The notes beneath the pieces are model-generated. The model searched no databases. It was not told the origin of the DNA and saw nothing but the letters and a program-made list of their open reading frames with translations. DNA of 63,190 nucleotides, the filler included, from Pelomyxa schiedti (lineage: Eukaryota; Protista; Evosea), in the NCBI GenBank assembly GCA_020536535.1. It is 7 parts of 7 records of this genome, joined end to end, with 100 filler letters (N's around TTAATTAATTAA, not from the genome) between each part and the next. Parts side by side here need not be neighbours in the genome. Positions count along the whole stretch, not along the records: positions 1 to 20,037 come from JAHLWZ010001098.1; 6 more parts are not named here. One strand, written 5' to 3'. Positions within the stretch are counted from its first letter, which is position 1. Every line of letters starts with the position of its first letter. Positions 1 through 63,190 of the stretch are shown piece after piece. Made by a program: the position numbers and the translations under genes.

Positions 1-1707
1 CAGAGCGGACGGGTATGCAGGCGCTGTTGGGGCAGAACACCGTGGGTTGGTTCGTCCGAGACATGCTCCGCGTGGCTCCGGTCGACCCCCTCGACGTCGT
101 CAGCCTCCTGGAGGCTCTCGGGGCCGAGGCCGCGCTCGAGTCCCAGCTGCTGGCCCGGCACGTGCGGCTGCCGCGGCACGTGGACTCCCACAGCCCCGCC
201 GCGGACCGCGACCGGCTGGCGGAGGTGCTGGCCCAGTGCGTGTGCAGGGGGTGGAGGCGGGCGGTCCGCTGGGTTGTGCAGGCGGCCCCGTGCCTGCGGC
301 CCAGGGAGCAGCCCGCGGGCCCGCCGGGGATCACGGGCAGGTGGATACTGAGGCAGGTCCTGTCCGCGTGTGCTGGGGCTCAGGACTGGGACGTCCTTAG
401 GGGGCTGATTGTCGGTTCGCGGCTGGAGAGGGCTGACATGGAGTATGGCGGCAATATTCTTTTGGCCTCGGCCCTACGTTATGGCAACGTGGAGGTAGGT
501 TTCGTGTCAAAAAAAAAAAAAATGATGACTATATTTTTTATATGATATACAAATGCTCGAACTCATACTTTTCTCACACTTGCACATCCCAGCTTGCAGA
601 ATGGATGCACAGGCAATTTGGCTTCTCTAGAAGGGAGTTTGTAGAGAGTTCAGAAACTGTCTGCCCTGTGTGGATTTCGTGAATTCCAATACTATATGTC
701 GTGTAACATTGGGCTGACTTTTTACCAAGAGATCCATAGAATGGTTTTTATCCCACAAGTGGCCAGACCCTGTTTTACCTGGAGACAACCTGTGGATTCG
801 CCTGCTCATCAATTCCATCAGGAGCGGTCACTCTTCTGCCGATATTATCAGGATCATCAACAAATGTCCCACAGAGGGTGATTCATCACTCATTGGTGAC
901 TTGATAGTAACTGCAACGGAATGCAGCCGAAGAGATATCTTGGAGCATTTGCTCGAGAGGCTCGTTCATTGGGAGTACAGCGCCACATCCAAGTGGGCCA
1001 CTTTGATATGTGAGAAAAAGTGGTATGACCTGCTTCTTGCTGTTCTTTCAAGGATCGAGCCGAGAGACCCTGAATCTCATCAGTGCGAGATGCAGACGTG
1101 CGTTGAAACCTTTTGTGACGATCACCAGATAGAGATATGGGTGTCGAACTTCCATATTACGGCAAGATACATTGACATCGAGCCGCTAGTACGGAGCATC
1201 ATTAGGAATCGGGGAATTCTGAATCGTCTGCCCAGGTTCGGCGTTCAGAATTCAGATATGAGCCGGTTCTTCTTCCCAGACTTTCAGATGCGTGGCAGGC
1301 AATTGGGCTTTGCTGCCCTTATAGATTTACCTTTTGATGTTGTCAGATACCTGGTGGATATGTGCCAAGTCCCAATGGCTCCCTACCTGATGTGGCTCCC
1401 TCGTGGAACAATGCTTGATAATTGGCGCCTCTATGGTGCCGCCTACACAAGGCTTGATACCCCCGTCTTTGTCGAGAAAGTGATTTGGTACGCGCATGCC
1501 TCACATCACTGTTCCTGCACCTCAATGTCAGTTGCAATGTCTGTGCTACAATGGATACCCCTTGCCAATCTGGCCCAGATTTTGGGGAACGCAGCCGCCG
1601 TGAGAATGAGAGAGCTGCCCGAAAACGAGGTGTGTGAGAGCTGTGTTCAGCTTTGGGCACGGTTCAACGAAGCCAGGTGCGCACCCTCAGCGGGTTCATC
1701 TCTATGA
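1..1707 (+). CDS. Multi-exon hypothetical protein with weak ankyrin-like helical repeats (5' end uncertain)
   Basis: ORFs 15..545 and 901..1707 are linked by short introns (e.g. GTAGGT at ~495 to CCCAG at ~592). Segments such as LASALRYGNVE-LAEWM and ECSRRDILEHLL resemble ankyrin repeats. No firm family assignment. Confidence 0.45.
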
Positions 1708-2828
1708 ATTCCGTAACCCCAACAAGTTGTCAATCAAAAAAAAGTTCTTTTTTTGTGACTATTTCGTAAGAACGAACGATCGTCAAGGCGACGGCTTGCT
1801 GGTTCATAAATTTAAATGCGGCTGCTTGTTTTGGTTGCTTGTTTTGTACGTCTCATTGTATTTGTTGTCCATAGACTAATTCGACGGATGGTGTGATGAA
1901 AGGTGCAAGACACTCTTACTCTTAGACCGTAATTTTCTGACTGCTTTCACATGGGGGGCTCAATGCCTCTTTGTTGTTTGAGCCGCTTCCAATTCTTCTG
2001 TGATTTTCGTGCATATACGAGAGCCTTGTGTCTTACCATCTTTTCAGTCGATATGTGCAAGACTGAAGCACCAGAGCCTAGTCGAAACTCCGCACCCATA
2101 TAGTTTCTTCAGTGCCGCGAAACATCCTCATTACACTGAGTTTCGAAGCTATGGGTTCCAATTGTGAGAGAAAACCTTGAGGTCTCCAATTCCGCATACA
2201 GCCACGTTATGTTTCTGTTTGAGAAAGACTTTGTGATTGGGACTGTGAATGGTTTCAGCAAAGGCAGAGTTACTTTTTTTCACATTGCAGTATATCTTTC
2301 GTAATCATTACAAAAATGGTGGAACTGGCTGGCTCTACTCTCGTTACAGTATTGCGATGTATACCACATGTATGTATTTAGAGGCTAGACCTTTCTTGAC
2401 TTCTTCCCTCAATAATTCAGCTTATCACCGGTGTTTTAGGATACATCGGAAAGGAAACCGGACCAGTATCTCCCGTAACTATACCATGTGTGATCACATC
2501 TGTTTTTCAAGTAGTTTCGCCATCACTGATAACATCCAGATATTCCTCAAGGACCACTTCTGAATTGGTTCCTTCTTCCAAAGAGTTTTTTCATCCTGAA
2601 TTCTTTTCTTGATTGAAATATCAACTGGATACATCCGCTCCTGTATCTACTTTTACGGTGACAAGATGTCCACACGGCAATTCCACTTGTTGCATGCAAC
2701 AAGTTATCGCAACTCTGATCTAACTATCATCAGTCGTTTGCAACCAGAATTGAGGCACAAAATCAATGCCTTACCTACATGTATTCCTAAGTATAATGTA
2801 ACATATGAGCGATCATAGCCGCTTCTGT

Positions 2829-3042
2829 TTGGTGTTGCCACTCCTGCCCGTTCACAGCCTCGTAACCCCTCGTAACTTTGTGAATTAATGCCAAAAACAG
2901 CTCCCATTTCAAATTAATTTTCCTATTCGGAAACGGTGATCACGGTGTTGCCTTGCTTGTTCTCAGGAGGCTTTTGCTTGTTGGGAAACGAACACAAACG
3001 CTTGTGGTGGAGCACTGGGTGGTGCAGGAGTGGCAACACCAA
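2829..3042. repeat. Inverted repeat pair, 19-bp perfect arms about 176 bp apart (MITE-like)
   Basis: TTGGTGTTGCCACTCCTGC (2829-2847) is the exact reverse complement of GCAGGAGTGGCAACACCAA (3024-3042), with imperfect outward extension. Confidence 0.7.
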
Positions 3043-4631
3043 CAGCAGCCGTTCGGTGGGTGACTAGGCCTTCGACTGTACGGTGTACTTTACAACGCCG
3101 TTAGGGAAAAAAAAAACAAAAAACTCGTATGCGGGTGTGCGGCGCCGAACAAGGGAGGACAGAATGTAGTGAAATGAAATGAAGTTGGAAGCTATTACAA
3201 AAGGTCTGCAAATATGCTCTTGGTGGTGTCTGCCTTCCTCTTGTGGGCACAGGTGATTCCCACAGGGTTTGGACTGTGGCGTGCGCACAGTGGTAGCTTG
3301 ATACAATGTGATTGGTGTATCTTGTGTTTCCATAGGTAGGTGAGCTTGAGATTCTTCAGGACACTCTGTGGAATCTATGTGGATCTGGAGACTCAATGAT
3401 CCTGGCTCCCTTTGTCTCTTCCCTTCCTCTCCCCTATGGGCACCATGTTTGCCTTTGTGTCATGAGAGTGAGCTAAGGCCTTCAGCACAAAGACACGCAT
3501 CTAATCCCGAAATTCAAGGGCAGCTAACCATTTTAAATCTCCATATCCATGGACCTCTCTACTAGAAATTTCTAAAGTAATTGGCTATATATATAAGAGT
3601 ATAAGAGTCTCTTAAATTCTACATTTCAGATTGCCTGGCATTTCAGGCTGGTATATACACTAATCTTGCCACATTAATATGAAACCATTTCGCAGAGAAG
3701 ATGCAGATGATAATTGAGCATCCCCCAATGGTGAAACCTTATTTCACAGAAGTATGCAAAGCAAATTGCCACTGGTTATACTACTGCAGCTATGGACTCA
3801 TTCCGGTGTGTGTTGCTGGTATTGGTGATCACCAAGGTAAATCCCCCTCCCCCTTTTCATCATCACCCCATTCAAACATAATAGGTAACCCAGACTGACA
3901 GGCAGGTCCAGGAGAATATGTGTGGCTTTACTCCACTTTCTCACATTCATTTACACCCTCAATCTTTTTGTGGGCTCTTAGGGTCCCACACTCTCTTTTC
4001 CTTTTTCCTTCTTCCTTTCTCTTTTTGCTTACTTGTTGCCAGGGTTGATTCAGATATCAGTGACTACACTTCATCTATGGTAGCTCACCATATGTTTGTG
4101 CTCAGTGTACACCCGCAAATTAAGTGCGTCACTACTCTACATTTTTGGTTCTTATTTTCAGTTCAGCACCTTTATGGAGGGGAACAAAACAAGTATTCCT
4201 CTATTACCAGTATTGAAGATTGTGGTGTAAAACATTGGCAATGCCAGTCTGGCCATTCCTTCACACCAACTCCGCCACACTTTCATACCACAAACCTCTT
4301 ACACCAACTTGGTTTGTATTGTCTAGCCCATAAGTACAAGCCGGGAAAAAAACAACTGTTTTTAAGGGCTTCCACATGTAAGAACTTTGCCCTCTAAGGC
4401 CCATCTATGGTTGCAACGAACATTGCATTGTTCAGATGTAAGACCACATCTTTGGCTTTCAAACAGTGTCTCAATGACTCTTGGCCATATTTGGCACAAA
4501 AAAAGTAAAGAAAATATATAGAGGTTTTTGTAAAAGGTGTGTTATTTTTTAGCATCATTGATGATAGAATACAGTAATACACGGCCCAGTTTTCTAAAAC
4601 AATGTGCACTATCACCTGCCAACGCCAGCCA

Positions 4632-4837
4632 GGCAATCCGGAATCAGAGCGAAGCCGGAAGACCAAAAGCCAACGAGGCGGTACCAACTGGGAGCAGCAA
4701 AGGAGGAAGGAAGCGGAAGCCGAGCATCAGCAATGCGCACTATCTTGGGGTGGTCTGCGCCTGCGCAGGATACCGCGGGGGAATGGCAGCCCAGAGGCCA
4801 GCCGGGCAATCCGGAATCAGAGCGAAGCCGGAAGACC
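4632..4837. repeat. 33-bp direct repeat pair flanking a GC-rich 140-bp core
   Basis: GGCAATCCGGAATCAGAGCGAAGCCGGAAGACC occurs at 4632-4664 and 4805-4837. Confidence 0.8.
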
Positions 4838-6218
4838 CTATATTATAACTGTGTGTATTTGCACTTGAATTCAGAAGAGAACCCACGGAACCAACACTGT
4901 TAAAGGTTGGATACCAAATGGATTCACATGCCTTTTGCATCAAGTGTATCCCGAAACCTGGATATGCCGACTCCAGGACGTTATATTATGGAAATATAGT
5001 GGAGAATACAACAACAGGTTCCTTTGGAATGATATGGCTGAGAGTCCTACTGGAAATGGAAACTACCACTATTTTCCTATAAGGAATACAAATGGGTACA
5101 AACCTGGTATGGCTTAAATCCTCACATTTTGCCCAGGTTTGGTCTTTACTCTTGAGCCACTTGTCAGACATTGTATGTGCATGATTATCATCATTTCTGC
5201 ACTGGCATGTGCACTGTGATTTCCGTCCATATCAGTTCACGAACCTGTCCTGCCAGCCGCGGTTCAGAAGTGCCACCTGTTGAATTAACGAGAATGCACG
5301 AACCGAATCGTTTAACAACACGCAGAGACCACTGTGTGGTATTGACCGATACCATTCATGACGGCGTCGTCACTTTAATTTAATTGTCTATCGTGTTCTC
5401 CCAACTTGGTTAGTGATCAGAGTTCTCTGCTACAGGTATGAAAGGGGATGGCTGAAACGGTGGCTGCTTGACTCCAACCAACAAGTGCCTGTGTGATTGT
5501 TAGAAAACACCGAGTTGTGCAGGAAAGAAGACCTTCTCAATCAAATGTTTTCAGTGGGAGGGTTTTTATGTTGTTGTGATTGCAGGTGGCCAAACCCGCA
5601 AGCTAAACACTGGACACTGTTGGGCTCCATCAGCTCGCTGCACTGACGGCTTAGCGGTGCCTCGTTGCGGAGCCCACAGCCCTGCGTTGGGCAAGGCAGC
5701 AGAGGATGCCTGGCCCCATTGGCGTTTTCATCAGAAAAGTGATAGTGCCAGCCAAAAAAGGCCGTGGTGGCTACAGAACCCTCACGGGAGGCAGGTTCCC
5801 CGATGCACTGGATTGGGCTCTGGCGGAATGGAGGTGACGAGCGCTTTTCCCTGGCACCTGGACTTTGTTTCCCAATATCTCTTTGAGTCCGGGTGCATAA
5901 TTTGCCCGATAAGGCAATTTCTATTTTTTGTGACAACAGCAAGGACTTGGGCGCCCCAACAGGGGCCCTTGGGGGTTACTTGACAACCCCCATGAACACA
6001 GCCACACACCCACGGGCAAGCAAGTCCTGTTGAGGAGATCTCGAAAAAAAAATTCCAAAAAAAATAAATTTCTCAGTCTTTTTTAACGGTAAAATTATGC
6101 ACCCGGACTCAAAGAGATATGTTTGATCGATCGAATCCGAGTGTTGCATCTCCCCCTCAGACGATCACCCTCTGCACACCTTGAAATTTTTTGTTGTTTT
6201 CACGAAACCAAACAAACG

Positions 6219-7655
6219 ATGGCATCGGGCAACAACAAGGCGCAGTCGCTGCAGCGCAAGCAGTGGCGGGGAGCGGCGGTGTCGGTGGTCGCGATGGTCA
6301 GCGCCGGCGACCAGTTCGCGGCGCTGATGGCGTCGTCCCTGCCGCGGTGCGGGGCGCTCAGCCCGGCCGGCCCCGTGTGCCTCGTCGCGCCGCTGGCCCG
6401 CCACCTCTGGTGCGAGTGGGTCGCGGGGCCGGGCTGCGCCGCGGTGGCGTCGGTCACCCTGGCGCTCGTGAGCAAGGGGGGAGGCGCCTCCCGGGGGCAG
6501 CGGTCGGTGGCGTTCGGCGTGTCCCGCACCACGCTGGGCGTCGCGACGCGGGGCGGGCGCGTCGTCGGCACCACGGGCGACACGGCGAGCTGGGCGGCGC
6601 CCGGCGTCTCGCTGCAGAGGACCTGGGGCATGTTTGGCGCGATTTCGCTGCGGCTGCAGAGGCGAGGCTGGGGCACGGCCACCGCCACGACCACGGGGAC
6701 GGGGACGGAGCGTGACGGGGTCCTGCGTATCAGCAGGGAGGGTGTTGTGTGCGACGCCGTGAATTCCAAGTGGTGGGTCACGTGCGAGAGGGAGGTGGTC
6801 AGAGATAAGAGAGGAGGAACTGTAAGTGCAAGCAACTGCGTGACACTGGCGGTAACTGGAATTCACTGCTACACCACAGCCACGGCCACAACCATAACCA
6901 CAACCACTAGTTCCTGTGAGACGGCGGGACTGACTGTACCGTGCACTGCTGGGATTGATGTTCCGTGGGTGACTTGGGAGGCAAATACCAGAATGAGGAT
7001 GTTCATGAACAACATCTTTCCAGACGAGGCACTATTTGCCCTCAGCTGCGTTTCCACCCAGGAGGTTTCCCTCACGCTGTTTGATGTCCACCAGGCACGC
7101 GAATCAAGGAGAATTTCAGTGCTGGCGCGTACGTCAATGGGGACAAGAGGAATGCAGGATGGTGCTTGTTCTGCTTTGGTGGCTGTGCCATCGTTCCAAG
7201 GCGTTCCTGTTCATGCGTTGGTGTTGAGGAGGAGGAAGACTGACGGCTCTATTGTCTTCATCTTGAAGCCATTATTGGGCACAGTATACCAGGTTGAGGC
7301 CGCAACAGGTCTGACAACGGTGTTGTCGGTGAGGTGCTCAGACCTGTCACAGCTGAGTGACACCATGTTCTGCATTGGGAGGGCCTATGGCTGCGAGAAG
7401 TCCTACGAACTGTGGGACTGCCACAACGTGGAGCAACCAGTGAGGTGCTTCCAAAGCGGTGACAACTTCGACCAGGTAATTGCAGGCTGCGGATTCCTGT
7501 TCGCAGTGAGCGAGAGGGACAGGAAGATACACGTGATTGACGCGTCGTCAGGGCTGGCTGCCATGATCACCCTCGATGTGCTGTTTGCCTCCACGTTTTA
7601 CATCAACCAGCAGTCATCTCTCTTCGTCTCATGCTCACTCTTTGAGGGGTGGTGA
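6219..7655 (+). CDS. Intronless hypothetical protein of a lineage-expanded orphan family (DQFxAL..RCG..EWV..GVSxTLG motif, Thr-rich inserts)
   Basis: Long uninterrupted ORF with ATG at 6219. It shares motifs with the ORFs at 59625-60669(-) and 60812-61283(+). Confidence 0.75.
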   Translation: MASGNNKAQSLQRKQWRGAAVSVVAMVSAGDQFAALMASSLPRCGALSPAGPVCLVAPLARHLWCEWVAGPGCAAVASVTLALVSKGGGASRGQRSVAFGVSRTTLGVATRGGRVVGTTGDTASWAAPGVSLQRTWGMFGAISLRLQRRGWGTATATTTGTGTERDGVLRISREGVVCDAVNSKWWVTCEREVVRDKRGGTVSASNCVTLAVTGIHCYTTATATTITTTTSSCETAGLTVPCTAGIDVPWVTWEANTRMRMFMNNIFPDEALFALSCVSTQEVSLTLFDVHQARESRRISVLARTSMGTRGMQDGACSALVAVPSFQGVPVHALVLRRRKTDGSIVFILKPLLGTVYQVEAATGLTTVLSVRCSDLSQLSDTMFCIGRAYGCEKSYELWDCHNVEQPVRCFQSGDNFDQVIAGCGFLFAVSERDRKIHVIDASSGLAAMITLDVLFASTFYINQQSSLFVSCSLFEGW

Positions 7656-8540
7656 ACAGCCACTTTTTTTTTGTTTGATGGGGTGTCTGTTACACGAAAG
7701 CCTCTCACGTGACGTTCTGGTTGTGTGCTCGAGCGCGCTGCACGAGGTGCCTTCGCGTTCTGATTTCCATGGTGTGCTGTTTTCCTCCTTCAGTTCATCT
7801 TACTCAAGCATGTTGGCGCAGATTGGCCAGTCTGAACTACACGGCCGCGGAATATCCTGAGATGACCATTGCACGCTTTGGATGATTCTTTCACTTCATA
7901 TCTGCATGACAACAAAGAGGCTGAAATTCAACACGAAAAGGTTGGTTCCCTGCTTTTACTGGATCACGGCCTAATGGAAAAGTAAGGATTTCCTTTTCCT
8001 ACCCCATTTTAATTTGTGCACAGTACTTTGGCTCTCGCAACCTCACTGGTGAACTTGATTTCTGGGATACAGCCAGACCTTCTCAAGAATTGGGTCCGTT
8101 CCACTGAGGCACATCGCACTACCTCACTGGTGTAGATTCCATTCTTCATCTTTTTTTGCTTAACTTTCAAAGACCCAATTTGAGCAATACTGCCCATAAT
8201 TCTTCAGATTGTTCACCAGGTTGATCCAGACACATGATGAACAATATGAACTCCTTTACCCTGACACAATCTACATCATTGACTCACTGTATAAAATGAA
8301 ATTTCATGTTCTTTCTTTCGCGTGTCTTTTCCGGCTCCAAAAACCACTACGCCTGGCTGAATAAAATAATCACCAGACCGGAACGCTGTCATTTTCCTGT
8401 CATCTCAAGGTGTTTTTTTTTATAAAAATCACCTGATGGTCTGCGAAATGATCGATCATTTCGGCCGAAAGTGGACAACGAAATTTTGGGCAACGAAAGT
8501 TTTTTTTGGAACGAAGGTTTCTAATCATACGGTAAGAAGC

Positions 8541-11500
8541 TCAAGGCCTCTCAGAGAACATCCTCTTGATCTTGGCCTCCATCAAGAGACTGCGCTTGAG
8601 CAGTGCCGCCCTGTACTCCACAGCCACCCAAACGTCAAACTTGTCGGCTGAGGCTGCAGCAGTGGCGCCATCAGCATACACTCCTCCCGCCTGCCACTTG
8701 TGCGTGGGGTATTTCAGGCCACCCTTGTCGTTCCTCTCTCCCTGTTTGTTGGGTGCCGTTAGGAGTGGAGGAAAAGGGAGGCGGATGGATGGCGGCAGTA
8801 CCTTGAGCCAGATCGGGCCATGCTCTTCGCCCGCAAGGAGGGCAAGGTGGCCATCGGGGGCGCCTTCGTTCTTCCAGACCATGCCTCCATCGCCACTGCC
8901 ATTGTAAAGGGCGAGGTGCACTTCGCCAAAGGTGCTGGTTGCGTCCAAATCGCTGTGGTCATGCAGGCCACAGTCCACACCAAGGCCGGCCGCCCAGAAC
9001 TGAATGCTGGCCACGGGGGTCCCGCCCACGTTAATGTGGATGTAGCGCGAGTTGAAGAAGCGCTCGAACGGGGGGAATGGCTTCCAGGGCATCACTATTG
9101 CGTTCCCGTTGGGCAGAACCCACTGCAGTGTTGAGGTATCTGTGACTTCTTTGGCTGCCCCATAAAGCTTCGTGAACAGCATGAACAGTGCTCCTTCTGG
9201 TCCAGCCTGAACCAATGGATCTTTTGTTTTTATGGGCGCAATGAGTGAAGCGTTTTTCTGAGTGAGTACATACTGCGCAATATTGCGGACCGCTTTTCGC
9301 GGGGATTGGCCAAGATTGGGATGAATGGGTTAGAAAGGCCACCTGCGAGAATCTTGACGTAGCTCTCGAAACCGTCCACCAGCCCTGGCATGAAGGCATG
9401 TGCATAAGGAGGCAGCAACATGATGCGCATGCAGTGTGTCTCTGTACCCTGTGCGTGGAGGATAAGCGGCTCTGAAATGTACCTTGCCCCCTCTGCTGAT
9501 GGCTCGATTTGGGCAAACGAGATAGAGAGCTCGCATGCATCTGCAGATGAGACTTGCTTCTGGTATGCAACTTCCTTCCACCTCTGACAAGTTCGGAACG
9601 GCATTCGGGTGAGAGGCGACGCATCGAGGGATGGGGTGAGAGTATTCGAGAAAACTGCCACTCGGCTGTTGCATGCTTCAAAGTAGCCAGCCACAGAGTA
9701 TCCAATCGTGGCAATGTCACTGAGATTTTATGTTATAAAAAAAAAGAGGAAAGGATGTAAAAATGGAGAAGAGATAGAACAGTAGAGATGGGGAATAGAG
9801 TTGGGGAGATGAGTGAAGTTGACACTTACATTGAACCGTTGCCGTCCCAGTCACCCACCGCAATCCTGGCGGCACTGTCTTGCGTGAGCCGGTACTTGAT
9901 GAACTTGACGTCGTCTGGAGAGGACATGCTGCACTTGTACATGAAAACACCCTCAGCAGGAGCAGGACCCCTCAGTGCGACAAGCAATTCTTCTTCCCCA
10001 TCTTTGTTGATGTCTGCAGTGATCAAGTGATGCGCCGGGCCCTCCTCTTTCTTGTTGGGCACGCCGTACACATCCACGATATGCTGTGACCATCCCCCTG
10101 ACGGTCTCTGCACATACACAGTCAGCACATACCCATGGAACGGTTCTATCGCCGCAATACACTCCTTGCCACTGTGCCTGAATGTGGTCACGTTGCCACA
10201 TCCATTGAATACCTTGCCGTGGACCTCTCCTTTGGTGATTGACTCCATCTGCCAAACAAGTCAAAAAAAGAAGGGGACTGACTGAAGAGTTACATTAAAG
10301 ACACCAGCAGCAGGATCATAAACAAACTTTGTCAAACCCTCCTGTGACGCAATGATGAAGGAGTCAAGCCCTGTTGCTGGGTTCTTCATCAGACATACTT
10401 CATGAATCACATGGAATGTCGAACCCTCTGAATGAAGGAGGAAAAAGGGGAGGAGACACTACGTCAGAGGAAGGGGAGGCCATAAAGTGCACATACTCGT
10501 GTCAATTCTGGTGGCCTCCCAGCTTGTTGCGTTTATCACATCTGTTGGTGCCGTGAACAAGCACAGAGGGATAGGAGCTCCAAAATCTCCAACTGCTCCC
10601 ACGATCGGCAAGCCCAGAACCTTGTTGGGATTTAGAACAGGCTTTGGGGTAAGGAATTGAAGAACACACCTGAATACGTGTTGCATCAGTGAAATGACCG
10701 ACACGAAGCCGGTGCATGGACATTGACTGGCCAATGTAGTGCTGCTTCCATGGCACTGTCCCTCCAGTCCCTGGATTCTCGAGCCACGCGATCTTGCCAC
10801 CATTTGGATCAGGTTCCTTCATGTTTTTGCCATATTCGTAGCATGTGATCAAGTCTGGGTAGCCATTGCCTGTGATGTCCCACGTGTCTGTGGAAACTGG
10901 TCCAATCAACTTGAAAATTGTTGTTTTGGGAGGGGGAGGGGAATTTTGGTCAGCAACAATGGCGGGGTAGGAGAGCAAAGGAAAAAAACACAAGCATCCA
11001 TTCACATTACCTCTTGAATCACTTGGCCAGGTGACCACTTTCCACCACCAAGGTTGTCATAGACGGTGATCTGGCCCTTCCCAAGGCCGTAAGCAATGAG
11101 GTCAGACCTGCCGGTCCTGTGAAGGTCTGCAGTGTGGATCCAGTACCCATCATTAAGCTTATCGGCAAGGACCGTGCGAACCATGCGGGGACACAGGTTG
11201 AGCTCGAGGGTCACCACAACGTACTTGCCCTTGGTCACAGGTTCGTTGGGCTGACCAAACCTCACCAGGGTCACACGGCAGGTGTCATCCAGGAAGACCG
11301 CAGGGGATGTCTTGCTGGCGAGGAATTCAGTGAGGCTGGGAACGACCGGCAGCGGGAACCTCGGCTCGTTTCCAATGCGCACAAAGACGGTGTACTTCTT
11401 CCATATGTCGTTGTGGTTTGCGTCATGGTGGAAGGCAACACACAACCACTTGGTGTGGTCAGCGATGGTGGGTTCTGGTACATCAGGGCCGTTGAGGCAG

Positions 11501-14500
11501 TCGAGCTCCACCTTGCGAGAGACGAGGACGTTGCCCTCCTCGTGCACTCTGTTCTGAACACATATGTGCACGTACTGGTCCTTATAGCCACGCCGTTCGT
11601 CAAAGACTCCACGGCAGGGAGAGGACACCCTCGACTCGCCGTCGTCGAGGTAGAGCTGGTATTTGGACCGGCCCTTTGCGGAACAAGGGGCACCCGGCAT
11701 TACATTGAGTGTCACTGGTTGCATCTTGCCATCCCGTGTCCTCTGTCCAACGAACTGCTCCAGCTCGACCGTGGGTATCACAGTTCCAGCACGGAGGAAT
11801 ATCGGCAGCAGGTAAGGAATGTGCCGCGCACAGTTGGATGAGTCCCCATCTCCCTGGGCCCACAGGGAGGCGTCGTAGTTGCACAGCTGCCTGCCGCCCT
11901 CCATCGGCCTTGCCATACTGCCGTAAGGTGGGTTGCGAACTCCTTTGCTCAGCCACTCCCTCGCTCTGGTTTCAGGGTCGAGAGGTGCGAAGTTGTTGGC
12001 GAACTGGTACCACTTGCTTCCGGCCGGCAGGTAGACGTTCCTCTTTACATTTCCATTGACACCCTTGTTGAGGATGGGGGCCACGAGCATGTCAGAGCCA
12101 ACAAGGTATTCGTTGCTGCAGTACTCAAGCATCTCGAAGTGGAGCGAGGGGTCCCTGAGTCCATCTTGGAGGAAGAGGGGCTTGGAGATTGGAATCCCGT
12201 TCCGGTTGCTGCCGAACATGCCGTCGTAGAGCAGCTGAATGAACCTATAGCGCAGCTCAATGTAAAACTTGCACACAGGTAACACGTTGGTGTAGAGAAG
12301 CCTCTCGTTGGGTGCCACTTCATTTGCGCGAGCTTCAAATGCATACACTTCTTGGAAGAGCTTCCCTGGCTTGTTGCCGTGTGGTGGCCAAGGGGTCATG
12401 GCGCTGCCGTCATAGTGGCAGCGGTACCAAGGCAAGAAAGCGGCAGCCAAGTGCCACCTGATGAATAGCTCTGGGTCAATCCAAGATTGGTTGTCATCGG
12501 CCCTGGCGAACCCACCAATGTCGGCGCCAGACATGAACTGCCCACTCAGCCCGAGGGACAGACACTGGACGAGGTTGATCTTCATGAAGTCCCACGTACT
12601 GGAGTTGTCACCGGTCCACAGGGCTCCGAACCGGTGCATCCCAGAGCAACCTCCCCTTCCAATTATGAACGGCCTCTTGTTGGCCAACAACTCGTGCTTG
12701 TCCCACCCATTGAAGGTGGACCTCAGCAGATTCAGAGCGAACATGTTCCTCATGCAAATCGCCGGTATCTTGGACAAGGGCTTGCTTTTTGGGGGTGTTC
12801 CGCTACTCGACGACTCCCCGGGAGTCTTGTAAGTGTTGTCGGTGAGCATCAGGTCGAGCGGGAAGGAGCTCCAATCGTCTATCTCCCTGTCCATATCTGG
12901 CGTAACCATGTCCTGCCAGACGTAGCTGAGTCCCGCCCTCAGCAGCGTTTCGTATGCCTTCTGCCACCAGCTGTAGGCGTCAGGGTGACCCAGGTCTGGG
13001 TAGAGTCCCCTTGGGCACTCTGGGGAGTAAGCCACTTTGCCTATGAACGGAGAGTATTCCGTAGATGCTGGAGGGTTTCCCTGCAGATTTCCGGCCATCT
13101 CATTCCCCACAAAGACCCTCTTGGTCGTGTCTTGCAAGGCTGCAATTGCAGCAGGGTGATTTTGCGCGATGTAGGGAGTGATGTTAGTGGAGCTCTTCAG
13201 ACCCATCTTGAGGAGGTCCTGGAAGACCCCGTCGAACCTTTCGTTGATCGTGAAGGTCTGAAGCTCGTGCTGCACGTCAATGTCGATGTTGAAGCTATCA
13301 ATGGGTATCCCAGAATCCCGGAACTTCTTTGCACTGTCGAGCACTTCTCCCTTAGAAGTCCATCCAAACTTTCCCTGGTGATAGCCAAGGACCCACTTGG
13401 GGAACACCCTCCCAGCACCTTCCAACTTGCAGTACAGCGAAGTAATGTCATACGGGTGCCTGCTCTGCACCATGATGTAATAGCTGAATCGTGACACTAA
13501 TGTCCCTATGGCGATCTCGGTTGACTTGGCGGGGCCAAGGTCCACAAAACTCTTGATTTGTAGGTTAGTCTGGGTTTGTGTTTGAGGATGGTGCATGTGC
13601 GCTTCTTATCAGTTTATTTAAGTGTAGGAGTGTGATATGGGCTCTTTCATACTGGCGCAACAGAATCCAAGTAAACGCCAACAAGAGGCCTATCAGGGAT
13701 ACACTCGAACCAGAAGGGGTTGCTGTGGTACAGTGGCTCCCTCGTGTCGGTCGGTCCCACTCCATACACGGCACGATACAAGAAGTTGTCGTAGTTGGTG
13801 AACTGAAGGTGTTGCGAGTTCATGCACAAGTTTGCGCCTCCCTTCTCCCCAAATCCTGCGCAACTGTCATCATCAACATAAAATTGGGGGTTTGAGCGAA
13901 CCAAGGTACTGACAGAATGAAAGTTTCTTCCTGTGCCAGTACGTCGAGAACTCCTTTCTCAGGGTCCCTTCGTTTTTGTACTCTGCCACCTCTGACGTCT
14001 TGAACAGAATGTCTGACGACACCATCGTCCACTACAGAAAAAAGCGCATCGTCAGCCCCACGTTCATTACTATAGTTATAGGAAGGCATTACCTCTGGAT
14101 TCTGGAACGTGGAGCAGAGCGGACCGGCGGACTTCTTGTTGGCGAACACGGTGATGGTGACGGGGTTGCCCCTCGTGACGACCACCTTGAGCGTCGGGCC
14201 ATACACGTTCTCTGTGACGATCTCGACTGGCTCGTAGGTGTCCTCGGGAACTTTCGTTTGAACTCCCGTTTCCCTGATTTGAGGTTCGCCTTCCTGCAAA
14301 AAAAGTTAAAGGAATTTCTGATGGTGTGGAGGGTTGTCGTGTGTAACGTGCGTGTGGCCGGCGCATCACGTGTGTGTGTTTTGGGGGGCGTAGTTGCGTT
14401 TAGTTACCCATTTCAAACCATGGTGGATGATGGCGCACAGGTCAGCAAAGGTGTCTCCCACGATGCTCCTCGTGTTGGAGTACCTCGTCATTCCATCCTC

Positions 14501-14876
14501 GACTGAAGGAATTTCGCCCTGTTTTGTGTGATGTCAGCAAAGGAACGAACGAACGAAGAGGGAGGAGGTGAAGAGAGGGAATGAAACAACAAGATAAAAT
14601 GGGAGGTGAGGAACAAACTGTCTTTGGGTAAATTCGGACGGCCACGATGAGGGAGTCAGGGATGAGGACGTCGACGACGTGTTGGTCGGTTGTCAGCCTC
14701 ACCCCAGCTTCTCTTACTGCTGGATGTCCACTTTTCTGTGGGTCTCCGATATTCAAGACCTCGGTATGCACCACGTTCGCCACGGGAACGCTGTACGTGC
14801 CTGCCTCTGCCTGGAAGAACCGCTCGAGGGGTCCCTCCCCATTGCTTACGTCCTTTGACAACAACCTCTTGAACAT
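8541..14876 (-). CDS. Fusion protein: GH31 alpha-1,4-glucan lyase-like domain + aldos-2-ulose dehydratase/isomerase (AUDH) beta-propeller and cupin domains; about 12 exons, about 1,800 aa
   Basis: Phase-consistent exons (approx.): 14876-14619, 14518-14408, 14293-14093, 14031-13910, 13863-13652, 13551-11011, 10909-10670, 10620-10497, 10427-10294, 10248-9830, 9719-9274, 9220-8541. GH31 motifs: GFGEKGG, EPLYHSNPF, GYHQGKFGW, YVWQDMVTP, LWTGDNSS, GADIGGF, WYRCHY. AUDH motifs: DGYWI, DITGNGYPDL, GGKIAWLENPG, MHRLRVGHFT, FHVIHE, EPFHG, LVALRGP, SAARIAVGD, DIATIGYSVAGYF, and cupin CGLHDHS..FGEVH. Confidence 0.88.
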
Positions 14877-17563
14877 CTTTGCTGGGGTTTTGCTTGTTTG
14901 TTTGGTTGCTTGGTTGCTTGTTTTCTTGCTTGGGTTTTTTGAAGCTTTGTTGGCGGTTTGTCTCTTTTAAGCTTAAAAGGGGAAGTAACTTTTCGACAAA
15001 TTCCCGAACTTTCCTCATTTGGCAAAATAAGACATGAACAAAAGACACAGTTGCAGTTGCTGTGAGCAGGTTTTTTGTAGGAAATCAATTTTGGGAATCC
15101 TGGCCGTTGGCGGCAGAAGTGCTTTCTCGGAGCAACCGCCGGTTAAAACAACTTGTGTTTTTTCTCCGGGCTGAGAACTCTTGTTGTTTAGTTGTTGGGG
15201 GATTAAAAGGAAGTGTGTAAAGTCAGAGCAGTCGCGTGGTTAGGTTAAAAGGCTGTGATCAACTGCAAACGTGGGGTGACTGTGCGGGTGTATGTGCATG
15301 GCCTGATGTGGTTGGGTTGGTGTGCTAATGTGCATCTGAATGGACTGTGTGAATCGGCGCGAACCGGAGTGCAGGGGTAAGTTCAGGTGGTTCGGAAGCA
15401 ATGGGGAGGGACCCCTCGTGTAAATCGCGGCAATTGGAGCGAACTGAAGAAGGCGAAGAAACAGGAGCAGAACGGAGTAAAGCGATGGTCAGCAAAACGA
15501 AGCGAAACAGAGTGAAGCCAGAGTAAAACAGAGCAACCAGCGTTGGCACTGAGCTGGTCTGCCGTGTCCCGTCAGGTTGGCGGTGATTGCCAGTGTATAC
15601 TGTATCCTTCTGGATGCATCGGGATGAGACGGAGCGAAATGGAGCGAAACAGGGGAGCCGGAGTGAACCAGGTTGGTTCGGGGTGGATAAGAGTGAGCAT
15701 AGCAAAACCGGGTTAACCGCAGTGAAACCGAGTGGACAGGAGTAGACTAGTCAGGGCAATCGACGCGAACCCGAGTGGGGCTGACAGGTCGTTATTAGTG
15801 CAGACGGCACAGATTGGTGTGGATCGGGGCACCCGAATTAGCGCAAAATAGGATCGCAGTGCAGATTGGCATGGGATCGAACTGACGAATATCGGGCGTT
15901 CCAAGTACTGTTGGATGATCCGGTGCTGTATGTCATGGGTGCTTCCTGGTCCGAGCCTACTCATGCTCTCCCGGCACAATGGTGACATCTAAATTAGTGA
16001 GGTCTCACACCGGCCAGAATTATGTCTCTCTTTGGGTGCTGCACGTGGTTTGGTAATTTTGGGATACCCTCCTTTCCGTAGAGCTCTCCTTCTCTACCTG
16101 TCTCATCACATTCCCCCGTGCGATCTCACCAGTTTCCTTTTCCATCTCTCATCCTTGATCCCTTTGCTGGGGTTTCCATGTGCTGGGATCCTCAATATCC
16201 CTCTCCTCCTTCTCCTACCTTCCTCCTTCTACCGAGGACATTGCACATTGCCCTCCTTCTACCTAGGATATTGGCAATCAATCCTTACGCCTCCTCTTAC
16301 TGCAAAGGGGTATTGGCTTTCCTTTTTATGGCTCCGGCTCCTCCTTCCATCAAAGAGCATCGATGTTCCTCCTATCGAGGGTTAGGTGATGTGATGCAGA
16401 GGGCTCCCTGCGTGTCGTCGCTGTCGCATGCCTCGCTTCCTGTGGCGCCTGATTGGTGTCGCCTTCCTTGGCATGTGGTACGTGCTGGGATACAAAACCT
16501 AACACCTCCACACATGTGTAGAGATGTAGGTGCAACGTACGAACCTGCTTAAGCAGGAATAAAGAGATTCTCGTAATTCACGTTATCGTCACGTCGTATT
16601 GACCGTGCTTCAGCTCCGCCTAATCTTGGTGCTTATTGCCTGTTTCACGAATTTTTTACACAGACTTGGAGTCCCACGAACCCGTACCAACGTGTACAGT
16701 GGATACCATCGTGTTCTTCGTATTTTTTTTTTTTTTTGTTTGTTGTTGTTGTTTCAGTGTAATGGAATGCAAAGTATTGGTTTGAGGTACACCACCTTTT
16801 TGGAAACAACAGAACAGGCGTTCGAGTTCACGTGTATGGCATGCATTGCCATGGAATTTGTATCTTGCCATACGCCGCTGGTCGAGGAGGAGCATTAATG
16901 TTAAGCACATACAGAATGTTAAGCGCATACAGAGGCTCAAGCCAAGAAGAATCAAAATCAAAGTGTCTTCAGGATGGCATCAATCTCAAACAACACAATC
17001 TCACACCTCAACAGAATAAATAACTTCAAGCCAATTGGCTCTCTATTGTTTGAACTCCAGACTTCTTTGGGAACACCAGCCCCACACAGGGGCCGATGCA
17101 TTATGGTCTGGAAAAGTGAAGGAATAATGCTATTCCACCCAAGGGCTGTGATACACCTTATACCAACCCATCTAGGGTCTCTGCAGCTAGATAGACACAG
17201 ATTCTTGATTCCTGTCTGTATTGGGACATCAAATGTCTGTTCCTATTTCCAAAGGGAAAGATAACCTAAATTTACTGGTGTAAAAGTAAGCCAAATAAAG
17301 CTTGTTGGGACCTGTTGCCAATGCTGAGTTCATGGATACAGTCAGTGTGTTCAGGAGCTCAATTTCAAAACGTGCTTCCTTCCTTTAAATAGTACTGAAC
17401 ACCCAATCGAACCCCGTGGTGGTGCGGAGACACGACGAGACTCCTATGGGAGAATTCGGGTCATCGACCCCATCACCCAGGCTGCTTCCTGTTTGGGGCT
17501 CCAACTCTCAAAAAAAAAATCTCATAAGTGAGGGATCAGATTGTTATTGTTCACATTCAGATC

Positions 17564-20037
17564 TTATGTGAAAGATACGGTTACAGAGTCACCACTATTA
17601 TACAGGGAGACTGCAGGGAATAAGGGTGCATCAGCAATGCCTGTAATAACTACACCCAGGTCATGATCCTTGTTTGAGTTTTACACAAGGTCTCCAAAGG
17701 TGAGGCTACACACATTCACTTTTAAGGCGGCAGTGTGAGCGTTACTGTCAAAAGTGAGCAAGACTTCTTCATTGACACCACATCTTACTCCACTATTCCA
17801 GCTTGATGATTGCTGTGGCTGCCCCCTAACACGGATAGTGGTGGTATTCACACCATTAAGACAAAAGCAATCACTAAAGGAGATGGAGACACAGCCGGTT
17901 CCACAATTGTAGTCACCTCCATAACCACAGGAGTACCCAGAAGTATTTTTCGTACTGTAACCGTTCCATAGGATACCTTAGATCTAACTTAAGTTGAAGA
18001 GAAATATGATTCAAGGGGAATATTCTTACCAGACTGATTAAAACCCACTCCGATCTTTTGATGAGCCGTCCTGTTAATGTGGAATTTTATGCGAGCCACG
18101 CCACAATGTTGTAGATTGAGATTTGCTAGGCCCAGCCACCACTGTGAAGAATTTCCGGCGTTTGTCACGGTGTGGTTGTTATCTGATAGTCTCCAACATG
18201 GGGGGCAGCTAACAGCATTGAAGCCAACACTACTTTCATGAAGAACTAAAGATAATCAGGAAGGGAATTTGGTGTCAGAGAGGAGACCAGTATTTTCCTG
18301 CCGTGAATTGGCCAGTTGTGCTGTCAACTCTACCAGGTTTTGTTTTATAAACAGACTGAGAAAGAAAACTACCTTGACACCTCCTCTCGGCAGCCGCTAG
18401 CCTTTCAAGGTTTTCTGAAGCGTTTTCAAAATTGTAAGAATCAAGTAATTCTTACGGTTATTTAGCAAATTGATTCTCTGCACCTGTTCAGACACTGCAG
18501 CCTTTTCTTGTTTCAGCCCTGCAAAGAGTGAAAAGAGACACTAGACTAAAATTTCTAACTTGAGAGTTCCTCTGTGGATTGGTTGATACATTGATTCAGT
18601 TCCCTCTGTAAATCTATCTATGTTAGTGAATAGAAGTATTTAGTGTGTCTTACTGCATCCTTCCTCTTCCAAAATAGTGAATTGTTTACGCAACTCTTGG
18701 GAGAGTTATTCGACCTCCAGGATTGCTCAAACATACCTCGCAGTGCATGGTTTGCCTCCGGCTCTCGCTTCAGAAGTGCCTTGGCTTTCAGGGCTAAAAT
18801 CTTTTAATGGAATTTCCACATGGAGAGCTACATTTAAAGTCAATGGGAGCTAGATCATGGGGCACCACAGATTGAGTCGGTGCTAGAGCATCCTTGAATT
18901 TTGTTTGGAAGTAGAGAAACCTACACTTAACAATTGGTAACAGGTTACTGTAGCAGAACACACGTGTTGACAAATAAGAAGTCATCTTGGAAATGGTGAG
19001 GAGACTAATAGAACAATAGCAGACTTTACCTGTATGTATTGAAAGCAGTTTTTTACATAGTGATGCAGAATTAGCTGAGTCGCAAATCAACTTGGAAAGA
19101 TTTTCATATTCCTGCAGCAGCGTAGATGTTCTTTGGAATGCCAATGAGCTAATCTCTGTTGTTTCCTAAAATAGTCTTGGATTGGAATTCAAATCACAGG
19201 GTACATTTTCTTCCCGTTCGTACAACTCCAAAATTGCTTTAATGTAATCTCCATGAGCATCAGTTAGTTCATGTGCAGCTTCTGCTTGGTTTATTTGTAT
19301 CTTCTGAATGATTTCTTTTCTCCTTTGATTTAACTCAGAAACTCTGACATCCAGTTTGCTACAAAGTTGCCTGAGTTCTTCCTGTATTGACATGGACATA
19401 CGCTCTTGCGTAAAAAGGTTCTTCACATACCTTTGTGCGACACACAGCTACAGGGAGAGGTTCTGTGATATGATTTACATGTTCACCATGTTGCCTGCAA
19501 GTCAGGCATACAAGCTGCCCAGGCCGGCCTTCTGGGGAACAGGTAGTACATAGAAGATCGCGAAGTTGCCCAGAATGCTGAGGGTGAATGCAATATCCCG
19601 AGGTCTCATGCCATGGAAGTATAAGAGAAAGGGAGGACTGAGTTGGAGGTTGGCCAAACAACTTGAACCCAGGGATTGCCTCCGTGTGCCCTGGCTGCAT
19701 CTTAGGTAAAATTGGTTCATTCATAGCTGTATTTGTAGCACCTGTTGGTTGTCTTCGTACTCAATCATGCGGCCCTGTGGGATGAAATATCCATATGACT
19801 CCACAAGTTTTGTGAGATTTGGATGTGAGTAGAACTTCACTTCAAATGTGATTGGGCTAATTGGAACATCCAAAATAGGTGGGACTTGAGAGATAAGTTT
19901 CTTGCAGAAATGAGGTTAACAAAAAAAAAAAAAAAACATTAGCACCTCCAGGGAGGCACGTAGGAAGCTCTTCTTTTTTAACAATTCAACAGAGGTTGCA
20001 TGTTCAATGTAATTCTTACACTGTTCAACACCAGCAG
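17564..20037 (-). CDS. B-box + coiled-coil + SPRY (B30.2)-like protein, 5' truncated at contig end
   Basis: B-box CIHPQH..CTTC..VCLTCRQHGEHVNH (19359-19724 ORF). Coiled-coil exons at 18400-19430. SPRY-like exons LSDNNHTVTN..KIGVGF and PLFPAVSLYNSGDSVTVSFT*, with stop at 17564-17566. Confidence 0.7.
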
Positions 20038-20137
20038 NNNNNNNNNNNNNNNNNNNNNNNNNNNNNNNNNNNNNNNNNNNNTTAATTAATTAANNNNNNN
20101 NNNNNNNNNNNNNNNNNNNNNNNNNNNNNNNNNNNNN
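20038..20137. other. Artificial contig linker (N44-TTAATTAATTAA-N44); also at 38098, 40872, 56762, 59569, 61328
   Basis: The same 12-mer, with stops in all six frames, is embedded in N runs at six places. Adjacency across these linkers is not biological. Confidence 0.95.
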
Positions 20138-20558
20138 TCATTACTTTGCCCACGGCACCGTCGCCAACAGCCACTATTGTGAGTGTCTGTATCATCTCTC
20201 TGGAACCGTTTTTTTGCGGTTTCTAAGAACGGCGAACGGATCTGTAGATGATACGTTCGTCTGAGTTGAATTAGGTTACTCTCGGGGAACAAAAATCCTT
20301 TTGACCAAGGGTCAGTGCAGAAGGATTGTGAAGGCAAACACACCAATCAGCTCCTCTTCTGTAAATGTAAAACGCAGCGGATGCCCTGAACAGGGACTTG
20401 AGGGGAACACCCTTGTTTGCTGACGACCTGATGATGCTCGTCGGGATGAACCGCGTCCACAGTCCATCCGTCGATGCAAGTGCCCGGAAATCCCGGCAAA
20501 CCTGTGTGTGTGTGCGTGTGTGTCAGTGTGTGTGTCAGTGTGTGTGTCAAGTGAATAT

Positions 20559-23500
20559 TCATTGTGTGCGAAGTGTGGAGTGGGTGATGAATAGACATAC
20601 AGCGGAAAGCCGGAAGAGAGCCTTTGGATCACAGAACGAGAAAATGTTCATCCACAGTTCGTGCGGAAGCATCCCGAAAACGTTGCTGAAAAGCTGAAGC
20701 CACCACGCANNNNNNNNNNNNNNNNNNNNNNNNNNNNNNNNNNNNNNNNNNNNNNNNNNNNNNNNNNNNNNNNNNNNNNNNNNNNNNNNNNNNNNNNNNN
20801 NNNNNNNNNGAATAGACATACAGCGGAAAGCCGGAAGAGAGCCTTTGGATCACAGAACGAGAAAATGTTCATCCACAGTTCGTGCGGAAGCATCCCGAAA
20901 ACGTTGCTGAAAAGCTGAAGCCACCACGCATCACCGTGAATCTTTCCTTGGTTGACTGTGTGTCAGTGAATCGCATTTCTTGTATTTTGGAAATAATAAC
21001 CTGAAGATGTTCCAGAAGGTTGAGTGAGAGCGCGACCACCTGCCAGGATCAACGAACCAGTCTCCGATGAAAGAAGAGTGTGGAATTCACGAACAGGTGG
21101 TGTGTTCCCGATGTCAACTCGTGACCACTCAAATGTTGTTGATCCCAACGTGAGTCTGTGTGTGAATTAAAAGGAGGAGGGGTGGAATTATGAAGAGAGA
21201 GGGAAATACTTGAACAAAGCCATTGAAGAAGGATTTGCAGGGGGATCACAAGAGCACACAAACATTTCGTCACCAATCACAGCAGCTGCGTGGCCTCGCA
21301 TCGGTGGTGGTGTGATCCCTTGTGTTGCTGGTTTCAACCACGCCTTTGAGGATAAGTCTTGCTGTAAGTTAGAAATGTACTATAAATTGAGAGCTTGCTT
21401 ACTACAAATCCACAAATCATTGAGCCTCCTCCCATTTGATAATCCACCTATGGGTGTGTTGAATTGGGTGATGGGGTATGGGGTATTCACCAAAGATAAT
21501 CATGTTTCCATTGTGGCAAACAGAAGTGTGATGGAATCTCCCACTTGGAGGTTTCCTTCCTGGGGTGATTGGTACCTTTGGTAGTGCGATTATTAGAATC
21601 TAAGGAGACACTCCAATGTTATGTAAAACGAATCACTGAAAACACACCGGAATCCACTCTTGTGTAACCAAGTCATAACACTTCGTGTCCTCACATGCGG
21701 CCCCATTGCAGTCACACCTGGATTTGTTACCAAAGGAGTATTTGAGGTCGTTGAAAATACCCTCCAAACACAAACAAGCACTTCGCAAATGCGATCATTG
21801 ATGAACCATATCGAGGTGATGGTGCCTCTGCAGCCCTCCCTTCCGGGAGAAGTGACCACTCGCATGTGGTCAAATTCAGGCAATGCAACGCGTTGGTGCA
21901 AGTACTACTCCTCCCTGTATTGGCTAATAAAATCTTACTGAAGAAAATGAAGGGGAAAACCTCCGAAGAGAAACATTAGGTTGTTGAGGAACCTTTTTGG
22001 CATTTTGTCAAACAATGAAAGAGTGGTTGATTGCAATCTTACGCGGAAGCAGCAAAAGTCATTCCTTTGTAAATCGCAGATTGCCTTGGGTTATCATCGC
22101 AAACTGTGATTGGTTGCAACCAACTACCATTGGAACGCTCAAATCGTAGGACGTCAGGTGCAGGTGTACATTCAGAGCACATTCCACCAATAGTGTACAG
22201 AACTGACCCACAGGAAGCTTCACTGTGACCGTACCTGTTTGAACTAAATTCAAAGAAGAGAAAGACACATTACCTTGCCGCCACATCGACATTGGTGAAA
22301 AGTGGTGCCCAAAAAGGTGATCGCACACTCGCAGTGGCAGTAGGCCGGGAAGTTCCACGTAAAGGAGCCACTGCGTCCCACAGAGTACTCTATTGCATTG
22401 CTTCCAGTTAGCATTCACCCACTACTAATGGAGAGTTACCAAAGAAAAGGAAGAGACAGATGGCTTTCGTTTTGAGTGAGGTACATTCTTTTTTCCGCTT
22501 GTAGCAATTTTGATTGCATGCGTAAAAAGATCTTGAATGTGCTCCCCAGTCAAAGAGCTTACTTCAATGTATGCTGAGGCATGCAGTTGCCGTGCTACCT
22601 GAATAAAGAGACTTAGAAGTATCATAAGTACCATTTGTAAGGCAACCTCAGAAGCCATTTCAAAAGAAACAGGTTCCACACCTGGTCTAATTATCCATTG
22701 GAGGGTAACAGGATCAGTCCCAAGATCACGTTTTGCCCCCACAAGGATGAATGGGGTTCCAGGACAATGACGAGAAATCTACAGGAGTATTAGTGCCAAA
22801 CAGGAAACTCACAAAAGACTCACCTCAGGGTACCACTTGAATGTTTGGAACTGAACGTGAATCACAGCTACAAAAGAGGGTGTTTGTTACCTTGGTCCGA
22901 ACTCTCTCAAAGGAGGTTGGGTTCGCCACAGAAAAGCAGACCTTTTTAGTTTGGTAAGAAGAAAAAAAGGAGGATAAAAAAGAAACTCTGTACCAAGAAA
23001 ATTGAGGTTCCAAAATAACATAGTGGTCTTAGTCTGTCATACTCTTCCCCACCTTTCCTTATTTAATAATTATAGACTTTTCTCCCAATAATTTGTCACA
23101 TTATTGTTTATTGTCACAACAAAACACTAAAGAGCAGACCTGCTGTGTCCCATAATGAGACAGCGTACATTTTATCATCAACGGGTACATTTAAACTGCA
23201 ACGTTAAGTAATCACGAGGTTATGGGGTCGAGGTTTTTTTTTTACCTGTCTTGCCGACATATCTTTGTTGTTTTGTTTGTTTCCAAGTTAGTGCAACAAC
23301 AAAGGGGACAAGCATTTGGTTAGGTTCGACAACCGTTGGTATGCAGTTCCAGGTTGGAAACGTNNNNNNNNNNNNNNNNNNNNNNNNNNNNNNNNNNNNN
23401 NNNNNNNNNNNNNNNNNNNNNNNNNNNNNNNNNNNNNNNNNNNNNNNNNNNNNNNNNNNNNNNTACCTGTCTTGCCGACATATCTTTGTTGTTTTGTTTG

Positions 23501-23713
23501 TTTCCAAGTTAGTGCAACAACAAAGGGGACAAGCATTTGGTTAGGTTCGACAACCGTTGGTATGCAGTTCCAGGTTGGAAACGTACCCTCGACGTAAGTA
23601 ATAAACAAACAAGTCTACAACAACAAGTCACTTGTGGGATAGCGCAAACACGGCACCACACAGACCTTGCCCACGCACCCCTCACCAACTGCTGTTATCT
23701 TTACACTTGTCAT
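20559..23713 (-). CDS. Atypical Rho-family GTPase fused to kelch repeats and a C-terminal F-box
   Basis: MTSVKITAVGEGCVGK|TCLFITY..IPTV, WDTAG|GEEYDRLRPLCY, VCFSVANPTSFERVRTK|WYPE, VGAKRDL, YIEVSSL. No CAAX; splicing continues in phase into kelch segments (ARYGHS..LYTIGG; PPVREFHT..LILAGG) and ends with F-box LPHELWMNIFSFCDPKALFRLSAVC. Two internal N gaps have duplicated flanks. Confidence 0.7.
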
Positions 23714-25040
23714 CTGCAAGCACTACCATCAGTTCTCCAAGAAAAAAAAGGAAAGAGTTTCATCTCATTGGGTGTCCCTATGAGCGAAGAGTATGAGGGT
23801 GTGAATTATCACAACCACTCAGACTCTCCTCCCTTTTATTCTCGAAAATTTAAAAGAACTTCAAACCAAAGATTTGGATTGGTATCATCCGGAACATAGC
23901 CGGAGACCTTGGTGTAGAACTCATTGACGGTTTGTCCACTTCTAACCAACCATCCGCATTAGTGTTTGACCACATGGGCAAAGCATAGCTGACACACTCG
24001 TCGGTTCTACGATGGGTGCCACCCAAATGAAGATGGTCACAAGGTTCTTGCCAGAACCTTCAGACCATGTATGATCATATTCTACCATTGATTTATTTCC
24101 ACAACAAAAAAAACACCAATCATTCTCGAGTTCCAAGAAAAAAAGAGGGGAAAATGAGGCGCGAAAACCACCACGCGGAGGACGGGCGACCCCAGCACGG
24201 CATTGTGGGAGGGGAACCCTCGGGAGTTGGTGGATGTGCTCGGTTCTACTTGTGGCTGCGCGGTAACGTTATGACAGCGGTTCGGTGCGTGCGACGGTAC
24301 CTCATTGTGGGATACCTGGCCTCGTGGATGCGAGTCAACCCACGGTCTGGCACGGGGACTGCCGGCTGGGTCCCCCGCGCTGTATGTACGACTTCTGTCT
24401 TTTCTGTGCGTGCATGCAGGCGCAAAAGTAAATTGTGGGCCTGGGTGATTTTGTCCTGGGCTTTTTTACGTTTTCACTCAAAACACCCAAAATATCACAC
24501 TCGGAATAAATAGGCATATAGAATGAATACTAGAAGTACAAGGCAAACAAAACCCCTATCTTAACTTACGGTATACTTGGCAGGCTTGTTCGTTGGTTCT
24601 GTGGCTTTCATTGGCGGAATATGATTGGATATGGTACAAGGATGATATTTCGGTTCTTTCTGAACGTCAGGTTGGTATTGCCTTTTTTTTCCCCCAATTA
24701 GAGTCCTTAGCTATAGGACCTAAAACACTGCCATCCTGTATAGGCCACTGATTTCTGGAAATATCACGGATTGTCTTTCATTTTAGTGTTTCTTTTGAGC
24801 CCACGTCTTGCACTGTAAGCCACCTTTTTCCCCAACACTTGGAATAAAAACAAATCAAGGTTTTGGCACTGTACGTTTCCCACTTATGTTTCCATGGTCC
24901 TATCGGCCTGTGAACCTTATGCTGCGGTTGTTTACCTTGGTTGGAGACGTGGATATTACACATCAAATCCAATCCTGTGGTGGGCTGGTCTTGTCTTTCA
25001 CATTGCCTTCTCTCTAGTTGCCGGCAAGTCTTCTCTTGTA

Positions 25041-25766
25041 GGTTTAATCGTGAAACCGGACGGCGTACCACCTGAAGTTATAGAAAGCTTAACCTGGATT
25101 GAACCACTGGTTATTTTTATTCATGACCACTCCATGCCACAAGTGAACATGAAAATGTTAGAGGAGATATGTCGGACGTCTACAAGAGGAAGTTGCAGAC
25201 CTCCAGAATATGAATAGATACCTTCGAGCTGACAACGAAATGCTTCAACAAATGAGCTCCTCCCAGCTTCAGACTCTCACCACCTTTATTGGCAATTGTG
25301 CGAATCGTATAGGAGAGGTATGGGCACTTCTTTCCGCTCTTTCTTAACTTGCATTCAGGTTACCCGGAGACTAGCTTCCTCTTCCCCTTCGACTTCCCGC
25401 ACCAATTCTATCCCTCCGGAACCGATCAGTTCTGGTGATTGTGTAGTGTGCATGAGCCAGTCCTCTACAGTAACCATGTTCCCTTGCCTACACTTGTGTG
25501 TATGCACTTCCTGCTTTGATATCTACTCCCGCGATTCATCCTCCTGCCCTGTATGCAAATGCGCCGTCACGCACTTTTCTTTACGGAACCAATTTGCCAA
25601 AAACGTATGCGGCAGGTCCTATGTTAGTTTACTTTCCCACTCTTTTACACAGATAACACCGGAACAATATCACTGGGAATCCATTGAAACTACGTATCAA
25701 GAACTCAAAAAAGCTGGTCTATGGGACAAGCACCAAGCAGCCCTTCAAAACAACTTCCGTCTATAA
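25041..25766 (+). CDS. RING-HC (C3HC4_3-type) zinc-finger protein, 5' exons uncertain
   Basis: CVVC..FPCLHLCVCTSC..CPVCK in ORF 25296..25766. Confidence 0.7.
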
Positions 25767-25866
25767 ATAAAGATTAAGTGCATAAGGAAATACGAATAGA
25801 AATTCACAGTTGTATTTCATTTTTTCAACACAAAAAAAAAACAACAAAGACTTCAACCTCTCTGTT

Positions 25867-28800
25867 CTATGATGAAGATGATGACTGTGTGTTCTGTTGG
25901 TGTGGATTTGGCCTTGGTAGCTTTGATTGGGGTGCTTGTGGGTTGGCATCAACAATTGCACAGTCTGTTGCCGTTGATTGTGGTGAATAGTGTAGTGGTG
26001 GAGTTGTGTTGCTTCCGTTGTTGTTGTTGTGTGATGGGATGGTGGGTGCGGCATGCAGGTGGTTGCTGCTGTTGTTGTTGCCGGTGTTGTTGGGGAGTGT
26101 GGGTGTTGCTGATGACATTGGTACATCGCATGGCGTTGTTGTGGGCGTGGTTGTAGCTCGGGGTGTGGGTGCTAATGGGAATGTAGGGGGTGAATGTGTG
26201 GGAGAAGGGCTTGCTAGTGGGGGGTCGGGAGGGCGCCGGTCGTAGTCATCTTCGTAGGTAGAGTGGAAACCGGACAGTAGCTTGGACATAAAGACGGAGA
26301 ACACCTCAAATTCTGGACGGGAGCTTGGATCGGCATTCCAACACTTGGGAAGAGGTAAGTGTGAGAAAGTATGGGGATTGCTACTTCCATGCCTTTTCTA
26401 ACAGTGCCCACAGGTTATCTGGGCAAGTATCCGGCTTTGGTAGCCTCTTGCCTGACAAAACGTACTGATACACATCGCAATTCCTCAATAAATCGCTGTA
26501 GGGATGTCTCCCAAACGTGAGTAGTTCCCATACAACCTCGTATCGAGATAAGTGTGTCAAACATTGTAGAGTTACTCCATACCACACCAAAGCTCCAGAC
26601 ATCAGATTTAGTTGTTGATAATCCTTGGGTCAGGGTCTCCAATGAGCACCACCTCACAGATACTTCGTTTTGGGAGGGAACACAAGTACTAGACCCGTTT
26701 TTATACATAACGCTCAGTCCAAAATCTGCAATCTTTTCCTGGGTGAGGCACTTAGAAAGGGCCACAAGTGTACTTTGATGTTGTAGCCACAGGAACTGGT
26801 GATGTACAGTAAATTCCTAGCAGCTAGGTCTCTGTGTATCACGTTGTGCTCCGAGAGGTAAGTCATCCCTTCAGCAACATCACTGTGTTGATTAGGGGCA
26901 AGGAGGGAAACCTGGGGAATTACCGAATAAATTCCATAATTGTGCTAACAGCCAATTCTTCGGTTCGCAGAAGCGGCAGAACGCAACCATCAGCAAGTTC
27001 TGCAGATTTTAGTAACACCCCAGAATTTTAATGTCAGACCTGTAACCAAAGCGAATTTTCCATCAATCGTGGTTATTCCATAAAACTGTGTACAGTAAGA
27101 CTCGACGTGAGGATGAACACACATTCACCTGGAGAATATTGGGATGGTTCAGAGAGTTTAAAATAGCAGCTTCTTGCCGAAGCTGGTTGATATTGCAAGC
27201 TTTGTTGACTTGTTTAATTGCCACGGACGTTGTGCCTTGCCAGCATCCTCGATAAACCTATTTTGTTTGAGGATGATTTAATAAACGCATACATGGAGTG
27301 TAGATTTACCACTCCATAAGCTCCTCTGCCTATTACTTCTTTTGCCAATACGTCATCTAGAATCTGGTTAAATACAAAGCATGACGTCTTAAGTCGGAGC
27401 TTTTCTAAGGCAAGGGAAGAGAGTCCAATTGGTGCAACTTTTTCACTGAAATGATTTAGTGGTGAGTCGACTCACTCAATACAAACTTGAAGCGGTAAAA
27501 CAGATCAAAGGACGTTATTTTCTTGCTTTCAAAAAGCGCAACGTACTGGCTAAGGCCAAAATTGCTTAGGAGCTCGCTTAATTCTGGTGACACTGATTTC
27601 TGTAAAGTTTAATGGGGCTTGCAGAGTTATTCAGAGACATACCACAAGTGGAGTTGCAAGAAAATCACTTGGTGTGTGTGAAGGCTTGTATGGCGCAGGC
27701 GGAAACAAGCTCAACTTAAGAGAGGTGAATTATGTTTATGATAATGGTTACGTACTGCTACAGTAAGTTTGAGGAGAGCGCGTTTCCTCAGGGTGTATTC
27801 ACTTGTTTGCTTTAGAGCACCTCCAACAGAATCAGATAACATTTCCACGAGCTCAATAACACCAGGAGACAAACGATTCGCAGTTTTATCTGCAATCTAA
27901 ACTATAAGAGAAAGAAAATGTGGAGATTGGACAACCTGAATGAGACCAAATGCAGAGCCGTCCACTTTTATTTGTGACATCAGGAGGGAAGAGAATCCCT
28001 CTCTCAAGCACTCTCCACGAATTGGACAAGCTGTATTCTGCATCTACTTGTTTGGTGAAAAAAAAATACAAGAATGGACGCTTGCCTCTGAAATTCGGGG
28101 AGCCACACTATTTGCCAGATCATTAGTCATAAAAGATCCCTTTCTAGTATACCAAGGCAAGTTAGGATCACTAATGCCTAGGATAACATTGCCACACCTA
28201 GAGATATTGTTTTATTACTTTTTGGAACGGTGTTTTGGAACTAATACTGGCAGTCAAAGGCGTATGGATATTTCGAAGCCCCTTTTTTGTTTTTCTCTTT
28301 TAGGGAAAAGAATGACGGCAAGTAAATAATGTACCTTGTGCAAGTACTTTTTTCCCCTCAATACACCGTACAAGGGAATTTTCTTTCCTGAACTCAGTTA
28401 GGCTCTCACTCAAATGTGATGATTAGTGTTTTAATACCTTAAAAACTCCGTGGAGTAGCCTTCGTGATAATAATATGGAAAATCTCCAGTCCCCTGGTCG
28501 GCCAGACGAATTCCAACAGTAGTACATCCCTAGAGCTGTGAGAATTGTGTCGTTTAAAAGGGGGTTACCGTGTCTCGTTTCAACATTGATATAAAAGTTT
28601 TCATGGTCGAGTCCAATGAAGTTGCTGTTTGTTGCAGCTGCCAGTCATTGATTAAAAAAAAAAAAACCAAGAACTGAGAAAAGGTACAATGTTGAGGTAT
28701 TCCTTAATTCTTCTTTCTTGGCGTAACAGCTCTCTCAGCCTCACAACGTCATTCAGGTCCTCTGTAAACACAAATGAGTCTTTCAGAAAGCTTGATATGA

Positions 28801-29142
28801 TTTGAAACCGATATCATTCATGGGGCGTGGTGCCACAGGAGCTGAAGTAGAATCGACACCCCGAGATGACGCTGCACAGGAGCAGTCAAAAGCGAGGCAA
28901 GACGCCAATGTGGGCGCGGCCGATGACATTGTCTCCCCGTTTACATCGGTCGCCGAAGTAGAGACATCAACAGGAACGTCGCTCGTACTCGGTTTTGAGG
29001 AACGACTCGCTGTAGATCTCACGTGGTTTACGTAAACCATTGACGACGAAGATGATGAGGGCGGCGGTGCCGACGGCAACGCCAACGATGTCGATGCTGT
29101 TGATGACGAGGAAATCGCCGATGATGGGGATCTTGACGCCAT
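25867..29142 (-). CDS. Tyrosine kinase / TKL-type protein kinase with low-complexity N- and C-terminal tails
   Basis: Exons encode IGRGAYG, VAIKQ, HPNIL, IHRDLAARNL (~26812-26840), KIADFGLS, VRWCSLE, KSDVWSFGVV and RLPKPDTCP. Ser-rich N-terminus (ATG 29142) and Pro/Asn/Thr-rich C-terminus. The gene extent is inferred. Confidence 0.75.
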
Positions 29143-29569
29143 GCAAAAACTACTCAAAACACCTGCAACTACCTCGCTGTTTGAAAGTACACCGTACACC
29201 GCACCCCTGTTGTGTGTTCCTGTTTATTTTTTTTTTGTAATTTGAGTTTTTTTGCCGGGACACAAACAAGAGTCGCGCAGGGGAGGGCCATCATCGGACT
29301 TAGTTTTATTTACATTCTGTAACCGAGAATGTTGTAGTAATTTTTGTTTACCTTGTCTTGATGAGCGTGCGTATATGAATACGTCTTTTCCTTGCACGTT
29401 ACCCTAACAGCGTTCTTCTTGTTTGTTTTTAAATTTTTTTGATGTTCGTTGTATTTTTGGAGCATATGTCCAGATCACGCAACTGCAATAGCCTTGGAAT
29501 TGTGGTTGCGAGAGTCGTATTTACAGACTATGTTGAGTCATTGATAGTGCCGAGTGTAAGTAAGTAAGG

Positions 29570-32500
29570 TTAGTGCGTGGAACGTGGGGATACGGATGTG
29601 CTCGTTGGTGTGGTGTTGGTGTTGTTGGGTGTGTTGGGTGTTGTTGTTGCCGGAGGTTGTGGTTGCCTTTGTCGGGTGGAGGCTGCAACAAAGGTTCTGA
29701 TGGAATCCGGTCCCCCGTTTTGTTGTAAAAACGGGTGCTGCGAGATAGTGAGTAGGAAGATAGTGGTTGCAAAGAGTGGTACCAGCAACATGGAAATGGC
29801 ATCGGGTCTTTTGTCCATCTCTCGCGTTAGGCATTTGGAGACAAAGTCAACCAAGTCTTTATGCCAGAAGTGCGGCTTGGCAAGTCTTGGCGGTGCTCGG
29901 TCTATTGCCGCGATTAACAGATCAAAAGAGCACATCTGCATATTTGGCGGTGATCCCTCCGCCATCTCAATCACTGTGATACCCAGGCTCCAGATATCAG
30001 TCTGTAAAAAAGTCAGTACAAGAAGCCCAACATTACATTGCACCTTGGAATTGTAGTTGGATTTTCGGAGAACCTCCGGTGACATATACAATGGGCTTCC
30101 AACAAAGTCCGCAGCTGTGATGCTCCTCATGTCTTGGTATTGCTGTGAAAGACCAAAGTCGGCTATGGGTACAAGATGTCAGAACTAAAAAGAAAGGGAG
30201 ATACTTTACCGATTTTTACTTGTCCTTCTTCAGTCACAAGTATGTTTCCAGCCTTTATTTTTGGTTAACAAGTAATACTGAATTGACAGAGGTACTTTGA
30301 TGTCGTGATGAATGACGTTGATGGAGTGAAGGTGTACTAAGCCTTTCAATGTTTCACAACACACAAAGGCCAGTTGGGGCTCTGATAGTGTATCCATTGC
30401 TGCCTTCGTCATATCTTTAACTGAACCCCCTCCACAGTGTTCCATCATGATCTTAAAAGGTCATTTTGGAGAATGGAAGAGAAAGCTCACCCATAAATCT
30501 GATCCAGATACCATGGAACCAAAGTAGGATACGATTTGTGGTGATCTTGTGAGATCAGAATGCCATTTTTTCGAAAAAGGAGGAGTACCTGCATTTCTTC
30601 AATACATCTATCTCTGACTGCAACTCCTTTATATGTTCCAGGTTTCCAGCTATTGGTAGAACCTTAATTGCCATGACATATCCTAAAAGAATTGAGTTAT
30701 ACAGATTGTGGTGCTTCCTACCTGATTCTCTGTGCCTAGCTTTGTGCACTGTCGCATATGCCCTTTTAAAGTTAGTAGTGGCCACATTTATCATTAATTG
30801 ATACTACCCTTTGCCTAACTCGTATTGAAGTTCGAACAAACTCATTGGATCACCAACCCATTGGAGATTTACATCTAGGCTTTGCTTATGTATGACGTTA
30901 AAAGGTACACCAACACATTGCCCACGTATTGCCGCAGACCACTCCTGATAACAGTTACGAAACGGGTGAACTCGTTTCCATTTTCAAAGGTTTGGAAGAA
31001 CCTTTAAGGAACCACCAGTTTCTGGGTGATAGAGGGAATACAAGCCACCATGTGTAGCAATTTGTACCTGAGCACGCTCCTCTTCGTCAACATCATAAAA
31101 AGTGACCTACATTTCGTAGGTATAACCAACGATGGACAATCACACACCTGAGAATGATAAAGATCGAAAAAGCCAAGAGGGCTGAGATCACCAGGAGCTG
31201 TCATGTAGTAAAGCCGATGTCCACTAAGCTTGAAGTATCTGTGCAATAAGCACATGAAATCGCTGCTACCATTGTACCTCTTTTTTATCTTCGAGAGTGC
31301 TAAACCTCTTCTGTGCTTCTTTTTGAGTAACCAGCCTTCTTGCAGTACAAGAGTTACTCCGTGCGATTCCTATTTGTGGTTGTTGACTTTATCACACTAA
31401 ACAGCGTACGTCAGTGAATAGTTCACCAAGCAGTGCTTTCATTCCAGCTTTCCATTCCTGGGATTAAGTGTTTAATTGCGAAAATCTTCAGGTTGAAGTA
31501 CCAAAAAGGAAGATTCCGATTCTATTGTAAAGGAAAACGAGTCAGAGAAAGTGCTAAAATGAAGTTCCCGGCTTTCGTCGTTGAAGGAGATTTGCGCAGC
31601 AAAAAGATCGATTTCTGATGATGGTTCATGGTCCTATCAAGTTAAGCCTATGCAAGGTAATTTGAACACTTACAGCCGGACTATCAAAAAGGTATATGTT
31701 GGGTGAAGACAAAACTGCCCACCTTGCGATGAAGTAAGTCCCTATTTTGATTTTGCTGTGCATACTTGCGTGTGCCAGTCGAAACAGAAGACACCAAACT
31801 TTTTTGCTTTTTGATCACGAAACTTGAGAACACTGGTTTTTTTACCTAATACAATTTAGTGGCACTTGGGAGCCACCACTTACTCCACAGGGCTGTTCAG
31901 GGTTTCCTCGAAAGATTGCTGATTGCCAACTCTGCCAGTTGTTATATTAAACATGATAGGATCGCGGTTACTCGAGCAGAACATTCGTCTTCTGCGTCAA
32001 AGTAATAAATAACACCAGACGACAATTCCACAGTAAAACGCTTTCGTTCTTTTGGGATCTGTCCATCCATTAAAAAAGCGTTAATCAAGAAAAGAAAAGA
32101 AATCACAGCTCACTGGGTTGTCAAAATGGAATTGAACGCATGTATGCTCCAGGTTCAGTTTCCCAACAGCTTCTTGGTCCTTCAGTAAGTTAAAACTAGA
32201 AGACCTTCAATGGGTATACCCTGGGGTCTGCAAAATAGTATATGGCATTATTGTTCAGTACACACCACCTTAATTTTCTAGTTAGAGGTGTTTAATTGAT
32301 TGAACTAACCTCATTTGGGGAACAGTGAGCTTGTTGGTAGATTTTTTATGTTTCACAAGGTAGCCAGACTTGATTGCAGTGCGGTGAAGAAGACTTACGT
32401 TCTCAATATTCTTTGGTGTCATTGCACCCTGGTATAGTGCCGTAACCTTTCCTGTGTCTTCAGCTATCATTTTAACTGTCTCCTGGAACTTACTATTAAA

Positions 32501-34648
32501 CCACGCGTTATCTCATTTTATGAAACCGTGTGGAAGAGACCACATGATCCTAGTTGTGAATTAGGGTCGAGAATCCTGTCAATGCAGTGAAAATTAAACG
32601 TGCATCTCATAAGACCTTTGAAGTCTCAATAAAAAGTAAGAATGGTGGTTGCTTACTTGGATTCAACATTTGTTGTTTGCACATTTCAATTGCATCTCTT
32701 ACGAGCATGACTTTGGAGAATCGTTTCATTTGCGTAATCTCTGTATTGTCTGTGTTGACAGTAACACGAAGGATAAGGACATTGTTGTCGTTGCTAAGGC
32801 TGCGACTGTGTGGATTGGACCCTCGTTTTGTTGGTGAATGTGGAAGTGTAATGTTCGAATGAGATTCAACAGTTTGATTATGGGGAATTCCAGTTCCTGC
32901 GATTGATTTAATGTGGTAAAGATATTAAAAAGACATACCATCAGAAGCACCCTGGTTATCACTTGCCTCGTCTTGTCCCGCTTTCAGTGCAAGTGACAAA
33001 ATTGGTAGTGAGGGTTCTTGGTTACTACCCTGAGACAAGCAGGGGGATGGAGAAGGAGATTGGAGAATAGCAAATAGATCCATGTCGTCAGGACCATTAG
33101 ATGCCGGGAGAGAAGTAAGCGTGGGAGACCGTGGAGGTTCAGTTAATGGTGTTAGAGAGGAACGAAACACAGGGGAGGTGGGTCGTTGATGACCTATACA
33201 AGGTTGGGGTGGTAGTGGAGCCGGCATAGTGGGAAGAGGGAGCTCACAAGTTGCTGGTATGGAAGACATGGAAACGTGTAGTAAAGGTGGCGGAGTGACG
33301 ATTTGATGAAGTGGTGCAGGCACGTAGGGTGGGTTTGTTAAAAGTGGATGTGAAGAGGGGGATGGTGAACGTTCTGGTGATTGGTCCCGAACATTACATT
33401 GCGGCGGACAGGAGCAATCATTACTGATGCCAGAAACAGAGAAACTATGGCACGACTTCGAACGTCCAGCTTTATTGAAAGATTAGTGGCTTGTGTAGTG
33501 ATAAGATAATACATAAGCGACGATCTATTACGTCACTGCCTGTCTTAAATTGTGGGGGTTGTTGGGTATCTTCCGTATTTTGCATGGGGATGTTACCTTG
33601 AGTATTGTGGTGTTGTGTTAGTCCGGTATTTTGGGTGTTGTCCACTGGAGGCTGAGTAATTGCAGAAGTAGTTAACTGCGTTGGGGTTATAATATTTGTA
33701 ATAATATTCGGGACATACCTTGCTCCTGGATGAACCTATTGCCATTGTATGTGACCCAAAGCATGGCATTGTGTTTACAGTGAAATTTGGCTGACATGCT
33801 TGAAAGAGCCGCGGGAATGGGGACATTGGTGGAGAGTCTGGTGGAGAAGTAGTAGGCGAAGATATAGGAGATGTCTGAGGGGAGGTCCAAGGTGATTGGG
33901 TCGGGGAAACTGGTGCGCTATGTGGGGCTTGTGTAGTTAGGGAACCGCTTGACCTGGGGGAAAAAAGCAAAAGTCAAGAAATAAGGTTTCGCATTCCATA
34001 TTGTTTGTAGTTAAAGAAAAAAAAAAAAGAAAGATAGAAAGGGGAGAGGCATATAGATAGATGGATAGATAAATAAATAGAGAGAGAGAGAGAGAGCACA
34101 CACAGGGAAGCCCGTCTGTGACCCGATGCCAGGCAGCCGACGCCACCACACCCCCCGCCCCCCCGTGCCGACGACGCCGACGCAAACAGCAGCGTGCTTG
34201 TGGTCGTCGTCGCCGCCGTGGATTTCCTGTTGGATCCTCCCGATGCACCCGACGTTGCCTGCGCGGCGTTTTCTGTGGTTGTGGTTGTGGCCGTCGTCCC
34301 CGTAGCCGTAGCCGTCGCCGTTGCGGTGGCACAACCGACGACGATGGCGGTGGTGCTGCTGCTGCTGCCGCGAGTGGCGGTCGCGTGCGCCGAGGAGGAG
34401 GACGACGACGCGACCGGCGACGGCGTGGGGGATCTGCACATCGCGAGGAACGAGTGGCCGTGTGTGTGCATTGGTGGATCGCCGTCGTTGTTGTTGTTGT
34501 TGTGCTTCCCGCCACCGCGCTGGTCTACGTCGCCGCCGAGAGAGGAGACACAAAGGGGATCTTGACAACCACCGTTCGCCGTCGTAGTCGTCGTGCATGG
34601 TTGTGGCTCTGCCGCCGTCGTTGTTCGTTGATGTTGCCACATTTGCAT
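29570..34648 (-). CDS. STE20 (MST/PAK-like) Ser/Thr kinase preceded by several PH-like domains, a degenerate CRIB motif and a long Ser/Pro/Thr-rich N-terminus
   Basis: Kinase exons: ELGKG|AYATV, MAIKVL, EIDVLKKC, MEHCGGGSVKD, IHHDIK|AGNIL, ADFGLS, GSPLYMSPEV, DIWSLGITVIEMAEG. PH-like starts KSGYLVK and QEGWLLKK. CRIB-like VGVPFNVIHKQSLD (~30870-30915). Linkage of the 5' exons is less certain. Confidence 0.75.
34051..34096. repeat. (ATAG)n/(AG)n microsatellite inside a probable intron
   Basis: atatagatagatggatagataaataaatagagagagagagagagag. Confidence 0.7.
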
Positions 34649-35153
34649 GTCGCTCGTTCTTGTTTGTTGGTTTTCGGCGAGTACGCGGAAAATCGGTTCA
34701 AGGACTGGATGACGGCGGAATTGGTGTTACCTCTGAGGTATATCATGTATCGCATGCCATTTACTGCTAATGTTGTGTTGCTCCGTGAGATTTGATGTAG
34801 TGGGTGTGTCACCTCAGTGAGATTTGATGACCTCTGTTTCCTTATACGAGAAAATGCCACGGCTGAGGAAAAAGGGGCTTTCCTTCAATCCTTGGAAAAA
34901 ACAAAGTTGGCGGACCTGATTTGGTGATATTCCGCATGTTCAGGTAACCTAACGTGCCTGGACATTTCCAAAGAAGGAAGAGGAAGTGGATTGGGAAGTG
35001 GCTGTTCTTGGTTTTTTTTGTGAATCGGTTATGGTGCGAAAGGGACTGTAACACAAGAAGCAACGGTTGATTACACACTCCCTTTTCAACCAACAAAACC
35101 CCGCAACACAAAACAACCAACAATTCTTGACCAGCTGTTGCAAGCGCTTCTGA

Positions 35154-37755
35154 ATGACAGGCACTCCGTCAGCATCCCACCTAGACCTGCCACCAGGAGG
35201 ACACATCAAAGTAGCCATTGTGGGAGGTCCAGAGGACACCGAGACTGTGATGGAGCCACCCAGAGCCAGGCACTTCACAGTTGACGGNNNNNNNNNNNNN
35301 NNNNNNNNNNNNNNNNNNNNNNNNNNNNNNNNNNNNNNNNNNNNNNNNNNNNNNNNNNNNNNNNNNNNNNNNNNNNNNNNNNNNNNNCGTCAGCATCCCA
35401 CCTAGACCTGCCACCAGGAGGACACATCAAAGTAGCCATTGTGGGAGGTCCAGAGGACACCGAGACTGTGATGGAGCCACCCAGAGCCAGGCACTTCACA
35501 GTTGACGGAAACGAAGCCTCTTTGCACTTCCTGAGGAGCTACATCAAGAACGGCAGGGTATGTTCCTAACCCCTTCGCCAAAGTCTTCTCTAACCCCGCC
35601 ATTCCTTTTTCCCTGATAGGATTCCGCACTTGCCAAGGAGAACATGGAGCCAGATCACACACCATCACTAGCGGGAGTGTATCTGAAGCAATTCCTGAAA
35701 AGGGAGCGGAACCTGGAGTGCGAGGTTCTTCACCGATACCAGCCCTTCAAACCCCAGGAGCTCGTTGATTTGGTCCAGGGTGCTTCCCTGCTTCTCGTCA
35801 GCACTACCGTGATGACGTCCTGGGACTTCCCCGAAAAAATCGCAGCAGCGGCCAAGGCAGCGAATCCGCAGTTGACAGTGATCGCCGGCGGAGTGGGCAT
35901 CTACAAGTGCGTAATGTGTTCCTCCTTGACATAATGCCATTTAGATCGTATTATAAATAAGTTCAGAGGCAGGGTGTTGGTTTTGGTTTTGTTTTTTATA
36001 TAGTGTGAAGAAATTCTGAAATACACTCACAGGAAGTACCATGCCATGAGGAAATTGGAATCTGGGGCCCTGGGCCTCGGCGAGTTCGAGGCTTCAGTGC
36101 TCAGAAAGAGGAACAAAGTGTTCATGCTTCCCACAATTGACTCGGCGTTTGACTTCCTCATCATAAGTGCTGCTGGTGAGAGGACTTTACTCAGCCTGAT
36201 AGATTCTTTGGTTGATGTATGTGACACATATCCACCCATAATTCCCTCTGAAGAATTTCTGACTCTTTTCTTTTTTTGTCCCACAGGGAGGTGATGCTTG
36301 GAAAACAATGCCAAATGTTTGTTGGTACGATAAGGACATTCAAAATTTCCACGTCAACCAAAGTGAGTTTCCCAAAACCTCCCAATAACTCGCTTAATAT
36401 GAGTAAAATAGTTGTTGAAGAACTGGGGAATGATGTTTATGTTGATTGGTCTCAAGAGAAACTGCCCACTGGAGTGGTGTATCCCGTTCAAGTCAGCCAA
36501 GGATGTCCTTTCAGGTAATTCCACACCAATGCATCAATCCAAACCCGGCATTGATATTTCCATACAGGTGTGGATTCTGTGACTTCGCGGCAATCGCACC
36601 AAAGATAAGGCAGGCCCCTCTCAGCGTTGTGATTGAAATGTTGGAACACATCCCACTGGAGGACGGCAAGAGGAATGTGAGTTGTTTTCCTAGTCTCAAC
36701 TTCCTGTTCAATGCAATTTCTCACTCGAATCAAACCGAATCAGGTTTACTTCACAAACGAGAACTTGTTGTACAACCACAAGTGGACATTGGAGTTCTTG
36801 AACGAGGTCATAAAAAGAGACCTCAAGCTCAACTGGCGCTCATTCCTCAGGCCTGCACCACCCACGCAAAAATGTACCAGTCTAGTCATCTAATTCCACG
36901 CAGGATTGATAGCATTCAGGAGCCGGAGATTGCTGATCTTGTGAAACGTTCGGGCTGTGCTGTGGTCTTGCTCGGTGTTGAGAGTGCAAGCCCCATCATT
37001 CTTTCGAACATGAACAAGCACTGCACCTCTGAGGTATCCCGATATTTTCCCCTTTGAACCTTCCACTCACAAGAATAGAAAATTATGAACTGCATTTCTC
37101 TATTGTTGAACCGTGGGATTATGGCCCATATTAGCCTCATTGTTGGTTACCCTGGGGAAACAGAAGAAACCCTGGCCAATACTATTGCACTTCTTAACAG
37201 TTTACCAGACACCGGAATTGTTCTTGTCAAGGTTGTTTCCCCGTCCCTAACAAAAACTACCACCCAATCTTCCCGTGGAATTTCCCTCACAATATCACCC
37301 AGATATTTGACCTGTTTGTGCTGCCCATGTCACCGCTGTCAACACCCCAAGAGCGGGCCCGTCACGGGCTCCAAGGATTCGGCAACATGTGGCGCCACTC
37401 AACGATGGATAGTGATACTGCCCGCAGGCTCACGGCAGAGTCCTATGATAAGTTCAAGATCAACTTTGTTGGTGGCAGCCTGGAGGAAAGGGTCATATCG
37501 CACAAATTCACTGATGAACAGCTCAGGGACTTTTTCCTCACAAGAAACATTGTATGTTAACCGTTGATTCATTAGTGGCCAATATCCAACTGCACACATA
37601 TTTACAATTTACTAGACCTACATAATACTAATTTCATTCCTAACAACATTCAGCTCTACAGGCGCCAGGCCAATTTGCCCATACCAGGAGGGGATACATA
37701 TGGACCAACTGAGCAATTATTTGAGCACCTGTTGGAGTTGGTTGCTGTCTCCTAG
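35154..37755 (+). CDS. Cobalamin (B12)-binding-domain radical SAM protein (class-B-like architecture), multi-exon
   Basis: N-terminal B12-binding-like region (PSLAGVYLKQFL..VSTT..VIAGGVG). The motif VQVSQGCPF-R-CGFCDF (CxxxCxxC) is split by intron 36515-36567. Also LLGVESASPIILSNMNK, SLIVGYPGETEETL, and VLPMSPL..GLQGFGNMWRHSTMDS. Stop TAG at 37753-37755. Confidence 0.85.
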
Positions 37756-38440
37756 GAAACACTTTTGGCTATTTTGTTTTTTGTACTTGGATAGACACAA
37801 AGTTCTTTTTTTCCCTCAATAGGATCGGTTGTTGCTTGTTTATTTCAACTGGTGGAATATTTGCATAGGTTGGTGATGGAGTTTAGCATAGTGGGTATTG
37901 AGTCACGTGGAACAAATGCACACACACCACGCTCGCGGACCATGCCACCAAATGACCACCTCTCTTGGTGTTCATCACAAACCCGCTTCTTGGGGAAGAA
38001 GAAGTGGAATTCACTGCTGGATAAATAGGCCTCGTCCTCAAGCTTGGGGAAGTNNNNNNNNNNNNNNNNNNNNNNNNNNNNNNNNNNNNNNNNNNNNTTA
38101 ATTAATTAANNNNNNNNNNNNNNNNNNNNNNNNNNNNNNNNNNNNNNNNNNNNTTTGGGTATTTGTAAATATTTGCCATATCTTGCATCATGTGCTCTTT
38201 ATTTGGTGGTGTGGCGTTTGTTGTTCCCTCCGAGGGTGGGTGGCCCCTACTATTCGCAACCTCTTACTTCTCCCGCTGCCCAAGTGACGGTGCAGCAGGG
38301 CTCACACCGGCTGTGAATTTTAACTCAGAGCTCCCTGTTACATCTAATTTGGTTTATGAGTTAGGGCTTTAATGTCTCACGCTCTTCCTCGTCCGTTGCA
38401 ACGCCTCCGGAAAGATCAAACCAGTTTTATTGGAAAACGA

Positions 38441-39857
38441 ATGAGTTGTTTGCCTTTGTCGGAACAGCCAACACCCGTCACTACTTCTACGTATGCCACG
38501 TCCTCGTCGCTGGTTAGGTACTCCCAACCAATCCCCGCGCCTGTGGGACCTCAATGCTCTCCGTCGCGACAACAGCAGATACGGACTCATGGGAGGCAGA
38601 GCCAAAGACAAGACAACATCGTGAGCAAAGGCGAGCCGCGGGCCAAGAAACCACCTGTTGCAGCAACGCCAACAACGACAACAACTACATCGACGCCAAC
38701 AACAATCAAGAACGGCACCCTGCCTGAGCTGACCAAAGTGCCGCCAAAGAGGAGACACAATCCCACCGGTGGGACAAACACAGGCACAAGCAGGCAGCAG
38801 CAGGCAACGTCTCCGAGCCGCGCGAATTCGGCGCACCCACAAGTGCAACCCGCGGCCGCAGTGCAACAGACACTGGTACAGAGCGCGGCTGCACCGCCGC
38901 CCCCGCCGCCGACGTCGACGATCCTGCTGCCGCCTTTGGCTCGTGCAAGTGCAACTGCGGCGAGTGACGTCACTGCGGCGAATAGTGGTGTGCTGCCGGG
39001 GCTTGGTGATTTGGATAGGGATCCGACTGGAAATTTGTGTGACATTCTGGATGCCATTGTGCCCAAGAGGTGGTAAGGCGTTACAGAAAACTTTAACTTT
39101 GTGTGACATTCGGACTTGCGATTTGTGTTTATTTGTTGGGCTACTATCTAAAAGGCACACAGAGAATTTATGAAGGATTCCACGCACTGGGAAATTCATG
39201 CCTCTACCATACCCGCCACGAGAAATGATGTAATTCTACTAGCGGTACATATTTCAAACCGTGCCTACTCACCTAACGGGTATTGTTATTGAGAAAGAGA
39301 TGCAAAAACGTCTTGTTCAACGTCAAGCTCGTGGCACAGGACTATGTCCAATAAGAAGAGAGCTATACTCCCAATTATTTGGTAAGTTCACAAGAAACGT
39401 ATTTATTGTTCCTTACCGATAACTACTAGATGAGATCATACGTCAAGAGACAGTAAACTGCACGGAGCGCGGAATACTACTTACACACGTTAGAAATGAG
39501 CTCCATACAACTTTACATGCTTACCTAACATTGTATGAAAGTGGAATCGCTTTTGGCCTGAGAAAGGCTCTTGATGCTGAACAGGGCAGAGTGGACCTTG
39601 AATCAAAGGTTTAAGACTCAAGAAACTGTTTGAAAATCCCAGTTTATTGTTCTGGGCAGATAGCCACCCTTGAAGCTGAGAAGCAAAGCCTCGAGACACA
39701 AGTCGCCGAGCTCAAGGCAAAATGTGAATATATTGAGAAAAGAGATACCGAGAGGCGGCAAGAGGAAGAAAAGAAACATGCGGAAGAAGTGGCTTTCCTG
39801 AAGAAAGTCAATCTGCAACTAAAAGCACAACTAGAGTCCGTTCTAAAAAAAACCTAA
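38441..39857 (+). CDS. DNALI1: Axonemal inner-arm dynein light intermediate chain p28
   Basis: SLVRYSQP N-terminus; ILDAIVPKR..PATRNDVI; QRQARGTGLCPIRRELYSQLF|DEIIRQETVNCTERGILL; AYLTLYESGIAFGLRKAL; ELKAKCEYIEKR..EEKKHAEEVAFLKK..QLKAQLE. All match the p28 family. Confidence 0.9.
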
Positions 39858-40037
39858 CACCCCACCTACCATTGTAAAAACATGATACCGCACAAATTCC
39901 CAGCAGTACATAAAACAGTGTACCCAGAATACTTGATACATGCACACAGTCTTGTGCTTGGCACCATTTTTCTTTGGTTTTGCCATCACTTCATTGTTTT
40001 ACATAAAACAATTCCGCTCTTAGAGCATTGCAACTGA

Positions 40038-40437
40038 TCATTCCATGTGGAACACTTGCTCCAGAGGTGAAGATACAGGGCTGTGATCAGGATTTGATGG
40101 CATTATGTCACTCATGTGGGCCCACCAACGTTTGCACTCTGGTGTGGTTGCTATCTGGTCCCATAATTCCTCTGACTCTATTTCCACGTAGCCGAACAAA
40201 GTGCCGGACTGCCGGTCGAGAAAGATCGAGTAGTTGTGCGCGCCGTGGGACTTGAGGACTGCCTCCAATTCAGGCCAAATTGGACTGTGCCTCTGCTGGT
40301 ATTCGGCTTCTGAACCGTTGTTGACTGTCATTTTGAATGCCTTACGAATGTCTGTTCAAGAGTCAACAGGGTTGGTCAACAAGAAACAAAAAAAGAGTCA
40401 AGGGAAGCCAACAGGGTTTTGGGTTCGACGAGCTCAT
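40038..40437 (-). CDS. rhaM: L-rhamnose mutarotase, two exons (40437-40413, 40351-40038)
   Basis: Spliced product [78 protein letters not shown] closely resembles enterobacterial RhaM. A 61-nt GT..AG phase-1 intron is required to reach the upstream ATG. Confidence 0.9.
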
Positions 40438-40927
40438 TTTTTCACCAAAACTGTTCTTGATGACTGGTCTGAAGATTCGATGCACAGTTCTCACAGTGTG
40501 CTTCTGCTTTGTGAAGGAGGTGAACTTGGGCCCTGCTGTACCTGAATTCCCATGGATGAGAGAGATCAGATTTCCCTGAACGGATCAACGAAATCTATTG
40601 CTCGTTCAAAAATCGAAAACATAAAACTTTGTTGTTTCAAACAGGCAGTAAGCCCCTGCGTTGGGCTGTGTTTTTGTTGACACGAGATATCACCACAATT
40701 GACAATAAAGCACCGGGAGGGAGGTTTGGTGAGATCTTCTGGTGTAATCGATGCAATGTCCGGAAGGGACTGTGAGTACTACTATTACTTCACTTATGAA
40801 GTTCTGGCAATAGTAGAGTTGCCCAACNNNNNNNNNNNNNNNNNNNNNNNNNNNNNNNNNNNNNNNNNNNNTTAATTAATTAANNNNNNNNNNNNNNNNN
40901 NNNNNNNNNNNNNNNNNNNNNNNNNNN

Positions 40928-41985
40928 TTCGGGAGATGGCGGTGGTGGGGCGCACAGCGGGGCCACGGCGGATTCGCGCAAGTACGACGACTACGCGTTC
41001 AACTTCTTCGTCGGGGGCGTGCTGCTGCTTGTTCTGGTGCCGTGGACGTTGTACACGGTGCGGGCGATGTGGAAGCGATCGCCGTACGGCTACGGCGGCG
41101 ACGCCCTCAACACCCCCGCGTGCGGCTGCTCCCCTTGCTTGTACAAGAGGTTAGTTGGTTGATTATGGGAGATAGATGTTATGGGATCCTTGTTGTTGCT
41201 GTTGCTGTTAGGTGTTCCTCCCCTTCCTTGATTTTAACAAGTTGGCGAAAGGAAGAGCAAGTATTCCTTGCGAAGACTGCTGACATTTGAGAAAGTTGCA
41301 AAAATTGCTGTTTTGGTCACACTGTGGTGCATTGTCATCTTTGTTATACGCAACACTTTCGCGGAGAAACCTCTTCCGGCTGTCAATGCATGGAATCCTT
41401 ACACTATACTGGAACTAAAAGAAGGTAACTTGGGACTTGATCAAGCCCTATCTGCGAAGGTTCCTTATAGCAACGCATAACTACGCACCTAACCCTGAAT
41501 GAATTCTTATTTGTATTATTTTTCGCCACGGCACTCACACCCAATGTAGGAGCTAGTGAAAATGACATTGAGAAAGCTTTTCGCAAACAGAGGTTGGTTT
41601 TAAACTAGTTCCAAATAATAAAATTCACACTCGTAGTCTCAAGTGGCATCCTGATAAAAACCCTGGGAATGCCGAAGCCCATGAGAAATATTTAGATGTT
41701 CAAAAGGCCCATGAAACTCTAACAAGTAGACCCCCACGTGTCTTTCTTGAACTGATTTCTTCAGATGAATTGAACCGTGTGAATTATGAAAAATATGGAA
41801 ATCCAGATGGCCCTGTTCAAATGGAGTATTCGACCCCTGTACCCGTCTTCCGTCATCTCATGAAAAAAACAGATTTGGAATTGCTCTACCATCTTGGCTT
41901 TTGGATGCTCGAAACTCTCCAGCAGTATTATTTGCCTACATTGGTGGCTTTATTGTGCTATTCCCAGTCATTCTATATTTGTTCA
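40928..41985 (+). CDS. SEC63: Partial near-identical copy of SEC63 5' half (J domain)
   Basis: Near-identical to 42486-43544, with scattered substitutions and small intronic indels. Bounded by gaps. Confidence 0.75.
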
Positions 41986-42437
41986 NNNNNNNNNNNNNNN
42001 NNNNNNNNNNNNNNNNNNNNNNNNNNNNNNNNNNNNNNNNNNNNNNNNNNNNNNNNNNNNNNNNNNNNNNNNNNNNNNNNNNNNNGCCTCCGCCACCCGC
42101 CGCGCCTCCTCCTCCGCCTCCTGCTCTTTCTGCTTATGAGATCCGCTGGCACCCATCCAACAACAACAGTGCGACGCTACGACGTCGGTTGGTTTCTCGT
42201 GGGCGTAGTTGTTGTTTCTCTTACTCTATCTGATGTTTCTGAATCTAATCACAGGTCTGAGAGTGGCGCATGATGAGTAGGGAAACTAGTTCTTGGATAC
42301 TTGCGGCTGCGAGTTCGATTCTCCAGTACTTCGAGGAGTCTCGACCATTCACCGGTCAACATACTAAAAAGAGAGAACAGTCAAGAAGGACGAAAGATTT
42401 GCATTATTTTTGTTTCCTTATTGTTTGTGATACGACG

Positions 42438-45400
42438 ATGCAGGGTGGGGGTCCAGGTGCGGAACAGAACGCTACAGGCGGTAATTCGGGAGATGGCGGT
42501 GGTGGGGCGCACAGCGGGGCCACGGCGGATTCGCGCAAGTACGACGACTACGCGTTCAACTTCTTCGTCGGGGGCGTGCTGCTGCTTGTTCTGGTGCCGT
42601 GGACGCTGTACACGGTGCGGGCGATGTGGAAGCGATCGCCGTACGGCTACGGCGGCGACGCCCTCAACACCCCCGGGTGCGGCTGCTCCCCTTGCTTGTA
42701 CAAGAGGTTAGTTGGTTGGTGACTGTGATATTCAATTATGGGAGACAGATGTTATGGGATTCTTGTTGCTGTTGCTGTTAGTTGTTCCTCCACTTCCTTG
42801 ATTTTAACAAGTTGGTGAAAGGAAGAGCAAGTATTCCTTGCGAAGATTGCTGACATTTGAGAAAGTTGCAAAAATTGCTGTTTTGGTGACACTGTGGTGC
42901 ATTGTCATCTTTGTTATACGCAACACTTTCGCGGAGAAACCTCTTCCGGCTGTCAATGCATGGAATCCTTACACTATACTGGAACTAAAAGAAGGTAACT
43001 TGGGACTTGCTCAAGCCCTATGTGCGAAGGTTCCTTATAGCAACGCATAACTACGCACCTAACCCTGAATGAATTATTTTCCGCCACTGCACTCACACCC
43101 AATGCAGGAGCTAGTGAAAATGACATCGAGAAAGCTTTTCGCAAACAGAGGTTGGTTTTAAACTAGTTCCAAATAATAAAATTCACACTCGTAGTCTCAA
43201 GTGGCATCCTGATAAAAATCCTGGGAATGCCGAAGCCCATGAGAAGTATTTAGATGTACAAAAGGCCCATGAAACTCTAACAAGTCGACACCCCACGTGT
43301 CTTTCTTGAACTGATTTCTTCAGATGAATTGAACCGTGTGAATTATGAAAAATATGGAAATCCAGATGGCCCTGTTCAAATGGAGTATTCCACCCCTGTG
43401 CCCGTCTAACGTAATCTCATGCAAAAACAGATTTGGAATTGCTCTACCATCTTGGCTTTTGGATGCTCGAAACTCTCCAGCAGTATTATTTGCCTACATT
43501 GGTGGCTTTATTGTGCTATTCCCAGTCATTCTATATTTGTTCATCAAAAAGTCCTTCCCAATACAAAAAGGAAAAACCTTAAATAATTCAGGTGGCGTAA
43601 TGTAGCTGAAAATGAAGTGCACCTCGATACAATGCGCTTTTTTTTCCACATGCTAAAAGACCAATTCGGCTATAAACATTTGATAGATGTACTTTGTACT
43701 GCATGTGTGCATTCTCTGCTCTTTATGCCTTGGTTTTTTTAATTGTTTTGTTAGACGAGTTTAGACATAATTTGCACGTAAGTCAAATTGATTCAGAAGA
43801 AATTCGAAGAGTTGAGCCCGCACTGGCCACACTAGCAAAATCTCCAAAGCCTTCACCATTTATTCTCCAACAGCCACTTATTGCCAGGCAGCAAGCCCAA
43901 GTGCTCAAAGCAAGGTCTTTATTACATGCAACATTAGATTTTGTCTGATGAGTTCCCCTTGTTAAGTTTTCTTCTCCATTCCCATTTGGCTCAACTTCAT
44001 GGCTTATTGACGCCTCGGCTTCACTATGACTTAGATTGCCTATTAGAGGTACCTTCGTTTGTAGCATTTTTCGAGTCTAATGTAATAAAGTATGTGCCTT
44101 CACTGCTGAACGGTATGATGACCTGTGTCAATGCCCAGACTAAAATGGCCGTGGCTCCCCTCTTACAAGTTATCCGACTCGGTCAAATGCTCGTTCAAGG
44201 TTCCCTCCTTTCCTCCAAATAACCATCTAATGTGGCACAGGTTGTTGGGAAGAAAGTGAGCTTATGCAGTTGCCACATTTCAATGCTTCAAAACTAAAGA
44301 TTTGTCGCAAGGTAATCCATCCTGTTTTGTTTGATATGTTCTCATGTAGTACAGTATGGTGTGTCTACCGTGGCACAGTTGATTAGAAAAGGTCCACAGA
44401 GGAAGTCAATGTATGCAAGCCTTGGTAAGTGAGACTTTAATTTTCTGTGTTGGTTTATTTTATATTGTTCAGGTCTCTCAGAAGACCAACAATCAAATAT
44501 TGAATCAGTGCTATCATATATCCCAGTAAAGGCGCTACGAATTACCTGTACTTTCTACAGTGGAATTGGACCCCAGTCTCTACTTACACCAATACCTGAT
44601 AATGTTGTAACCACATTAGCCATGGTAACGCTAGTTGTAAAATGTGAGAGAATGGTTACTGCCGGAACGCCCTCTACGTACCATAAATGTAGCAATAAGG
44701 ATGCAAGTGAAAATCAAGAAGTGGATGAGGACAGTCCTCTCTCTGAAGACAGTGGGAGTGAAGATTCTTCAAATGGAGACCTCAGAGCACACAGACCGCT
44801 GCTGAGGCGACGCGGACCGGGCACAAAACAAGCCAGAACTAGTGCAATCAATAGCCTTAAGTCAAAGCAACAGAAAGAGAAAATGAAGCAACAGAAAAAA
44901 GTTGCCCCTCCACCAACCCCCATCAGCGATGCTGCAATAGACGAGGGGACCTCAAGTTCAGACTCAGAGAAAGATTCCGCTTCGGCAACATCGAGCCACC
45001 AACCACACAAATGCACTGCTTCGATCAAGATGCCGGCAACACCAACCAAATCGCAGCTACTGGCACCCTTCGTCCACGCCCCTTATTTCCCTCAACACAG
45101 GCAAGAGGGCTGGCTACTTCTGCTCGTGGACAAGAAGGGCGTATGCCAATCCATGGGTAAGGTAGTTGTCAGCGTTACCGGCGACCGCACTGCCGAAGCA
45201 AAGCTACCTTTCCAAGCCCCGAAATCACTTGGACCTCATCAATGGGAGCTCCTCCTCTGTTGTGACAGCTATCTTGGGTAAGTACAATCAATCCTACCCA
45301 TTCCGCATTACTTACATTCCGCTCTGTGCAGCTGCGACCACCGCGTTCCGCTCCGCATCAATGTAGTGTCACCGGCCGATCCCACCATACAACCAGAATC

Positions 45401-45530
45401 ACTCGTCGAGGATGACAGCGATGATACAGAAGAAGAAGAGGAAGAAGAAAACGAAGACGAGGACGAAAGTGGCAGCGAAAACGAGAAGGACAAGTACAGC
45501 GGCTCATCCTCTTCCGAAGATGACAACTAA
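42438..45530 (+). CDS. SEC63: Translocon-associated J-protein SEC63 (TM segments, J domain HPD, Sec63/Brl domain, acidic tail)
   Basis: YDDYAFNFF, WNPYTILEL, SLKWHPDKN, NYEKYGNPDGP, FGIALPSWLL, MQLPHF, VHAPYFP..EGWLLL, CDSYLG|CD, and an acidic C-terminus. Stop at 45528-45530. Confidence 0.9.
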
Positions 45531-45676
45531 ACAATACTTCTCAAGTAAACAGTAAACAACACAAAACCGAACCAACTTCTTCAACCCTAACCCATAATTC
45601 CGTCTCGCATCGGAAAAAAACACCCAAAATTACCGAACGAACGGACTGTTAAATGAAAGAGACAAGAACACACCTT

Positions 45677-45776
45677 ATGATGACGTTCTCCTAGCTTTAA
45701 CGCAACAATGCAAGGACTCTTGGTCTTTGCCTGCATCCAGTGATTGCAGTTAACCCTTTTCGTCCGCGTCGACTGA
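45677..45776 (+). ncRNA. Candidate box C/D snoRNA (second copy at 48127-48226)
   Basis: Starts with ATGATGA (box C) and ends with CTGA (box D), 100 nt in total. It has an internal hairpin GCAAGGACT-nnn-GGTCTTTGC, and the two copies differ only in that loop. Confidence 0.45.
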
Positions 45777-46237
45777 GCAGTTGTGTGTTTTTTTTTTCCC
45801 TCAAGTTATACTTCTTGTGGTGCAGGTAATCACATCACCCACACTTGTAGTGAGGAAAACAAATAGGGAATTAACAAGGCCACACAAATGGAACAAAGAG
45901 AAGGTAGTTGTGTTTATAGTTGGTCTGTTCTTCTGCGTTTTGGATCGGCGGAGGAAGCAGGTGTTTGGCTGACTGGTGCGGTGGCGGGGCGTTTGCGTGG
46001 AGTTGTCTGTTGATAAACATTAGGTTCTGGGATCGGGATGGGAACGGCACATACCGACATGGTGCTGTCCATTTCCGTGTTGTATGACTCCTGTTGTCTG
46101 TTGTGTGGGTAAGAAAATCAAGAAAGAAACAGGTCAANNNNNNNNNNNNNNNNNNNNNNNNNNNNNNNNNNNNNNNNNNNNNNNNNNNNNNNNNNNNNNN
46201 NNNNNNNNNNNNNNNNNNNNNNNNNNNNNNNNNNNNN

Positions 46238-47984
46238 GTCAAATTGATTCAGAAGAAATTCGAAGAGTTGAGCCCGCACTGGCCACACTAGCAAAATCTC
46301 CAAAGCCTTCACCATTTATTCTCCAACAGCCACTTATTGCCAGGCAGCAAGCCCAAGTTCTCAAAGCAAGGTCTTTATTCACGCAACATTAGGTTTTGTC
46401 TGACGAGTTCCCCTTCTTAAGTTTTCTTCTCCATTCCCATTTGGCTCAACTTCATGGCTTATTGACACCTCGGCTTCACTATGACTTAGATTGTCTATTA
46501 GAGGTACCTTCGTTTGTAGCATTTTTCGAGTCTAATGTAATAAAGTATGTACCTTCACTGCTGAACGGTATGATGACCTGTGTCAATGCCCAGACTAAAA
46601 TGGCCGTGGCTCCCCTCTTACAAGTTATCCGACTCGGTCAAATGCTCGTTCAAGGTTCCCTCCTTTCCTCCGAATAACCATCTAATGTGGCACAGGTTGT
46701 TGGGAAGAAAGTGAGCTCATGCAGTTGCCACATTTCAATGCTTCAAAACTAAAGATTTGTCGCAAGGTAATCCATCCTGCTTGTTTGATATGTTCTCATG
46801 TAGTCCAGTATGGTGTGTCTACCGTGGCACAGTTGATTAGAAAAGGTCCACAGAGGAAGTCAATGTATGCAAGCCTTGGTAAGTGAGACTTTAATTTTCT
46901 GTGTTGGTTCATTTTATATTGTTCAGGTCTCTCAGAAGACCAACAATCAAACATTGAATCAGTGCTATCATATATCCCAGTAAAGGCGCTACGAATTACC
47001 TGTACTTTCTACAGCGGAATTGGACCCCAGTCTCTGCTTACTCCAATACCTGATAATGTTGTAACCACATTAGCCATGGTAACTCTAGTTGTAAAATGTG
47101 AGAGAATGGTTACTGCCGGCACGCCATCTACGTACCATAAATGTAGCAATAAGGATGCAAGTGAAAATCAAGAAGTGGATGAGGACAGTCCTCTCTCTGA
47201 AGACAGTGGAAGTGAAGATTCTTCAAATGGAGACCTCAGGGCACACAGACCGCTGCTGAGGCGACGCGGACCGGGCACAAAACAAGCTAGAACTAGCGCA
47301 ATCAATAGCCTCAAGTCAAAGCAACAGAAAGAGAAAATGAAGCAACAGAAAAAAGTTGCCCCTCCTCCAACACCCATCAGCGATGCTGCAATAGACGAGG
47401 GGACCTCAAGTTCAGACTCAGAGAAAGACTCCGCTTCGGCAACATCGAGCCACCAATCACACAAATGCACTGCTTCGATCAAGATGCCGGCAACACCAAC
47501 CAAATCACAGCTACTGGCACCCTTCGTCCACGCCCCTTATTTCCCTCAACACAGGCAAGAAGGCTGGCTACTTCTGCTCGTGGACAAGAAGGGAGTATGC
47601 CAATCCATGGGTAAGGTAGTTGTCAGTGTTACCGGCGACCGCACTGCCGAAGCAAAGCTACCTTTCCAAGCTCCGAAATCACTTGGACCTCATCAATGGG
47701 AGCTCCTCCTCTGTTGTGACAGCTATCTTGGGTAAGTACAATCAATCCTACCCATTCCGCATTACTTAAATTCCGCTCTGTGCAGCTGCGACCACCGCGT
47801 TCCGCTCCGCATCAATGTAGTGTCACCGGCCGATCCCACCATACAACCAGAATCACTCGTCGAGGATGACAGCGATGATACAGAAGAAGAAGAGGAAGAA
47901 GAAAACGAAGACGAGGACGAAAGTGGCAGCGAAAACGAGAAGGACAAGTACAGCGGCTCATCCTCTTCCGAAGATGACAACTAA
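46238..47984 (+). CDS. SEC63: Partial near-identical copy of SEC63 3' half
   Basis: Near-identical to 43782-45530, with mostly synonymous differences (ORF 46962..47735 differs from 44508..45281 at one residue, P/S). Confidence 0.75.
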
Positions 47985-48374
47985 ACAATACTTCTCAGTA
48001 ATAAAGAACACATAACCGTACCAACTTCGTCAGCCCTAACCCATAATTCCGTCTCGCATCGGAAAAAAACACCCAAAATTACCGAACGAACGAACTGTTA
48101 AATGAAAGAGAGCAATAACACACCACATGATGACGTTCTCCTAGCTTTAACGCAACAATGCAAGGACTATAGGTCTTTGCCTGCATCCAGTGATTGCAGT
48201 TAACCCTTTTCGTCCGCGTCGACTGAGAATTTGTGTGTTTTTTTGTTCCTCAGGTGAAAATTCTCCTTCTTGTGGTGCAGGTAATCACACCACCCACACT
48301 TACACTTGCAGTGAGGAAAACAAATAGGGAATTAACAAGGTCACACAAATGGAACAAAGAGAAGGTAGTTGTGT

Positions 48375-50596
48375 TTATAGTTGGTCTGTTCTTCTGCGTT
48401 TTGGATCGGCGGATGAAGCAGGTGATTGGCTGACTGGTGCAGTGGCGGGGCGTTTGCGTGGAGTTGTCTGTTTATACACATTAGGTTCTGGGATCGGGAT
48501 GGGAACGGCACATACCGACATGGTGCTGTCCATTTCCGTGTTGTATGACTCCTGTTGTCTGTTGTGTGGGTAAGAAAATCAAGAAAGAAACAGGTCAANN
48601 NNNNNNNNNNNNNNNNNNNNNNNNNNNNNNNNNNNNNNNNNNNNNNNNNNNNNNNNNNNNNNNNNNNNNNNNNNNNNNNNNNNNNNNNNNNNNNNNNNAC
48701 ATTAGGTTCTGGGATCGGGATGGGAACGGCACATACCGACATGGTGCTGTCCATTTCCGTGTTGTATGACTCCTGTTGTCTGTTGTGTGGGTAAGAAAAT
48801 CAAGAAAGAAACAGGTCAATTTGTACCGTTCTATGCCTCCTACTCTGCTGTCGTATTTTCCTACTCTCTTTGCTGCTGCAGGGTGCTGCATGAGTGATTC
48901 ATCAAGACCCCGGAGTCTGTTCATCAGGTTAGGGGTAAGCTCACGTTTAAGAAGAGAGACATACCGCGCTTCAACGTGAACACGACCAGAAATTCCAATT
49001 GAAGCCTTCTCGGCATCTCCAAGTGCGTCTACTCGAGAACACAGTGCCGCTTTGGCAGCTAGGCAACGGGAAACTTTGCCTTTGTTCTTTGGTTGTGTTT
49101 GTCCCACAAGAGAGGCTTGAAACAAAAGCCCGTATTTTGGGGTCCTGCAAGGTAACTTAATACACCGAATATTTAAATCTAAGTAGTACTTCTTCTTCGA
49201 TTTCAGAGCTCGGAACAGAGCTTTCTCAGCTCCAAGAATTTGGATTGTGGATGCCGGATACTTTGCAAGGGAAATCAGACTTCCTACATTAATATCAGTT
49301 TGTGGTCTGCAACGATTAAAGTATTTACTGTCCCACTTTTTACCTGTTCGGGCAATAAGACGGGCACCGACGAGTTCTCCAACTAATGCTGTAAGGTTGG
49401 GTGCAATAGCCTGCATTCGATTGGTTAAGTAGTCCCAGAGTTGCTCTCTGTTAGGTGACGTTAGAATGCCTCCAACTTTTCACATGCGAACCTGTATTCG
49501 GTGATCTCAATGACTTGCATGCAGAGTTCTGAGATATTATCCATATCTTCTTGGCTAACCTACAGAGCCCCTAAGTTTGCACCAAAGATAATAAGTGAAA
49601 GCTGTACCTCTGTGCCCATGGATATTTGAGCGGTTTCTCGGATTTCAGCCTCCAGTTCTTCGGGGAGGAGGTCTGACAACTCCGTGGCAAGTGCATTTGT
49701 TCTTTGTCCTGAAACGGGATTGGCAACGCGAAAAATATTACTGGAGGCATACCCATCTTCTTCACGACTTTACAATAGAGAAGGTTGTCAGTAATCAGCT
49801 TGGACATTTCCGGGAAATGCCAGCCGTACCATTCACGAACCCTCATACTATACACATTGATTTCCTTATCCAAATCGTCCAAGAGAGCTTAAATGGAGTT
49901 AATATGATGTGACTTGGGTAATGCAATGCTAACCAACGGCCTGAACGATCATTGTATCAACTTTCTCAGGGCTGAATTTGACCTTGTAGCGAGAGTAACT
50001 GTGGGCAAGACCGAGAGACATTGTCCCGAAATCCTTTGGTGTGACTTCGGAGACAAGATTGCTCAATTGAGAGCGAATGCACCTATGGTGTAGGTTTGGT
50101 ACAAAGTGAGGAAAAAAAAAGTGACTGAACTTTATGTTCGAAGGGAAACAAACCTGGTGAGCTCCAAAACAGCAGGGTTGCAAACACAATTAATTCCAAG
50201 TTTTTCTTTGATGACTCCTCCCAACTTGGGTTCGGCAACAGCCAACTGCTCCTTGATACCAGCTTGCACCACATTGGTCTTCAGGAATTTTTGAAGGGCT
50301 GTTCCAAGTTTGCTCTCAACAAGAGCAGTGCAAGCGTCGAGTGCCTCGGTTGTGTTTCCGAATTTGTGGAACTTCTGCAAAGTGATGCTAGTGGCAAGAA
50401 GTAAGATTTTCTGCGTCACACTAACCCCCACCCAGAAAAAAAAAACACTCCGATGGCGTAGTGATTTTTCGTACAATTTTGCTATGGAAGAAGGAGTATC
50501 AAACTCGGCGACGATGTTTTCGACCTTCGCGAGCTTCGACTCGTTGAGAACCTTCAACAACGCGAACCCGGCCGCTGTCTCAAATAAAATCAACAT
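48375..50596 (-). CDS. NOP58: Nucleolar box C/D snoRNP protein NOP58
   Basis: [111 protein letters not shown]. The last exons cross an N gap, and the 3' end is also duplicated at ~45915-46137. Confidence 0.9.
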
Positions 50597-50996
50597 TGTT
50601 GAGATCTATGGACGTTGATGTTGCTGTGACGATGTTGCGGATCTGCGGCAGCGCCTCACCTCCTTGCTCACAATTAAAGTTCGGGACTAAACAATAAAGG
50701 AAAAAAATTGTTCTCCTGCGTACGCTGCAATTGCGTTCCTTTAATTAATGAAATCAAATCTCTCAGTCTGAAACGAGTCAGAGACTCTGATCTGGAGGAT
50801 CATATCTTCCACCCACGCTCCTTTACTTCTCGCAGCACTTGCCGAGTATATGGCATCCCAGGGCCCAATGCGTCGGTTAGAAGCATGAACGGTTTCCGGA
50901 ATTGTTTTCACAAAAGATGACCAACCCGAAGAGAAACCAAAGAGCAAACACCAACCAAAAGAAAACAAATAAAAAAAATAGTAACAAGTAAGCACA

Positions 50997-51786
50997 ATGG
51001 CCACACGTGTTCGCGCTAGCGCTGTTTTCCCACTTCCAATTGACCGCGTATGGGCCCACGTTCGTGACTTCACTTTCCCGAGGTATTGTTTCTCCCTTTT
51101 TTTTTTTTGTTCAGCAATTGCTGGTTTTTGGCTGTCGATCATTGTCAGTAATCAATGTAATCATAACTTGTAGCATTTGTTCCATTTTTTTTCTCCCTTT
51201 TTTATGCATCCTTCTCACCCCTTTTCCTTGTAGAACTCTGATCCAAGGGATTGAGGTATGCGAAATGGCCGACGGAGCAGCCCCGACCACTGTTGGCGCA
51301 ATGAGGTATTTGTTTACACAACCGGAATTATATCATTAGCACTGACTAACAATCAAACTACCCAACGCAATCAAATCCAACTAACGCAATCAACAGGAAC
51401 ATGCGATGGGTGTCTGGTGAGGCCCGCACTCACAGGCTCTTGGGTCTCAGTGATCAGTTCTACACTGTGTCATGGGAGCTTGTTGCCTCTGAGCCACACC
51501 ACGAAATCACGGGTGCCATCAGCACACTTCAATTGCACAGGATCACTGAGACCGAGTATGTTCCGACAACAACTTACTTTTCTTATCCCTAACACTTGGG
51601 TAAAAGACAAACGCTTGTGGAGTGGTCGTGCGACTTCAGCAGTGATGTGACACCTGACTTCATTCAGTTTGAGAAGAAGGCCTACCTCCAGAACCTTCTC
51701 GGTATATTTATCTTGCATGTTTGTGCGAATCACCATTACTTACTTCTTTCCACACAGACATGCGCACAGCTGTGATGCGAACCTGA
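50997..51786 (+). CDS. SRPBCC / polyketide-cyclase-2 (Bet v1-like) family protein, 5 exons
   Basis: ASAVFPLPIDRVWAHVRDF, TTVGAMR, HRLLGLSDQFYTVSWELV, LQLHRITET, TLVEWSCDF, then a C-terminal helix. Confidence 0.8.
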
Positions 51787-51914
51787 GGTGAACAACCCAC
51801 CCCAACACAGTTTACGAAAAGTTATTATTTTTAGTCGAGTTTCTTTTCTTCTTCGTTTTTTTTTTCACAGAACTGATTGGGTGTGCGCAAACCAAGTGCC
51901 GCACAGGGGATCAG

Positions 51915-54390
51915 ATGGACGCGGATGATGTGCCAACCAACAGCACTACGAGGGGGAAGATGGGCACGGGGAGGGGCACCAGCCAGTCACTGGGATGGGG
52001 CCTGGCAATGAAGGCTGTGGCCCGCGCCGTCCACACCGCCTACTCTTACACCGCTCCCACGACAACGACAGCTACAGCTACAGCCCGCCNNNNNNNNNNN
52101 NNNNNNNNNNNNNNNNNNNNNNNNNNNNNNNNNNNNNNNNNNNNNNNNNNNNNNNNNNNNNNNNNNNNNNNNNNNNNNNNNNNNNNNNNGGGAGGGGCAC
52201 CAGCCAGTCACTGGGATGGGGCCTGGCAATGAAGGCTGTGGCCCGCGCCGTCCACACCGCCTACTCTTACACCGCTCCCACGACAACGACAGCTACAGCT
52301 ACAGCCCGCCGCCACCACCACGCTGTAAATACGCCCCCCCCGCAGCCGACACGCGACATGGCGGGCCACGCCAGCCAACGACCGGAGCAGGAGCAGGGGC
52401 AGGGGCACGAGCACGAGGTGGGGCCCAGGGCCGCCGCGGAGACCGGGAGCCCCAGCCCCACCACGGTCGGTGATGGTGGTGGGTGCCAACGCGGGGAAAA
52501 CGAGGCGGACGCCAGGGTCGGAGACGGAGACGGGGACGGGGACGGGGCAGCACGCGGCCCAGACGTGAACAATGGAAATGTCGATGACAATGACCACGCC
52601 CCACGAGAAAACACAACAGCACAGTCACAGTCACAGTCACAGTCGTCGTCGGCTGTGGTGGTTTCGGCCTCGGCTTTGCTTGTGTCTTCAAACACTGCTG
52701 GTAATTACTCTTCATTGATTCTGAGAATACAATGTGGGATGTTCCCAACGATGTAGATAGGTTCTCAACAGCAGCAGTGGTCAGCGTGGTTGCAGCCGTG
52801 GTCTTGGTGGAAACAACCTTACGCTACTGCTCCCACACAAGCTTTCTACACAAAGTCGGAGGTTGTTTGTGCTTACTTCGAGGTCCCTTTTTTCTTTAAC
52901 CTTTCATAGTTTGAGGAAGTTCCACCGAAACTGTTTGATGTCTTTGTATCTCTTATGTCCACGCCAGAGTGTGCAATATTTGCCAACGAGATTGAAGTGT
53001 ATGCTTCCCTGTTCTAATTCCCACAACTTACTGATATTCGCGCTTTCTCCTGAAGATTTTTAAGAGACCTCGATACTGACAAATGTGGCACGAAGATTCA
53101 GTCGTTTGTGAGCAGTACTTTCAGAAGAGTGGCTTCTGTACTTGGCAATCAATTTGGCGCAGTCCTATTGTATCGCCGTTTCCTGTAAGATGATTTTTTC
53201 CACTCATATAAGGTTTGACTGTGTTGAGAAATATATAATGGAGAAGCTCTATCCCAGGTTTAATACGCGTCCCATGAATTGATTTTGTGACATCAATTAG
53301 AGTGTTTGCTCCTTCCTCGGAATTAGAAAAAGATATCGCTCTATTCAATAGGGTAAGTGCCAATGCGTTTGAGTCTTTCCCTCACTCTGTGGTAGATCGC
53401 AAAATTAGAATTCATCCAACCGGAACACCTGGATATTTCTCCCACCATTGTGAATATTCCTACTTGGACCAAATGCGGTGAAGGTACTAACCAGTCTATT
53501 ATCTAAAAATAACAGATTTAGTCCTATTCCAGCTTGGGACTAGCAGAACTCCTCTCGGCAAAATCCTGGTTATTCGGCAGTGTTGCAGAGAACTTTTTGG
53601 TATCCCTTCGGAGGCTTTTTTGAATTTACTAACAACCCTGTAGACACTTTACCCCCGAGTACTGGTGCGGACGATTTTCTCTCTGTTTTGATTTTTGTTC
53701 TGTTGCGAGTTAACCCACCTGGTTTGCACTCAAACATACAGTAAGGCAAAATCCTGTCTCCCTTACTCTTTTTTTGAGCTGGGCAAAAGATATGTTCTGG
53801 ATTTCCGATCACCAGATAAGATGATGGCCGAAGCCGGCTACCATGTAGTCAGGTACCAACTAGGCCGCTTTGTTGCCACTCACCTCGCGTTTTTTTAGCT
53901 TATACAATGCGATTGCCTTTATCGAGAGTGTTGACGCTTCTTCTCTCACCATCGACCCAGTTGTATTCAACAAGTAAGATTTTTTGTTAGACCGTAACTA
54001 ATTATCCGGTTACAACAGAAACATTGGTGTCTTTACCGGCTACATACCACCTATAACTGAAGAGACTTGGGTCGTTGTCACCAACCGCGGCAGTTATGTA
54101 TGCCCCACTCTCGAGGACCGTCTACAGCAGCAAGCACCACTCACCGATTCCACAAACAATTCTCCATCAACAGCACCAACAAAACTAGGTTCACTACAAA
54201 CAACATCAGAACCCACAACAACCACCCCGGCACCAACAACTCACACTGAATTCTCAGCCACAAGTACTCCACAATTACCGGAAGAGAACCGGCCATCAAG
54301 TACCGATCATGACATTGATTCACCAACCACACAGCAGATAACAGCATCCACATGTGATGTTTCTGTCCAGGCATTCCCGGTCTATGTTGA
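51915..54390 (+). CDS. VPS9-domain protein (Rab5-family GEF)
   Basis: GADDFLSVLIFVLLRVNPP and MAEAGYH..AIAFIESV motifs, with low-complexity N- and C-terminal regions. Internal N gap has duplicated flanks. Confidence 0.8.
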
Positions 54391-54497
54391 CGCTGAAACA
54401 CAAACAGAGGGTGACAATTCTCATTGATATGGCAAGTTGTACAGAGTAAATAAAAAAGTGTGTAATACAATCATTGTTTGAGAAAAAGAATTTTGTT

Positions 54498-55910
54498 TTA
54501 AAACTCAGCAACGGTTCTTGGTCTCTTGGAATCATCAGGGGCAGAGTGTGGTGGGGAACTTGCTTTGTGCTTCCTTGTTACTGTATCCTCACTGTCACTT
54601 GAAGAGCTACTGCTACTACTACTGCTACTGCTGCTATGCTTATGGTGGTGTTTGTGCTTGTGGTGATGCTTGTGCTTTTCTTTATGTTTGTGGTGTTTAT
54701 GTTTGGATTTATGTTTGTGCTTCTCTTCATGAATCTTACTTGTTTCCACTAGCAGAGCTTGGAGTTGTTCCAGTCTTTTTGTTTGAGACTGAGGTAATAA
54801 AGCGGCAATTTACCTTTCTTTCTTTTCTTGGGCCTTCTTCATCTTGAGCATTTCTTGCTCTCGAAGGAATTCAGTCATGGGGTCCTCCATTACTTTGCGC
54901 TGTTGCTCTAGTTGTAGATTGCCGGACTGAAAGAATTTGCACTCTCTATCACCTGTTAATACAATTAAAGTGTCTTGGAGAAAGAAGGAAATTAGACCTG
55001 CACGATGGCCGTAATTCTGAAGATTGATAAATAACAGTGCATAAAGAGAGAAGGGAAAACCTTGCACCTCCAGCATTGCATCACTTTGACTTCCTGACCG
55101 AGTGGCATCCTGTGTTAAGTTAGTAAATACCGTTGAATAAGTCCACAAACCATAGGCCTTTTGTAGGGGCTCTGGCCAGGAATTCTCTGGCTTTCTGGTT
55201 CTCTGGAGTATCTGGAATACAGTCCTCCGGCCTTTCCTCCTCTTCCTACTGTGGATTAGTCGAAATGGATTACATGGAGAGAACATACTTTGACCATTCC
55301 TGGGGGTGGTTCATACCTGGAAAGCTTATCAGTTGATAAATTAACAACACCCGTAAAAGAAGAACACACTAAAACAACAATAGGGGAAAAAAAGTGAGGC
55401 GATAGAAACGAGAAACAAATTTGGGGAGCCCTCAATCCCTCGACGTGTGGCACCCATAATGATGGCACCACTACAACAGGCATACAGCAGGGCCAGTTTG
55501 CCGGGCGTCGTTATCTCCCGTATGAATCCCTCCTTGGTGGCGTCGTCCACCGCAGGCGCTCCCCTCCCCGTCCCCCCTTGTGCTGCCCCTGCCCCTGTCC
55601 CTGCCCCTGCCCCTGCCCCTGCCCCTGCCCCTGGCCCTGGCCCTGGCCCTCCTCCTCTCCCTCCCCCGGCGCCCCCCGTCCCCGTCCCCGGCCCTGATGC
55701 TCCCCCCTTGCCCTTCCCTTTGCTCTTGTTCTTGCTCTTCTTGCTCTTGCTTTTACCCTTGGTGACTGTGCTCGTGCCTGTTTCGGCGCCTCCTCCTGGG
55801 GCCGCTGTCGCCTTGCCTCCTCCGCCTCCAGCGCCGGCGGTGGTAGTGGTGCTTGATGAGGGCGTGGCGGTGTGCTCTGTTGTGCCTGTCACTGCAATGG
55901 GCGCATCCAT
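54498..55910 (-). CDS. RP9: RP9/PAP-1-like splicing-associated zinc-knuckle protein with His/Lys-rich tail
   Basis: YEPPPGMVK; DCIPDTPENQKAREFLARAPTKGL|MPLGQEVKVMQCWRCK|NYGHRA|GDRECKFF..EDPM matches the RP9 family. The 5' Gly-rich exon is less certain. Confidence 0.8.
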
Positions 55911-56246
55911 CAATCACACTTTGGGCCGAATGACCTTCGAACGTTTCTGAAGTCTATCTCCACCTACAAGCCATGTGCGTGGCTGTGGTAGGAAGGGGGT
56001 CTCAACGGGGAGGTGATTCTGTCAACGTAGATTTCCAGAACAATATTATTTGGGACTCTCCAAAAAATTCGGGAAAATCGCTTTCCAAGTGATTAGCTCT
56101 CTATGGTTGCCTTGGTTTGAGCCTGTATTGGGAGAGACGGTGTAACATTTGTTGTAGACGATGGCGTGAGCAGCCCGCCTGGATCCACCATGGTGGAGAG
56201 GAGAAAAACCTCCAACACAGGGAAAACTGGGTGTATACACACCCGC

Positions 56247-56717
56247 CAAAAAGTGTATACAAATTTTGGGTCCGTTTTGGAGAAAAAAGAAGAAGGAAAA
56301 AAATTACCAGATGGAAAAAAAACTTGTCTAAGTAAGTTCTATTGGCTGATGGATTTCTCGTAATCTGTTGGGACCCTGGGAGCTATTCGGGGGACACCCA
56401 GAACGGACTCTCGTGCCCTTCTAAAGCTGGCATAACACCGTTGTAGTTGTCTGAGCGAAAAGCAAAGTAATAAAGAATAAACTCTGGTTTGTGGTTGGGC
56501 ATCTTACACACAAGAAAAACAAACAACCACCTTACACCCCAGCACCACAAACGTAGCCATCGATGTTGAAGCAGTGCCGCGAAGTCGCCGCGCACAATTA
56601 CCTCAACTGGTACCATCGCCAATAGAACTTACTTAGACAAGTTTTTTTTCCATCTGGTAATTTTTTTCCTTCTTCTTTTTTCTCCAAAACGGACCCAAAA
56701 TTTGTATACACTTTTTG
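56247..56717. repeat. Long inverted repeat (100-bp perfect arms, ~270-bp spacer), right arm truncated by contig end
   Basis: 56247-56346 is the reverse complement of 56618-56717. Confidence 0.85.
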
Positions 56718-56817
56718 NNNNNNNNNNNNNNNNNNNNNNNNNNNNNNNNNNNNNNNNNNNNTTAATTAATTAANNNNNNNNNNNNNNNNNNNNNNNNNNN
56801 NNNNNNNNNNNNNNNNN

Positions 56818-57905
56818 ACTACAAAGCGATTACGGAAAGAAATAGTGTTTCACACCTACTTATACCCACACACGCAAAAAGCATCCCACCAAGTTTGGAT
56901 TGTTCCCCTGATGGTGTTGTAAAACACTGCAAAGAATAGAGTATAGCATAACCAACACCACAAATCTCAATCAGATTTTGAACACACGTTGCAGCACCTT
57001 CAAAAGGGGATGTGGGTCAAAACAAGCTGTCCAGAAAACACAAACAACAGGTGTGTGATGAAAGCATTGTCAGTCACACTGGAAAGACACAACATCACAT
57101 TTCGTGAATGTTTTTGCACGAGGTGCCCTCTTGACAAGGTAATCAATGACTCAAATCAGAAGAGCTTCTTCCACCAATGCCAAAAACACATCAGATTGTG
57201 AAGATGGAAGTTGAGAAGCGATTTGGGGTGGATGAAAACCAACAGGTCACCTTTTTGGATGGTGATGCACAAGAAGTGTCACTCTCTGAAACTTCATCGA
57301 CACTTTCTCAGTTGTTCTCTCTTCTCCCACAATCCACTGCATTGCCGTCATCAGGTTTGTTGTCCCCTGTTTTGCCATCCCAGTCCAACAACAAAAAAAG
57401 GAGAAGAGGAAGAAGAGGAAGCAAGCAACACAGCAGTGGCACAAGTGAAGGTGAGGATGAAACCAGTGATGACAATCATGGAGTCTGATCTGAGCCTTGT
57501 TTCCACACTGGGGAGCGGGTGTTACGGAACTGTTTACAAGTACATCCACATGCCATCATCAAAGGAAGTTGCTGTGAAAACACTCTTTGAGGTGATTGCA
57601 TCACCACACAACGTTGAGAGATTCAGATTGGAAGCTGAGGTTTTCCATTTCATTTAAATTCACCTGATAAAACAAACAAAAACACAGATCGTGAGTGGAT
57701 TGAGGCATCCAAACATCGTGAAGTGCCTTGGAACGTGCACAACAACAATATCAGGGAAACTGTTGATTGTTTCTGAGCTCATGTGTTGCAGTCTCAGACA
57801 GCTTCTGAGGCATGTGAGGAGTGATTCAATGCAGCAACGACTTGACTTCAAACAATTGGTCTCCATCTCACTTGGTGTTGCCAATGGAATGGACAGCCTC
57901 CACAG
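56818..57905 (+). CDS. TKL-type protein kinase fragment (N-lobe to just before the catalytic loop)
   Basis: LGSGCYGTVY, VAVKTL, RHPNIVKCLG, LIVSELM, SLGVANGMDSLHR. No HRD/DFG exon follows on this strand. Confidence 0.65.
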
Positions 57906-58199
57906 GTGTGTAAATCCAACGAAACAAAGATCCCTAATCGCTGACTCTCCACCTTCAGCGCATAGCCTCCTCACCTCTTTTGTTTGTTGTTAGAAAAAGA
58001 AAGTGCGGTGCTATAAATTATACACTCTTTATCTTCTCATTGGAATTTCAATTAAAATTTTTGATAAAATTATTGTTATTTCTGGATAAATTTCTATAAT
58101 TTTGTATGTATAAAATTTATTATTATTATAAATTTACATAATAATTTTGTAATAATAACAAATGTAATATTAATAATAAAGAGAAAGAGAAGCAAGCAA

Positions 58200-58350
58200 A
58201 CCAGCAATGTCGGGAGGTGAAAGGGTCCTCATCGCTTCACCCAAGAAATTTGCTTGCATGTGGAAAGGCAGCTTGTCAAGCGTGGAATCAACAATGTCGC
58301 CGTTGATCATCTCTGCCATTAGCATTCCGAATCCCCACAAATCCCCTGTG
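58200..58350 (-). pseudogene. Isolated kinase C-lobe fragment on the opposite strand
   Basis: GDLWGFGMLMAEMING resembles kinase subdomain IX. Confidence 0.45.
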
Positions 58351-58748
58351 TAAAAATTAAAGGAATAAGTGGGTGAACACCGCAAAGACGGGGAGGTGTC
58401 GGTAAGTTTCGTCAAAGTGACTTGAACCGGTTTAAGTGTTTGTTCGTGATCTTTCTGAGAAGGCCGTATCCCGGGTGATGATTGAGCCTCATGAGGTGGC
58501 AGCAGAACCAGCAGCGAGGTGGTGTATGAACGGGGAGAGGGAAGACAGCCACTGCGTGACACACTCAGTCACTTGGTCGTCAGTCACAACGGTGGTGGTG
58601 GTGCACGTGCATGATGATGAATCATGGTGGTGGGTTGTGGTGACCTCGTGGATGGCCACTGATGTGCAACAACATCGCAGGAGTTGAACAATCGCTGTGA
58701 ACGGAACCCGGTTCCTCTCTGTGAAATTGTGAGAACTCACCACCACAG

Positions 58749-59524
58749 GTGGGACAACGGCAAGACCTACGAGGGCGAGTGGCGCCACGGCGAGTGCGAC
58801 GGGTGGGGCGTCACCCGCTGGCCCGACGGCGAGTGGTTCGAGGGGCTCTACAGGGGCGACCGCCGCGCGAGGGGCGCGTGCCACAGCGCAGACGGCGTCT
58901 ACGTGTTGGACGGGGAGTGGGCGTGGAACGGCGCGGCGCATACGGGCCAGATGCAGGGGTGGGGTGTGCGACGGCAAGTCAAGACGGGAGGCAATGTGAC
59001 AACTATGGAAACGGTGTATGAGGGCCAGTGGGAAGAGCACAAGTGGCATGGCTGCGGGACGTGGCACTCGCCTGATGGCTCGGGTGACATGTACCATGGC
59101 CAGTTTGACCACGGAAAGAGGAGTGGAACTGGGAGCATGTTGTTTGTGGGCACTGGAGGAGGGAGTTACGTTGGGGAGTGGAAAGATGACGTGTTCCATG
59201 GGAGGGGTGTCAGGATTTGGGGTGACGGGACGAGGTACGAGGGTGCTTGGGAGTGTGGCAAGGAGCATGGGGAAGGCACTAAAACGTGGGCGTGTGATGG
59301 GACTTCAATCACTTGTGTTTGGGAGAAAGGTGCCATGGGGTCAGGAACAAAGAGGTGGCCAAATGGTGACGAATTCACTGGCAATTTCACAATGGATGGC
59401 GGTTGTGGGGAGGGCACGGCTACATTCAGGAGTGGTGGGCCTTCTTCCAAAACAACAGTGACACTTGTTGGAACTTTTAAAGAGAATGTTTTTCAAGAAT
59501 GTGGTGGAAGAGGCGTGTGTTGTC
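58749..59524 (+). CDS. MORN-repeat protein (partial)
   Basis: Repeated YEGEW..G..HG.G..W.DG units (YEGEWRHGECDGWG, YEGQWEEHKWHGCG, YHGQFDHGKRSGTG, YVGEWKDDVFHGRG, YEGAWECGKEHGEG). Truncated by the linker. Confidence 0.9.
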
Positions 59525-59624
59525 NNNNNNNNNNNNNNNNNNNNNNNNNNNNNNNNNNNNNNNNNNNNTTAATTAATTAANNNNNNNNNNNNNNNNNNNN
59601 NNNNNNNNNNNNNNNNNNNNNNNN

Positions 59625-60669
59625 CAAATGACAACCTCACAACTCGACGCGTTACCCTGTGTTGCGAGAACACCTTGGTTGGCTCTAGAACGCTGAACAC
59701 ATCAATCCCGCACTCCTCTTCACTGGAGGTACGCACTGCAACATACGGGCCACCAAGTGGCTCAGCACTTCCTCTGCTCAATTTCGTGCTCACGCCAGTT
59801 GTGAGGCACTGCAGCCAACTGCTTCCATCAGTCCCAGACAGCACGGCATACAATACCCCATTCCAGCATATCATGCTCTCAATCTGGTGCACCATCGGGT
59901 CACCGATGGAACCCATAATTGACAGATGGGACGGGTCGGCCCACACAAGCCTGTTCCGTGCCAGCGTAGCCTCCAGGTCAATGACCATGACGCCGCCACC
60001 CCCAACCAGTGACACAACCAGCGAATTATCATCACCAACAAGCAACGCGGAGCCGACTCTCCACGGCATCGCGACGCCCTCCACCTTGGCAACACGGCCA
60101 CTCTCAACTCCATCAAAGTTCCACACCGACAGAGGAGGAGGCGCCGTCTGGCACTCTGTGAGCACAGCGACCCAGCGCCTGTTGTTGCACCAGGGCCAGC
60201 ACGCGTCCAGCCAGTCGCACAGCCTGACGTCCTCCCCGCGCCCGCTGGTGTCGATCACGGCCAGCATCTGCGGTCGACTGCGGTCTGCTGGCTGGGCCAT
60301 CGTCAGGGCGAACCTGTTGCCTGCTGAGGCCTGCGGACCCACGCAGCCGTAGAACCATCTGACCTTGTTTTTGCGTCCGAAGTCGATCATTGTGGGACGG
60401 CCCACGAGTCCAAGGGTCGGCGACACGCCGAACCTGACGAACTCCTTGGCGTCGCTGCTAAGACGAGACGCCAGTTCCACGACTACGAGCCTCGCTGGGG
60501 TCACGATCCACTCTTGGCCGATGCACGACAGCAACGGGGGCGTGAGGGCCGACACCGGGCTGCCATTGTGGAGGCCGCACCGTCCCACAATGACTCCGAC
60601 GCCGAGGGCAATGAATTGGTCGCGTGCGTTGGTGTTGTCCTTGATGTCGACTGCTTTTGGATCTGCCAT
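59625..60669 (-). CDS. Orphan-family hypothetical protein (ARDQFIAL..RCG..QEWIV..GVSPTLG), 3' truncated
   Basis: Intronless ORF sharing motifs with 6219-7655. Confidence 0.75.
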
Positions 60670-60811
60670 CGAGGTCTTGCTCTTTTGAAACGATTGGATT
60701 TCGGTGCGTGCCTTGTAACGGCAACAAATTGGACCCTGGGCACCAGAGTTGAAGGCATTGCTGAACCAAGATCAAACAGTCACAATAGACTCCGATCGGA
60801 GGAAAAAAAAA

Positions 60812-61283
60812 ATGGGGCAGACACACCCAAAGCAACAGACACACCCCACGCAACAGCCACAACAACAGCAACCACAAGTCATCCAACACACCACACCCAC
60901 CACAACCACGGCCAAGTCACAACTGATTGCCCTGCTCTCCGCCCCCGTCGTCGCCAGCAGACCCAAACCACCATCAACGCCAACACCAACCCCCTCCACC
61001 ACCGAACCAGATGCAGCTGCCACAACAGTAACAACAACAGCAACAGCAACAACAACAACCACATGTGCCACTCCGGCGCCGTCATTTATCACCTGGGCGC
61101 GCTCGACGGCTCTCGTCGCGGAGTGGGCCCGCGGCTGGGTGCTCGCGCCCACGACCAACGCGGTGCTCGATCTCCCCGGAGTGCGGCGCTTCCTGCACGT
61201 CTGCGTGTCGTCTGCGACGCTGGGGCTGGTGTCGTCGCACCGGTTCGGGGACTCGTGGGGCGACGTGCGCGGGTGCGTCGGCG
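60812..61283 (+). CDS. Orphan-family hypothetical protein (AKSQLIAL..EWARGWV..VSSATLGLV), 3' truncated
   Basis: Divergent from the previous gene. Gln/Thr-rich, with the same motif order. Confidence 0.6.
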
Positions 61284-61383
61284 NNNNNNNNNNNNNNNNN
61301 NNNNNNNNNNNNNNNNNNNNNNNNNNNTTAATTAATTAANNNNNNNNNNNNNNNNNNNNNNNNNNNNNNNNNNNNNNNNNNNN

Positions 61384-61568
61384 AACTCTCGTCGTAACTA
61401 TCGTTGTAACTCTCGTAGTAACTCTCGTAGTAACTATCGTCGTAACTCTCGTCGTAACTCTCGTCGTAACTATCGTTGTAACTATCGTCGTAACTATCGT
61501 CGTAACTATCGTAACTTGACGAGAGTTACGAGTATAGTATCGTCGTACTATTGTCGTAACTATCGTAA
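61384..61568. repeat. 12-bp tandem array (AACTCTCGTCGT / AACTATCGTCGT variants)
   Basis: About 10 direct units from 61384, then degenerate units and one inverted unit (ACGAGAGTTACG at ~61519-61530). Confidence 0.9.
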
Positions 61569-61595
61569 CATTCATGCAGACGATTCGATCATCCC

Positions 61596-63190
61596 CTAGG
61601 GTGAGGTGCTGGTGGTGACTCTGCGGAGGTGTGTGGCAGTGTTGTTGACAATGCTGGTGTAGAGCTTGTCCCACCAGAAGGCCTTTTGGGTTTTACAGGC
61701 CCAATTGGGGGGTTCAAACTCTGTATCATCCAGCACTGAGGTTAAGTCATTAACAAGGGAGCAGGTTAGCTCTGTGGGTGCTCCTGTCGACTCCCAACAA
61801 ATGGGAGTGAACATGTACTTATCTTTACATCGCGGTAACCACTTGGATCTCTTCCGCTGTTCCTGCTTAGCGGCATTGTCAAGGGATTTGGGGACTTTGT
61901 TGGCTGGGGAGATGTTGGGGCACACAATTGAGATGTCAAGTATGTGAGGAGGAGGGCTGTCCTCTAGGAGCAGGTCGATTCTTCCATCTGTCTCATTGGA
62001 CTCCTCTTTTTGTACTGTGACTCCTGCCTGCTTTGCCAGGAGGTAGAGCAGGTTGACAACAGCATCATGCCTTCTGATCTGTAGACCTCCTCTCTTGCAG
62101 CTGAGCAAGTGAATATCATGTGGGTCCAAGGCATGTCCACAGCAGCATACTCTCCTTGAGCTGAGGGTAGCAGGAACTGCTGAAGTACAAAGGCAATGGG
62201 CAATGCACAGAGTAATTGCATCGTTGGAGAGAGTTAGTTGGGGGACTGAGGGGATGATCTTGGTCCATCTTGAAGCCATGTGTGCTTTGTTGCTTTGTAC
62301 AATGGATTTCTCCACAAGGGAGGCATTGTTCATCCAGTTGTGCTGGTTCTCCTCAAAATGCAACCTAGCTATCTTCTTTTGGAGTTTTGCCGTGGGTTGC
62401 TTTCCTTGGAGTTCCTGCACTATTTTATCTGGAAGAGGATCGATGAAGAGGGGCTGAGTATTTAACACAGGGGGAAGGTGGCTGGTTTCGTGCCAGGAGC
62501 TTTGGATGCATATTTTGTGTAGCACTTCGAAGTCGGGGAGGCCTAGACCTCCCTGCTTTGTGGGCCAGTGGATCAGGTCTTGATTCTTGTTGGGGACTGG
62601 GGACTTCAGCATTCCTTGTAGCAAAGTGTAGATGCTGTGGTTCAGCTGGGTGAACCATGCCCCTTCTGCTGGGGTGGTGCGGCAGAGGTAATTGGGGTTA
62701 TGCGCCAGGGTATGCCTCAGCATCAGGAGGCGGAGCTGGAAGGATTTTAATTGATCCAAGGTGAGGATGTTGCTGGCCCAAAGATTCACTTTAGCTTTCA
62801 CGGACCTTGCAACAAAGTCCCCTTCTCCAATGAAGGAGCCAAGGACTTTGATGCCTTCAGGGGAAGGGGATAGGCCCCTGTTATTTTGCATGAGAGTGGG
62901 GTCTTTGTTGAAGATGGTGCATTTGCTGGGGTTGAGGTGTAGCCCTAGTTTGGGGAGGGTGTTCTGGAGTAATGTAAATGCCTTCAGACAATCCGCAGTG
63001 GGGCCAATCAGGGTACCATCATCCAGGTAGAACAGATGGCGCACAAGAGGGTGTCTCTCAGCTGAGTTGATAATTGCCTGGTGGATGAGGAGGGAGAAAT
63101 AGAAGGGGGCTAGGGGGTCGCCTTGGTGGCACCCTGTGTGTGAGATGACTGTAGTGTCATGAACTATGAGGTAGCCTTGTGGGTTGTAAC
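61596..63190 (-). mobile_element. Non-LTR retrotransposon with RT + CCHC zinc finger + restriction-like endonuclease (CRE/SLACS/MoTeR-like), 5' end beyond window
   Basis: Frame is open from the window edge. RT motifs GCHQGDPLAP, FYLDDG, GLHLNPSKC, GIKVLG, GGLGL; CCCG..HLLSC; RRHDAV; RIDLL..LDISI..K..K nuclease-like motif. Stop at 61596-61598. Confidence 0.9.

Follow-up and report, generated by a model that had tools for sequence, protein, structure and literature searches.

A gene on the minus strand of Pelomyxa schiedti DNA (positions 14876-8541 of the window, by which we mean the whole 63,190-nt stretch that was analysed) was found to join a glycoside hydrolase family 31 (GH31) part to an aldos-2-ulose dehydratase (AUDH) part. 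The fused gene is nuclear, expressed and archamoebal, and its 13 exons comprise 5424 nt plus the stop codon, coding for 1808 aa. We consider it probable (roughly 0.65) that the product is a single cytosolic lyase-type GH31-AUDH polypeptide of 1808 aa, which would take glycogen through anhydrofructose to ascopyrone M/microthecin, and that it was welded from a co-functioning set. In fungi and red algae the anhydrofructose pathway is known, with glucan lyase and AUDH as separate proteins. The fusion appears to be undescribed, while the two-enzyme pathway itself is already known. An earlier reading of the sequence alone had supposed that there was no prior description; this stood for the literature, in which our search found no published description of a GH31-AUDH fusion, but an orthologue was already present, unremarked, in the public EukProt proteome of Mastigamoeba balamuthi, where it is annotated as 'putative glycoside hydrolase family 31 protein'.

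Gene model and expression

Twelve spliceosomal introns interrupt the gene, every one of them flanked by GT..AG, and 11 of the 12 were confirmed from spliced contigs of two runs. No stop interrupts the reading frame between exon 2 and the terminal one at 8541-8543, and the joined coding sequence gives 1808 open codons. Database searches were run exon by exon, and the joined sequence was used only for frame, length, motif positions and dN/dS. The features are as follows.

8541..14876, minus: whole coding region, ATG 14876-14874 and stop 8543-8541; cDNA splice joints, phase and open-frame check, collinear tblastn to the Mastigamoeba orthologue P0122
14619..14876, minus: exon 1a, aa 1-86; begins at the first ATG of the open segment, donor GT 14618 and acceptor AG conserved in paralogue C373
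14408..14518, minus: exon 1b, aa 87-123; acceptor AG 14520-14519 inferred, donor read-backed, joint 14292/14407 (cut +1)
14093..14293, minus: exon 2, aa 124-190, GH31 N-terminal region; cDNA joints, open frame
13902..14031, minus: exon 3, aa 191-233; cDNA joints, open frame
13653..13855, minus: exon 4, aa 234-301, end of the GH31 N-terminal beta-sandwich; Gal_mutarotas_2 E 6e-5, joints, open frame
11011..13551, minus: exon 5, aa 302-1148, GH31 TIM barrel, GH31 C-terminal domains, junction and first AUDH blade; open 2541 nt, domain matches, joints
13171..13188, minus: TNITPY, aa 423-428; Asn424 aligned to N459 of Gracilariopsis glucan lyase (TNITCF), 2x2h alignment
12898..12921, minus: VWQDMVTP, aa 512-519; Asp515 the catalytic nucleophile (glucan lyase D553) by alignment
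12598..12618, minus: WTGDNSS, aa 613-619; Asp616 the general acid (glucan lyase D665) by alignment
11167..11208, minus: fusion junction ..LELNLCPR/MVRTVL..; AUDH part from codon 11184-11182 (aa 1091)
10670..10909, minus: exon 6, aa 1149-1228, propeller blades, with AUDH signature MHRLRVGHFT at 10688-10717; Pfam AUDH_beta_propeller E 7e-15, 4a7k E 1.3e-15, joints
10497..10620, minus: exon 7, aa 1229-1269, propeller; joints, open frame, conserved residues
10294..10427, minus: exon 8, aa 1270-1314, propeller; Pfam, joints, open frame
9830..10248, minus: exon 9, aa 1315-1453, last propeller blades, with EPFHG and HH..ADI.KDGxEE; Pfam, joints, conserved motifs
9274..9719, minus: exon 10, aa 1454-1602, divergent first half of the cupin region; joints, alignment to the Mastigamoeba orthologue
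8802..9220, minus: exon 11, aa 1603-1742, AUDH cupin, with metal-ligand motif GLHDHSD..FGEVH at 8916-8969 and EEHGPIW; Pfam AUDH_Cupin E 2e-22, 4a7k alignment, joints
8742..8801, minus: intron, 60 nt, in frame; joint 8740/8801 (cut +1), spliced out in two runs (X1 and X4)
8541..8741, minus: exon 12, aa 1743-1808 and stop, end of the cupin, with YPTHKWQAG and FDVWVAVEY; 4a7k alignment, joints, open frame

The sequence-only reading had placed six phase-consistent AUDH exons behind the large exon. These were indeed phase-consistent and completed the propeller and cupin, but the number is seven, because transcripts remove the 60-nt in-frame intron at 8742-8801. The borders of the large exon were confirmed. 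The first exon is predicted to hold an additional intron (14618-14519). Read backing of the splice joints reaches 14500; this intron and exon 1a lie beyond that stretch, and the intron was placed by homology and by GT/AG sites conserved in the paralogue. The start of exon 1a is predicted to be without an obvious signal peptide, and a PTS1 peroxisomal targeting signal is absent from the C-terminus of the 1808-aa protein. A Pfam search of ten ORFs neighbouring the fused gene in the window gave no match.

The large exon had been described as running without a stop or intron from GH31 into the first AUDH blade, and so it does: its 2541 nt are open, with Pfam matches on both sides, and lead from GH31 into ..LELNLCPR-MVRTVLADKLNDGYW.., the first blade of FG-GAP/AUDH type. 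The junction contains zero stops and zero introns, and there is practically no linker between the two parts. One spliced cDNA contig of 3419 nt, assembled from short reads, covers 12368-8541 including the junction at 11184, and is unbroken from 12368 to 11011; the single transcript proposed for 11300-10900 was thus seen as a spliced contig crossing that region. Being built from short reads, the contig proves neither a single full-length mRNA nor the lack of an internal start.

Two separate proteins might also arise from the one gene, through an internal promoter, initiation at Met1091 or proteolysis at the junction, and then the pathway would hold but channelling would fail. The Met (aa 1091) sitting exactly at the junction would suit this, as would an unfused GH31 in a relative and the cDNA depth, which is 419 over the 3' 3.4 kb against 16 at the 5' end (~25x). 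However, the deep contig begins at 12368, within the GH31 barrel and 1.2 kb upstream of the junction, and oligo-dT libraries of single cells are expected to show a 3' bias. Nor is the Met at the junction an ancestral start, since it aligns with the Phe of a P-x-F motif in Mastigamoeba, which has no Met there, and in stand-alone propellers. Moreover, three genes (window, C373 and Mastigamoeba) have retained the reading frame through the junction. We therefore regard separate proteins as quite improbable and continue with the single polypeptide. The idea that a retained start codon marks a recent fusion was rejected, with the Met aligned to the conserved P-x-F Phe and the fusion common to Mastigamoeba.

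The junction in a paralogue and in Mastigamoeba

A second intact fused paralogue was found in the same genome (C373:25782-32057), with 91.6% amino acid identity and, introns included, 89% nucleotide identity to the window gene. All splice sites are retained in it and the indels are multiples of three. The dN/dS between the two genes was 0.23 in the GH31 half and 0.16 in the AUDH half; judged by these ratios, the fused paralogue is under purifying selection. That C373 is a mere haplotig was rejected from a comparison covering the 5' flank and the gene, in which similarity reaches back to 207 nt before the ATG and the next 3.6 kb of C373 upstream cannot be aligned to the window.

The Mastigamoeba balamuthi orthologue (EukProt EP00727_P013967, here P0122) is collinear with window positions 14831-8610 at ~47% identity by tblastn, and the alignment is uninterrupted across the junction. 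Its gene model of 2598 aa includes an extra N-terminal part of ~800 aa, which contains a zf-C3HC domain and is without equivalent in the window; this may reflect a merged gene model. Contigs encoding P0122 and P0004 were sought and none was found. The fusion is older than the split between Pelomyxa and Mastigamoeba. On contig L001 of a related eukaryote the GH31 gene is unfused, with no AUDH within 10 kb, and the fusion is therefore not obligatory.

These two genes also bear on whether the fusion could be an artefact, that is a misassembly, bacterial contamination or a merged gene model. The P. schiedti assembly was made from amplified single cells carrying bacterial endosymbionts (PMC8887013), and the closest non-amoebal relatives of the GH31 half are bacterial, as would be expected of such an artefact. 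However, the gene has twelve GT..AG introns, eleven of them confirmed by spliced contigs in two runs, and unspliced genomic contigs of another run cover the junction without indels, including around 11190, where the earlier reading had named a stop or misassembly as a possible objection. Since the same junction recurs in the second intact paralogue and in the collinear orthologue, which comes from a separate genome project, the fusion is not an artefact, an explanation to which we attach hardly any weight. The earlier view that the junction is no product of splicing prediction was upheld by the 3419-nt cDNA contig, the paralogue under purifying selection and the Mastigamoeba gene.

Lyase and AUDH signatures

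Residues 1-1090 are predicted to form a complete lyase-type GH31 enzyme. Pfam matches, expected by the earlier reading on both halves, were found exon by exon for the GH31 domains, AUDH_beta_propeller and AUDH_Cupin. GH31 membership was given by PF01055 (Glyco_hydro_31_2nd; 198.8 bits, cut-off 23.5, E 1.9e-58) and PF21365 (Glyco_hydro_31_3rd; 43.4 bits, cut-off 24.4, E 5e-11), and the N-terminal Gal_mutarotas_2 match was weak (23.8 bits, below the cut-off of 27). Both the nucleophile Asp515 and the general acid Asp616 are present, aligned with D553 and D665 of glucan lyase (GLase; chain numbering offset +11, derived from the alignment to 2x2h), and an Asn is found at GLase position 459, where TNITPY aligns with TNITCF. 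This N459 aids the nucleophile acting as base, and is replaced by Ile in hydrolases (review, PMC12441222). The nucleophile motif of the fused genes is WQDMVTP, which is lyase-type, the hydrolase form being W[IN]DM[ND]EP, as found in at least three further GH31 genes of this genome. TNITP was present in 120 of 120 bacterial homologues, and the lyase-type Asn together with WQDM was invariant in the clade, comprising these homologues and the amoebozoan members. At the level of such signatures, namely the Asn at the N459 position and WQDM in common with 2x2h, the earlier glucan-lyase call agrees with our results, and the sequence supports a predicted identity of the GH31 half as alpha-1,4-glucan lyase. 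In an unrooted LG+G4 tree of this GH31 clade alone, the four eukaryote rows formed one clade on a long branch.

Among solved structures 2x2h was the top single-unit match (E 4e-35 to the exon), with 312 bits to the clade profile against at most 253. On that profile the hydrolase MGAM, which has two units, equals the lyase in score, its value being the sum of three matched stretches across two catalytic units. This result is relevant to the possibility that a genuine fusion has, as its GH31 half, an ordinary alpha-glucosidase or transglycosidase, with the AUDH-like half working on another keto-sugar or as a carbohydrate-binding propeller, and no anhydrofructose pathway. The identity of only ~30% to the sole solved lyase and the MGAM score are in keeping with it, our literature search found no characterised member of the bacterial and amoebal clade, and the bacterial members are named 'alpha-glucosidase' in their source annotations. 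Against it stand the composite nature of the MGAM score, the invariant lyase-type Asn and WQDM across the 120 bacterial homologues and the amoebozoans, and the hydrolase motifs that the same genome retains in its other GH31 genes. We consider an ordinary glucosidase unlikely, also in view of the gene neighbourhoods described below, and favour the lyase-type enzyme.

Residues 1091-1808 are predicted to be a complete, lectin-less AUDH with a seven-blade propeller and a cupin. Of 66 residues invariant in the family this half retains 60, among them the H-x-H..E-x-H metal ligands of the cupin, and the motifs EHGP.W and YP.H.W are also retained. The propeller profile PF22301 matched exon 6 with 55.7 bits (cut-off 27) and continued with weaker matches in exons 8 and 9; over the whole model of the orthologue P0122 it gave 122 bits. 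Downstream exon pieces matched the AUDH structure 4a7k with E 1.3e-15 and 2.5e-10. The AUDH bicupin profile PF18637 gave 80.4 bits, spanning just profile positions 166-307 of 308. Exon 10 alone gave no Pfam match and aligns only to the Mastigamoeba orthologue. An AF2 model, made for the AUDH half of that orthologue rather than for the window protein, found 4a7k with E 5e-45 (runner-up 1.8e-9) and has low pLDDT in the first cupin half. A C-terminal ricin-type lectin domain is absent, as the protein ends 55 residues past the cupin YP.H.W; the lectin is not family-defining, because it is also absent from the fungal homologue P0140 (Calocera) and from P0147 and P0132. The propeller tree had no resolved branching at its base. 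Fungal AUDH acts on glucosone as well (giving cortalcerone), and the true substrate of the AUDH half could therefore differ.

Bacterial neighbourhoods and comparison with known systems

An AUDH-related cupin gene adjoins the lyase-like GH31 gene in 52 of 80 bacterial loci, and an AUDH-type propeller gene is also adjacent in 22 of the 80. The bacterial cupin is remotely similar to AUDH (hhalign 96.7%, E 4e-10). The gene order GH31-propeller-cupin was seen in Paenibacillus, Marinilabiliaceae and Vibrio, and in four loci (L016, L085, L089, L090) the genes follow one another as the domains do in the fusion. At many loci the cupin is present and the propeller absent, and in Clostridium cellulovorans the GH31 gene is without AUDH parts, so the linkage is frequent, not universal. 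Around the bacterial module no other conserved neighbours (transporter, reductase, regulator) were found, and the literature search found no paper describing the three-gene module. The neighbourhoods support the view that bacterial clusters tie together the same three parts as the fusion. If the lyase product is the AUDH substrate, the GH31 gene would be expected to be repeatedly linked or fused to both AUDH parts, as is observed, and this counts against an ordinary glucosidase.

In the lyase-AUDH pathway that we propose, the GH31 half would attack the non-reducing ends of glycogen or another alpha-1,4-glucan. Asp515 would form the glycosyl-enzyme and then, aided by Asn424, abstract H-2, and 1,5-anhydro-D-fructose would leave in place of glucose. 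The tethered propeller site of AUDH would dehydrate 1,5-anhydro-D-fructose to ascopyrone M, which the cupin metal site would isomerise, giving microthecin or an enolone related to it. The fusion mirrors the GH31/propeller/cupin module common in bacteria, and most likely a co-functioning gene set was therefore welded into one eukaryotic transcription unit.

Consecutive pathway enzymes are commonly fused, and the finding does not overturn a principle. It indicates that two pathway steps can be hard-wired in one polypeptide of ~200 kDa, and that the anhydrofructose pathway is probably present in anaerobic Amoebozoa. From the conserved neighbourhoods the pathway is probably present in many bacteria too, especially cyanobacteria, with the GH31 member now annotated 'alpha-glucosidase'. 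The fusion provides independent genomic evidence that an uncharacterised GH31 clade makes an AUDH substrate, so that a prediction open to testing takes the place of hundreds of vague annotations. A single gene of this kind may also serve as a compact means of making antimicrobial or antioxidant enolones from starch or glycogen via anhydrofructose. More tentatively, and with the odds rather against it, the archamoebal fusion could be a 'Rosetta stone' for an unrecognised but widespread prokaryotic anhydrofructose pathway (lyase-type GH31 plus split AUDH, in cyanobacteria and at least 10 other phyla), and could, in Pelomyxa, which is anoxic and rich in glycogen, channel glycogen to microthecin-type enolones that control the dense bacterial and methanogen endosymbionts or prey, rather than to energy.

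The known lyase closest to the GH31 half is 2x2h (Gracilariopsis lemaneiformis isozyme 1, EC 4.2.2.13), with the same N-terminal sandwich, TIM barrel and C-terminal domains and with TNIT (N459), VWQDMxxP (D553) and W.GDNS (D665) in common. Identity to it is only ~30%; the clade of the window protein is bacterial and archamoebal, neither red-algal nor fungal, and the window protein carries a 718-aa AUDH at the C-terminus of GH31. The GH31 alpha-glucosidases share the family, the fold, the nucleophile Asp and the acid Asp with the fused gene, but have W[IN]DM[ND]EP and Ile (PMC12441222) where the fused genes have WQDMVTP and Asn.

AUDH of Phanerochaete chrysosporium (EC 4.2.1.110, 4a7k) has, like the window protein, a seven-blade VCBS-type propeller followed by a cupin, and its motifs MHRL..GHFT, EPFHG, HH..AD.D.DG.DE, H-x-H..E-x-H, EHGP.W and YP.H.W are kept. 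Identity is ~28-30%, with a divergent first cupin half; the crystallised enzyme has a C-terminal lectin that the window protein and some basidiomycete homologues lack, and it stands alone, whereas the window AUDH is fused behind GH31. Mastigamoeba P0122 has the same GH31-propeller-cupin order as the window gene and differs from it in having no Met at the junction. The bacterial module, as in Oscillatoria princeps (L010/L074) and Paenibacillus gyeongsangnamensis (L016), shares its three parts with the fusion: a lyase-like GH31 that is 33-44% identical to the window GH31 with the same TNITP and WQDM, an AUDH-type propeller (~430 aa) up to 46% identical to that of Mastigamoeba, and an AUDH-related cupin (~245 aa). 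Unlike in the fused protein, these are encoded by separate genes, and the cupin is a single short domain.

Gene model and transcripts

The fusion was found to lie in a single intron-rich gene on the minus strand, at window 14876-8541. Homology searches were run exon by exon, and the joined CDS was used solely for counts of frame, length and substitution rate. An open frame of 864 aa (13596-11002) held two GH31 parts, the TIM barrel (PF01055, E 1.9e-58) and then the C-terminal domain (PF21365, E 5e-11), and its last ~60 residues, from MVRTVLADKLNDGYW on, were an FG-GAP/VCBS-type propeller blade. The open pieces downstream matched the solved aldos-2-ulose dehydratase (AUDH) 4a7k (E 1.3e-15 and 2.5e-10) and the Pfam families AUDH_beta_propeller (7e-15) and AUDH_Cupin (2e-22). 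The GH31-to-AUDH exon that the sequence-only reading had placed at 13551-11011 was thus correct, with domain matches on both sides of the junction, and both sets of Pfam families that it had expected were recovered exon by exon.

Public sequencing runs were compared, as contigs, with window 8541-14500. Run X3 gave unspliced genomic contigs, and runs X4 and X1 gave spliced ones. X1 is recorded as single-cell RNA-seq; X4, whose kind is unrecorded, is cDNA, because its contigs are spliced and agree with X1. Eleven introns were read from the joints, all of them GT..AG on the minus strand.

Introns of the fused gene
14618-14519, minus strand, intron 1a/1b, inferred from sequence, homology and GT/AG sites conserved in the paralogue
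14294-14407, minus strand, intron, GT..AG, read from contig joints
14032-14092, minus strand, intron, GT..AG, read from contig joints
13856-13901, minus strand, intron, GT..AG, read from contig joints
13552-13652, minus strand, intron, GT..AG, read from contig joints
10910-11010, minus strand, intron, GT..AG, read from contig joints
10621-10669, minus strand, intron, GT..AG, read from contig joints
10428-10496, minus strand, intron, GT..AG, read from contig joints
10249-10293, minus strand, intron, GT..AG, read from contig joints
9720-9829, minus strand, intron, GT..AG, read from contig joints
9221-9273, minus strand, intron, GT..AG, read from contig joints
8742-8801, minus strand, in-frame intron of 60 nt, GT..AG, read from contig joints

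With the contig-derived borders, exon 2 onward read as one open frame of 1685 codons down to the stop, and the full model, including the inferred first-exon intron, had 13 exons and 1808 aa. The spliced contigs bore out the exact borders of exon 13551-11011. Further AUDH exons had also been predicted after it, and these are real, but they number seven and not six, because the 60-nt in-frame intron at 8742-8801 had been overlooked. Record 14 of X4 (3419 nt) ran unbroken from 12368 to 11011, a stretch that takes in 1.2 kb of the GH31 barrel as well as the junction and the first propeller blade, and was then spliced across all AUDH exons to 8541 and ~78 nt further. A single spliced contig therefore spans 11184 within the interval proposed for a one-transcript check (11300-10900), although contigs alone do not establish one full-length mRNA and the transcript evidence is contig-level. 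The spliced contig bears out the earlier claim that the junction is no splicing-prediction artefact. The genomic contigs had zero indels near it.

Scattered transitions separated the cDNA contigs from the assembly, with 12 in X1 across exon 9 (9830-10248) and 9 in X4 across exon 5 (11011-12368). They look like allelic or between-cell variation, since the cDNA contigs were much nearer to the window copy than to the 89%-identical paralogue. The change 11161 A>G, beside the junction, falls at a third codon position.

No signal peptide was evident in the fused protein and PTS1 was absent, so a cytosolic site beside glycogen is likely. None of ten neighbouring ORFs in the window had a Pfam family. 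On the plus strand, a 510-aa open frame without a Pfam match (6123-7652) lay in a GC-rich stretch (0.61-0.65 vs ~0.45 around). GC was 71% over window 1-500, at the start of the contig.

Catalytic signatures and the junction

Against solved structures, the top match of the large exon was the Gracilariopsis alpha-1,4-glucan lyase 2x2h (E 4e-35). A clade profile gave 2x2h 312 bits in one stretch and every other single catalytic unit at most 253 bits. Asp515 (VWQDMVTP) aligned with the lyase nucleophile D553 (VWQDMTVP), Asp616 (WTGDNSS) with the lyase acid D665, and Asn424 (TNITPY) with N459 (TNITCF). N459 hydrogen-bonds the nucleophile, enabling proton abstraction, and is Ile in GH31 glycosidases (PMC12441222). 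In solved hydrolases the nucleophile motif is WNDMNEP. Other GH31 loci of Pelomyxa, at least ten in number and heavily intron-split (contigs C813, C470, C160, C130, C811, C607, C846, C455 and others), served as an internal control: the ones read (at least three genes) had WIDMDEP or WNDMNEP, and the two fused genes had WQDMVTP. TNITP and WQDM occurred together in all 120 closest bacterial homologues (33-46% identity over ~1000 aa), most of which are annotated as alpha-glucosidase. At signature level only, these results support the GH31 half as a glucan lyase.

For the AUDH half, the window exons were aligned as fragments to six full-length AUDH-type proteins (the basidiomycetes Calocera and Lentinula, the Mastigamoeba orthologue and three other sequences). 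The window kept 60 of the 66 invariant columns, including the motifs MHRL..GHFT, EPFHG, HH..AD.D.DG.DE, cupin H-x-H..E-x-H, EHGP.W and YP.H.W; the first half of the cupin region was divergent. An apparent His-to-Arg change was rejected, since it arose from the overlaying of two fragments. For the Mastigamoeba AUDH half, an AlphaFold model (mean pLDDT 72.7, propeller near 90) matched 4a7k with a Foldseek E of 5e-45, as compared to 1.8e-9 for the second-best match. The lectin domain at the C-terminus of the crystallised AUDH is absent from the Pelomyxa protein, as it is from several fungal homologues.

An ENA metagenome contig with eukaryotic neighbours (L001, 248 kb) carries an unfused, intron-containing GH31 gene at 9410-12310 (product P0001, 50% identity), followed by an ELO-family gene; no AUDH was found within 10 kb of it. 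As P0001 stops at Pelomyxa ..VVVTLE, this alignment indicates that the fusion has kept the GH31 part right up to its natural C-terminus. On the other side, the AUDH part starts no more than ~10 residues from where stand-alone propellers naturally begin. The Met at the Pelomyxa junction was considered as a relic start codon and rejected, as it aligns with the Phe of a conserved P-x-F (Mastigamoeba PLFEQ; bacteria PYFEQ, PKFNR). In an unrooted GH31 tree P0001 fell inside the eukaryote clade, with weak support (85), and the L001 lineage may have lost the fusion secondarily.

Conservation in archamoebae and the bacterial module

Pelomyxa schiedti is an anaerobic archamoeba, and its genome has a second fused copy (C373:25782-32057) with 89% DNA identity across the gene. 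The two copies begin to align 207 nt before the ATG, and farther upstream the C373 DNA is unrelated. This paralogue retains each of the 13 exons and every splice site, its indels are all multiples of three, and its product is intact (1795 aa, 91.6% aa identity). Between the copies, dN/dS was 0.23 in the GH31 half and 0.16 in the AUDH half. A further AUDH propeller fragment lies on a 742-nt Pelomyxa contig (C3684).

A cupin-exon search of 1.84 billion representative proteins returned one GH31 plus AUDH protein, EukProt EP00727_P013967 of Mastigamoeba balamuthi, annotated as a putative GH31 protein and nothing more. It is collinear with window 14831-8610 at ~47% identity, in a single unbroken alignment over the junction. 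By these comparisons the fusion is older than the Pelomyxa-Mastigamoeba split and has been kept by selection. The intact paralogue and the fused orthologue rule out assembly, contamination and gene-model artefacts. The Mastigamoeba model also has an N-terminal extension (residues 1-800) with a zf-C3HC domain; these ~800 aa had no counterpart ahead of the window gene's ATG, so the model possibly merges two genes.

Among 80 bacterial loci around lyase-like GH31 genes, the GH31 gene was adjoined by a ~245-aa gene in 52, and in 22 a ~430-aa AUDH-type propeller gene was also beside it (for example L010:5496-11090 and L016:2959-7294). Profile comparison with hhalign identified the ~245-aa family, barely detected by Pfam alone, as a homologue of AUDH's metal-binding cupin (probability 96.7%, E 4e-10). 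The genes run propeller-cupin-GH31 in most cyanobacteria. In Paenibacillus, two Marinilabiliaceae and Vibrio penaeicida they run GH31-propeller-cupin, as the domains of the fusion do, and the Mastigamoeba propeller was nearest to that of Paenibacillus (46%). No other conserved neighbours were found across the 80 loci. Besides cyanobacteria, at least ten phyla had lyase-signature GH31 genes, and one GH31 homologue lay on a Methanosarcina MAG contig (L030). The three parts thus occur as one protein in archamoebae and as neighbouring genes in at least ten bacterial phyla, which lends independent support to a putative product-substrate relation between the GH31 and AUDH parts. The taxonomic distribution, with the GH31 tree unrooted, makes it plausible that the amoebal gene came from bacteria.

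Proposed pathway and relation to known systems

A full GH31 and a full AUDH share a single open reading frame that is spliced, expressed and conserved, and the catalytic signatures of both are intact. From knowledge of the families, the GH31 half would act on glycogen or starch by elimination and release 1,5-anhydro-D-fructose, which would be dehydrated to ascopyrone M at the propeller site; ascopyrone M would then be isomerised to microthecin at the cupin site. Substrate channelling is speculative, as is a role in antimicrobial control of prey or endosymbionts or in a phosphate-independent catabolic route.

In a literature search, no paper was found that connects glucan lyase or anhydrofructose with an AUDH fusion, with Amoebozoa or with the bacterial clusters, and none that describes the bacterial module. 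The Pelomyxa and Mastigamoeba genome papers leave the fused gene unmentioned, and the Pelomyxa consortium paper speaks of GHs in general terms, as hydrolases that digest polysaccharides. As far as seen, the architecture is public as an unremarked predicted protein and is undescribed. The fusion is confirmed as an observation, and its interpretation as a putative lyase-AUDH enzyme is supported. Both enzymes and the pathway are known; the fused architecture, its lineage and the bacterial gene-cluster context are new. The finding is relevant to carbohydrate enzymology and protist metabolism and brings no new principle.

The AUDH-type cupin alone is also fused to other sugar or carboxylate enzymes (P0123, P0134, P0141, P0187, P0191). 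It is joined to phosphomannose isomerase in Omnitrophota, with or without transaldolase, to phosphoglycerate kinase in some proteins, and in Mastigamoeba to a carboxylate-reductase-like AMP-binding and NAD_binding_4 protein. In P0167 (1387 aa, from a 4.4-kb Logan contig) the AUDH propeller and cupin are complete and stand behind a GMC-oxidoreductase C-terminal domain, an arrangement that looks like a second fusion of an upstream enzyme with AUDH. In fungi, pyranose 2-oxidase forms glucosone, which AUDH converts to cortalcerone, and the apparent fusion in P0167 would parallel this route.
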